From Bdellovibrionota bacterium (GTDB taxonomy: Bacteria > Bdellovibrionota_C > UBA2361): DNA of 46,384 nucleotides. Made by a program: the position numbers and the translations under genes. The notes under the pieces were generated by a model. The model was not told the origin of the DNA and did no database searches. It saw nothing but the letters and a program-made list of their open reading frames with translations. Positions 1 through 46,384 of this stretch are shown one piece after another. The DNA is taken from contig JBGSNS010000013.1 of the NCBI GenBank assembly GCA_041739515.1, forward strand, positions 1-46,384. Reading direction: 5' to 3'. The stretch's first letter is position 1. The number at the start of each line of letters is the position of its first letter.

Positions 1-146
1 CAGTGTAAATTCAAAAGTTGGAGAGCTGTGAACTACGTATTCTTTCCTACGGCGAGCGCCGAAGGGATGTCGGGAATACCCCCGAGTGTCGCCATCATTG
101 GCTATCGAAAGATTCGTAACTGTTTAGCTATATTACATATAGTGTG

Positions 147-168
147 CACTTTCGTGGGGATTCGTCAG
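147..168. repeat. End of dispersed intergenic repeat family B (CACTTTnGTGGGGATTCGTCAG)
   Basis: 21/22 identical to 3026-3047. The reverse complement resembles 2863-2877 and 45638-45652. Followed by GGACTGCCCCCC. Confidence 0.75.
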
Positions 169-284
169 GGACTGCCCCCCTCATATCGATCTTGATTAGT
201 TGAAGGTGAAAAAGTCGATTTTAGACTTTCTGAACCTCATTGCTGGTAGTTCATGGCGTGTACTCGTTTTTCACGGAGACCTGA

Positions 285-2762
285 TTAGAGTTCCGGTGAC
301 TCGTAATACGCTTGCTCATCTTTGGAACGCTCAAGAGCGCGAGGCGGCTCGGTTCCACGTTTAAAATATTCGAGGATAGCATCTGGGGCGCCGGCTTCAG
401 ATAGCACTCCTGTAGTTTTGTTCACCCAGAAAGGTTCAACTCCGGCTGGTACTGAGAATACGTCCCGTTCCAGCGGCGCTGGAGCAATGTACTCAATTCC
501 CAGACGCTCCGCATCACTCCGTGCTCCAGAAACTAACGCTTCATACCGCTCTTGATCGTTAGCCTTAAGAAATCCATCCATGGCATATACAAAAATCGGA
601 GCAGCAACTCGACCTCCGGTTTCCTTATTGCCGATCTCCTTTTTTTGATCGAACCCAGCCCAAACTCCACACACCCACTGCGGTGTATATCCGATAAACC
701 ACGTATCCATCTGATCATTCGATGTACCGGTCTTTCCGGCGACTGCGCGGTTTAACTCTTTGATTTTATACCCCGTTCCACGTTGTATGACCCCTTCCAT
801 CATATGCGCCATTATAAAAGCACTTTCCTCACTAATTGCTTGCGAAGCAGTAGTTAGCGCAGACGCCGACTGATCATAGAGAATACGACCAAAGCGATCT
901 TCAATTTTCGTTACCAATGATGATGGATAAAGAACTCCCTTTGCCGCGAACACACCGTATGCGCGAGAGAGTTCAAGCAACGTTACCTCCGAACTTCCAA
1001 GCGCAATCGATGGATTTCGACCAATCTTAGTCTCTATTCCGAGGCGCTTAGCATAACTAATAACTGCATCGAGTCCTATCTTAGAGACGATATCCACCGA
1101 GACCAAGTTTCGTGAATGTGCAAGCGCAAGTTGGAGCGGTATTGCCCCCAGAAATTTCCCGTCGTAATTCCCGGGCGTCCAAGTTTGATCCCCTACTTGA
1201 AACGTTCGTGGTGAATCGTACACCTTAGTGGATGGCGTATAGCCAAATCCATCTACAGCGGCGAGATATACAATCGGCTTAAACGTTGAGCCTGGTTGAC
1301 GATACGATTGTGTGGCCCGATTAAATACGTTGCGTTGATAACTATATCCGCCCACGACCGCCGCAACTTCGCCGTTATTGGGATTGAGAATCGTGATAGC
1401 ACCTTCGATATCCGGGGTCTGTTCGAGAACATACACCCCGTCCACGATCTTGATCGTCGATGAAGCGTTAGCATCACTATCGTTGGTTGATCTTCCTTTA
1501 GCTGGTTTAATCAGCTCCGTTTTTACACCAACCTCAATAACATCGCCGGGTTTAAGTTGGCTCTCGACTCCGGCGATAAATGTCACGCGATCTCCAGACA
1601 AGAGACGCTTCTTAGCCCAGCCAGCGGATTTTAAATCGAGAGTTCCTCTCGTGTTACCCGCCAATTCAATCGTTACGCGCGCACCCCCAGTTCGGACAAC
1701 ATCGACAATCAAGGCGGGGTATAACGTCTCAACCTTGAGCTCGGGTGGTACTCCATTTTGAACTCGAAACTGCGCTAGCGCGACACCGCGCTCAATAGGC
1801 CCGCGCCAACCGCGCCGTTTATCAACTTCTCTAAGGCCCAATACTAATGCACGCTCAGCATTCATCTGCGCTTGCATGTTTAGAGCGGTGTGAATAACCA
1901 ATCCATCACGATCGATATCCAACGCACGCCAACGTTCAGACATCACTCTTCGCACTTCGCTAACATAATATGGCGCTGCAAAGATATTAGCTTCCGTAGC
2001 TCTGTAAAACTTTAACTCCTCTGAAGAAGCTGCTTTATGTTCTGCGGTCGTTATAAATCCGACCTTTAACATCTGATCTAGGACATATGCTTGGCGACCC
2101 TTTGCCTTCGCTAAATGCGAGATCGGTGAATAACTCGAAGGAGCCTTTGGAAGCGCCGCAAGCATCGCAGCTTCAGCAACGGTGAGATCTCCAACTTCCT
2201 TTTTATAGTAAGCACGGGCCGCAGATTTCAGTCCGTACGCTTTATTGCCAAAGAAAATCTGATTAAGATAAATTTCTAATATATCGTCCTTTGATAGGCG
2301 TTTCTCTAGTCGGTACGAAAGAATCGCTTCCTTTAGCTTGCGAAGTAACTTTTTCTCAGGAGTGAGAAGCAAATTCTTTACGACCTGTTGCGTAATCGTA
2401 GAGCCACCCTGCGAAGCGCTCCCAGCTTTAAAGTTCTTTACTAATGCCCTTACAATACTGGTGGGGTCTATTCCGGGATGACTATAAAAATTGGCATCTT
2501 CAGCAGCTAAAAATGCATTGCGTACTTTCAGCGGAACCTCCGAAAGCTTTAACGGATACCGTCGCTCATCAAAAAATTCAGCCACTAAGGATTTATCAGC
2601 AGCTAGCACCGTCGAGACAGCTTGAGGTCGATAATCTTCGACTGTGTTAAAATCCGGTAAATCACGCGTGACGTAGTTCCAGCCCCAAAAACCAACGGCA
2701 CCACAGGCCAATAAGCCGATAAACGAGAGGATACTGAACGCGATTAACAGTTTACGAAACAC
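285..2762 (-). CDS. mrcA: Class A penicillin-binding protein 1A (transglycosylase/transpeptidase)
   Basis: N-terminal TM anchor. GT51 motifs EDANFYSH, GGSTITQQ, RKLKE. Transpeptidase motifs STFK, SRN, KTG. Contains the insertion typical of PBP1A. Confidence 0.95.
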   Translation of the reverse strand: MFRKLLIAFSILSFIGLLACGAVGFWGWNYVTRDLPDFNTVEDYRPQAVSTVLAADKSLVAEFFDERRYPLKLSEVPLKVRNAFLAAEDANFYSHPGIDPTSIVRALVKNFKAGSASQGGSTITQQVVKNLLLTPEKKLLRKLKEAILSYRLEKRLSKDDILEIYLNQIFFGNKAYGLKSAARAYYKKEVGDLTVAEAAMLAALPKAPSSYSPISHLAKAKGRQAYVLDQMLKVGFITTAEHKAASSEELKFYRATEANIFAAPYYVSEVRRVMSERWRALDIDRDGLVIHTALNMQAQMNAERALVLGLREVDKRRGWRGPIERGVALAQFRVQNGVPPELKVETLYPALIVDVVRTGGARVTIELAGNTRGTLDLKSAGWAKKRLLSGDRVTFIAGVESQLKPGDVIEVGVKTELIKPAKGRSTNDSDANASSTIKIVDGVYVLEQTPDIEGAITILNPNNGEVAAVVGGYSYQRNVFNRATQSYRQPGSTFKPIVYLAAVDGFGYTPSTKVYDSPRTFQVGDQTWTPGNYDGKFLGAIPLQLALAHSRNLVSVDIVSKIGLDAVISYAKRLGIETKIGRNPSIALGSSEVTLLELSRAYGVFAAKGVLYPSSLVTKIEDRFGRILYDQSASALTTASQAISEESAFIMAHMMEGVIQRGTGYKIKELNRAVAGKTGTSNDQMDTWFIGYTPQWVCGVWAGFDQKKEIGNKETGGRVAAPIFVYAMDGFLKANDQERYEALVSGARSDAERLGIEYIAPAPLERDVFSVPAGVEPFWVNKTTGVLSEAGAPDAILEYFKRGTEPPRALERSKDEQAYYESPEL

Positions 2763-2862
2763 AACAGGACTATGCCCTAGAAACCAGCTGGTCGGTAGAG
2801 TTGCTGATCCACGAGACTAAAAAGTACTTGAGGGAAGCGTCCAAACGAAGCGACTGTGCCTG

Positions 2863-3047
2863 AGTGATCCTCACGAAGCCCGATGAGATTTCACCACGAA
2901 GAACACAAAGGAATTGGCTCTCCTTCGTGATCTTCGTGGTGAACAAAATTTTTACTTGCCAATTTAACTGACGAGGTAAATCTAGATTGTTCCGCCAAGT
3001 GCCTGGTATTACCGAATTTTTGACACACTTTAGTGGGGATTCGTCAG
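2863..3047. repeat. MITE/REP-like family B element with imperfect inverted ends and an internal palindrome at 2890-2943
   Basis: 2863-2901 aligns ungapped to 45638-45676 (30/39). 3026-3047 matches 147-168. Internal inverted repeat TTCACCACGAAGAACACAAAGGA / TCCTTCGTGATCTTCGTGGTGAA. Confidence 0.7.
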
Positions 3048-3059
3048 CAACGGTACCGT

Positions 3060-4556
3060 TTACTGCGCCGATTCGCTCACGTCGGCATGTTCAACGGGCG
3101 GCGTTGGTGAAGGCTCATCAACTGTTACAGCCTTTACGAATACTTCCCTCGCCGGAAGAATCTTACCAACAACTGCTTCATCGACCGTGAATGGCTCCAG
3201 GAGCTTATCCACCCCGATCGCCCGCTGCGCCTCTGGTAACTGATTCCCAACTATAATATTTCGAACCTTGCCATCGACAAGCGTTACCTCAACGCTACCG
3301 TACGGTGCATCGAATCCAAGTCCCTGGGCATTAGGATCGAGAAACCCTTTCGCTTCTAATTTCGAAAGAGTGTCAAAGTACCCAGTAATAAACGGATCGT
3401 CTCCGGGTTTACCATCGACCAGCCAAGCTGATGAAGAAGGAGTCTGATCTGTGTCGGATTGTGTTGTTTTCCCGGAATTGCGGGATAGAGAGATGGAAAC
3501 GTCACCTTTCTTCACCACGACCGAATCAACGTTCGAGGAATCAAACGAAGCCAAAGCCTTCTCTCTATAATCATTCACATTTTTGATTACGCGAGCTTTA
3601 ACTTCCTCGGTGAACTTTACGATATGATCACTCCCGCCTATCTGTACCGCGAGCGAGTCCTTCCCATTCGCTCCTTTAAATCTTCCGAATCGAGCTTCGA
3701 TCGGCTCTCTCTTATCGTCCTTGAAGCTAATTTTTACGATTAGTTCCGGCGTCACTAGCCCATGCACCGATTGCTTTTCGGGGGTGTTCGCGTCATCCAC
3801 GAATTCCGTTGCGCGCACGGAGCGAATCGCTCGAAATACCTCGTTGATCACATCGCTACTAACAGAGACTGACTTTGGTGCGGTCATCCTCCAACGATGA
3901 TTTTGCTCAAAAACATAGCTGGTGTTCGCATCCGTCAACGTTAATTCCTTAACGTCTCCCTCATAGATAATCAGAGGCAAGCGATTACGGAAATCATCTC
4001 GTTTCTTGGAGACTACATCGTAAAGCTCAGATGGAATCAGGTATAATGCGGGATCGTTGTCGATCTGAACGTAGCGTTGCGACACGTATTCATTAATCTT
4101 GCCGAAATTTAATTCACGGACCGTGCCACTTGCGCTTGTAATCTTCAAAGTCGCTGAAGCGGGCGCGAGTCCATATACGGACATATCGTCTCCAGCTTCC
4201 TGCCCTGATATCCCATCGCGGAGCGTTAACGCTTGAAGCGCTGAGAACAAAGTATTCAGCGCTGGCGAATCTAGATCCGCGCCGGAAATACCCTCGATTC
4301 CCCAGTGACCGAGTTCTGAATCAAGCACGGTCTTTCCATCGGTATCCGACGGCGAAGTGGTAGCCTGCGAGTTGACAAAGGTGAATGTACCAGCTGGCTC
4401 AGATGACAACGTCACCGACTTAATCGTGACCGGTTTTAAATCTACAAATGGCTTTGCAATTGCTGCTTGCACAGCATCGCTTTTTAACTCCACCTGCGAA
4501 ATATAGAGTGCCAAGCCACCGAGAATAACGACTGAAACTAGAATGCGCTTAAACAC
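3060..4556 (-). CDS. DUF4340-type membrane-anchored periplasmic protein (accessory to Gld-like ABC system)
   Basis: N-terminal anchor and three repeated modules (YGLAPA, HGLVTP, LGFDAP). Last gene of a GldA/F/G-like operon, the usual position of DUF4340. Confidence 0.8.
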   Translation of the reverse strand: MFKRILVSVVILGGLALYISQVELKSDAVQAAIAKPFVDLKPVTIKSVTLSSEPAGTFTFVNSQATTSPSDTDGKTVLDSELGHWGIEGISGADLDSPALNTLFSALQALTLRDGISGQEAGDDMSVYGLAPASATLKITSASGTVRELNFGKINEYVSQRYVQIDNDPALYLIPSELYDVVSKKRDDFRNRLPLIIYEGDVKELTLTDANTSYVFEQNHRWRMTAPKSVSVSSDVINEVFRAIRSVRATEFVDDANTPEKQSVHGLVTPELIVKISFKDDKREPIEARFGRFKGANGKDSLAVQIGGSDHIVKFTEEVKARVIKNVNDYREKALASFDSSNVDSVVVKKGDVSISLSRNSGKTTQSDTDQTPSSSAWLVDGKPGDDPFITGYFDTLSKLEAKGFLDPNAQGLGFDAPYGSVEVTLVDGKVRNIIVGNQLPEAQRAIGVDKLLEPFTVDEAVVGKILPAREVFVKAVTVDEPSPTPPVEHADVSESAQ

Positions 4557-4581
4557 AGAAGTGCAACTCCATTAATTACAT

Positions 4582-6177
4582 TTACCGTGCGCCAACAGTT
4601 CTTCTACGCAACCAGACGAAAAGACCCATAAGGATTAATAATTCCGGCACAATGAAGCCGACCTGTAGCAACGTCTTAAAAGCACCTGTTCCGATCGGTG
4701 TAACGGAGCTTCGCAACTGACGAGGACGGATACTCACGTTGGTTTCCTGTCCCGTTAACCACCCGAGTGAGTTAAGCGAGAGATCTCTATGCGCTGGGTA
4801 CTTAAAGCTCGCGTTTGATAACCAACTCGAATCTCCGAACACAACGACCTTCGATACGTTATCGCCTGATTTTTTCTCATACGCGACAGCGAGCGATACG
4901 GGGCCCTTGGCATCGCCCTCACCGAAATCAGCAGATGGCTCAGCGGCATCGTAAATGGCCGCTAAATTACTCTCCCCCCATCCACTATCGCTAGTCTTGA
5001 GCAACTCGTCGTATTTCACATCTCCCGCCGAAGCGCTTGATCCAACGGAAGCGGCACCCTCAACTACGATAACATCCCGATTCTGGGTAAAGCGCTTTGT
5101 AATCTCGTGGGCACCAAAGCTTGATGCGGCAAACTGTACCGCGACCGATGGGCCAGCGAATAATTGAGTAACAACATCCAGCACAACATTTTGGCCTATG
5201 GTAATTCCGAAATGCTGAGCTAAATCGATCACATCTTGCTGACCACGGGCTTTCGTTGACACGAAAAGTCTACCACCGGAGTCTACATAGCTTTGAAGCG
5301 CTTCCATCTCCCCTGGAAACAGCGGCCCTTGAGGAGCTACCCACATCACAGCAGCGGCATCTTCCGGAATCCCCTTAGTTTTACTCTGTGAGAGATTTAT
5401 TTCCTCAATCTCAACGTGTTCATCTCTTAACGCATCGGCGAATCGTTGCATTCCTTGCGGACCAGCATCTGAAAGTGAGGGCTCGCTATGACCGCTAAGA
5501 TAGTAAACTTTCTTAGCAGCGCCGGCCGTTAATTTTAAGATTCCGTTTGTAATCGCATCTTCGGTCGCTTCGTTAAGTCTAGAGATCGCGGTATTTCCCG
5601 CAGCACCGGGCTCACCATATTCAAGATAAACTAAGTTACCACCCTTCATCCCAAGCTTCTCGACGAGCTGCATCTTGGCTCGCGGATTGACGAACTCGGT
5701 CGTTACTTTTCCCGGATTGGCGCTCTGATATAGCTTTAGAAGCTCGCGCAGATTTTCTGCTTGACGCTCAGCCTTTACATCGAAGCCAACGATTCGTAGC
5801 GGTTGTGTAAGTTTTTCAACAGCGTTGCGTGATTGCTCAGCCAAGCTGTAAACACCTTGCTCAGTTAAATCTAGGCGCTGGTCGTAACGCGTCGCGATAA
5901 AATTGAGTGATGCCAGAATTCCTACGAAGACTACGATGTAAACCGCTGATCCACCCCAAAAGCGCCAACTCCTCCCGGTCTCCATCCGGTTCGGTGCTCC
6001 GCGTTTAGCGAAAAAGAAGCCGAAGATCATCATTGCTAGACCGATCACCAGGTGTGCGGTGGTATAGATCTTACTACCGGCGAAAAAGCTAGCTGTTTGA
6101 AGATAGTCCCCGATGAAAAGTCCTAGCAATCCAAAGAAGAAAATCACTGCCCCGATAAATTTACTGTATGCTGCCAT
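4582..6177 (-). CDS. GldG-family / ABC_transp_aux ABC transporter auxiliary component
   Basis: N-terminal TMs, DLTEQGVYSLAEQS, VYYLSGHSE, VVVFGDSSWL, LNSLGWLTG, C-terminal TM ending RRR. Start placed at the ATG at 6177; the ORF track starts at TTG 6183. Confidence 0.88.
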   Translation of the reverse strand: MAAYSKFIGAVIFFFGLLGLFIGDYLQTASFFAGSKIYTTAHLVIGLAMMIFGFFFAKRGAPNRMETGRSWRFWGGSAVYIVVFVGILASLNFIATRYDQRLDLTEQGVYSLAEQSRNAVEKLTQPLRIVGFDVKAERQAENLRELLKLYQSANPGKVTTEFVNPRAKMQLVEKLGMKGGNLVYLEYGEPGAAGNTAISRLNEATEDAITNGILKLTAGAAKKVYYLSGHSEPSLSDAGPQGMQRFADALRDEHVEIEEINLSQSKTKGIPEDAAAVMWVAPQGPLFPGEMEALQSYVDSGGRLFVSTKARGQQDVIDLAQHFGITIGQNVVLDVVTQLFAGPSVAVQFAASSFGAHEITKRFTQNRDVIVVEGAASVGSSASAGDVKYDELLKTSDSGWGESNLAAIYDAAEPSADFGEGDAKGPVSLAVAYEKKSGDNVSKVVVFGDSSWLSNASFKYPAHRDLSLNSLGWLTGQETNVSIRPRQLRSSVTPIGTGAFKTLLQVGFIVPELLILMGLFVWLRRRTVGAR

Positions 6178-6183
6178 AAACAA

Positions 6184-6215
6184 ATCGCCAAATTGTTCAC
6201 CATCGCCAAATTGTT
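6184..6215. repeat. 14-bp direct duplication (ATCGCCAAATTGTT x2, 18-bp period) at a gene junction
   Basis: Exact copies at 6184-6197 and 6202-6215. Confidence 0.85.
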
Positions 6216-6217
6216 AG

Positions 6218-6991
6218 TTAGCGATAGCGAAACGATTCCAAAGACCGAACCGATAGGAATATCCCAAGAGTAATCAAGCTAAAAAAGTAGAAAACGCTTT
6301 TAAGCGAAAGTACACCTTTAAGCAGATCGATGACTTGTGCCTGCGGAGAAAGCGAACGAAACAACGTGGACACAAACTCGTTCGTTCCCTGCTCTGCCGG
6401 CGCCTGAATCACATACAGCAACAACAGTATGACCATGCTCGATGCCGCAGCAACGATCTGGTTCTCCGTGTATGACGACGCCGCTATCCCAACCGAAGCG
6501 AGCCCCAGTGCGAATAGAATGACACCGCCAATCCCTGAAATTAAGGGCGCAATCTCCAAGTCCAAAATGAGTGGAAGCGACAAGGGAAAAATAGACGCCA
6601 GCAATACCATAGCGGTGATCAGGGTCCCGACGCCGAGAAATTTTCCAACTACCAATTCCAAGATACTAACCGGTGAAGTTATCAATAGTTCAAACGTTCC
6701 AAGTCGTCGTTCTTCAGCGATGGTGCGCATCGTTAGAATCGGAATCAAGAACACAAGCACCACTAGCATGGTACTAAAATATTGCTCGACTACGAATTGA
6801 TTGAGACTCGGGATCTGTGAACCAGCCCATGGCATCTGGGCTGCCTGCACTACATATGAGTTATACGCAGCAAGAATTAGGAAGAAGAAAAATGCTCCGA
6901 TGATTACAAAACCACCTAATACAAAATACGCCACTGGACTTACGAACAGCGAGAGTAATTCTCGCTTTGCAATCGCTACGATGTTTCTCAT
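6218..6991 (-). CDS. ABC-2 type transporter permease (GldF-like)
   Basis: IAKRELLSLFVSPVAY, TMRTIAEERRLGTFELLITSP, TENQIVA; multiple TMs; overlaps the ATPase stop by 4 bp. Confidence 0.92.
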   Translation of the reverse strand: MRNIVAIAKRELLSLFVSPVAYFVLGGFVIIGAFFFFLILAAYNSYVVQAAQMPWAGSQIPSLNQFVVEQYFSTMLVVLVFLIPILTMRTIAEERRLGTFELLITSPVSILELVVGKFLGVGTLITAMVLLASIFPLSLPLILDLEIAPLISGIGGVILFALGLASVGIAASSYTENQIVAAASSMVILLLLYVIQAPAEQGTNEFVSTLFRSLSPQAQVIDLLKGVLSLKSVFYFFSLITLGIFLSVRSLESFRYR

Positions 6992-7755
6992 GATGCATTA
7001 GCCCCTGACTCGGACTCTGGTGCAGCTACAAGCTCTGCCTGAACTGCACCTTCCGATGACACAGCTCCAATAAACGTTTCTTCAAGCGAGCGCTCTTTTA
7101 CAAGCTCAGCGAGTGGTTTCTCAAGTACTACAGAGCCACGATGAATTATAACTACTTTATTACACACCATACTTACCTCCGGTAAAATGTGCGTACTTAA
7201 TATTACCGTGTGATTATCTCCAAGAGACTTTATGAGTCTCCGAATCTCGATGATCTGCTTAGGATCGAGCCCACTTGTTGGTTCATCTAAGATAATGACA
7301 TCCGGATCATGGATGATGGCCTGAGCGATTCCAACCCGCTGGCGATATCCGCGCGACAACGTTGAGCAGAGCTTGCCAGCTACGTCATCTATAAAACAAC
7401 GCTTCATGGTGGACTCGACTTTAGAGTTGAGTTCGCTTGAGCGAACACCTTTAATCTGACCGACAAATTTTAAATATTCCTTTACCGTCATCTCCGGATA
7501 GAGCGGTGGATTTTCCGGAAGATAGCCGATGCGCTTCCGCACCTCATCGGGCTGAGCGATAACGTCGTAGCCAGCCACAATAGCAGTTCCGGCGCTTGGC
7601 GGCGTGTAAGTTGCCAGCATCCTGATGGTAGAGGTTTTTCCTGCTCCGTTAGGCCCAAGAAACCCTACGATGTCCCCTTTTTTTGCAGAGAACGTCACGT
7701 TCGTGACGGCGCTAAACTCCCCGTATCTCTTGGAGATGTTTTTGACTTCTATCAT
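6988..7755 (-). CDS. ABC transporter ATP-binding protein (GldA-like)
   Basis: Walker A GPNGAGKT, signature LSRGYRQR, Walker B IILDEP, STH. Start placed at MIEVKN (7755) with GAGGG upstream. Confidence 0.95.
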   Translation of the reverse strand: MIEVKNISKRYGEFSAVTNVTFSAKKGDIVGFLGPNGAGKTSTIRMLATYTPPSAGTAIVAGYDVIAQPDEVRKRIGYLPENPPLYPEMTVKEYLKFVGQIKGVRSSELNSKVESTMKRCFIDDVAGKLCSTLSRGYRQRVGIAQAIIHDPDVIILDEPTSGLDPKQIIEIRRLIKSLGDNHTVILSTHILPEVSMVCNKVVIIHRGSVVLEKPLAELVKERSLEETFIGAVSSEGAVQAELVAAPESESGANAS

Positions 7756-7790
7756 ATGCCCTCGATAATAAAGCATGTAATCGATGTGGC

Positions 7791-8345
7791 ATGAAAAGCG
7801 CAAGAGCTGGTATCGTCCACCGCATGCAAAAAGCTTTAGAGGGTTTCTCCACCATAAGTATAATCGCCTGTCTGGCATTGAGCGGATGTCAGGCTTGGGT
7901 TACTCCGATCCCTATTTCGCCATTCGAGTCACAGGCGTCACGATCAAGAGGGCAGACCCACAGCGAACAGCCTGTAACTGAGCCGAGCTCAGAACAGGCC
8001 CCCAAAACAAAGAACAATCCTCAGTCCGCCAGAGTCCTCGCTCCAAAAGTTTCCATGTTCCTAGTTAGGTGGTCGCTGCCCGCGTCAGCGACGGACATTA
8101 ATCAGTTTAGACTAGATTATGGCGTTAATCATAAATCACTAGATAGCTCCATAAGACTACATAGGCGAGATCTCGAATCAGACTTCACCCCTGATAATAC
8201 CGCGGTGATATTTAAGCATCCGATTTCAATGCCCGGGGTTGTAACTGAGCTATCCGTAAAGGTTTCAGCCATTTCCGATACCGGAGTAGAAACACCAAGT
8301 GTGGTGTTCACATCTAAACGGATCGGAGAATCCCCTACGCTCTGA
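7791..8345 (+). CDS. Putative lipoprotein of unknown function
   Basis: Lipobox-like LALSGC, low-complexity linker, beta-rich C-terminal domain (VRWS...RLDYG, FN3-like pattern). True start may be the second ATG. Confidence 0.55.
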   Translation: MKSARAGIVHRMQKALEGFSTISIIACLALSGCQAWVTPIPISPFESQASRSRGQTHSEQPVTEPSSEQAPKTKNNPQSARVLAPKVSMFLVRWSLPASATDINQFRLDYGVNHKSLDSSIRLHRRDLESDFTPDNTAVIFKHPISMPGVVTELSVKVSAISDTGVETPSVVFTSKRIGESPTL

Positions 8346-8357
8346 GCCTATTTTAGC

Positions 8358-8386
8358 CTCAATTTAATTGGATGGAACACCGATTT
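8358..8386 (+). promoter_or_regulatory. Possible sigma-28 (FliA) promoter of flagellin
   Basis: TCAA-N16-ACCGATTT versus consensus TAAA-N15-GCCGATAA, about 45 nt upstream of the flagellin ATG. Imperfect match. Confidence 0.35.
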
Positions 8387-8429
8387 CCTAGTTGAGAGTA
8401 ATTAGGTTGGCGCCCGCAGTAGTAGTGGT

Positions 8430-9287
8430 ATGGGGATATCTGTTCGAACAAACATCTCATCATTGCAAGCTCAATCCGAGCTTCGTAAATCTACGAACGC
8501 GCTCGCCAAAAGTTTTGAGCGACTCTCCTCTGGATTGCGGATCAACGGTGCTGATGACGATCCAGCAGGATTACAATTAGCCGACATACTCCGAAATCAA
8601 GGTCGCATAGCGGACGTCGCAGTCCGAAACGCCAACGATGGTCTCTCTATAGCTTCCGTAGCGGATAACGCTTTGGGAGCGATCGGTGATTCCCTAGCTC
8701 GTATGCTCGAATTAGCCCAGACTAGCGCGAGTGGTGCCTACACCAACGTTCAACGATCTGCATTGGCGCTGGAATTCGCAGCCCTAGGATCGGAGATCGA
8801 GCGCATCGCTACGACAACTACTTTTAATAATGTAGCGTTACTTTCAAACAGCAGTTCAACCACTCTTCAGGTTGGACTCGATGGAACGGCGAACAGCCGT
8901 ATTACGATGCAATCCGTACTAGGTACCCTCGTTTCCTTAGGTTTAGGAAATAGCGGGGGAACGCTCTCCTATTCGATCATCGATATCAGCGTAGCCGGGG
9001 CCCAAAACTCAGCGCAGAACGCGTTGTCCGCGGTTCAAACAGCGATCGATAATGTTGGTATTCGACGCGGCGTTTTGGGCGCTGCCGAGAGCAGACTAAG
9101 CATAGCAATCAATTATTTGTCACAAGCCCGCGAGAACTTTCTGGCGGCGGAAGGACGCATCCGTGATGTGGATATCGCTCAGGAGACGGCAAACATGGTC
9201 GCATTGCAGGTTAGACAGCAATCTGCCACGGCGATTCTTGCCCAGGCTAATTTGCAACCGCAGCTAGTTTTAAATCTTCTGAGCTAA
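8430..9287 (+). CDS. fliC: Flagellin (short, D0/D1 only)
   Basis: ERLSSGLRIN..DDPAGL, RNANDGLS, RMLELA, TTFN, LQVG, and C-terminal RIRDVDIAQE...AILAQANLQPQLVLNLL. Confidence 0.95.
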   Translation: MGISVRTNISSLQAQSELRKSTNALAKSFERLSSGLRINGADDDPAGLQLADILRNQGRIADVAVRNANDGLSIASVADNALGAIGDSLARMLELAQTSASGAYTNVQRSALALEFAALGSEIERIATTTTFNNVALLSNSSSTTLQVGLDGTANSRITMQSVLGTLVSLGLGNSGGTLSYSIIDISVAGAQNSAQNALSAVQTAIDNVGIRRGVLGAAESRLSIAINYLSQARENFLAAEGRIRDVDIAQETANMVALQVRQQSATAILAQANLQPQLVLNLLS

Positions 9288-9434
9288 TGGGAACACGGTA
9301 ACTTACTGTAATCACCCATGATTTTTCATTAATATAAGGGCCGATTAAATTTGTTACCTCGCCTTGATTACAAGCATAACAAGTGCGGCAAGTCCGTTCG
9401 GTTTGTTCGATCACTTTCGAAAGGAGTGTGTTCG

Positions 9435-9524
9435 ATGGGTAACAAGGTTTTGTATTGTGCGGGTTGGTCGGAAGGTAAGAGGATTTTTATTCTCTCAGTG
9501 CTGTGCTTCTTGGCGATGTGCTGA
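9435..9524 (+). CDS. Candidate 29-aa small protein MGNKVLYCAGWSEGKRIFILSVLCFLAMC
   Basis: AAGGAG (9421-9426) lies 8 nt before the ATG; hydrophobic C-terminal half. Too short for the ORF track. Confidence 0.3.
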   Translation: MGNKVLYCAGWSEGKRIFILSVLCFLAMC

Positions 9525-9637
9525 TCTCCTTGTCCATCCTTCCCAAAAAATAAAGATCTGAAAATTTGTTGGCTCGCGGCATTCTGAGTGTAGCGAGTGG
9601 CGAACTGGGTTGAGAGTTGTAGACACCCATTAAGCCA

Positions 9638-9691
9638 AGCAAGTCAGATCATTGGTTGAAATGCCCTCAACCCAATGGACTTGCTCCTTTT
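9638..9691. terminator. Long imperfect hairpin followed by a T/A-rich tract (terminator-like)
   Basis: AGCAAGTC (9638-9645) pairs with GACTTGCT (9678-9685). Inner CATTGGTTGA pairs with TCAAcCCAATG. Lies between convergent transcription units. Confidence 0.45.
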
Positions 9692-9709
9692 AAACTTTTA
9701 AAAAATATT

Positions 9710-9830
9710 CCCTGGGAACGCGAAGCGTTGCTTCGCTGCCACTTCAAGCCCCTTGCAGTTTCAGATTAATCTAAAGAGTTTCTGCAAAGTACCGCACTAG
9801 ACTGCGAAGCAACGCTTCGCGTTCCCAGGG
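9710..9830. repeat. REP-pair (REPIN/BIME-like) element, family A, copy 1
   Basis: Perfect 27-bp inverted repeat CCCTGGGAACGCGAAGCGTTGCTTCGC at 9710-9736 and 9804-9830; each arm is itself a hairpin. Abuts the stop codon at 9831. Confidence 0.92.
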
Positions 9831-10679
9831 CTAATAAATAACGCTTTCAATGAACCTACTAATAGGCTCCCTGAATTGCTCAAACCGTTCAGGCAGATCG
9901 TTATGGCCCGTTTCTGTCAGCGACAGAAACGTTTTTGGCTCCTTAGCCGCTTCAAAAACCGCCGCTCCGAAACTCGGTGGGATGATTGTGTCACGTTGAG
10001 CAACCATTACTAGCAGTGGTGCATTTAGGTTTTTCACATATTCAATAGTCGGAAATTTATCAAAAATTAAAAAAGACGGGATCCATAACCAGGGATATCT
10101 AACCGGCGCCATCGATTCGATACTCGTAAACGGACTTTCAAGAATGACTCCTGCTGGATGATTACGGGTACCAAGATACGCGGCGACTGCAGCACCGAGG
10201 CTATGTCCCCAAACTATGATTTTATTCTCAGGCACGTGCGCCCGCGCAAAATCATACGCGGCCTGTGCGTCCTCATAGATATGCGTTTCTGTGGGCCCGA
10301 TTTGACCAAAACCACTATCGCCGTATCCACGATACGAGAGCATCACGGTATCAACGCCTATGGAACTAAATAACGCGGATACTTTAGCCCTCGCAGAAAG
10401 CGCCCCACCGTTTCCCTGGAGGTAGACTAAGATCGGTTTGGGATTCGATTCATCACGTACAAACCAGCCCTGTCGAATCGGACCAATACTTGCTGGAATT
10501 GAGATTCTTTCAAATTTTGCACCGAAGTCAGTTGGTATCTTACTTCCTTCAATGGTTGGAGAGTAAATCAAACTTCTCTGCGCAAAAACTATGAGAGTCA
10601 CAAGTAATATGTAACTACTGACAAGCACCAAAAACGCTTTGCGAAATAATCGAGACAAAACAATCCGGGGTGGCCTCAT
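9831..10679 (-). CDS. Membrane-anchored alpha/beta hydrolase (ABHD17/Bem46-like)
   Basis: N-terminal TM, QRSLIY, YRGYGDS, nucleophile WGHSLG, LESPFTS, RDTII (Asp), GHND (His). Confidence 0.9.
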   Translation of the reverse strand: MRPPRIVLSRLFRKAFLVLVSSYILLVTLIVFAQRSLIYSPTIEGSKIPTDFGAKFERISIPASIGPIRQGWFVRDESNPKPILVYLQGNGGALSARAKVSALFSSIGVDTVMLSYRGYGDSGFGQIGPTETHIYEDAQAAYDFARAHVPENKIIVWGHSLGAAVAAYLGTRNHPAGVILESPFTSIESMAPVRYPWLWIPSFLIFDKFPTIEYVKNLNAPLLVMVAQRDTIIPPSFGAAVFEAAKEPKTFLSLTETGHNDLPERFEQFREPISRFIESVIY

Positions 10680-10685
10680 ATTAGA

Positions 10686-11174
10686 TTAACTCGGAGAAAG
10701 TTCTCGCAAACCTAAGCATTGGTACGCCCGGATCGTATCGATCGCAGCTTGGGCGGCTTCTATTCCCTTGTTGCCGGCACCGCTTGAGCGCTCGATAAGA
10801 TGCTCAATTCTATGAACTGGCAAAATCTCATTAATAATCGGTACTTCATAGTCATACATTACCTTTCCCAGCTCGCGTATGCAGGTTTCGAGGATCAACT
10901 GATAGTGATCAGTATCGCCACGAACAATCGCACCGAAAACGACGATAGCTGAGTACTTTCCAGATTTAGCGAGCAGCTTCGCCATCAACGGAATTTCATA
11001 ACATCCAGGCACTTTGACACGATCAATCTGACTCACCCCTCGTGCCTCAAGAATCTCTGCGCATACTTCAACCATCCGATCGGTGTGCTCGGCGTGCCAT
11101 TGAGCCTGCACGATAACCACGTTTAAGCCCTGAGCGAGTTCTGGTATATTTTCAGTCGTATATGTTTTCTTCAC
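10686..11174 (-). CDS. ribH: 6,7-dimethyl-8-ribityllumazine synthase
   Basis: VPGCYEIP, GAIVRGDTDHY, VPIINEIL, GNKGIEAAQAA. Confidence 0.92.
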   Translation of the reverse strand: MKKTYTTENIPELAQGLNVVIVQAQWHAEHTDRMVEVCAEILEARGVSQIDRVKVPGCYEIPLMAKLLAKSGKYSAIVVFGAIVRGDTDHYQLILETCIRELGKVMYDYEVPIINEILPVHRIEHLIERSSGAGNKGIEAAQAAIDTIRAYQCLGLRELSPS

Positions 11175-11617
11175 TTTTCCAGCCCCTCTGTCTTCACAGC
11201 CTTTTCAGCGAGCTGCTTCATTTTGCGAATCATTCCCATCAGCCCTTCCCCCTTCCCCATCGAGAGTGTTGGTCCGAAAATACGGTGTACGATGCCATCT
11301 TCGATTTCGCGCATTTCAGCGATTGATATTCCACTACAGGTCTTAACGAGTACTGCAGCTAAAGCTTTGGCGGAGAGGCCTTGGGGATTCTCAACGGTAA
11401 AAAATGGTGTGAGCGAGTCTCCCGATCTAACGACCCATACAAACGCATCGGACTGACACGCTGGTGATTTGTGTTCTTCAGAAAACGGACGTTTGGCGAC
11501 GCTCTCCGGAGCTTCTGCATATTCTTTGGCGAGATCGATTAAAATTTCAGATCGCAACATTCGATCATCGGTATTCTCAATCTCAGCGGTCAATTCATTT
11601 AATTTCTCAAGTCCCAT
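11171..11617 (-). CDS. sufE: SufE-family sulfur-acceptor protein
   Basis: LIDLAKE...ACQS conserved Cys motif, KALAAVL, typical length; directly downstream of a sulfurtransferase. Confidence 0.8.
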   Translation of the reverse strand: MGLEKLNELTAEIENTDDRMLRSEILIDLAKEYAEAPESVAKRPFSEEHKSPACQSDAFVWVVRSGDSLTPFFTVENPQGLSAKALAAVLVKTCSGISIAEMREIEDGIVHRIFGPTLSMGKGEGLMGMIRKMKQLAEKAVKTEGLEK

Positions 11618-11633
11618 AACTATGCAGACAGCC

Positions 11634-12527
11634 TCATTTTTCTATCGGTGCTCCAACTAAGTTTCCCCACTCAGTCCAACTACCATCATAATTCTTAACG
11701 TTAGGATACCCGAGTAAATACGTTAGTACGAACCAGGTATGGCTACTCCGCTCTCCGATTCGACAATAAGCTACGACTTCGTCCGAGGACCTTAGACCCG
11801 CCTCGCCTTCATAAATGGCTTTCAACTCTGCCGCTGTTTTGAATTCCCCCGTATCAGTATTCACCGCTCGTGACCACGGAACGCTTCTCGCGCCAGCGAT
11901 ATGCCCTCCACGCAGTGCCCCCTCGTTGGGATATCCTTCCATGTGTAATTTTTTTCCGGAAAATTCCTCTGGACTACGAACATCGATCAACTTGCCTCGA
12001 TTCTTCACATGCTCAAGAACAACCTCGCGCATCGCCCGAATCGTCTTATCGTCTCGCACTCGGGTCGGATAAGGTTGAGCCGCAGTGTATTTAGGAATTT
12101 CACGGGTTAAAGGGCGTTTTTGCTGCTCCCAGAGCAACCGTCCGCCATCCATCAATCGAACGTCCGCGTGCCCAAACAGTTTAAGAATCCAGAAACTAAA
12201 ACTAGACCACCAATTATTTCGATCACCGTACAATACCACCGTTGTATCAGGTGAAATTCCGAGTCGACTCATAGTTGCTGCAAATTTCTCCGCATTTAAA
12301 TAATCGCGAACAATCGGATCGTTTAAGTCCCTAGCCCAATCTAGTTCAACCGCGCCCACGATGTGATTAGAAGGATAAAGCAGCGGGTCCTCGTTGGACT
12401 CAACTATCCGAACTTTCGGATCCTTAAGGTGCTCCTGAACCCAATCACAAGAGACCAAAACATCCGGATAAGCGTAGCCGCGTGAAGTAATCCCTGTTCC
12501 CATAATACGCGAATTGTAATGCGCCAT
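11634..12527 (-). CDS. sseA: Tandem-domain rhodanese / thiosulfate sulfurtransferase (SseA/CysA type)
   Basis: [36 protein letters not shown], active-site loop CRIGER, C-terminal YDGSWTEW. Start may be the ATG at 12503. Confidence 0.93.
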
Positions 12528-12566
12528 GGTTTAAATATCTAGGTAACTGGGGGCGCTGACGATCTG

Positions 12567-12887
12567 CTATCTCGGCAGCGACGAGGCAAGATTAGCTAGC
12601 TTTTGCACCAGCGCTTTGATTTCAGCTGAGTCATCTTTGGCGGGGTTGGTCTGTAGACGCTCCTCTAAGTGTTTCGCCATCTGGGCAATTTCGGTAAGAG
12701 CGAAAAAACCTGCTCCGCCTCTAATCGTATGAAACGCGGTACTGAGTGTCGTTCGCTCAGCTGAGGTCAAATGCCTACCGGCATCTAATCGGCCCACAAC
12801 CTCCTCAGCCATGGCCAAATGTTTATCAAGCTCCTCAACGAACATTAAATAAGCCGGGCTATTCAGTAATTTATCGTTATCCGCCAC
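12567..12887 (-). CDS. Stand-alone histidine phosphotransfer (Hpt) domain protein
   Basis: FVEE...FHTIRGGAGFF...AKHLEE matches the Hpt/CheA-P1 HTxKG pattern. GTG start with AGGAAGG upstream. Confidence 0.85.
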   Translation of the reverse strand: MADNDKLLNSPAYLMFVEELDKHLAMAEEVVGRLDAGRHLTSAERTTLSTAFHTIRGGAGFFALTEIAQMAKHLEERLQTNPAKDDSAEIKALVQKLANLASSLPR

Positions 12888-12975
12888 CGAAAGCCTTCCT
12901 CGTAGAAAATAGATGGATTTAAGATGCGCCCTTTTGCTTTTTACCGCACTTGTAGATACTAGGCCCTACATAACT

Positions 12976-14067
12976 ATGAAATCTAAATTATTACCATTCA
13001 TCATCCTTTTGGGGTTAGTCGCTATCGGTTGGGCCGTCTCAACGAGGCGCTCGATGGATACTGCCTCGACTCAGTCAGCATCCAGCGGAGCCACCGGCAG
13101 CGATCCAACTTCAATCAACGACGCTGGATCCGCCTTAGCTGGTGGACAAACTCGCCTCGACGGTTCAAGCGGAGTACCAGGCGAGGATTATGATGATGCA
13201 GACCATGAGATAGAGATAATGCCTGCGGCGAAGGCGTATAAGAACGCTGACGAGGCGATGGCTGCCATCCGCAAAGGCGCTGCTGATTACGATGATTCCC
13301 TACTAGAACAGTTCACCATCCCTGGCGACGACTGCACGTTCTGTCCTGAAGTTTATAAGCAGATTAAAGATACGATCACCGCCGGTGGTCTTCCTAGTGA
13401 ACAACTCAGTTTTTACGGAGAATTGTTGGCGATTAGCGGACGACCTGAAAATCTTCAGTCACTTGTTGGTGTGATTAAAGCCGCTCCGAATAACGAGGTA
13501 AAAGAGGCGCTGGCGGAATCCCTCGAACTAACTATCGGGAAGGATGATGTTACTGAATTTCTAGGTACGCACCTTAACGATTCTGATGCGCGGGTAAAGG
13601 AAGCTTCGGTAGCAGCGATCACAAATCAGGGTAGCCGCAAAGCCGCCGAACTTTTGTATAAGGCTACGCTTGAGAAAGGTGATCCGGATGGATTCTATTC
13701 GCAAGGAATCGGGCTCGGAGAATTGGTTCCGGATGACGATACCATTCCTTACTTGCAGTCACTCGTTTCAAAACAAGATCAGTACTCACATCTGGCGGTA
13801 AAGGCTCTGCTGAACGCCGGAATCGGTGGGCTCAGAACTGCGATGGACACTCTCTCTCTCTCCAAAGACCCAGAGGGGAGCCGAGCTATGTTGTCCCAGG
13901 CGGCGGATCACGTCAGTTACGACGAAGAGACTGAAGCCTACTTAACGAAGCTTTCAGCAGAGTCGAAGAACCCGGTAATAAAAGATTTCGCTGATAAGGT
14001 TCTCCAATCGTTTAAAGGCCAAGGAGAGGACGACGCCGAGCCTCTTGAAGATGGTGACGAAAATTGA
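12976..14067 (+). CDS. Membrane-anchored HEAT/armadillo-like repeat protein
   Basis: N-terminal TM after MKSK, Ser/Gly linker, CTFC motif, HEAT-like segments (LNDSDARVKEASVAAI), acidic tail. Start placed at the ATG at 12976. Confidence 0.65.
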   Translation: MKSKLLPFIILLGLVAIGWAVSTRRSMDTASTQSASSGATGSDPTSINDAGSALAGGQTRLDGSSGVPGEDYDDADHEIEIMPAAKAYKNADEAMAAIRKGAADYDDSLLEQFTIPGDDCTFCPEVYKQIKDTITAGGLPSEQLSFYGELLAISGRPENLQSLVGVIKAAPNNEVKEALAESLELTIGKDDVTEFLGTHLNDSDARVKEASVAAITNQGSRKAAELLYKATLEKGDPDGFYSQGIGLGELVPDDDTIPYLQSLVSKQDQYSHLAVKALLNAGIGGLRTAMDTLSLSKDPEGSRAMLSQAADHVSYDEETEAYLTKLSAESKNPVIKDFADKVLQSFKGQGEDDAEPLEDGDEN

Positions 14068-14094
14068 TTCAGTTCTTGAATTGATGGAAAGTAT

Positions 14095-14123
14095 GGGCCC
14101 CTTCATCGGGGCCCGTTCTTTTT
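14095..14123 (+). terminator. Rho-independent terminator
   Basis: GGGCCCC-TTCATC-GGGGCCC followed by GTTCTTTTT, 27 nt after the stop codon. Confidence 0.85.
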
Positions 14124-14253
14124 AGACCCAAAGTTTACGGTAGATTTGTCTGCCGTTGAGTTGTTTTTACGTAACCCTGCTTTGCTCTGGAATTCGTAAA
14201 AGCGGAGCAGCGGCGTAGCTGTTTTACGGGTTTTAACATGAGGCTAGGAGAGC

Positions 14254-14679
14254 ATGATGAGCAATTCAGCGACTCGGTGGATGACTCAGTGGATTCACCT
14301 ACGGTTCGTTCTGTCTCGTCTGGAAGCAAATGACGGGATCGAACTACGAACGCCGAAAGATCAGGACACTATCATCTCAACAGTCTGGAGTTCGATATCT
14401 CAGGAGTCGATCGATCGCGCATGCTCTGAGCAGCAGTGTCTTTTGATCACCCTCCCTCTACACATGCCTGGTCAAGCACAGGCGGTGTTCGATATCTTGG
14501 CCCAACGACTCGGGCCGGGGTGCCGATTCATAGTCCGGTCAGGGGGTTTCTATCTTCACTCTCAGGTTGCGTTGCCACACGCGCAGGAGTTGAAGAGGAA
14601 ATATAAGGCCAGACCGAAAAAATCGTTGGCTGACGACCGGCATTTGGGTGATGTGTGTAGCGCGAATCCGAACCAGTAG
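14254..14679 (+). CDS. Hypothetical protein (141 aa)
   Basis: AGGAGAG immediately before the ATG; fills the gap between flanking genes; no recognised motif. Confidence 0.55.
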   Translation: MMSNSATRWMTQWIHLRFVLSRLEANDGIELRTPKDQDTIISTVWSSISQESIDRACSEQQCLLITLPLHMPGQAQAVFDILAQRLGPGCRFIVRSGGFYLHSQVALPHAQELKRKYKARPKKSLADDRHLGDVCSANPNQ

Positions 14680-14826
14680 CTTGATACTCGATACAAAAAG
14701 AGCACGAAGAAAGGAGAATTCCCCGTAGGCGGAACATCGCTTCGTGCTCCTGGATGTTTTAACCACCAAGGTTATTAACAACAGCACTACGCCGCATGCC
14801 CGCCCTCTTTCTATCGGATAGCGTTT

Positions 14827-14857
14827 TTATTCTTCGTCGTCATTATTCTTCGTCGTC
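14827..14857. repeat. 15-bp direct duplication of a gene 3' end (TTATTCTTCGTCGTC x2)
   Basis: Exact copies at 14827-14841 and 14843-14857; on the minus strand each reads DDEE-stop. Confidence 0.85.
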
Positions 14858-15478
14858 GCTGTCATCTTGCGCGTCCTCGTCCTGATATATTCCGCCCTGC
14901 ATATTACCGTATGGGGACCCGGAGATGAATGGCGGAACGGGAGGCGCCGGAGGAATCCCGCTTCCCATCGACGCACTACCCGGCATTCCTGGAGCAACGG
15001 GAAACACGCTCGGGTTGCGGAAATTATCTGACGAGTTCTCCTTTTTATTCATAACTTCATTCAGGACCGATTCTAGCTTAACCGCGCTATCCGGATCGTT
15101 TTGGCGCCCAACTACTGCGGCACCCGATTTTGATGGTTGCGAGGAGGATAGCTGCGAGGAATTTGTTTCTTCAATCACGGCTACTGATTTAGCCGATCGC
15201 GATAGCTCGTGGTGTGTCCCTGATTCGACGGCACCAGAATCGATGGCTAAGTGCCCATCAATGAACCTAAGCGATCCCTTCGGATAAACCAAAAGAGTCT
15301 CTCTCTTGGTCTCCATCTCAACTCTCCCCTGCGGCTCTCCAAGGGTGGCGACTACATCGCTAACACTCATCCCGTGTTTAAGCCTAGCTGAGAAGGCGAT
15401 GCTCGAATCAGCACTAACCGTTCTGAGGACTACTAAAACACCCAATAACATCGATATACATATATAGAATGTCCGCAT
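14843..15478 (-). CDS. Exported protein with SmpA/OmlA(BamE)-like N-terminal motif and disordered Pro/acidic tail
   Basis: Signal peptide, then LKHGMSVSDVVATLGEP (GMxxxxVxxxLGxP). Confidence 0.65.
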   Translation of the reverse strand: MRTFYICISMLLGVLVVLRTVSADSSIAFSARLKHGMSVSDVVATLGEPQGRVEMETKRETLLVYPKGSLRFIDGHLAIDSGAVESGTHHELSRSAKSVAVIEETNSSQLSSSQPSKSGAAVVGRQNDPDSAVKLESVLNEVMNKKENSSDNFRNPSVFPVAPGMPGSASMGSGIPPAPPVPPFISGSPYGNMQGGIYQDEDAQDDSDDEE

Positions 15479-15529
15479 GACTTGATGCTCACCTATCGGT
15501 GTGTGAAAAGCTAGCTAGGATACTAACGA

Positions 15530-16726
15530 ATGGATATCTCAAGACCCACCTGGGCTATATTTCCATGGGCTACTTCCGTACTTAATCAATACGGATGGTA
15601 CTTAGCGCTAGCAGCGGCGCTCTTAATTCCTGTTAAACTTACCTTAGGTTACTTTGCACTCTTTCCTCTAATCTTGCTGTGGTTACTCGGCGGAGACTTA
15701 TCAATTGTACGGCATCCGATCGTGTCGAGGCTTTTGATCTTTGTGGCGATCGTAGGATTCTCTGGAATTTTTGGCATCGCTCCTTTAAGAACCACTACCT
15801 CCACTCTACGTCTAATCCTCTCTTTGCTAGCGATTCCAGCAATCGCGACTGTAACAATTAATCCCGTTTCTTTGATGTTAGCAGCGATCATGGGGCAAAC
15901 TTGCGCGGCCCTTGCCTCGTGTTTGGAGCTTGGATTCGGTGTCGCTCTTCCTCGTTATTTCACAGGGGCCGTATCTGAATCCGGACAACTGGCGATAATC
16001 ATTCCGATTACCGCTGCACTAATTCTTTCCGGCAAACTTACAAATCCTAAACTAAAACTCGCCACAATCATTAGCTTTATCGTAATGACAACTGCGCTGG
16101 TTTTGAACGCCAAACGTGGGCCATTCGTAGGTTGTTTCATCGGACTTGGGCTTCTCTTTGTGCTGCGCTCGCCGAAACTTTTATTGCCGCTGATTGCAAC
16201 AGCGATGGCAACTACGTTTTTAGTACCATCCCTACATCAGCGGCTTACTGAATCCGCTCAGCATTTCTTTATCGCAGGGGGAAGAAATGAAATGTGGAGT
16301 ATAGGTGGCGAGCTCATCAGTCGGTACCCGCTCGGTATCGGATTTCATACCAGCCCTTATCTGCAGGAATTCAGCCTAGAAGTGCCACCTGAACACAACC
16401 ATTTTCATAGTAATCTTATAAATATTTTAGTTGAAACAGGCTGGCTGGGCCTCGCTGCATTTCTGGTTTGGTACGGTAGCACATTGAGAGCTGGTTATCG
16501 CCTAGGTCGCTCAGAACCCTTGGCCTACGGTATTCTAGTGGCACTTATAAGTTGGCAGATCGCTGGGCTTGTCGAATACAATATCGGTGATAGTGAAGTT
16601 TTCGTCCTGATGCTGATCCAAATCGGAGGATTATTATCGATGCTGGGAACACAAGGCGTGGCCTCGCAGTCTATGCAACCACCTCGCAGATCCGAATTTA
16701 TCCCCACCACCTCCAGTAATCAGTAA
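15530..16726 (+). CDS. O-antigen ligase (Wzy_C/WaaL-like) family membrane protein
   Basis: Many TMs, LNAKRGP, GRNEMW...YPLGIG, HFHSNLINILVETGWLGL. The last ~27 codons lie inside a family A repeat. Confidence 0.85.
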   Translation: MDISRPTWAIFPWATSVLNQYGWYLALAAALLIPVKLTLGYFALFPLILLWLLGGDLSIVRHPIVSRLLIFVAIVGFSGIFGIAPLRTTTSTLRLILSLLAIPAIATVTINPVSLMLAAIMGQTCAALASCLELGFGVALPRYFTGAVSESGQLAIIIPITAALILSGKLTNPKLKLATIISFIVMTTALVLNAKRGPFVGCFIGLGLLFVLRSPKLLLPLIATAMATTFLVPSLHQRLTESAQHFFIAGGRNEMWSIGGELISRYPLGIGFHTSPYLQEFSLEVPPEHNHFHSNLINILVETGWLGLAAFLVWYGSTLRAGYRLGRSEPLAYGILVALISWQIAGLVEYNIGDSEVFVLMLIQIGGLLSMLGTQGVASQSMQPPRRSEFIPTTSSNQ

Positions 16727-16807
16727 TCTACGTGGGCGATCTAGTCTTGAAACAATTGCTGCAAAGTACCGCTCAAGACTGCGAGGCGGCGCCTCGCGTT
16801 CCCAGGG
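16643..16807. repeat. REP-pair element, family A, copy 2
   Basis: Left arm CTGGGAACACAAGGCGTGGCCTCGCAGTCTA (degenerate). Right end 16759-16807 is 43/49 identical to 9782-9830. Confidence 0.9.
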
Positions 16808-16829
16808 GCCTCGCGCTCTCAGAGCTCTA

Positions 16830-17816
16830 TTAACGCTTACTAAGGCGTCTACCGAGCTCGATATCATCCGCCACGATTCGCTGTATTTCCGAGACTTCTT
16901 TTGAGAGCCCCGCTAGTTTCCTAAAGTTTGATGCGCCGCTTATTGCAGCATCCGCGTTCTTAAGCTCGAATCCACTTCTCGTCTTAAGCGGCGAAGGACT
17001 CACTTGCAACGACTTGCCTTGCTGATCCAACTTCGCGAACTGTTCATCGCGAATCTTAACCTGTGACCTAATTTCACCTACCCTTGCGAGAAGTTGCCCA
17101 CGCGCCACAGACAAGGCGGAACCTGGCATTCCGTTAACTTCGGCTTTGGCTACTTCAAATTTTTTCAGCCCAGCTCTGGAATTATCTGATTCAGCGACGT
17201 CTTGCATCGCAAACAGTCGATCGCGCTCTTTGCGTAAATCAGCTACCTGAATCCGGGTTGAAACCAGTGAGGCATCCCGATCTGCGAGTGCCTTCTTTAG
17301 ATCAGCTATAGATTCCATCAGAGACGCCGAACGAGTATTTGCGCGCTCAGTATTTATCTGACAAGAACCCAATTGCTCGATCAAATTTGATTTTTCAGTA
17401 TCAAGCTCCACGTTCTCTTTCGCTAATTGATGGAGCTTTTCCTCATGACTACGATTCGCTGTGCCATCACGCATACTACTAGAATAAGAAGCATCAATTC
17501 TTGGGCAGGTGACCGGTGGGCAAGCTTGCAAGTTGACAGGCGGACATTCGTGATTACCCGTGCTTCGAAATTGTGCGTCGCGTACTTGGTCTTGCAGTTT
17601 AAAAATTCGACCCTCCAGCCCCTCTTTCTCCAGCTCTAACTCAGCTATGTAGTCGACCAACTGATTGCCCTCAAGATCGGTCCTGTACGCGCGCCCATCT
17701 GGCAAACGACCACGTTCTGACTGCTGATCATCGGCCACGGCCACATCGAGAGGACATTGGGACAGCGCTAACAACAGGAACGCAACGAGTCGAGCTGGCA
17801 AACCGAGTATCTGCAT
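16830..17816 (-). CDS. Exported coiled-coil protein of unknown function
   Basis: Signal peptide, long heptad-like helices, CPPV..CPPVTCP hinge. Confidence 0.7.
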   Translation of the reverse strand: MQILGLPARLVAFLLLALSQCPLDVAVADDQQSERGRLPDGRAYRTDLEGNQLVDYIAELELEKEGLEGRIFKLQDQVRDAQFRSTGNHECPPVNLQACPPVTCPRIDASYSSSMRDGTANRSHEEKLHQLAKENVELDTEKSNLIEQLGSCQINTERANTRSASLMESIADLKKALADRDASLVSTRIQVADLRKERDRLFAMQDVAESDNSRAGLKKFEVAKAEVNGMPGSALSVARGQLLARVGEIRSQVKIRDEQFAKLDQQGKSLQVSPSPLKTRSGFELKNADAAISGASNFRKLAGLSKEVSEIQRIVADDIELGRRLSKR

Positions 17817-17879
17817 GACAAAAAGTATACAAGAACTGCATGGTCTTTAAGCAATACTGAATGAATACTCAGACAACCG

Positions 17880-18377
17880 TTACTTATCAGAAATAGCTGA
17901 AATCGCAGCAATGGTTCGTTCGAGGTCGTTTTTGAGCGTTTTAGCTTTGCCAGATTTTGGTTCCAGGGCTTCATGCTCGTTGGTGCGTATATATGCTATC
18001 GCGTCTGCGTGTTCTTTGTGTTCCGGAATGTGTGAAAGTTGTGAGAACTCTTGCTGAGCGATAGTCAGCATAATCCGACCGGTCGTTTTTGCATCAGGAC
18101 TGTCGCTCATTAATTTAGTCAGTGCGTCGCAGGTCGTAACACAAGCCAGAAAATGGGTTCGGTCTGATACGTTAATCGGTTTAATGCGGGTCTGATCGAT
18201 TAAACCATCAGGTTTTTTCGGAATCGCCACGGCGGGGAGTGCAGGCTCAACTACGGGAGCAGATGCATTTGCTTCTTGAGGGTCGGATGAGTTTGCGGAA
18301 TCATGTTTTTCACAACCACCTAAGCCGGCCGCCGTTATGGCGAGAGCCGTAGCAACACCTCGAATATCTTGGATCAT
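17880..18377 (-). CDS. Putative lipoprotein of unknown function
   Basis: Lipobox LGGC after a hydrophobic stretch; GAGGG upstream. Confidence 0.65.
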   Translation of the reverse strand: MIQDIRGVATALAITAAGLGGCEKHDSANSSDPQEANASAPVVEPALPAVAIPKKPDGLIDQTRIKPINVSDRTHFLACVTTCDALTKLMSDSPDAKTTGRIMLTIAQQEFSQLSHIPEHKEHADAIAYIRTNEHEALEPKSGKAKTLKNDLERTIAAISAISDK

Positions 18378-18444
18378 ATTCCACCCCTCTTAGGGGGTTA
18401 TGAAAGGATTTCGAAAGCTTGTGCCTAGAAATTAAACGTCTCGA

Positions 18445-19458
18445 TTAATTCGCCTGAAGCAACACCGATCCCCAGCTCAAACCAGCGCCGACAACGGCGA
18501 TAGCGATTCGTTGGTCCGGTTTAATCTCATGCCATCGCTGCGCAAGCACGATAGGAGCGCCAGCGCCCGCTTGGTTACCGACCTCTGCTACATTATACCA
18601 GTGGTTTGACTCCGGAATCTCGCGGTTCCCAGTAATCTGCTGGAGCATCGTCAAATTTGCTTGATGGCCTATGAATATATCTCTGCTCCAATCAAGTTTA
18701 AACTCCTCCTCCATTCGTTTTACGAGTCGGACGGTTTGACGCACGGAGAAATCCCTAACCGCTCTTCCGTCCTGTTTAAAATGTCCCCAAGTATCGACAA
18801 CTACGGCTTGGGAACGCGAGGGATCGGAATGATAAGTAGAATCTAGTACTTTAAGCTTACCAGGCTTGCGTGGCGAGATTACCCAAGCTCCGGCACCATC
18901 GCCCCAAATAGCCCCATCGGAACGATCGTTATAGTTTACGTGCTGCGTTAACGTGGCAGTAGAGATGCAAAGAACGTAATCCGGCAAGGCCTCACTTTCA
19001 AAATTAGCAAGATAATCGATATGTAGAGCGAACACCGGACATGCCGTAAAGAGATCGTGTGCGGGGGCTTCGATGCCAAGAGCTTCAGCTAGTCGGTGAG
19101 ATTCAGTAGGTGAAGTTGCGCATGGGGTACATGCGTTTACTAACAATAATCCGACCTCTCCTGCTTTAATACCAGCTCGTTCGAGTGCCATCTCAGCAGC
19201 ACGCAGCCCAAGTGTCATCGAGGTGTCGGTAGCCACGCTGATCGCGTCGTGCGGCCTTTGATTGCGCGTTTTTGAGATATACTCGATCGGAAGTGATGTT
19301 TTCCTAGTTCGGATACCGATTTTTTCAGTTATCCACTCCGCAGTGGTCCCAACCTCAAGCTTCTCAAGAAACTCGTTGGTTATTTCACCCACTGGATGCG
19401 CAAATCCCATTCCGAGGATCGATAATTCCGGGGCACGGCGGTTAGCTGTTTGAGTCAT
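18445..19458 (-). CDS. Ketoacyl-ACP synthase III (FabH-like), catalytic triad intact
   Basis: EWITEKIGIRTR, FTACPVF (Cys), WGDGAGA, IGHQAN (His), VGNQAGA (Asn), GAGLSWG. Confidence 0.92.
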   Translation of the reverse strand: MTQTANRRAPELSILGMGFAHPVGEITNEFLEKLEVGTTAEWITEKIGIRTRKTSLPIEYISKTRNQRPHDAISVATDTSMTLGLRAAEMALERAGIKAGEVGLLLVNACTPCATSPTESHRLAEALGIEAPAHDLFTACPVFALHIDYLANFESEALPDYVLCISTATLTQHVNYNDRSDGAIWGDGAGAWVISPRKPGKLKVLDSTYHSDPSRSQAVVVDTWGHFKQDGRAVRDFSVRQTVRLVKRMEEEFKLDWSRDIFIGHQANLTMLQQITGNREIPESNHWYNVAEVGNQAGAGAPIVLAQRWHEIKPDQRIAIAVVGAGLSWGSVLLQAN

Positions 19459-19460
19459 TA

Positions 19461-20477
19461 TTAGTTGACCTCACATAATGCATATCCACTGACAAATCCC
19501 GGTAGCGCTTGGACCAAAATGACTCGATCTCCGACTTTTAACGTGTGGGCGATTCGCTCATACGCGAAGAAGCACCCGGCCGAGATCATATGCCCGTTAT
19601 CATCGAATGAGCTACCGAAGCGGGAGATTGATTGACCCTGTGCTACTCGTGCGGCCATTCCAGAACTCGCCTCGCCGCAAGCCAGCACAACATGCGCACC
19701 GTGTAGCTTGTGTTTGAAGACTGCTTTCGCACACATATCGGCGGTTAGCAGTTCGAGTTGTTGAGGAAAATTATCCAATTTGGCGATCAGGGGTAAAAAT
19801 TGATCGACTACGAACGAACCTTCCGCTTTTCCGTGAAAAGCGCTTTCGGCATCTAATACAGTTAGTTTTCCACGATGTTTACTTGAGACCACACAAGCCG
19901 CTGCAGCGTCGCAAAAATGCCAGCGCTCATCTCCGCCTTTTTCAAAATTAATTCTCGATGTCGGTGTTGAGCCTGAAACCAGCAATATGTACTCCGGAGT
20001 CCGGTCAATTCTCCAGCGCGACAACGACGCAAGGTGCTGTGGGACCAATCCACCACCACCGATATCGTAAGAGGGCACCTTAAGCCCTAATCGATCCGCT
20101 ACCCGCTGCCCCTCCGACGGAGTAGTTTGCCAAGGGGTCGAGCAATCTCCGATCACCAACCCAAGCTGATCTGCGCTGATACCCGCCTGGGCGATCGCAA
20201 TTTTTGCAGCAGCGAGACAGATATCCGTCGGGCTCTGATTAGTTCCTTGAATTACTCCGTCGATATCCGCGTTTTTCGTTAAGAAAAGATAATCCCTATG
20301 TAACGCCGATCTACGGATGCTTCCAACCGCTAACGAACAGTTCGGTATCCCCAACCGTTCAAAATCTGATTTCTCTAATGCGGTCTGCCCGAAGGCGGTA
20401 CCGATGCCTAAAATGTTCAACACAAGGGTCACCAATCTATAGATATTCATCGATACTGGCAATTTTCGGGTTTTCAA
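19461..20477 (-). CDS. KAS-III-fold protein lacking catalytic residues (pseudoenzyme / PqsB-like partner)
   Basis: Aligns with its neighbour (ILGIG, AGISADQLGLVI, TPSEGQRVADRLG, FCDAAAA, GKLTVLD, GDRVIL). Cys, His and Asn positions read GGGG, VLACGE and NGHMIS. True start is probably between 20420 and 20450. Confidence 0.8.
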   Translation of the reverse strand: MKTRKLPVSMNIYRLVTLVLNILGIGTAFGQTALEKSDFERLGIPNCSLAVGSIRRSALHRDYLFLTKNADIDGVIQGTNQSPTDICLAAAKIAIAQAGISADQLGLVIGDCSTPWQTTPSEGQRVADRLGLKVPSYDIGGGGLVPQHLASLSRWRIDRTPEYILLVSGSTPTSRINFEKGGDERWHFCDAAAACVVSSKHRGKLTVLDAESAFHGKAEGSFVVDQFLPLIAKLDNFPQQLELLTADMCAKAVFKHKLHGAHVVLACGEASSGMAARVAQGQSISRFGSSFDDNGHMISAGCFFAYERIAHTLKVGDRVILVQALPGFVSGYALCEVN

Positions 20478-20482
20478 CCCAG

Positions 20483-20647
20483 ATAGAGCAGTAGAAACGT
20501 AGAGGGGAGGTAAAAGTGGTTGATAATCTTGCAGTTCTTCGACGAAATTGGCCCGCGGGCTTAAGCCCGCTAGGGTGAGGACCGATTTCTAGAAAACTTT
20601 AAGAGAATCGGCTAGTTTGGACTCCGCAGTAGTTTCTACTGCCCTAT
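20483..20647. mobile_element. Candidate MITE-like or structured element (16-bp terminal inverted repeats, central palindrome)
   Basis: ATAGAGCAGTAGAAAC (20483-20498) and GTTTCTACTGCCCTAT (20632-20647) are 15/16 complementary. Perfect palindrome GCGGGCTTAAGCCCGC at 20555-20570. Confidence 0.45.
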
Positions 20648-20681
20648 ATAGGTTCAAACGATATGGTTCTTTAGACACCAA

Positions 20682-21536
20682 ATGCGAATCTACTGGCGCC
20701 CAAAACCTACCATTATTTGCCTAGTTCTTGCGGCCGGTATGCTGCGACTTGGATGGTGGCAGTGGGAGCGACATAATGAAAAGCAGGCGCTAATTGGGGT
20801 GATGGAACAACGGCTCGAAACTGAGCCGGTACCCCTTGAAGAGCTCCTCGCATTGAATTCAGCGACGAATTCGAACTGGGAGGATCTAGACTATCGGCGA
20901 GTCGAGGTAAAAGGCACGTATGATTTCCAACACGAGGTGGTGCTCCGCAATCGAAGACTAGATGGGGCGCCGGGAGTTTACGTTCTAACACCGCTAAGAA
21001 TTTCTGGTCGTCCAGAGGCACTCCTCGTTACTCGCGGATTCGTTCCGCTATCGGTGTCAACTCCGGATAAGCGTATAGAATTTCAGCGGTCACAAGACGC
21101 CGAGTTCTTGGGTCTACTAAAATTACCATCTACGAGAAAAATGTTTGCCCCGCAGGACCCACCAACTGGACCGGGACTTCCCAAAGTTGACCAGTGGTTG
21201 CGGGTAGACCTCGAAGCGCTTCAGAAGCAGCTTCCTTATCCACTTCTACCGGTATTTGCCGAGATCATGTCGCTGGGAAGCACGAAGGAAACATCGAATA
21301 AGATCGTCCGAACGGAACACGGACGGGAAGAACTTTTATTTATGGGATTTAAGGAACAAAACGTAGGACTTCCTGATGTGCGTCCAGATTTAGAATATCC
21401 GGTTCCGGTGTACGACGCCGTCATTCCGCCCGGTCGTCACCTAGGATACGTCTACGAGTGGTCGTTTATGGCGATCGCAACGATCCTGATAGGGCTTGTG
21501 ATTCAACTAAAACCAGCCAGACGCTGGAAAAATTGA
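20682..21536 (+). CDS. SURF1-family cytochrome c oxidase assembly protein
   Basis: LGWWQWER, YRRVEVKGTY, GVYVLTPL, LLVTRGFV, C-terminal HLGYVYEWSF followed by a TM. Confidence 0.92.
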   Translation: MRIYWRPKPTIICLVLAAGMLRLGWWQWERHNEKQALIGVMEQRLETEPVPLEELLALNSATNSNWEDLDYRRVEVKGTYDFQHEVVLRNRRLDGAPGVYVLTPLRISGRPEALLVTRGFVPLSVSTPDKRIEFQRSQDAEFLGLLKLPSTRKMFAPQDPPTGPGLPKVDQWLRVDLEALQKQLPYPLLPVFAEIMSLGSTKETSNKIVRTEHGREELLFMGFKEQNVGLPDVRPDLEYPVPVYDAVIPPGRHLGYVYEWSFMAIATILIGLVIQLKPARRWKN

Positions 21537-21564
21537 ATGAGAAATTGATTGTAAAAAAAGTTCT

Positions 21565-23106
21565 TTATTCCGAATCGTTCTCCCAACCCTCGCTCAAGCC
21601 TCTGTCATCATTTCCATATCCATCGTCACATTCGTTGTCCGCCATTTGATCCATATCAGCATCTGGATTTGATGGGGAACGGAGCACTTGAGAATGAAGC
21701 TCGAGCGGACTCCCCGCTTCCTGAATCAACGTCCTTCGGACCTCTGAAAATTCCTCCCAATCACCTTTTGCATCCTCAAAAAATTCCCAGGGTCCATCCA
21801 CAGATGACAATTTCGAGAAGTACGATGCCGATTCTAAAAATTTTAAGATTCGATCCAACTCCGATAAATTCGGCTTATCAGCAGCTGAAATCAGCAATTG
21901 AGCTCGCATATATAGGGCATCAGCGCACATCCGATTTATATCGATTCCAAGTATCCCCGCAGCATTGACTCCGTTCCCCTCAGACGCCTCAGATAAAATG
22001 GAACATTCGAGAAAACTAAGTCCGTCCATTAAATGCTCGTCGGCATGAGCGGAAAGAGGTCTCCCATCGTAAACGATAGATGATGAACGCGACCAAACAT
22101 AGAAATTAATCCCCTGAGCAATCAGTACCGCAGCAAAGAGGGTGCTTCTAAGATTCAAGGAGTCATCGGGCATACAATCTAATCCGCGACGTAAGATCAT
22201 TAGCATCCCTGCTGCTCGCGAATTCATCTGTTCCTCGCGAGCCAGCGAAACTAACTTCAATGTTGATGTAACTATAGCTAGCGGAGAATCATACGCATGA
22301 AGCTTATGCAGGATTGAACGCCCTCTCGCGCTTGCCTCCAAATCCTCCAAATTATTGTCGGAAAGATTCTCGAATAAGTTACTGATTAAGGCATCAAATT
22401 CCGGACGATTCTGTGAGTAAAGTATGATGAATTCACGACAAAGCTTATCCGTTTCGACTTTCCGAACGTTTGTATCGGCAAGCTCCATATCCACATCATC
22501 ACTACCTCCGGCGCTATGATCGTAGCGTTGGTGGCTGCGCGGCAGAGATTCGATGGCTGGCACTTTACTCGCAAATAGCCTGCATTTTGCGGGAATAATT
22601 CCCATTCGCTCAGATTCTCTTATCCTCCAACTAAGAACCTCTGCAAACATTGAATCGATGAGATCTGACTGCGGCTCGCATTCACAAATAGCAGCCAAGG
22701 CGTGCGCTGCAGAAACGTTGTCGTCGTGCTTACGTGAGAGAGAATACGCTGACAGCAATAATTCTGAGCTAGCTTTCGGAGCGACGTCTCGAATCCGCCA
22801 TCCCAATTCGAGAATCACGTTAGGGGCGAATCGTAGCGCGTTACGCTCAAAATCTGCCGTAATAAGTGGAGCAGAGCGAACAAAATTTTTAACGAACTCG
22901 GAAAGATGTCCAAGTGCGAAAACCATTCCATCATCGCTATTTCGAAGTAAATTTAGATGTTCATGCAAAAAACGCAGATCAGCCCTACCCCATCGCAACG
23001 CATCGCTGAGATGAGATCGAGCAACATCCAGAATTGGAGTCCATGCGATATTACCGGCGCTAGGAGAACTTTGATTTCGACTCGGATCCAACGTCATGGC
23101 CAACAA
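21565..23106 (-). CDS. Hypothetical protein (513 aa, helical, acidic tail)
   Basis: Long ORF with no recognised motif; Leu/Ala/Ser-rich helical composition. Confidence 0.65.
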   Translation of the reverse strand: MLAMTLDPSRNQSSPSAGNIAWTPILDVARSHLSDALRWGRADLRFLHEHLNLLRNSDDGMVFALGHLSEFVKNFVRSAPLITADFERNALRFAPNVILELGWRIRDVAPKASSELLLSAYSLSRKHDDNVSAAHALAAICECEPQSDLIDSMFAEVLSWRIRESERMGIIPAKCRLFASKVPAIESLPRSHQRYDHSAGGSDDVDMELADTNVRKVETDKLCREFIILYSQNRPEFDALISNLFENLSDNNLEDLEASARGRSILHKLHAYDSPLAIVTSTLKLVSLAREEQMNSRAAGMLMILRRGLDCMPDDSLNLRSTLFAAVLIAQGINFYVWSRSSSIVYDGRPLSAHADEHLMDGLSFLECSILSEASEGNGVNAAGILGIDINRMCADALYMRAQLLISAADKPNLSELDRILKFLESASYFSKLSSVDGPWEFFEDAKGDWEEFSEVRRTLIQEAGSPLELHSQVLRSPSNPDADMDQMADNECDDGYGNDDRGLSEGWENDSE

Positions 23107-23417
23107 CTAATTACGACTTCTCTGCGCTTTAGCCTTCATTGTCTGAAAACCAAATCGACCCAAACCAATCACTTAAGTTCGTGACTATGCGTGTGGCTGG
23201 GTCGAGGACGATAATCCAAGGTCCTACCCTTAAGCAAAGAGTTTTTGAAATTATCGTCGGCGTTGTACTAGGCCTATTTATGGACTACGAAGGTGGGATA
23301 GTGAGTTGGGGGCGGTTTATTGGGAGAAAACCCTGGAACGCACCGGATGCCCCGGTATGCAACGATGAAGTACCGATAGCTACACACAAGAACACCTCAC
23401 AGCTTTGGATACGGTAA

Positions 23418-23515
23418 TTTACACAGGAACTCGCGGAGAATACGGTTAATGACCCGGAAGATTATCCGCCGGTCTTCTCCGTGTTCTCCGTGAGCTCCGT
23501 GAGCTCCTGTGTAAA
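23418..23515. repeat. Palindromic element built from 9-mer units (CACGGAGnn / CTCCGTGnn)
   Basis: Left arm TTTACACAGGAACTCGCGGAGAATACGG. Right arm CTCCGTGTTCTCCGTGAGCTCCGTGAGCTCCTGTGTAAA. Confidence 0.8.
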
Positions 23516-23567
23516 AATACCCCCTGCGTTGCAATGATGGCTCGCCTCACTCAGGGGTACGGTGCTA

Positions 23568-24125
23568 CTACTTCTTGTCCAACACCTTATTCCACTCTGC
23601 GATTCGGTTCTTCTCTTTTTCAAACAAAGAGGTTGGATCGCCTTCAAGCTTTGCGCTGACTAGCTTGTCGCCTTGCTTAATTTTAGTCACGACGTCCATC
23701 CCAGCGGTGACCTTCCCGAAAACGGAATGACGTCCGTCTAAGTGTGGCTGCGCGGCAAAAGTAATGAAAAACTGACTGCCGTTAGTACCAGGACCAGCGT
23801 TCGCCATAGAGAGAATACCGGGGCCTGTGTGCTTTAACGAATCATCGAATTCATCCTGAAATTGATATCCTGGTCCACCTCGCCCAGTGCCTGTCGGATC
23901 GCCGCCCTGCATCATAAAGCCGTCGATCACTCGGTGAAATACCTGTCCATCGTAATAACCGCGCTTAACTAAGTTTGCGAAGTTAGCAGATGTCACCGGT
24001 GTTTTGTCGGCTTCAAGTTGGATAGTAATTGAGCCTTTCGAAGTTTCAAACACCACAGAGAGCGGTGCCGCGCCAGCAGCGGCTGCAAACAATGTCGATG
24101 AAGCGAATAATAGAAAGTTTTTCAT
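23568..24125 (-). CDS. Cyclophilin-type peptidyl-prolyl cis-trans isomerase (exported)
   Basis: Signal peptide, [52 protein letters not shown]. Confidence 0.97.
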
Positions 24126-24253
24126 AAATAAAATCTCCTTGCGAGAGTAAGTCCACCACAGACTGAGGTGAACTGGAATAGGTAACGAAAAATCAGCCTC
24201 GATTTGGCATTTCTAGGGTAATTCCTCAAGTTTAAGAATATACCATCTGAATT

Positions 24254-25366
24254 TTAATGGGACGGACTAACCCTGAAAATTGGCTGAATACTACCTTCAG
24301 GCTTGGGATTTGAGACTTTTACCAGTAATGGTTCAGCCAAACTGACCAATTGCTGCAAACAGCGAAGCGCTCTTCTCAGCGAATCCTTCTGTAAGGAGAT
24401 CTCGGATTGAATGCTGGGACCAAACAACGAAACGATTGCTCGCTGCGCCATACCTGCGATCAGCGAGTCGGAGGAACCAGATCTTAACAGAGAGACAATC
24501 GAAGCGCAGTCCACCGATACGCGATGTAACGATCCGGGACTCACACAAGAGGGGGGTGGTATCGTTGCGATTCCTAGCTGAATATCGATTAAATGCGCGA
24601 TCAGTGAACGTTCGAAATGTCGATAGGATGAGTTTATCTTCTCACTCTTTAGGGGCTTTATGAATCTCCGGAGAGACTCGATCTTAGAGATTAGCGGAAT
24701 AACAGCTCCTGCATTATAATCTCTGCAGAGTTCTTCGACTAACACTACCCAACCTCCACGCTTCTCTTCGCCGAATAATTCCTTAACCGACAGCAACACG
24801 ATCCCATGTTCATTTATGTCAAACGTAGGTGCCTTTCTCACCTCGTAATTAACTCTGTCGATCGCCAAATCACACGCATCGGCGAAGACCTGAGAAATAG
24901 CCTCCATTTCTTCGTTTTTTTCCCTAGGAATATTATTAAGTCCGGCTATCGCTGATATCGCATCGTCATTTCGGGAGAATACAATCCTCTGCGCTTGATG
25001 TGGTTTGACAGGCTGCTTCGATTTTTTTGCTGAATCAGAACTCTTAGCTGAGTTAGAAGAGTTGCTAGTGCGCCGCGCGTGCTCGACTGCTTCAATTATG
25101 ACATCGGCCAGCTCCGATATCGAGTCGACGGGTCGCCGGGCAACCGCTCGCTCCAAATAGTCAATCGCTTGGCACGAGGTCAGCTGTCGCTGAGGATCGC
25201 GCACTGAAGACGCGTTTGTCCTTAAGCATCCACACAACTCTGAAAACTCAACAGCCGTAACTGCTGCGCCTTTACAACTTAAGACTAAGTACGCAGATAA
25301 CCCATCGAATCCGTCGTCGATTACTGCGGGATTATGGCTAGCGACTGAGTCGCGCTCGACACCCAT
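24254..25366 (-). CDS. Hypothetical protein (370 aa), divergent from the helicase-RecJ pair
   Basis: Long ORF, central Ser/Lys linker, no recognised motif. Confidence 0.6.
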   Translation of the reverse strand: MGVERDSVASHNPAVIDDGFDGLSAYLVLSCKGAAVTAVEFSELCGCLRTNASSVRDPQRQLTSCQAIDYLERAVARRPVDSISELADVIIEAVEHARRTSNSSNSAKSSDSAKKSKQPVKPHQAQRIVFSRNDDAISAIAGLNNIPREKNEEMEAISQVFADACDLAIDRVNYEVRKAPTFDINEHGIVLLSVKELFGEEKRGGWVVLVEELCRDYNAGAVIPLISKIESLRRFIKPLKSEKINSSYRHFERSLIAHLIDIQLGIATIPPPSCVSPGSLHRVSVDCASIVSLLRSGSSDSLIAGMAQRAIVSLFGPSIQSEISLQKDSLRRALRCLQQLVSLAEPLLVKVSNPKPEGSIQPIFRVSPSH

Positions 25367-25488
25367 GGGGAGCGCTCAAATACTTCCGCATAGATATCTA
25401 GTCAACTTTCCTTCGATAAAACCGCTAATTTCTGTCCAATTTGGCTACATTTCTTGATTACCGGCGCTAGCTCACTCAAGCTCATCCA

Positions 25489-27669
25489 GTGACCGATATT
25501 GCGCTACCCTCACCATCCAGCTTGATCAAGGCTTACGACCCGTGGCGCGAACGCGAAGTATTGGTCTCACCCGACGATCCGCGTCTAGTAGGAGCACAAG
25601 AGCAAAACCTTGTTGACTTATCACTTCGTGCGCAGCTCGGCCTTTCAACGATTCATCCCGCACTCGGTAAACTTGACGACGAACAGTTGGCTGCATTTAG
25701 ACTTGAGATAAACTCTATCGGTTCCGCCGCTCTTCAGGCGCCCACTGGAGCCGGTAAAACCTTAATATCACTTTGCTTAGCAGCGTATTTCTTAAAACTT
25801 CATCCGGATAAGCACGTATTGATCAGTTGCCCCACGAATTTGATTATCGATCAGTTTGGACGAGCCGCGTGTGGCGACGAGAAACAGAACTCAGTTTTTA
25901 ATGATCCGTCTCAATTCGTCACGATCTTTTCCCAAAGAGCTGCGGCGGTACGATCTGCTACGTATCAATCCCCAGCCGGTCGAATAATTATTGGATCAGC
26001 TAGCTCACTCTCCAGAGATGCGCTTTCCAACACGATCGACCCTGAACGTGTGTCGCTTGTAATTATTGATGAAGCGCATCTTGCCCGAAAACAGGAAGCA
26101 GCAGCTGTACTTAGAGAGTGGTGTAACAATTTTGGTGTACGCACCTTGCAGTGCTCGGCGACCTTGACCCGGACTCAAAAGCCAACCTTAAAACATATCG
26201 AAGCTTTTATTGAGCACGCAGAGGTTTCTCGATTCACGCAGCTATCGAATCGCTACATCGAAGGGTTTACGGTTTCGCGAGAGCCGTTGCCAGCCGATCC
26301 CACTAAACCTTCTTGGAAACCAGATTTCAAAACTCAGATTCAGTCGCTAAAGGGAATTGCATTGGATGCGATCGTATATCCGAAGAACGGAAATCCAAAC
26401 GCTCATTTGCTGCGCGGTTCAAAGTTTAAAGTTCACGATCCAGAGTTTTTGAATCTTCCACAAAGTGTAGCAGAAGCAGCTCTTCTTATAGCCCGTGATC
26501 TGGCGGAGCTGTTAGACTCAACTTCGAGAGATCTGCAAAACGATGAAAGTGAGGCGGCTAACGATCTCTACAAGCAATGCAGACGGCTTCGAAAAGCGAT
26601 TAGGCTTGATGATGAAAAACTCGTGCCCTCAGCGCAGTCGTTTCAAATGTTCGCAGAGGCCTTGAAAGCGTATGCAGAGTGTGATGGCTCATCTCAAGGG
26701 GAGGGTGCCGTCTATTTGGATCGTGTTCGAAATGCCTACACAGCGGTGACCTTGAGTCATTTACATCAGCTACTTACGACTCAGCCACGAATTGGATTTT
26801 TAGAATTCGCCGGAAATCTACTATTTGAAGAGCGAATTGGTATTTCTAAGGCTCATCATCGAGCGCTTTTTCCACCGGGACGAGCTCCGAAATGGTGGAT
26901 GGACATGTCTCGTAACACTCCATTCGATGCTTTAAATCAGCTAATCCCTGCGGATTCCACCGCATTTACTTTGAAATCCTGGTTAGCAAACAACGGCGTT
27001 CAGGTAGAGAGTGCGGAGACGGCTCGGGAAGCGTTTTTCTCATCGCGCCGAAAAGGTCTAGGTGTTGCTGCGAAACAACTTATTAAATGTAGCGATTTCG
27101 ATGAACATCCGAAGATTGGCTGGATACTAGCCAATATCAAAGGGTCAATCGTAGCAAAAAACCCTGGACAGATGTTAGTTTACTGCGCTGAAATTATCCC
27201 AACGCTTTATTACACAGAAAAAATTGCACGCGAAGCAAGGACACTGGTCGTACCGTTGATTGGCAACAGCGGACTCACAGCTAGCGAGCGCAGAGCAAAC
27301 GCAGAATTGGCACGTAGCGGCCAGGCCTCAGTTGTATGTTCCACATCGATCGGCGGAATCGGAGTAGATCTCCAAAATCTACGATACTTATTTATTACGG
27401 AACCTACCGCAAACCTTCGTGAGGTCGAGCAACTCTGGGGCAGAGTTGGACGGATGCTAGGCGAAACGGGGATGATCTATATCACCGGCACGCATGGATA
27501 CCGTGATTGGGTGCGTGATTATGCAAGGCGATCGCAGCAAATTAGTCTGGACGTTCTCCCCCCCGGCCAGCATGAGAGCTACCAGCGCAAAATTTCCGAT
27601 CCTAACTATAAGCCGAAACGACGAAGCGCATGTCGTCGCGAGGTAGTTGAGCAGCGAGGATTATTCTGA
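25489..27669 (+). CDS. SF2 DEAH helicase, Hef/Mph1/FANCM (RIG-I-like) type, without ERCC4 nuclease domain
   Basis: Motifs I APTGAGKT, Ia CPTNLIIDQ, II VSLVIIDEAH, III SAT. Long helical insertion ending EHPKI. Motifs V STSIGGIGVDL, VI QLWGRVGR. C-terminus QRGLF. Confidence 0.8.
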   Translation: MTDIALPSPSSLIKAYDPWREREVLVSPDDPRLVGAQEQNLVDLSLRAQLGLSTIHPALGKLDDEQLAAFRLEINSIGSAALQAPTGAGKTLISLCLAAYFLKLHPDKHVLISCPTNLIIDQFGRAACGDEKQNSVFNDPSQFVTIFSQRAAAVRSATYQSPAGRIIIGSASSLSRDALSNTIDPERVSLVIIDEAHLARKQEAAAVLREWCNNFGVRTLQCSATLTRTQKPTLKHIEAFIEHAEVSRFTQLSNRYIEGFTVSREPLPADPTKPSWKPDFKTQIQSLKGIALDAIVYPKNGNPNAHLLRGSKFKVHDPEFLNLPQSVAEAALLIARDLAELLDSTSRDLQNDESEAANDLYKQCRRLRKAIRLDDEKLVPSAQSFQMFAEALKAYAECDGSSQGEGAVYLDRVRNAYTAVTLSHLHQLLTTQPRIGFLEFAGNLLFEERIGISKAHHRALFPPGRAPKWWMDMSRNTPFDALNQLIPADSTAFTLKSWLANNGVQVESAETAREAFFSSRRKGLGVAAKQLIKCSDFDEHPKIGWILANIKGSIVAKNPGQMLVYCAEIIPTLYYTEKIAREARTLVVPLIGNSGLTASERRANAELARSGQASVVCSTSIGGIGVDLQNLRYLFITEPTANLREVEQLWGRVGRMLGETGMIYITGTHGYRDWVRDYARRSQQISLDVLPPGQHESYQRKISDPNYKPKRRSACRREVVEQRGLF

Positions 27670-27671
27670 GC

Positions 27672-29423
27672 ATGCGAGCGGCTTACTCAAAGGTTCCGGA
27701 ACTGACGCTTCAAACCCCGGAGGTTCTGCGAGTACTTCCGCCCAAAATTTTAAACACCGCACAGCTCCAAGAGAAGAGCGCTCTAATAGCAAACGGCACT
27801 CACCCACTATCAGCTGAGTTTTGTGCGAGACGCGAAATTTGTGATCCTCCCTCGTTTCTAAAGCCTTCGCTCGATGAGCTTCCGTTTCCGCTAAAACTTC
27901 CCGGAGTTTCTGAAGGTTGTAAAATTGTAATGAAACACAGAAAGAACGCCGAGAGACCGAAGGCTTTCATCGCTGCGGACTTTGATGTCGATGGAATTAC
28001 CTCGGCTGCGATCGTGTACTCAGCGTTATCGACTCTCGGATTCGACGTAACGACGAAAACTCCGTGTCGTCAACGAGAGGGGTACGGGTTTAATAAGCGG
28101 CTTTTAGATGAGGCCGTTCAGTCCGGAGCAAAGCTGCTATTCCTGCTTGATTTCGGCACTCAGCAAAAAGAGCTAATAGAAGCGGCTAAAAAGCGAGGTC
28201 TCGATGTGATCGTAATCGATCATCACTTGTGCGCCGCTGATGAAAGAGCGTCCCCCGATGCATTGATCAATCCACGTGGTATGTACTCCGGGTGCACCTT
28301 CATGTCAGCCGGTGGTCTAAGCTATATGTTCTGCTTAGGCTTAAGCGAAGTGCTCCCGAATGTAGCATTCAAAGAGGAGGAGTGGCTCGGGCTTGCCGTG
28401 GTCTCAACCGTTGCGGATGTGGTTCCGTTGGTAGAGGAGAATAGAGCACTGGTCCGCCACGGACTTCAGTTTCTTGCAGAAAATGAGGGGCTTCAAACAC
28501 TATCGAAGAAGCTGAATTTGAGCGGTGAAATCACTCCAAGCGATGTAGCGTTTCGCCTAGCTCCTACGATGAACGCTCCCGGAAGAATCGTAGAGAAAGG
28601 AGGTGATCTTGTCTTAGATCTCTTAACCTCAAAGACAGCTCTCACCGTAGCTGGAGAAGAAGCCGCTGACTTGTTGATTGCGTGCAATTCAGCGCGAAAG
28701 AAGCGTGAAAAAATCGACTTGGCGTTGGCTGAGAACATCATTGCCAGAACTGGACTTAAGCGAGCCATCTGCGTCGCAGACGATCGTTTCGACCCAGGGC
28801 TTGCTGGATTGGTCGCTGCTAGACTCGCAGAACGTTATCACAGACCGGCAGCGGTAATAGCGCTGTGTGAGCGTCTGGGAGGACGTGCATCAGTACGTAG
28901 CGGACCGATTTTCAATACTCACTTAGCGCTGGAGCGGTGCGCTCAGTTCCTTCTGCGGTTTGGCGGGCACCATGCTGCGGGTGGTTTTACAATTACGACC
29001 GATAATGTACCTGCGTTTATCAACGCTTTTAATGCCGAAGCGCAAGCACAACTCGGGGATTTCGTGCCACACGAAGTAGTCTCTGATTTTACGACGTCCG
29101 CTGAGGAACTAAGCTTAAACGCTGATAAGCTTCTCAACGGATTGTCAGCTTGCGAACCATTCGGCTCAGCTCATCCAGCTCCGATTTGGTTTGTGCCTCA
29201 GGTAAAATTGAGAAAAGTTCACGAAATCGCGCACCATCATCTTCTTCTTGAGTTCGGTGATAACGATGGACGATTCGGAGCGTATCTTTTTAATAATCCA
29301 CGCCATCCGATTAAGGGTATGTACGGCAAGTCGCTTGATATCGGCGTTAAACTATCACGCGCCAGACTTAGCAATGAAGGTGGAAGAAGTGCGCCGATGA
29401 TAGAGTTCTGTGGAATTAGGTAG
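27672..29423 (+). CDS. recJ: RecJ-family ssDNA 5'-3' exonuclease (DHH/DHHA1)
   Basis: DFDVDGITS, REGYG, LLDFG, IDHH, TVADVVPL..ENR, LAPTMNAPGR, GLVAARL, FGGHHAAGG, EPFG..HPAP. Begins 2 nt after the helicase stop. Confidence 0.92.
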   Translation: MRAAYSKVPELTLQTPEVLRVLPPKILNTAQLQEKSALIANGTHPLSAEFCARREICDPPSFLKPSLDELPFPLKLPGVSEGCKIVMKHRKNAERPKAFIAADFDVDGITSAAIVYSALSTLGFDVTTKTPCRQREGYGFNKRLLDEAVQSGAKLLFLLDFGTQQKELIEAAKKRGLDVIVIDHHLCAADERASPDALINPRGMYSGCTFMSAGGLSYMFCLGLSEVLPNVAFKEEEWLGLAVVSTVADVVPLVEENRALVRHGLQFLAENEGLQTLSKKLNLSGEITPSDVAFRLAPTMNAPGRIVEKGGDLVLDLLTSKTALTVAGEEAADLLIACNSARKKREKIDLALAENIIARTGLKRAICVADDRFDPGLAGLVAARLAERYHRPAAVIALCERLGGRASVRSGPIFNTHLALERCAQFLLRFGGHHAAGGFTITTDNVPAFINAFNAEAQAQLGDFVPHEVVSDFTTSAEELSLNADKLLNGLSACEPFGSAHPAPIWFVPQVKLRKVHEIAHHHLLLEFGDNDGRFGAYLFNNPRHPIKGMYGKSLDIGVKLSRARLSNEGGRSAPMIEFCGIR

Positions 29424-29457
29424 AGGTACAAGCCCAGATCTTGAAGCACGGACCTTG

Positions 29458-29492
29458 GTCCGCGGTCCAAAGTCCAAAGTCCAAAGTTCAAT
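29458..29492. repeat. Heptamer tandem repeat (GTCCAAA x3 plus degenerate units) between convergent genes
   Basis: GTCCGCG-GTCCAAA-GTCCAAA-GTCCAAA-GTTCAAT, overlapping a small hairpin CGGACC-TT-GGTCCG. Confidence 0.85.
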
Positions 29493-29494
29493 AC

Positions 29495-30286
29495 TCAACG
29501 ATCCCTCAACACATCCACCATATCGAAGGTCACGCCACGCATCCCAGCGTTCCACTTAGCTAACGCGAACGTACACGCCTTCAATGCCCCAGAAGCATAC
29601 ATTTCTCTGCCACTTGTTCGATGCTCCAGCGCGATCGTCATTCCGTCGCGCTCTCCTTCGTACCGATGCCAACCATGACCGGCGATAAATTCCTCCGGTA
29701 CTTTAAGTTTGCGTTGCTGTTCTGGATCCCGAACGCTCGTGATGTGCTCCAAATCGGCGTCTGAAAAACCTAGCGCCTGAAAAGTCGGTAATAATGCGCG
29801 CGCTGTTCCGCTCACATCCTTCTTGCCCTGTTGATGACTCTCAGTGCAGGTCCAAGAAAAGCCCTCAAAGGCTCCTGGAAATTCTTTAGCTGCAGTTCGC
29901 AAAATTGCTTGTAGCGCGACCATCGGCAGAGCAACATTTGTTCCAAACACCACGAGTCCATTATTGCTCACGATTAGATCCCTTACCGCGGAGGTATCGA
30001 AATTCGATGCTCCGATGACCACCGGTATTCCAAGCTCAATCCAAAGTGCGGTGTACTCCTTAACGCTGGGCGAAAAATCTAACGCCACGTAATCGCATCC
30101 CGTCTTCAGGGTCTCAGCCAATTTATTGGCGGATACAAGTTTGATCTCGCTTCCACCCTTGTGAGTCCAAGATGTCCCAGCATTTCGCTCAGATGAAACT
30201 GCGCATGAATGAAGTAAATCTGATTGAGTTCCGTCGGCCACAGCAGAAGCTACTTTTCCCGGCAATCCAGCAAGAACGATTTTCAT
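29495..30286 (-). CDS. dapB: 4-hydroxy-tetrahydrodipicolinate reductase, plant-like DapB subtype
   Basis: GLPGKVA nucleotide-binding loop, ESHQQGKKDVSGTA catalytic motif, VPEEFIAGHGWH and GREMYASG of the plant-type subfamily. Confidence 0.85.
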   Translation of the reverse strand: MKIVLAGLPGKVASAVADGTQSDLLHSCAVSSERNAGTSWTHKGGSEIKLVSANKLAETLKTGCDYVALDFSPSVKEYTALWIELGIPVVIGASNFDTSAVRDLIVSNNGLVVFGTNVALPMVALQAILRTAAKEFPGAFEGFSWTCTESHQQGKKDVSGTARALLPTFQALGFSDADLEHITSVRDPEQQRKLKVPEEFIAGHGWHRYEGERDGMTIALEHRTSGREMYASGALKACTFALAKWNAGMRGVTFDMVDVLRDR

Positions 30287-30298
30287 AGTGAGAAATCT

Positions 30299-33223
30299 CT
30301 ATGATACAAGCTGCGTCACACTTAACCCCGCAGCAGCTAAACCAGCTTCGCCACCTACGACACACACCCGTTCAGTTTTCGCAGCAGCTTGCACAATATC
30401 AGCGATTTCTTTGAGCTGCTTCGCCGTGGTCGACAATACCTCTAATCGGTCTTGAGCTTTACGCTCAGGCGTAAACCCGACTTGCCGCTCGATAAAGGTC
30501 GATAACGCTTTGCCGAACACGGATTGAGGCGCATCGTAACCACGAATCACTGCGATTATCCCTCTATCAATCTCGTCCACTGAGAGCGCCTGCGTCTTGA
30601 GCCAATGTGGAATCTCGCGGAACACTTTTAGCGTCGTCTCCAATTCTGGATCTCGATAACTTGTGCAGCTAAACAAATTGGTAGAAGAATTAAATCCGCA
30701 GCTTACCCCGTAAGCTCCTCCCTGAAATCGTACTCGATCAAGCAAATAATTTCCCCAAACAAGCTGACCAAAAACGCGATTTGCACCGTGATCTTTTAAT
30801 CCGACGGATTCACAGTCAATCACGCGCGCCACATAATTCACTTGGCTAGGAATACTTAATCCCTCTCCGTCAGTATTCGCTACAGTTGTCGCTACCCGTG
30901 GAGCGGGCTTAAGCGAAAGCTTTCTCGATCCACCAACCTCCCCTGCAAGATCAGCAATCGCTTTTATGGCTTCCTCTCTAACCTCTGCATCCGCGACTAC
31001 GAGCGCCTCATAATTAGAACTCAGCAGGGCTTGGGAAGCCTGAATAATCTTTTCCGCGAGTTCGTCGAAATTTCTCTCGGCTAGAGCTGCCATTTCACGC
31101 ATCCAAAACACCGAACTCACTCCGGACATCTGATCTTGGACTGCGTTTAAGGGTCTAAATGATCTAGCAGCCCTACTAGCCGCATATCGATTAGCGGATG
31201 GAACGATCCCTTGCTCGTCGCGCTTTACGTACTCTCTCAGTAACTTCGTGACTCGCTCTTTCTCCGTAAGCTTAGCTGACGTCAGCACTTCATGCGCCAA
31301 TGCGGTCATTTCTCTCACGTTTCGATTCAAGGCCCGCCCTTGAAGCACGAAGCGTGACATCAATCTACGCTCGGTCTGGTGCATAGAAATATCGATACTC
31401 GCGGACAATCCGCCCGTCATCCTACTTAGCTCGGTTGATAACTCACCAAATGATCTCTTTGCAGTATCGCTACTAAACATCATTCGTGTAGCAAGCATCG
31501 CGTAAGGCAGCTGCTCTTGCGGGATCGAGTCGATATCAAAACTTAAAAGTGAATACACAATGCCGTGAGGATCTAACTCTGCAGTAGATATGGGACCGTG
31601 CTGAATCAGCGGTTGAACTCGCGGAGTCTTAGAAAGCTCCGAAGATCTTACTCTTGGAAGCCTTGCGATATTTTCAGCAGTTTCCGGCTCAGATGCTCTG
31701 CGCTCAAGCTCTGCTGCATCAGCAAGTGCCTGGTCGCGAGCCGATGCTGGCATGGTTGAATACGCTTTCAATAACCTCGCCTGCTCAGCTGCATCCCAAC
31801 TCTTCTGAATATCCGTGCTAGGTTTTAAGGTTAGTAGGACCCGATGAGGATTATTAATGAAGAACTCAGAAATGTACTCCTGAATCACTTCTGGATGAGA
31901 GGTTAAATCATCTCTAAGTTTGGCGAGTTTATCTGAAATCCGTAAATCATGAAGCGGATCCGAGCCGTACAACCAGGGGCTAACTATGTCGAACATAACG
32001 TTGATGCCACGCTCAGCATCATTGGCTCGCTCACGAATACTAAATTCAAATGCATGTAGCGCTGCTTCAATAATCTTTGGTTCAAGCGGCTTTTCCGCTA
32101 ATCTCTGCAACTCACTCATCACAGCTGCTTCAATTTCCGGTGCTTTATCAGCCTCAGTTCCCTCAAATGCAATCTGAAAGAATCCGTTCTTAACGTAATT
32201 TGCATACCCGCCGCGTAGTGCTCGACTTAGATTGCGTCGCTCTAGGCGTTCGTAAAGTGGAGCTCCACGAAATCCCATAATAGCCACTGATAGAAACTCC
32301 AGCATCGTTGTGCGCGGATCATTTCCATCAATCATTCCCCATGCAAGCGACACCCAGCATTGCGCCTCAGCAACGGCCTGCGTCGGAAAATGCGTCTCGA
32401 TAGTTAGTGGTTTAGGGCTGCTCGGTGCGCCATGAATCAACGGAGCTGCATTGCTACTTGAGAATTGATCCATGTATTCGCCAAGTAACGACAGCTCGCT
32501 CATCAAATCTCCGACTCCGTATAAGATGGTGACGGAATTACTCGGCTGATAGTGATCGGTGTGAAACTTCTGAAACTCTTCGTACGTGAGTTCTACGATG
32601 TGCGTTGGATTTCCACCGGAGTCGTGCTGGTAGCAACCTTCCGGAAAAAGAGCGCTGATAATAGCTTTATTAAGATGATAGCCAGGACTCGCGTACATCC
32701 CCTTCATCTCATTAAAGACTATTCCACCGTACGCAAACCCGTCTCCCGTGGGATTTCTCTTAAAGTGCCATCCTTCCCGCATAAAGGTATGGCGCTCCAG
32801 TTTGGGTTGAAATACCGCATCTAAGTAGGCACGCATTAAGTTTAAAAAATCTCGCGGATGAACGCTCGCAACTGGATACACCGTCTGATCCGGCATCGTG
32901 TACGCATTCATGTAGGTGTGGAGCGAAGATTTAATCATCTCGAAAAAGGGGTCTTTAAGCGGATAATTCTTAGAACCGCCAAGTACTGAATGTTCCAATA
33001 TATGGGCACGCCCATCTGATGCTGTGATCGGAGTGCGAAATCCGATACCGAAAACTCTATTCTCATCAGGCGCTGCGACTTTCAGGATCTCTGCACCAGT
33101 TCTATCATGCCGAATTAGATACGTTGGGGCACCAACATCGTGAATGAAATCCTTCCGAATCAAGGAGAATCCGGTCGGTAAAGATACTTCGGGAATTAAA
33201 TCGTTCTGTCCGGAATCACTCAT
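30299..33223 (-). CDS. M16C insulinase-family metallopeptidase (presequence protease PreP/Cym1-like)
   Basis: HILEHSVL (HXXEH), YPLKDPF, MNAYT.PD.TVYP, GIVFNEMKG, SGGNP, RFQGGAYG, SYRDP. Confidence 0.93.
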   Translation of the reverse strand: MSDSGQNDLIPEVSLPTGFSLIRKDFIHDVGAPTYLIRHDRTGAEILKVAAPDENRVFGIGFRTPITASDGRAHILEHSVLGGSKNYPLKDPFFEMIKSSLHTYMNAYTMPDQTVYPVASVHPRDFLNLMRAYLDAVFQPKLERHTFMREGWHFKRNPTGDGFAYGGIVFNEMKGMYASPGYHLNKAIISALFPEGCYQHDSGGNPTHIVELTYEEFQKFHTDHYQPSNSVTILYGVGDLMSELSLLGEYMDQFSSSNAAPLIHGAPSSPKPLTIETHFPTQAVAEAQCWVSLAWGMIDGNDPRTTMLEFLSVAIMGFRGAPLYERLERRNLSRALRGGYANYVKNGFFQIAFEGTEADKAPEIEAAVMSELQRLAEKPLEPKIIEAALHAFEFSIRERANDAERGINVMFDIVSPWLYGSDPLHDLRISDKLAKLRDDLTSHPEVIQEYISEFFINNPHRVLLTLKPSTDIQKSWDAAEQARLLKAYSTMPASARDQALADAAELERRASEPETAENIARLPRVRSSELSKTPRVQPLIQHGPISTAELDPHGIVYSLLSFDIDSIPQEQLPYAMLATRMMFSSDTAKRSFGELSTELSRMTGGLSASIDISMHQTERRLMSRFVLQGRALNRNVREMTALAHEVLTSAKLTEKERVTKLLREYVKRDEQGIVPSANRYAASRAARSFRPLNAVQDQMSGVSSVFWMREMAALAERNFDELAEKIIQASQALLSSNYEALVVADAEVREEAIKAIADLAGEVGGSRKLSLKPAPRVATTVANTDGEGLSIPSQVNYVARVIDCESVGLKDHGANRVFGQLVWGNYLLDRVRFQGGAYGVSCGFNSSTNLFSCTSYRDPELETTLKVFREIPHWLKTQALSVDEIDRGIIAVIRGYDAPQSVFGKALSTFIERQVGFTPERKAQDRLEVLSTTAKQLKEIADIVQAAAKTERVCVVGGEAGLAAAGLSVTQLVS

Positions 33224-33275
33224 AGGAAATCACTGCAAATTTAAAATTTTATGATTTGTACTATACGAGCAATTC

Positions 33276-34181
33276 TCAAAGTCCACGAGCTTTGATTTCG
33301 CCTCGCATCCACTCGATTACCTCTATAGTTGGAGCGAATTTTAAGTCTCTCTGAATCTTCGCTATAACTGCAAGCGTCTCACGGGCCTCACCGGCCCGTG
33401 CCGGAAGATGCTGCGTGGGACGGTTGAAAACTTCAGCCAATTGTACCACCGAGGCATTCGTCCCACTTCCGACGTTATAGATATTTCCGGCAAATTCCTT
33501 GATATTCGCCGAAGCTTTTAGATTCGCCTGCACGATATCCAGAACGTGCACAAAATCGCGCCTCTGCAATCCATCTCCGACAACTGTCAGCGGTTGCCCA
33601 GCCATCGCTTGCCTAAGAAAAATCCCCAAAACGGGGGCGTACTGACCGCGAGTTGGCATCCTGTCTCCGAAAACATTGAAGTATCGAAGAGCAATCGTCG
33701 GCAATCCGTATAATTTTGAGAACATCATACATAGATCTTCTCCGGCAATTTTCGATGTGCTGTATGCATTTAAGTTATCGGTCAGCATTTCCTCATGCAT
33801 GGGGGCTCTATTCTTCAGACCATATGCTGCTGAAGTGGATGAATAGACAAAGGACTTAACCCCCGCATCCCGCGCCGCCTGCAATACATTGCAGGTTCCC
33901 ACGACATTTACTTCCGTTGCCTTGCGCGGATTCTCGACCGCTGGTCCGATCCGTGACTCGGCCGCTAAATGAAATACCGCATCGACTCCTTGCATTACAC
34001 TCATGACCGCATCAAGGTTCAAGATCGACTCCTTAACGTAGTGAGCTTTCGGAAACTTATAAAAAATATCGTTATCAGCGGTCTCGCTGTCTAGGACATG
34101 AACATCATCGCCCCTGGCAATCAACGCCTCGGTCAGATGACTCCCGATAAAGCCGCATCCGCCAGTTACCAATGTTTTCAT
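33276..34181 (-). CDS. NAD-dependent nucleotide-sugar epimerase/dehydratase (extended SDR)
   Basis: TGGCGFIG, HLAA, YSTSK, LRYFNVFG, GDGLQRRDFVHV. Confidence 0.95.
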   Translation of the reverse strand: MKTLVTGGCGFIGSHLTEALIARGDDVHVLDSETADNDIFYKFPKAHYVKESILNLDAVMSVMQGVDAVFHLAAESRIGPAVENPRKATEVNVVGTCNVLQAARDAGVKSFVYSSTSAAYGLKNRAPMHEEMLTDNLNAYSTSKIAGEDLCMMFSKLYGLPTIALRYFNVFGDRMPTRGQYAPVLGIFLRQAMAGQPLTVVGDGLQRRDFVHVLDIVQANLKASANIKEFAGNIYNVGSGTNASVVQLAEVFNRPTQHLPARAGEARETLAVIAKIQRDLKFAPTIEVIEWMRGEIKARGL

Positions 34182-34448
34182 AAAGCTCCCTTTCTCGTAT
34201 GCAGTAGTATCTACTATACAGGGCGAATTTCACCAATCGTCTTCAATCCAATAAGAAAAGGTGTCAGCTCAACACCAAATTGCCAATCTTTCGGTTAGAT
34301 CTTAGAGTTTTGCGACCCATTTTGGCCGATATTTTACTGAACGAACTGTCGATTTAGTCGGTTCTATGATTAGATTTATTATCTCCTCCAGGCTCCCTCA
34401 CGAGAGATGCTCGTCTCGACTGTTGTCTGTCCGCTGTAGAAGTCTATC

Positions 34449-35609
34449 GTGTATTGGATAGCTATAAAAATGTTAGTTGGTGATCGCGGGAAATACATCG
34501 CGATGGTCGCTGGCGTATTTTTTTCCGCATTAGTAATAACCCAACAATCGTCGATTTTCATCGGCTTAATGACGCGCACCTTTAGTTTTATAAACGATAT
34601 GCGCATCGCACAGATCTGGGTCATGGATCCAGGAGTACAGTTTATCGATGATGCTAAACCGCTCCAGAGTACTTTTCTTCTCCGTGTGCGTAGCGTGCAG
34701 GGAGTCGAATGGGCAATGCCGCTTTATAAAGGGATTCTTAAAGCTCGGCTCGCCAATGGAAGGTTTCAATCGTGTAATGTAATCGGCATCGACGACGCGA
34801 CACTTACGGGTGGACCTCCGATTATGGTGCACGGCTCTGTGGCGGATCTGCGACGAGCGGATGGAGTAATAGTCGATGAGGTCGGAGCGCGAGGAAAGTT
34901 AGCGGGCCCCGCAAAAGTACCTGGTGGTCCGCGAACACCATTGCAAATCGGAGATGTCTTGGAGCTGAACGATAATCGTGCAGTCGTTGTAGGGATCGCT
35001 AGGGCTTCCCGCACATTCCAATCTCAGCCGGTGATCTATACGACGTTTTCTCGTGCCACGACGTTTGCGCCGCGTGAGCGACGACAGCTATCTTTTATTC
35101 TAGTTTCTGGAAAATCTGGTGTAGAGGAGCAAGTGTTGATCGATCGGATCAAGCGTCAGACCGGACTTGCTGCTTACTCCTCAGAAGAATTCAAAGATCT
35201 CACTCTCGATTACTTTATGAAGAATACCGGAATTCCAATCAATTTTGGGATTGCTGTCTTTTTAGGCTTTATCGTCGGGGCCGCTATATGTGGTCAAAGT
35301 TTTTACAGCTTTACCGCTGACAACATGAAGTACTTTGGTACGCTGCGAGCAATGGGAGCAACCCCGGGATTGCTTGTTAAAATGTTGCTCCTTCAGGCGC
35401 TAATTGTGGGATTGGTCGGATACGGATTGGGCGTAGGGCTCGCGTCATGCACTAGGTATATCGCTTCTAACTCAGAACTCGCTTTTAGACTTCCCTGGCA
35501 GTTGCCCGTTTTTACGGCCGTAGCAGTTACCTTAGTCTGTACCATCGCTGCTCTACTGAGTATTCGAAAAGTGCTCACTCTTGAACCGGCTATAGTCTTT
35601 AGAGGATGA
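34449..35609 (+). CDS. ABC exporter permease (FtsX/MacB-like, DevC type)
   Basis: IAIKMLVGDRGKY, TM plus periplasmic domain, FGTLRAMGA, LEPAIVFRG. Confidence 0.9.
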   Translation: MYWIAIKMLVGDRGKYIAMVAGVFFSALVITQQSSIFIGLMTRTFSFINDMRIAQIWVMDPGVQFIDDAKPLQSTFLLRVRSVQGVEWAMPLYKGILKARLANGRFQSCNVIGIDDATLTGGPPIMVHGSVADLRRADGVIVDEVGARGKLAGPAKVPGGPRTPLQIGDVLELNDNRAVVVGIARASRTFQSQPVIYTTFSRATTFAPRERRQLSFILVSGKSGVEEQVLIDRIKRQTGLAAYSSEEFKDLTLDYFMKNTGIPINFGIAVFLGFIVGAAICGQSFYSFTADNMKYFGTLRAMGATPGLLVKMLLLQALIVGLVGYGLGVGLASCTRYIASNSELAFRLPWQLPVFTAVAVTLVCTIAALLSIRKVLTLEPAIVFRG

Positions 35610-35610
35610 G

Positions 35611-36333
35611 GTGATCAAGGAACCTGCGATAATTTGTGAGAACGTCACCAAATCGTTTCGACAGGGCGATATTGTTACTCGTGCGCTGCGTGGTGTGAAT
35701 CTTACAGTAAACCAGGGTGAACTACTAATGCTGGTTGGGCCATCAGGCTGCGGAAAAACTACTCTAATTTCGATTATCGCCGGAATTCTAGATAATGATT
35801 CCGGCAGATGCCTCGTCAACGGCTATGATTTTTCAAAATTATCAGAAAGAGAACGTTCAGCGGTCCGAGGCCGAACCATCGGTTTTGTATTTCAATCTTT
35901 CAATCTAATTCCAACCCTTACAGCTGCCGAGAATGTCTGTATTCCGCTTCTCATAGCAGGTAACGAGCGTAAATTAGCGCTTGAGAAGGCGTACGCAATT
36001 CTTGATCGCGTGGGATTGGGGAGCAAGCTGGCGTCGTTTCCAAGAGAGCTCTCGGGCGGTCAGCAACAGCGGGTCGCAATCGCTAGATCGCTCGTTCATA
36101 ATCCTGAGATTCTGGTATGCGATGAGCCCACGTCTGCGCTCGACGAAGTAACGGGACACAAAATTATGGAGATCTTTAAAGAAATTGCTATGAGCGAACA
36201 GCGCACCCTAATAGTTGTTACCCACGACGACAGAATTTACGAATTCGGCGATAGGCTGGCACATATGAACGATGGAGAAATTACAAAAATAGAGACAATG
36301 TCTCAGGATTATATTCGGGAGCCACAGGTATGA
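35611..36333 (+). CDS. ABC exporter ATP-binding protein (DevA/LolD-like)
   Basis: GPSGCGKT, GFVFQSFNL, LSGGQQQR, CDEPT, VTHD. Confidence 0.95.
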   Translation: MIKEPAIICENVTKSFRQGDIVTRALRGVNLTVNQGELLMLVGPSGCGKTTLISIIAGILDNDSGRCLVNGYDFSKLSERERSAVRGRTIGFVFQSFNLIPTLTAAENVCIPLLIAGNERKLALEKAYAILDRVGLGSKLASFPRELSGGQQQRVAIARSLVHNPEILVCDEPTSALDEVTGHKIMEIFKEIAMSEQRTLIVVTHDDRIYEFGDRLAHMNDGEITKIETMSQDYIREPQV

Positions 36334-37253
36334 ATTTATCGACTATTTTAAAAGGAATAAAAACGTACTTTGTTCCCATTCTCGCTCTGTTTGGATTTAT
36401 TTCAGCGATTCGCGCCGTATCCGCAGGAAACCAACAGCCACCGATTGCAATGCCGATAGCGGCTCCGCCTAAAGCACCTTTTACTGATTTCGTCGCAGGC
36501 TCGGGGTTGGTTGAAGCAAGCTCAGAGAATATTTCGATCGCCACTCAGCTTAGTGGTGTAGTGTCTGCGATTCCGGTGACAGTTGGTCAACAGGTAACAG
36601 CTGGGGATCCCCTGTTTAGCATCGATTCACGCTCCCAGTCAGCACGACTTCTCACTGCTGAAGCAGAAGTCCAAGTAGCCAAGGCTCAACTTTCTGACGC
36701 ACGCTCTCTTTTGGAGTTGATCAGGAAGGTTAAGGATATGCGCGCGGTGAGCGAGGAGTTACTTGTTCAACGCAGGTCAAAAGTTGAGACAGCAACAGCG
36801 GAGCTTGCCCGTGCTGAGGCTGCGGCGGAGCAAGAACGAGTGGAGCTTGAGCGGCTGACAGTTAGGGCCCCGATTGCTGGCACGGTACTTCAACTCAGAA
36901 CTAGGGTTGGTGAATTTGCTGCAGCCACCAGAACTTCTGGTGATGCGTTGATGGTATTAGGCGCGACGATTCCGCTACACGTTCGAGTGGATATAGATGA
37001 AAACGATGCTTGGAGAATGAAGGAGGGTTCTGATGCGGTCGGATTTTTACGCGGGAATGCGGCGATTCGAGTTGATTTGGAGTTCGTTCGATTTGAACCG
37101 TATATAGTGCCGAAAAGATCCCTTACCGGTGAGAGCACGGAGCGGGTAGATACGAGGGTGTTTCAAACGATTTACCGCATTATTGGAGCGAATCACCCGA
37201 TTTTTGTGGGGCAGCTGTTAGACGTGTATGTTCGGGCAGCACCTAATCCCTGA
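36330..37253 (+). CDS. Membrane fusion / periplasmic adaptor protein (HlyD/DevB-like)
   Basis: N-terminal anchor, lipoyl half-motifs VTVGQQVTAGDPL and VRAPIAGTV, coiled coil, ERVDTRV. 4-bp overlap with the ATPase. Confidence 0.92.
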   Translation: MNLSTILKGIKTYFVPILALFGFISAIRAVSAGNQQPPIAMPIAAPPKAPFTDFVAGSGLVEASSENISIATQLSGVVSAIPVTVGQQVTAGDPLFSIDSRSQSARLLTAEAEVQVAKAQLSDARSLLELIRKVKDMRAVSEELLVQRRSKVETATAELARAEAAAEQERVELERLTVRAPIAGTVLQLRTRVGEFAAATRTSGDALMVLGATIPLHVRVDIDENDAWRMKEGSDAVGFLRGNAAIRVDLEFVRFEPYIVPKRSLTGESTERVDTRVFQTIYRIIGANHPIFVGQLLDVYVRAAPNP

Positions 37254-37299
37254 TATTTGTACCGCTTTACCGAGAGGTGATAAGGTCGTAGGCAACCGT

Positions 37300-38757
37300 A
37301 TGAAAAGATTTGTTTTCCCGTTCTCAGCGCTAGCAATCGCTAGCTGTTCGTATATTCCGTCAGTCGGCCCCTCATACGTAGAGCCTGTAGTAAGTGCTCC
37401 AGAGCACTTTGGCTCCCTTGGCGCTACTCACGAAGCCGGCACCTTAACCGAGCAACCTGTAGTGATCGAAACTATGTGGTGGGATCAGTTTAACGACGAA
37501 ACCCTTAATGAAATAATGGAGCTCGCCACGTCGAAAAATTTCGATGTCCGAATCGCCGAATCAAGAGTTAGAGAGGCCCGTGCACAGGCTGGAGTTACAA
37601 TTTCTCAGATGATCCCATCGATTGATGGCACTGGAGGACTTGCTCGTACAAGGCAGAGTGAGAATTCTTTTTCTAATAACCCGTCAAACAGTTCTGGATT
37701 TGGTAACGACGACATCCGTAATCTTTATAGCGCTGGATTCGACGCCAGCTGGGAAATTGATATCTTTGGCGGTCTTCGCCGAGAGCGCGAAGCTGCGATC
37801 GCGGCGCTTGAAGCGAGCGATGCCAATCTTGCTGACGCTCGAGTGACTTTCTATGCGGAAACTGCGCGGGAATATTTTATAGCTAGATCGCTTCAGAAGC
37901 GTATCGAGATTGCTCGCAAGAACGTTACGACCCAAACCGAAAGTCTTGATCTTGTAAATGCGCGCTTTAACGCAGGCTTGGTTAGTGAACTGGACGTAGC
38001 GCAAGCTCAAACTAGTCTTGAGCAAACCAAGGCTACAATTCCGAACATATCGCAGGAGTACTCAAACTCGTTAAGTCGGCTAATGGTACTGACAGGAACG
38101 GATTTGAATTCACTAAGTGCCGTACTCGCAAAGCGTAAGATTAGCGCTCCGGGTGTAAAAGTCGGAACGCTGCCGGTAACCTTGCCCGTTGGTATTCCTA
38201 GCGATCTTCTAAGAAGGCGTCCGGATATTCGAGCCGCGGAGAGGACGCTTGCTGCCGCAACGGCTAATGTCGGCGCAGCTGTAGCTGATTGGTTTCCTCG
38301 ATTTTCATTCACCGGCTCTTTTGGTGTTCAAAGTGATAATTCAGGATCGTTATTTGAAAGTGATAGTAAAACCTGGTCGGTCGGACCTGCGGTGCGATGG
38401 CCAATCTTTGCTGGTGGACGAATTTTATACAACGTCAGGGTGCAGAATGAGCGTCAAGAGCAAGCGCTCGCACAGTATGAAAAGATTGTGCTATCGGCAT
38501 TTGCTGAAACTGAAAGCTCGCTTTCATCGTATATTCAACAACGCGACCGATTCGATGCCCTTACTCGCGCTTCGATTTCGAGCAACCGAGCCCTTGAGCT
38601 ATCCCAAGAGCTTTATCGTCAAGGCGTGAGCGATTTTCAACGTGTGCTCGATGCACAAAGAAGCGTATTCGTCACTGAAGAAGCGCTCGCCATAAGCGAA
38701 CAAGATTTGCTAACCGGCGTTATCGCGATCTACAAAACCCTGGGTGGGAATTGGTAG
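37300..38757 (+). CDS. TolC/NodT-family outer-membrane efflux lipoprotein
   Basis: Lipobox IASC, VGPSY, WWDQFND, ASWEIDIFG, PSDLLRRRPDIRAAER, YKTLG. Start placed at MKRF (37300). Confidence 0.95.
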   Translation: MKRFVFPFSALAIASCSYIPSVGPSYVEPVVSAPEHFGSLGATHEAGTLTEQPVVIETMWWDQFNDETLNEIMELATSKNFDVRIAESRVREARAQAGVTISQMIPSIDGTGGLARTRQSENSFSNNPSNSSGFGNDDIRNLYSAGFDASWEIDIFGGLRREREAAIAALEASDANLADARVTFYAETAREYFIARSLQKRIEIARKNVTTQTESLDLVNARFNAGLVSELDVAQAQTSLEQTKATIPNISQEYSNSLSRLMVLTGTDLNSLSAVLAKRKISAPGVKVGTLPVTLPVGIPSDLLRRRPDIRAAERTLAAATANVGAAVADWFPRFSFTGSFGVQSDNSGSLFESDSKTWSVGPAVRWPIFAGGRILYNVRVQNERQEQALAQYEKIVLSAFAETESSLSSYIQQRDRFDALTRASISSNRALELSQELYRQGVSDFQRVLDAQRSVFVTEEALAISEQDLLTGVIAIYKTLGGNW

Positions 38758-38776
38758 GCTGCGGCTTACTCCGTCA

Positions 38777-38807
38777 GGACCGCGGACCGCTGGGTGCGTT
38801 TCCAGGG
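38777..38807. repeat. Degenerate solo REP-like arm related to family A
   Basis: GGACCGCGGACCGCTGGGTGCGTTTCCAGGG ends like the family A arm (GCGTTCCCAGGG), 2 nt from the pdxH stop. Confidence 0.45.
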
Positions 38808-38809
38808 AT

Positions 38810-39445
38810 CTACGGCGCCAAACGCCGAATGCTCCACGCATCCCCAGTCAGCGAATACTCGATCCGATCATGCAGTCGGTTTTCTCTTCCTTGCCAAAAC
38901 TCAAATCGACTCGGTTGCAAAATAAACCCTCCCCAGTTCTCTGGACATGGAACTGGTACTCCCTCTGGATACTCAATCAGTTTTTGACTATGCGCTTCCT
39001 CAAGCGCAGCGCGAGAAATCACCTTACTTTGCGGAGAACATAGCGCCCCTAATTGTGAATTCCTCGGACGTTTGGAAAAGTAGGATTCACTTATTTTTCG
39101 ACTAGTCTGAGTAACAGCCCCTTCTATTCTAACCTGACGCTCGATCTCTCCCCAATAAAATAGAAGCGACGCTTTTGGATTGAACGCAAGCTCGCGACCT
39201 TTCTGGCTATCGTAGTTTGTAAAAAATATAAATCCATCCGTATCGAAATGCTTAAGTAAAACAACTCGTGCGGAGGGCTGACCCTCCGCTCCTATCGTTG
39301 ATAGCACCATCGCATTAGGCTCTGGCGGAGTTGCCGCAACGGCTTGGCCGAACCATATGTCGAACTGTTTAAACGGCTCTGCAGCACAGTGCGATTCGTC
39401 CAATGCGCTGTGTTTGTATTCGTAACGAAGGGCTTGAAGATCCAT
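38810..39445 (-). CDS. pdxH: Pyridoxine/pyridoxamine 5'-phosphate oxidase
   Basis: EPNAMVLST, PSARVVLLK, FFTNYDSQKG, RQVRIEG, EFWQGRENRLHDR, RRLAP. Start placed at MDLQ (39445); the longer ORF runs into a repeat. Confidence 0.97.
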   Translation of the reverse strand: MDLQALRYEYKHSALDESHCAAEPFKQFDIWFGQAVAATPPEPNAMVLSTIGAEGQPSARVVLLKHFDTDGFIFFTNYDSQKGRELAFNPKASLLFYWGEIERQVRIEGAVTQTSRKISESYFSKRPRNSQLGALCSPQSKVISRAALEEAHSQKLIEYPEGVPVPCPENWGGFILQPSRFEFWQGRENRLHDRIEYSLTGDAWSIRRLAP

Positions 39446-39451
39446 AATTCT

Positions 39452-39656
39452 CCTGGGAACGCGAGGCGTTGCCTCGCAGTCTAAACGACCCATTTGCAGG
39501 TTCAAATTTATCTATCAAGTCTTAATCAAATACAGCTGCACCGAATGTCTTAGCGATCATAGTTTAGATATAGCTAACGCAAAGAACCACTTTAGACCCC
39601 ACTCCGCTTTCGGCTACTAGGGACAAGCTGCGAGGCAGCGCCTCGCGTTCCCAGGG
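39452..39656. repeat. REP-pair element, family A, copy 3
   Basis: Left arm CCTGGGAACGCGAGGCGTTGCCTCGCAG. Right arm CTGCGAGGCAGCGCCTCGCGTTCCCAGGG. Fills the nrdB-pdxH gap. Confidence 0.92.
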
Positions 39657-39661
39657 AGGGC

Positions 39662-40744
39662 TCACCAGGCTAGGCTACCTGCCGTCTGGTACTCTGTCAC
39701 TCTGGTCTCAAAGAAGTTCTTCTCCTTGCCAAGATCGATCGTTTCACTCATCCAAGGGAACGGATTCTTCGATCCGTACTGAACCTTCAATCCGATGCGC
39801 TCAAGACGGCGATCCGCGATGAATTGTACATAATCTCTGAACGATGGGGCAGAAAGCCCCAAGATTCCACGTGGCAAGCAATCCTCTGCGTATTGAACCT
39901 CAAGCTCTACGGCTTCCTTGATCATCTGAAGCATTTCGTTCTGGAACTCCGGTGTCCAAACATCCGGATTCTCCTCTTTGACTCCGTTTATCAAATCGAT
40001 TCCAAAGTTAAGATGGATAGACTCGTCTCGTAAAATGTATTGGAACTGCTCTCCGACACCGGTCATTTTATTCTGCCGGTGAAACGACAGCATCATTACG
40101 AATCCGCTATAAAAGAAGATCCCTTCCATGATTACATAGTATCCGATGAGGTTCTTTAGAAACTGTTGCTTCCCTTCAAACGTCTCCGTTGTGAACTTCG
40201 GATCCATGATCGAGCTCGTGATATCCATCTCGAACTTATCTTTGTTATGAATCGTATTCACTTCGTTATACATGTTGAACACTTCGCCTTGATTCAACGC
40301 CAAAGATTCACAAATATAGTGAAACGTATGGGTGTGAACGGCTTCTTCAAAAGCTTGTCGAAGCAAATACTGTCTGCACTCAGGGTTCGTAATGTGCTTG
40401 AAAATTGCGAGTACAATATTATTGCCAACTAAGCTCTCTGCGGTGGCAAAAAAGCCTAAATTGCGCATGATTACTCGACGCTCATCCTCGGTCAGATTGC
40501 CGGATTTCCAAAGCTCTATATCCTTGCCCATCGCTACTTCGGTAGGTAGCCAGTTGTTAGCAACACCGTTTAAGTAATGCTCCCATGCCCACTTATACTT
40601 AAGCGGCATCAACTGATTAACGTCTACCTGATTGTTGTTGATCAGGCGTTTCATACTCACGTCAACGCGTTTCTCTGTGCCACCAGCAATCTCTGAACTA
40701 ACTTTCTTATTGTCACTTCCGTTATTATCTTCCCAACCCAACAT
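39662..40744 (-). CDS. nrdB: Ribonucleotide reductase beta subunit, Chlamydia-like class Ic (Mn/Fe)
   Basis: TAESL (Glu ligand), EEAVHTHTF (Phe at the radical-Tyr position), [31 protein letters not shown]. Start placed at MLGW (40744) with GGAGAG upstream. Confidence 0.95.
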
Positions 40745-40774
40745 ATTTCGTCTCTCCAAAATTTTGTAGATAAG

Positions 40775-43700
40775 TTACTGGCAACTCTCGCAATCACCGT
40801 CGAGGCTACACATAGCTCGCGGCAATTCTGACTTACCTCGAGCTCCACTCTCGGCTTCGCTACCAGCCGGAGTTGTCGTCACCGATACGGTCTCAACCTT
40901 CAACGTAGTAGTGGTAGTTCCAGAAGCGGTATTTACTACCTCCTCCTCAATCCTGCCCACTTGAACGTTTGATGATGCTGATTTGTTCTTCATCCAACGT
41001 GGTTGCATCCCGCGCTTGTTAATATCAAGCGTTGATTTTTCGATCTGTGTCGCCCCAAGTGAGCGTAGATAATAGGTGGTCTTAAGCCCCTTCTTCCACG
41101 CTTCGACGTACATGTCGTGCAACCGCTTACCGGATGGCTGAGCCATATAGAGATTCAGCGATTGTCCCATGTCGATCCACTTTTGGCGACGACTGCCGCA
41201 CTCGATTAACCACTCTGGTTCGATTTCGAAAGCGGTGAGATAGACCTTCTTTACCTCGTCCGGCACCCGCTCGATCTCAAGCAAAGAGCCGTCAAAGTAT
41301 TTAAGATCCTCGATCATCTCATCATCCCATAATCCAAGCCCTTTTAAGGTTTGAACCAAATGAATATTCGGGACAGTGAACTCACCGGATAGGTTCGACT
41401 TCGCGTACAAATGTTTATACGTAGGCTCAATCGACTGAACAACTCCGGTGATATTAGAGATCGTAGCGGTAGGTGCTATCGCCATCGTATTGCTGTTTCT
41501 AAGACCGAAGTCCTTTATGGCCTTCCGAACCGGCTTCCAATCGAGGCGTACCGTACGATCCACATCTAAGTTGCCACCCCGCTCCGCTGCGAGAATATCC
41601 AAAGTATCGATCGGCAGCAGACCGCGGTCCCACTTTGATCCCTTAAAGGTAGAGTAAGCACCCTTCTCTTTAGCGAGCTCAGTTGAAGCTAAGATAGCGT
41701 TATAAGAGATAAGCTCCATGCTCGAATCAGCAAATTCAACCGCCTCTGGGCTAGCGTAACTGATATTCTGAATATACAGAGCATCCTGGAATCCCATGAC
41801 ACCAAGACCGATCGGCCTGTGTCGCATGTTAGCCGTTTTAGCTTCATCTGTAGGGTAGTAGTTAATGTCGATTACATTATCGAGCATTCGCACCGCTGTG
41901 CGAACTGTCTTAGCCACCAATGCCTTATCTAGTCCATTTGGCGTGCAGTGTGCAGATAAATTCACCGATCCGAGATTACACACAGCAGTCTCACTGGATG
42001 ACGTGTTCAATAGAATCTCAGTACAGAGATTAGAGCTGTGCACCACGCCTACATGGTCCTGTGGCGAGCGAAGATTGGACGGATCTTTGAAAGTAATCCA
42101 AGGGTGCCCAGTTTCAAACAACATGCTGAGCATTTTGCGCCACAAACCGACAGCCTCCACGCGCTTGAAGAGTTTCAATTCACCGCTTTCAGCTTTCGCT
42201 TCGTACGACACGTAACGCTCTTCGAACGCCTTACCGACTAGATCGTGCAGATCCGGAACATCGCTAGGGCTAAAAAGAGTCCAATAGCCATTATCCAGCA
42301 CCCGCTTCATGAACAGATCCGGAATCCAGTTTGCGGTGTTCATGTCGTGAGTACGACGACGTTCATCACCGGTATTTTTGCGCAGCTCTAAGAAATCCTC
42401 GACGTCCAAGTGCCACGTCTCAAGGTACGCACACATTGCTCCCTTACGCTTACCGCCTTGGTTCACGGCAACAGCGGTATCGTTTGCAACCTTAAGGAAA
42501 GGAATCACCCCTTGGCTTCTACCATTGGTACCCTTGATGCGAGCGCCAGTTGCGCGCACGCTAGTCCAGTCGTTTCCTAAACCACCGGCCCACTTAGACA
42601 ACAGAGCATCGTCCTGCACGCACTTAAATATGTGCTTTAGGTCATCCATTACCGTCGTCAAATAACAGGAAGAGAGCTGCGGATGCGGCGTTCCTGCATT
42701 GAACAGAGTCGGAGTGCTTGACGTGAAGTGAAATTTTGAGAGCACCTCATAAAACTCAATAGCGCGCTCGTTCTTTGCGTCACCCTCATTAGCGGCAAGC
42801 CCCATGGCTACGCGCATCCAGAAGATCTGCGGAGTTTCCAAACGACGATCTTCGCTATGGATTAAATAACGATCGTAAAGCGTCTGCGCCCCTAGATACG
42901 TAAACTGCAGATCTCGCTCGAGCTTTAAAGCCTTTGAAAGTTTTTCAAGATCAAAGCTCAGCAACGCCTTATCCATACGATCGAGTTCGATCGCTTTCTT
43001 AATAACTGACTTAAAATACGCCTGGTGCGCCGATCCCAGCTTTGTATCATGCGCCGCAACTCCCATAGTTTCGCGATAGATCACATCGAGCAATAAACGC
43101 GCTGCGACGTTGCTATAATTAGGCTCAGCTTCGATCTTAGCGCGAGCCGCCATGACGCTGGAGGTATCGACCTCATGCCACTTTACTCCCTCGTAAAGAT
43201 TCTTGATCGACTCTTCTAAAACCACCTCAGGGTTGGTATCAGCCAAGCCTTTGCAAGCGTAAGAAATTCTACGGCGCAGTTCTCCTTCCGAGATGCTCCC
43301 CACATCTCCGTTCTGGAGCGTCATTTTGAAGATCACCCCTACGTCCTCGATTTTTAGTTGGCGCGCCTCGCCGCTCGAGCCCGAACTACTAGTATGGTTC
43401 GAATGAACAGAAACTTCAGATTCCGATGACGCTATCGATTCCTTCGCTCGCAGAGCTGCACGGGTAGCGCGATATATGATGAAATCCTTTGCCTCTTGAT
43501 AGAGGCCCTCGGCCATCATCTGGCGCTCCACTTCATCCTGAATCAGCTCTACATGAAGCGTCTTACCGTCCTTAACGAGCTCCTGTGCTCGACCTACAAC
43601 TTTGGCGGTGAGCAGATTGACCGCATCAACGATCTCCTGTGGGGTAGAACCGGTAACTTTCCGCGAAGCTCGAATTGCCTTCTCGATCGCAGTGGCGATC

Positions 43701-44224
43701 TTTGCCGGATTAAATCTAACTACCGATGCGCCATCTCTGCGGGTAATTTTTAGATTCAACGGAGAATCTTCACGCAGCGCCTTACGCTCATCGCGATATA
43801 CTATATAGCTGCGGGCTATCTCGTAGTGACCAGCCTCCATTAGCTTAATCTCTACCACGTCTTGAATCGCTTCTACGGTAAGAGCAGCGCCGGATCGAGC
43901 TGAGGTGGCCTGCTCAACACATTCCTGAACCACCTCTTCAGTCACCGACTGCACCATCGAGTGAGTCTCTTGCGGAAGCGCACTGGTATCTGGAATTAAG
44001 AGAACTTCACGGAAAGCAGCTTCAATGGCACTTAGCACTCTGTCTCTACGAAACGGAACGATCATTCCGTTACGCTTCACTACGATAATCTGAGAGAGCC
44101 GCTCGGCGGCTTTCTTATTCAAGGGACCCTTCGCTAGAACGCCAGGGGATCCCGCCGCTTTAGAACTATCCGACCCAGATGAATTTGATCCTGTTGATTC
44201 AGACCCTGATACTACGGAACTCAT
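40775..44224 (-). CDS. nrdA: Ribonucleotide reductase alpha subunit with multiple N-terminal ATP-cones
   Basis: Cones starting VVKRNG and ITRRDG plus a degenerate third. STPTLFN, SSCYL, SNLCTE, AVCNL, APTAT, KTTYY, C-terminal CESCQ. Confidence 0.97.
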   Translation of the reverse strand: MSSVVSGSESTGSNSSGSDSSKAAGSPGVLAKGPLNKKAAERLSQIIVVKRNGMIVPFRRDRVLSAIEAAFREVLLIPDTSALPQETHSMVQSVTEEVVQECVEQATSARSGAALTVEAIQDVVEIKLMEAGHYEIARSYIVYRDERKALREDSPLNLKITRRDGASVVRFNPAKIATAIEKAIRASRKVTGSTPQEIVDAVNLLTAKVVGRAQELVKDGKTLHVELIQDEVERQMMAEGLYQEAKDFIIYRATRAALRAKESIASSESEVSVHSNHTSSSGSSGEARQLKIEDVGVIFKMTLQNGDVGSISEGELRRRISYACKGLADTNPEVVLEESIKNLYEGVKWHEVDTSSVMAARAKIEAEPNYSNVAARLLLDVIYRETMGVAAHDTKLGSAHQAYFKSVIKKAIELDRMDKALLSFDLEKLSKALKLERDLQFTYLGAQTLYDRYLIHSEDRRLETPQIFWMRVAMGLAANEGDAKNERAIEFYEVLSKFHFTSSTPTLFNAGTPHPQLSSCYLTTVMDDLKHIFKCVQDDALLSKWAGGLGNDWTSVRATGARIKGTNGRSQGVIPFLKVANDTAVAVNQGGKRKGAMCAYLETWHLDVEDFLELRKNTGDERRRTHDMNTANWIPDLFMKRVLDNGYWTLFSPSDVPDLHDLVGKAFEERYVSYEAKAESGELKLFKRVEAVGLWRKMLSMLFETGHPWITFKDPSNLRSPQDHVGVVHSSNLCTEILLNTSSSETAVCNLGSVNLSAHCTPNGLDKALVAKTVRTAVRMLDNVIDINYYPTDEAKTANMRHRPIGLGVMGFQDALYIQNISYASPEAVEFADSSMELISYNAILASTELAKEKGAYSTFKGSKWDRGLLPIDTLDILAAERGGNLDVDRTVRLDWKPVRKAIKDFGLRNSNTMAIAPTATISNITGVVQSIEPTYKHLYAKSNLSGEFTVPNIHLVQTLKGLGLWDDEMIEDLKYFDGSLLEIERVPDEVKKVYLTAFEIEPEWLIECGSRRQKWIDMGQSLNLYMAQPSGKRLHDMYVEAWKKGLKTTYYLRSLGATQIEKSTLDINKRGMQPRWMKNKSASSNVQVGRIEEEVVNTASGTTTTTLKVETVSVTTTPAGSEAESGARGKSELPRAMCSLDGDCESCQ

Positions 44225-44403
44225 CTCTTAATCTCCAAAATCGAGTCGTTATAGCCAAGCAAAACGGTAATTTTCAATCTTTCTAGCACCCTACCAACTT
44301 CACCTTACTTATCTAGTGCGGCATCTCGTCAGTTGTCCTACAACTGAGGCACCACAATTCAAGCACCACAAAACCCCGAACTATACGGGAAAACTCCTCA
44401 AAA

Positions 44404-44451
44404 ACGCTACCTATTGTGTTTTAGATGCCTGTTACCCCCCATATATAGGGG
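44404..44451. promoter_or_regulatory. Tandem NrdR boxes upstream of nrdAB
   Basis: ACGCTACCTATTGTGT (44404-44419) matches ACACWATATATWGTGT at 13/16. A second box CCCCCATATATAGGGG lies at 44436-44451. Starts are 32 bp apart, the characteristic NrdR spacing. Confidence 0.8.
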
Positions 44452-44594
44452 TGTGCTTAAACCGTGTCTAGACGATTTAAGTGATCTTTTTTTAAAATTT
44501 TCGCTTGACGTGTTCAAATTTGTTTTTCCCACATAGCCCTCATCAAAAATTGGAGATATCGCCACTTTACTAGGCTCGCGTATATTAAGGAGAG

Positions 44595-45608
44595 ATGGAT
44601 AAAACTTTCGAACAGGATACGATCGTATCGCACAATATTTTAAATTATCTCTTCGCCGGTTATCAGGGCGACTTCACCTATGCAAGCGTTCTCTTAGACC
44701 TCTCTGCAAATCTCGCTATTAAGTTTCCTGATGTTTCCGTAGAGCGTCGCGACGAAGACGCAAAAATCTTAACCAAAGTACTCGAGTGGTTGCAGGGGCT
44801 TGAACGCGGAGATTGTTTGTTTGCATCTAGTTGGACAACCCCGCAAACATTCGACTCGCAAAAAGCGATAAAATGGCTTGAAGAATTAAAAAAGCCGATA
44901 GCCGTCTCCTCTACAAATTTACGTCGAATAGTGCGAGAGCCGGATGTAAGACTTTCGCCCTCAGATTTTGCTGAATTAGTTGCCTCGTTTGCGCGCTTTG
45001 CGTACTCCGGAAAGTTTTACAATGAGGGGATGCTTTACGCTGCGAATCTTTTGGGGCGCAAGGATATCGTTGAAGCACTTAAGGCGCCAATTGACCAAGC
45101 AAACGCTGAGATGAATCATGCCGGATATTTTATTCATCTTCTTAAAACTGAGGGCGTAGAAAAGTTTCCAGCGGACTATTTAGCAGTGTTACTCGATGAT
45201 GCTAAGCGAGCACCTGCGATTTTTAACGCACAGATTCACGATATTAATCAAATTCTAGCCCAGTTTAACGGCGGTATAACGTGGGCCTCAGTCGATTTTA
45301 GCCCCGCAGAAAGCGATCTTTGGATAGCTCAGTTTTTCAAACCGGGCGAAGCGGGTTATTGGCGTGCATACGAAATCGGACCAACTACTGCTAGCGAATG
45401 GCGCAAAGTCGGATTTAAAACTCCCGGAATTGCGGCGGCGTGGCGAGATGCGAATTTCGATCCGGAGACCGCTGCTATCTGGGCTAGCAAAGGTTCCGCG
45501 CCGGCGCTTGCACGCAAATGGCTCGATGCTGGGCATAGCCCGACTGACGCGCTCTCATATATGTCGAAGGGGATTTTGGATCCGGCGAATCTTCCGAAGG
45601 GGGAGTAA
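44595..45608 (+). CDS. Hypothetical protein with C-terminal 13-residue Trp repeats
   Basis: AAGGAG RBS; about 8 repeats of WxxxxFxPxxAxx at the C-terminus. Confidence 0.8.
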   Translation: MDKTFEQDTIVSHNILNYLFAGYQGDFTYASVLLDLSANLAIKFPDVSVERRDEDAKILTKVLEWLQGLERGDCLFASSWTTPQTFDSQKAIKWLEELKKPIAVSSTNLRRIVREPDVRLSPSDFAELVASFARFAYSGKFYNEGMLYAANLLGRKDIVEALKAPIDQANAEMNHAGYFIHLLKTEGVEKFPADYLAVLLDDAKRAPAIFNAQIHDINQILAQFNGGITWASVDFSPAESDLWIAQFFKPGEAGYWRAYEIGPTTASEWRKVGFKTPGIAAAWRDANFDPETAAIWASKGSAPALARKWLDAGHSPTDALSYMSKGILDPANLPKGE

Positions 45609-45637
45609 CTCTAAGAAAAATTGCGGGATGATCCCTT

Positions 45638-45677
45638 AGTGATCCCCACGAATCCTGGCCAATTTTCGCCACGAAGG
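45638..45677. repeat. Family B repeat end (truncated copy) between convergent genes
   Basis: AGTGATCCCCACGAATCC...TTTCGCCACGAAG aligns with 2863-2901 (30/39). Confidence 0.7.
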
Positions 45678-45678
45678 A

Positions 45679-46014
45679 TTAGTACTTCGTCATCGTGGGA
45701 TCGATCTTATCCGCCCAATCCAGTACCCCGCCTACAAGATTTTTAACGTTTGATCTACCTTGGGCGATCAAAAACTCACACGCCTTGCCACTGCGCCCCC
45801 CACTCCGGCAATAGATCACTACCGGAATATCGCTTGGAATTTCATCGAGCCGAGCTGGAACCGTCTTCAATGGAATTACAGTACCCCCGAGCGATGCGAT
45901 CTCAACTTCATGCGGTTCGCGTACATCCACTAAAGTTGGAGATGCTCCTGCATCGATCAGCTGCTTAAGCTCTAGGACTGTTATCTCTGGAACCGTTATC
46001 CGAACGCCGTCCAT
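45679..46014 (-). CDS. Single-domain rhodanese (similar to the MoeB/MoeZ C-terminal domain)
   Basis: LVDVREPHE, YCRSGGRS, NLVGGVLDW..IDPTM..Y. Confidence 0.92.
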   Translation of the reverse strand: MDGVRITVPEITVLELKQLIDAGASPTLVDVREPHEVEIASLGGTVIPLKTVPARLDEIPSDIPVVIYCRSGGRSGKACEFLIAQGRSNVKNLVGGVLDWADKIDPTMTKY

Positions 46015-46043
46015 TTGTACCCCTGAAATGTCAAACTAAATTC

Positions 46044-46071
46044 CCCATACGATAATGCCCATACGATAATG
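46044..46071. repeat. Perfect 14-bp tandem duplication (CCCATACGATAATG x2) in a divergent promoter region
   Basis: Exact copies at 46044-46057 and 46058-46071. Confidence 0.9.
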
Positions 46072-46121
46072 ACAGACTCGACTTCTCGTAGCATGATTCG
46101 AACCATCACAGGATAACTTCT

Positions 46122-46384
46122 ATGAGTCGCACCGAAGAACCGCAACAGTCGGTTTATTTTTATCTCACGAGCCTTGCCGCACTAGGTGTCGTATTTGGCG
46201 ATATCGGAACGAGCCCTCTCTACACCATCCGAGAATGTTTCGACGGTCTGCATGGCATAGCGCTCAATCAAACCAACATCCTCGGTGTGCTTTCTCTAAT
46301 TTTTTGGGGAATGATCTCTATCGTTTCATTTAAATACATCGCCGTTGTTCTTCGAGCGGATAATAGGGGAGAAGGTGGCGTATT
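46122..46384 (+). CDS. kup: KUP/HAK/KT potassium transporter, 5' part (runs off the window)
   Basis: Manual translation gives MSRTEEP...[23 protein letters not shown]...[10 protein letters not shown]...[14 protein letters not shown]. Confidence 0.96.

Follow-up and report, generated by a model that had tools for sequence, protein, structure and literature searches.

A Hef/FANCM-like helicase gene coupled to an additional RecJ gene in a Bdellovibrionota bacterium: a candidate accessory module for DNA processing

What would a bacterium with a canonical RecJ and a RecQ do with an additional RecJ gene placed directly behind a helicase gene of the Hef/FANCM kind? The locus that raises this question lies in the window analysed here, a stretch of 46,384 nucleotides from a Bdellovibrionota bacterium. 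On its + strand, which carries all the features of the locus described below, an intact ORF with a GTG start and a TGA stop (25489–27669) encodes a 726-aa SF2 helicase, classed as Hef/FANCM-like from its Pfam, NCBIfam and fold matches, and a second intact ORF with an ATG start (27672–29423) encodes a 583-aa RecJ-type nuclease, hereafter RecJ2. At the junction (27667–27674), the TGA of the helicase is followed after 2 nt by the ATG of RecJ2; a GAGGA sequence precedes this ATG by about 11 nt, within the helicase gene, and no terminator-like site is found in the junction sequence. The GC content of the locus resembles that of its flanks. Both ORFs and their 2-nt spacing are exactly as the initial annotation had placed them, and all the helicase motifs that it quoted are present in the translation, which contains QAPTGAGKT, IIDEAH, SAT, EHPK, STSIGGIGVDL, and QLWGRVGR.

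The helicase had been described as Hef/FANCM/Mph1-style, with Hef-like top matches predicted in both sequence and fold, and such matches were indeed obtained, rather than RecQ, XPB or ResIII enzymes. Its top NCBIfam family is the Hef nuclease (NF010337, 53.5 bits, cut-off 610), its sole PDB sequence match is the helicase domain of P. furiosus Hef (1wp9, E = 2.1e-12), and in Foldseek the FANCM translocase 9el5_A ranks first (E = 7.6e-23), followed by the Hef 1wp9 chains (best E = 6e-21). VIA-align gave Z = 24.8 for FANCM (482 of 535 residues, rmsd 3.2) and Z = 22.2 for Hef (466 of 475 residues), with generic SF2 enzymes at about 20–21; the aligned FANCM and Hef spans exceed what the two RecA domains by themselves would give. 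Hef is also the top family for all 27 of the nearest outgroup proteins scanned, 16 of which exceed its cut-off. By sequence and fold, no known proteins are closer to the helicase than Hef and FANCM.

Membership of Hef proper does not hold: the NF010337 score is far below the cut-off, an XPF nuclease is absent, and the protein falls outside the Hef clade (100% support). RecQ identity was also rejected (TIGR01389, only 18.6 bits). The view that Hef-like helicases are strictly archaeal and eukaryotic does not hold at the level of annotation, where six members, listed under four clusters of the window-helicase family, carry the JGI label "ERCC4-related helicase"; a related helicase is also present in a SAR324 bacterium.

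The predicted structure of the helicase (AF2, pLDDT 86.7) shows a three-part motor. Pfam places ResIII/DEAD at residues 79–230 and Helicase_C at residues 556–656, leaving a gap of about 300 residues, and detects no nuclease domain. The N-terminal region (residues 1–60; 25489–25668) carries a Y-x-P-x-R-E-like motif that is conserved in the family alignment and lies in a predicted beta-hairpin (strands 13–17 and 22–26) of moderate confidence only. RecA-like domain 1 (residues ~61–245; 25669–26223) contains motifs I (QAPTGAGKT), II (DEAH), and III (SAT); D194, E195, S223, and A224 are invariant in eight aligned family members, and in a set of 52 family and Hef-like sequences G89, K90, D194, and E195 each reach 90% conservation or more. 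The domain inserted between the RecA domains (residues ~246–540; 26224–27108), delimited by the secondary structure of the model and the alignment, begins with a short beta-rich part, in which an insert of about 55 residues occurs only in the window helicase and its closest relative, and continues into a large helical Hel2i-like part. The latter is marked by the signatures FPPGRxPxWW, GTPY, FF, and LGxAA and by EHPK at its end, before the second RecA domain; its invariant columns in the eight-member alignment are F461, G464, P467, W469, W470, T477, P478, F516, F517, L524, G525, A527, A528, and H540, and H540 and P541 reach at least 90% conservation among Hef-like proteins too. RecA-like domain 2 (residues ~541–690; 27109–27558) carries motifs V (TSIGGIGVDL) and VI (QLWGRVGR), with Q648, G651, R652, G654, and R655 invariant in the same alignment. 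Several motifs had been read as diverged, hinting at modified activity; they proved to be variants typical of the family rather than lesions, with motifs I, II, III, and VI conserved (n = 8).

The second gene encodes a divergent RecJ paralogue of the bacterial type, as indicated by TIGR00644 and the AF2 fold. RecJ2 scores 313.6 bits on TIGR00644 (model positions 4–532 of 546), below the cut-off of 396.9. The initial annotation had raised the matter of a second, canonical recJ in the genome; one is found on another contig with 444 bits, and a true RecQ is also encoded elsewhere in the genome (791.6 bits). In RecJ2, the DHH catalytic domain (residues 99–214; 27966–28313; PF01368, 61.3 bits) has D103, D105, D107, D160, D183, H184, and H185 invariant, and the DHHA1 domain (residues 369–457; 28776–29042; PF02272, 31.9 bits) has G431, G432, and H433 invariant; the DHH motif residues and the DHHA1 GGH are identical in RecJ2 and the canonical RecJ of the genome. 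A RecJ OB-fold domain follows (residues 486–563; 29127–29360; PF17768, 32.8 bits, cut-off 27), and the model (pLDDT 88.5) has beta strands at 505–582. The best fold matches are the RecJ proteins of S. aureus, D. radiodurans, and T. thermophilus (TMq 0.77–0.82). RecJ2 groups in a clade of its own (14 rows, SH-aLRT 100%) and is about as rare as the helicase. Judged from its sequence, RecJ2 is an extra bacterial-type paralogue with intact catalytic motifs and not the housekeeping copy, and by family membership it would be a 5'–3' exonuclease. In a sister genome, another RecJ paralogue is paired with a DEDD 3'–5' exonuclease.

How far does this pair resemble known helicase–nuclease partnerships? 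In bacteria, RecQ and RecJ of the RecF pathway jointly resect the 5' strand at gaps, ends, and stalled forks. The fold and catalytic residues of RecJ2 match those of solved bacterial RecJ proteins; the window helicase, however, is not RecQ-like, and the genome has its separate true RecQ and RecJ. To our knowledge, recQ and recJ of E. coli do not lie within one operon.

The initial annotation had proposed a bacterial two-gene analogue of Hef–HAN. The core layout of the window helicase (RecA1, inserted helical domain, HPK motif, RecA2) is that of Hef from P. furiosus, T. kodakarensis, and H. volcanii, but the XPF/ERCC4 nuclease and HhH domains of Hef are absent and the insert of about 300 residues is much longer and has its own conserved motifs. 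HAN is a DHH-family nuclease that binds the disordered region of Hef and is stimulated by it (PMC5717133); the window helicase also has a predicted disordered tail and a tie to a DHH-family nuclease. HAN is a zinc-finger/S1/OB-DHH protein with 3'–5' polarity (PMC6158738 and PMC5717133), whereas RecJ2 belongs to the bacterial RecJ type, carries the RecJ OB domain, and is not a HAN-type nuclease. The partnership of the window type is, moreover, encoded as an operon or a fusion. The proposal is thereby supported in part only: conserved coupling and the fusions described below favour a joint function, but the partner is not of the HAN type and the helicase lies outside the Hef clade, and any likeness is one of analogy and not of shared descent.

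With FANCM, Mph1, and Fml1 the helicase has in common a motor of three parts that includes a Hel2i insert, FANCM 9el5_A being the best structural match, and the FANCM insert recognises DNA branch points (PMC12263834). Sequence identity with FANCM is only 15–17%, and the eukaryotic partner regions (MHF, FAAP24, and MM1 sites) are lacking in this bacterial protein.

We surveyed 124 genomes of the phylum labelled Bdellovibrionota. The split helicase–RecJ2 pair occurs in 4 of them, from three families of the order, and is start/stop-coupled in all four, so that the adjacency asked about at the outset is conserved; the other junctions are a 4-nt ATGA overlap (G084 and G004) and a 1-nt spacer (G032). 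The flanking genes differ among all four carriers. Four further helicase and RecJ2 clusters pair up by matching contig sizes (13909, 10970, 16012, and 8876) and are likely additional helicase–RecJ2 pairs. Besides the split pair, 11 genomes encode fusion A, with RecJ N-terminal and the Hef-like helicase C-terminal (1391–1462 aa in 8 full-length ORFs), and 9 encode fusion B, a different one-chain RecJ/Hef-like helicase (full-length ORFs of 1275–1319 aa); Pfam finds no HIRAN domain in these fusions. The three forms never occur together in a genome, and 100 of the 124 genomes have none. Branches are long in the helicase and RecJ trees, and our quick trees recovered a single clade neither for the three helicase-linked RecJ groups nor for the three helicase groups, so a common origin is not established. 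Our literature searches turned up no account of either the pair or the fusions.

The absence of the module from those 100 genomes, and the finding of no RNA run that covers the locus, might suggest a fortuitous neighbourhood or decaying genes, the helicase and the RecJ copy acting independently or not at all. We consider this highly improbable: neither ORF is interrupted and none of the catalytic motifs is lost, the coupling recurs in every carrier across three families, the proteins of the pair are conserved at only 29–38% identity, which implies long purifying selection, and 20 other genomes have these two types of protein joined in one chain. The fusions lend added support to a joint function, and the helicase and RecJ2 very likely work jointly on DNA.

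The C-terminus of the helicase may be relevant here. It is a basic, low-confidence tail with a Leu-Phe end (27559–27666; pLDDT below 50 from residue 708). In the split helicases (9 rows, 8 distinct), 55–71 residues follow motif VI in all rows, with 7–11 K/R in the last 45 and L-F or L-W in the last six residues (9/9 rows); among the 17 fusion ends read, only that of G092 has a tail of this type. The two proteins would bind each other, with the tail possibly serving as a tether to RecJ2.

On which DNA would they act? An anti-phage or anti-plasmid system, in which the motor engages DNA that is foreign or abnormal (e.g., phage or plasmid replication intermediates) and RecJ2 destroys it, in the mode of Cas3 and other helicase–nuclease defence pairs, is in our view a serious though unlikely alternative. 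The spread is sparse and patchy (the split pair in 4, fusion A in 11, and fusion B in 9 of the 124 genomes), neighbours differ in every carrier, long branches accompany architectural turnover, and the module is extra to the housekeeping RecJ and RecQ. Like Cas3, PbeA (Pbe system), and Hachiman HamB, the module couples an SF2 helicase with a nuclease, and PADLOC reports weak, partial resemblance of the window helicase to the PbeA and Cas3 helicase domains (38–41 bits). These matches, however, are confined to generic helicase motifs, none is full-length, RecJ2 has no match at all, and the pair lacks an HD or PD-(D/E)XK nuclease. Nor is the context that of a defence island: housekeeping genes surround the module in the window and also fusion B, a GT87 glycosyltransferase is the single Pfam match among three ORFs scanned beside fusion A, none of 12 neighbour ORFs matches a PADLOC defence model at 1e-5, no integrase, transposase or restriction gene occurs among the 21 window ORFs scanned or beside the fusions, and the composition is native. 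The closest structural kin are genome-maintenance translocases, yet RIG-I-like immune sensors belong to the same fold group.

That fold group, with the RNA helicases RIG-I, Dicer, and MDA5, also bears on a role in nucleic-acid salvage or directed at RNA (R-loops, RNA–DNA hybrids, turnover of prey or imported DNA), with RecJ2 mainly degradative. R-loop removal is reported for FANCM-family translocases (bioRxiv 10.1101/248161), the phylum label of the relatives is known for predators digesting prey DNA (PMC3593177), and the RecJ–DEDD exonuclease pairing of the sister genome would be in keeping with such a role. We nevertheless find it improbable, since the DNA enzymes FANCM and Hef outrank the RNA sensors in fold and sequence matches, RecJ2 keeps the full bacterial RecJ core including the OB domain, and neither N-terminus resembles a secretion signal, as judged by eye.

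The reading we prefer, to which we give about an even chance, is that the helicase and RecJ2 form an accessory machine for the cell's own DNA, combining branched-DNA or fork processing with 5' resection. The Hef/FANCM-like motor (RecA1, Hel2i-like insert, RecA2) would bind at a branch point, a gap or a DNA end and spend ATP on translocation or unwinding, releasing a 5'-ended strand; the co-translated RecJ2, as an Mn/Mg DHH exonuclease with an OB fold, would thread the freed strand and degrade it from 5' to 3'. In this scheme the polarity of both enzymes, the substrate, and the cellular role are inferred.

RecG is the usual bacterial translocase for branch migration and fork regression. In the 124 phylum genomes no RecG scores above the cut-off, Mfd-like ORFs being the only matches, so this translocase is missing from the phylum background. 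The present module cannot be its general replacement, since its occurrence in any form in only 24 of the 124 genomes indicates that it is dispensable, and with canonical RecJ and RecQ already in the genome, it is not obvious what a further resection pair would be needed for; the patchiness, the long branches, the three architectures, and the lack of synteny would also fit defence genes. Taken as a machine for the cell's own DNA, the pair would follow the logic of RecQ with RecJ in the RecF pathway and of Hef with HAN in Thermococcus, by analogy, with a different helicase and an extra copy of RecJ.

The helicase gene (positions 25489–27669, plus strand, GTG start, 726 aa) is followed directly by the gene of the RecJ paralogue RecJ2 (27672–29423, plus strand, ATG start, 583 aa). 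The ORF listing and the translations agree with the two ORFs and the 2-nt gap described in the initial annotation, and every motif quoted there is found in the helicase translation. At the junction, two bases separate the helicase TGA from the RecJ2 ATG; a GAGGA is located within the last codons of the helicase gene, and no terminator-like site occurs between the two genes. Around the operon, promoter-like and terminator-like sites occur at chance frequency only; no upstream motif common to three loci is visible by eye, and a LexA-type box cannot be claimed. The GC content of the locus is similar to that of its flanks, and its composition is native.

Pfam places ResIII/DEAD at residues 79–230 of the helicase and Helicase_C at residues 556–656, with about 300 residues in between, and detects no nuclease domain. 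The best NCBIfam family is the Hef nuclease (NF010337, 53.5 bits, under the curated cut-off of 610). On the other family members scanned, this model gives 27.7–94.7 bits, and for five of the seven Hef ranks first among the families, while for the remaining two it comes just behind RecG. The sole match among all PDB sequences is the helicase domain of P. furiosus Hef (1wp9, E = 2.1e-12). Neither Pfam nor NCBIfam gives a match to XPF/ERCC4 nuclease and HhH domains at the C-terminus, where the chain stops 71 residues past motif VI.

When 1.84 billion cluster representatives were scanned in full with HMMER, 346 proteins were recovered at E ≤ 1e-3 and only nine, query included, at E ≤ 1e-30, so the family proper is very small; it consists of a single 44%-identical relative, a few proteins at 33–36% identity, and some fragments. 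For each of the 27 next-best proteins the top family is Hef: 16 exceed the Hef cut-off, and 15 of these, all but P0038, match the model of the archaeal Xpf nuclease as well; six are helicase-only proteins scoring 445–579 bits on the Hef family model, and five score weakly on it (87–174 bits). A word-indexed protein search with the helicase recovered nothing but the query among 8000 scored candidates, a search with a four-sequence alignment found only the contig of G032, another genome of the phylum, in genome contigs and nothing in metagenome contigs, and an ESM Atlas look-up, taken as a lead only, returned mostly archaeal helicase clusters. A related helicase is present in a SAR324 bacterium. 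Family proteins are now labeled only "DEAD/DEAH helicase", "ERCC4-related helicase", or "RecJ"; the JGI pipeline assigns the label "ERCC4-related helicase" to six members under four split-family clusters and to one fusion protein, and the likeness to Hef is thus already implicit in automatic annotation. A quick ML tree (49 rows) groups the 13 Hef rows with the 6 Hef-like rows that are helicase-only in one clade (100% SH-aLRT) and leaves the helicase family outside it, in a 100% clade of its own. That the protein is Hef proper is ruled out by this position, by its score (53.5 vs. 610 bits), and by the lack of an XPF nuclease.

Within the eight-member family alignment, D194 and E195 (motif II), S223 and A224 (motif III), and Q648, G651, R652, G654, and R655 (motif VI) are invariant, as are the H of EHPK and the insert signatures FPPGRxPxWW, GTPY, FF, and LGxAA, which are specific to the family; motif I is GxGKT in every full-length member. 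Over 52 family and Hef-like sequences, conservation is 90% or higher at H540, P541, G89, K90, D194, E195, Q648, G651, R652, and R655. The helicase thus carries the H-P-K motif at the RecA2 entry together with intact motifs I, II, and VI, as expected for the Hef/FANCM/RIG-I-like group. The initial annotation considered several motifs diverged; the variants are real, but the eight-member alignment shows them to be typical of the family rather than lesions, so the ATPase is probably active. A beta-rich insert of ~55 residues (window 26272–26433, helicase residues ~262–315) occurs only in the helicase and in its 44%-identical homologue P0004 and is missing in the six other aligned members.

The AlphaFold2 model of the helicase, built on the eight-member alignment (pLDDT 86.7, pTM 0.84), is disordered only at residues 1–9, 33–43, and 708–726. 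In a Foldseek search with this model, FANCM and Hef lead, followed by RIG-I, LGP2, MDA5, Dicer-2, and DRH-1. With VIA-align, the model superposes on FANCM with Z 24.8 (482 of 535 residues, rmsd 3.2) and on Hef with Z 22.2 (466 of 475 residues), whereas generic two-RecA SF2 helicases reach Z ~20–21 with only 350–400 residues aligned. The larger number of residues aligned with FANCM and Hef indicates that the insert superposes too, and RecA1, the inserted helical domain, and RecA2 lie in one fold that is superposable on solved Hef, FANCM, and RIG-I-like members. In FANCM, this insert (Hel2i) recognizes the DNA branch point (PMC12263834). The expectation of a Hef or FANCM top match was borne out at both levels, with Hef first in NCBIfam and PDB sequences and FANCM and Hef first in Foldseek and VIA-align. 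The helicase represents a small, new family of bacterial proteins in the Hef/FANCM/RIG-I-like group, one that is like Hef without belonging to it.

In RecJ2, Pfam finds only DHH, DHHA1, and RecJ_OB (the last at 32.8 vs. a cut-off of 27). Its TIGR00644 score is 313.6 bits (cut-off 396.9) despite coverage of model positions 4–532 of 546. The initial annotation raised the question of a second, canonical recJ in the genome; one (444 bits) lies on a different contig, and the genome also has a canonical recQ (791.6 bits). Residues D103, D105, D107, D160, D183, H184, H185, D249, G431, G432, and H433 are invariant across the four paralogues (RecJ2 of the window among them) and canonical RecJ; at no DHH or DHHA1 catalytic residue does RecJ2 differ from the canonical copy, and DHH motifs I–IV and GGH are in place. 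The RecJ2 model (pLDDT 88.5) fits best on S. aureus RecJ (8y30_A, TMq 0.82), followed by D. radiodurans RecJ (0.77–0.78, with 5f56_A at 0.77) and full-length T. thermophilus RecJ (2zxo and 2zxr, 0.71–0.77), with archaeal RecJ/GAN-type chains at 0.50 at most; the fold is that of a bacterial RecJ with its OB domain. Only from its family, RecJ2 is predicted to be a 5′–3′ ssDNA exonuclease.

In a collection of 5.8 billion proteins, twelve RecJ2 clusters at 37–70% identity (284–909 bits) are followed, after an abrupt drop, by ordinary RecJ at ~226 bits and below. A 55-row tree places the RecJ2 proteins in a 100% clade apart from the canonical RecJ of the phylum (95%). Ordinary RecJ genes dominated a metagenome scan with the RecJ2 alignment, in which the 80 loci retained were all at ≤36% identity and added no context. 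A RecJ partnership of another kind is seen in the close relative G003 (contig C145, 1373–5124, minus strand), where a RecJ-like paralogue (663 aa) is coupled start to stop, by a 4-nt overlap, to an upstream 587-aa protein; the latter has an RNase D/NrnC-type DEDD 3′–5′ exonuclease domain (best PDB match 9qrf_A, E = 1.4e-17).

The conservation of the pair was surveyed in 124 species genomes of the phylum with the helicase family profile. The helicase was found in four of them, full-length in the genome of the window, G032, and G084 and as contig-end fragments in G004. In all four carriers the RecJ2 gene lies directly downstream, separated by a 2-nt or 1-nt spacer or joined by a 4-nt ATGA overlap, so the adjacency noted in the window is a conserved coupling. 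The four downstream proteins score 313.6, 330.2, 293.1, and 339.5 bits on TIGR00644, all under the cut-off, and every carrier also keeps a canonical recJ (444–474 bits). Between the window and G032, identity is 29% for the helicase and 38% for RecJ2. The neighbors are a peptidyl-prolyl isomerase, SURF1, DapB, and an M16 peptidase in the window, an ECF sigma factor in G084, and a histidine kinase in G004; since the flanking genes are different in each carrier, the two genes travel as a cassette. In four other cases, a helicase cluster and a RecJ2 cluster lie on equal-sized contigs (13909, 10970, 16012, and 8876 bp), which suggests additional pairs.

Elsewhere in the window, the large subunit of a class I ribonucleotide reductase (40775–44224, minus strand, 1149 aa) has two ATP-cone matches ahead of the catalytic barrel, and the small subunit gene (39662–40759, minus strand) adjoins it. 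Four ORFs have no Pfam or PADLOC match, namely 21565–23106 (minus strand, 513 aa), 24254–25366 (minus, 370 aa), 19461–20477 (minus, 338 aa), and 44595–45608 (plus, 337 aa); for two of them NCBIfam gives no match either.

Two one-chain architectures combine RecJ with a Hef-like helicase. In G002, which belongs to the same family as the genome of the window and has no split pair, fusion A is a 1391-aa protein (contig C46, 2124–6299, minus strand) with an N-terminal RecJ (TIGR00644, 319 bits) and a C-terminal Hef-like helicase, for which NF010337 is the best helicase family (126.5 bits). Relatives of fusion A, full-length or contig-cut, are present in 11 of the 124 genomes. Fusion B, with full-length ORFs of 1275–1319 aa, is present in nine; its example in G092 (contig C5, 4465–8415, plus strand, 1316 aa) unites DHH, DHHA1, RecJ_OB, DEAD, and Helicase_C within a single ORF by Pfam and shares its motif I context, LQAPTGSGKT, with the split helicases. 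Fusion B accounts for 13 clusters in the protein collection; an Asgard protein of Hef type is the next match below these. Ordinary RecJ of ~580–675 aa is also present in the fusion carriers that we checked by separate RecJ matches. By the pattern GxGK[TS], no Walker A was seen after residue 550 in the fusion A proteins of G104, G103, and G094 (loci L140, L141, and L143), whose motifs II and VI are present; this could reflect a variant P-loop or an artefact of the pattern and the cut point. The idea of synteny between the split pair of the window and the G002 fusion was dropped, the upstream genes being unrelated.

Exactly one of the three forms occurs in 24 of the 124 genomes and two together in none, counts that are only suggestive of mutual exclusivity. 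The trees recover all three RecJ groups and all three helicase groups as 100% clades, and the deep branches joining them lack resolution; either, then, RecJ and a Hef-like motor were linked long ago and have evolved fast, or the link arose more than once. In both cases, such fusions are classical evidence for joint action of the two activities.

The split helicases (nine rows, eight distinct) extend 55–71 residues past motif VI, with 7–11 Lys/Arg in the last 45, and all have L-F or L-W within the last six residues. Such an end was found in only one of the 17 fusion C-termini read, that of G092, and the tail is disordered in the helicase model. A tail that is there when RecJ is separate and mostly missing when it is fused looks like a docking peptide, a putative tether for RecJ2. 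We also considered a beta-clamp-binding motif; the resemblance is loose, and the split-versus-fusion distribution fits a RecJ2 tether better. In archaea, a disordered region of Hef binds the RecJ-family nuclease HAN (PMC5717133), and the putative tail tether would resemble that region.

The likeness to Hef–HAN has limits. HAN has a DnaJ-type zinc finger, an S1-like domain, and an OB fold N-terminal to DHH, and its sequence is of the archaeal RecJ type (PMC6158738), whereas RecJ2 has DHH, DHHA1, and RecJ_OB only and reaches just 69.1 bits with NF053576, the archaeal RecJ model (cut-off 360). The proposal in the initial annotation of a fork-rescue module analogous to Hef–HAN stands in part: kinship with Hef/FANCM, the conserved pair, and the fusions favor it, but the helicase is not Hef and its partner is not HAN-type. 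Our search of the literature on Hef/FANCM/Mph1, RecJ, and ERCC4-related helicases in bacteria, which covered article texts, found nothing on the pair or the fusions; among the matches listed, the relevant work on Hef and RecJ is the archaeal HAN papers.

As to function, we put the chance of a role in repair or fork processing at about even. The case for chromosomal DNA maintenance is that the nearest relatives of the helicase are fork and branch-point translocases, and that housekeeping genes flank both the pair in the window and fusion B; of three ORFs next to fusion A scanned with Pfam, only one gave a family match, to a GT87 glycosyltransferase. An anti-phage defence role is favored by the sparse distribution, the turnover of architectures, the variable location, and the redundancy with RecQ and RecJ. 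Against it, RecJ2 has no match in PADLOC-DB 2.0 (a 2023 library covering described systems), the helicase matches there are partial and confined to generic motifs (best PbeA, 40.7 bits, residues 64–229), none of 12 neighboring ORFs matches at 1e-5, and the composition of the locus is native; we regard defence as rather unlikely. Other nucleic-acid roles seem improbable. The broader idea that some bacteria run Hef/FANCM-style remodelling of branched DNA and stalled forks, with a Hef-like translocase tied to its own RecJ by an operon and two fusions as a functional counterpart of archaeal Hef–HAN and the basic Leu-Phe tail of the split helicase as the tether that the fusions do not need, is possible, and we advance it tentatively.

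The background of the phylum bears on this. RecG above the TIGR00643 cut-off was found in none of the 124 genomes, and the only strong RecG-model matches are Mfd-like ORFs, most of ~1100–1240 aa, aligned at RecG positions ~225–607. With no RecG found, another kind of branch-migration motor could be useful. The module is nevertheless not the RecG substitute of the phylum, since RecG is missing in all 124 genomes and the module is present in only 24.

Fork remodelling by Hef, FANCM, and Mph1 is regarded as archaeal and eukaryotic, and bacteria are thought to rely on RecG, RuvAB, and RecQ/RecJ. Taken together, the data describe a predicted helicase–exonuclease DNA-processing module that comprises a new bacterial family of Hef/FANCM-fold helicases and a RecJ paralogue dedicated to it, with two counterparts in fused form. 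In this bacterial lineage, a FANCM/Hef-fold motor is hard-wired to a RecJ nuclease through a coupled gene pair and two natural fusions. If it acts at forks, the module would offer a compact, soluble two-protein or one-chain model of a Hel2i-type branch-point motor passing a strand to an exonuclease, a case of recurrent helicase–RecJ coupling, and a hint of how RecG-less bacteria handle branched DNA; if it acts in defence instead, it would be a new system made from repair parts.
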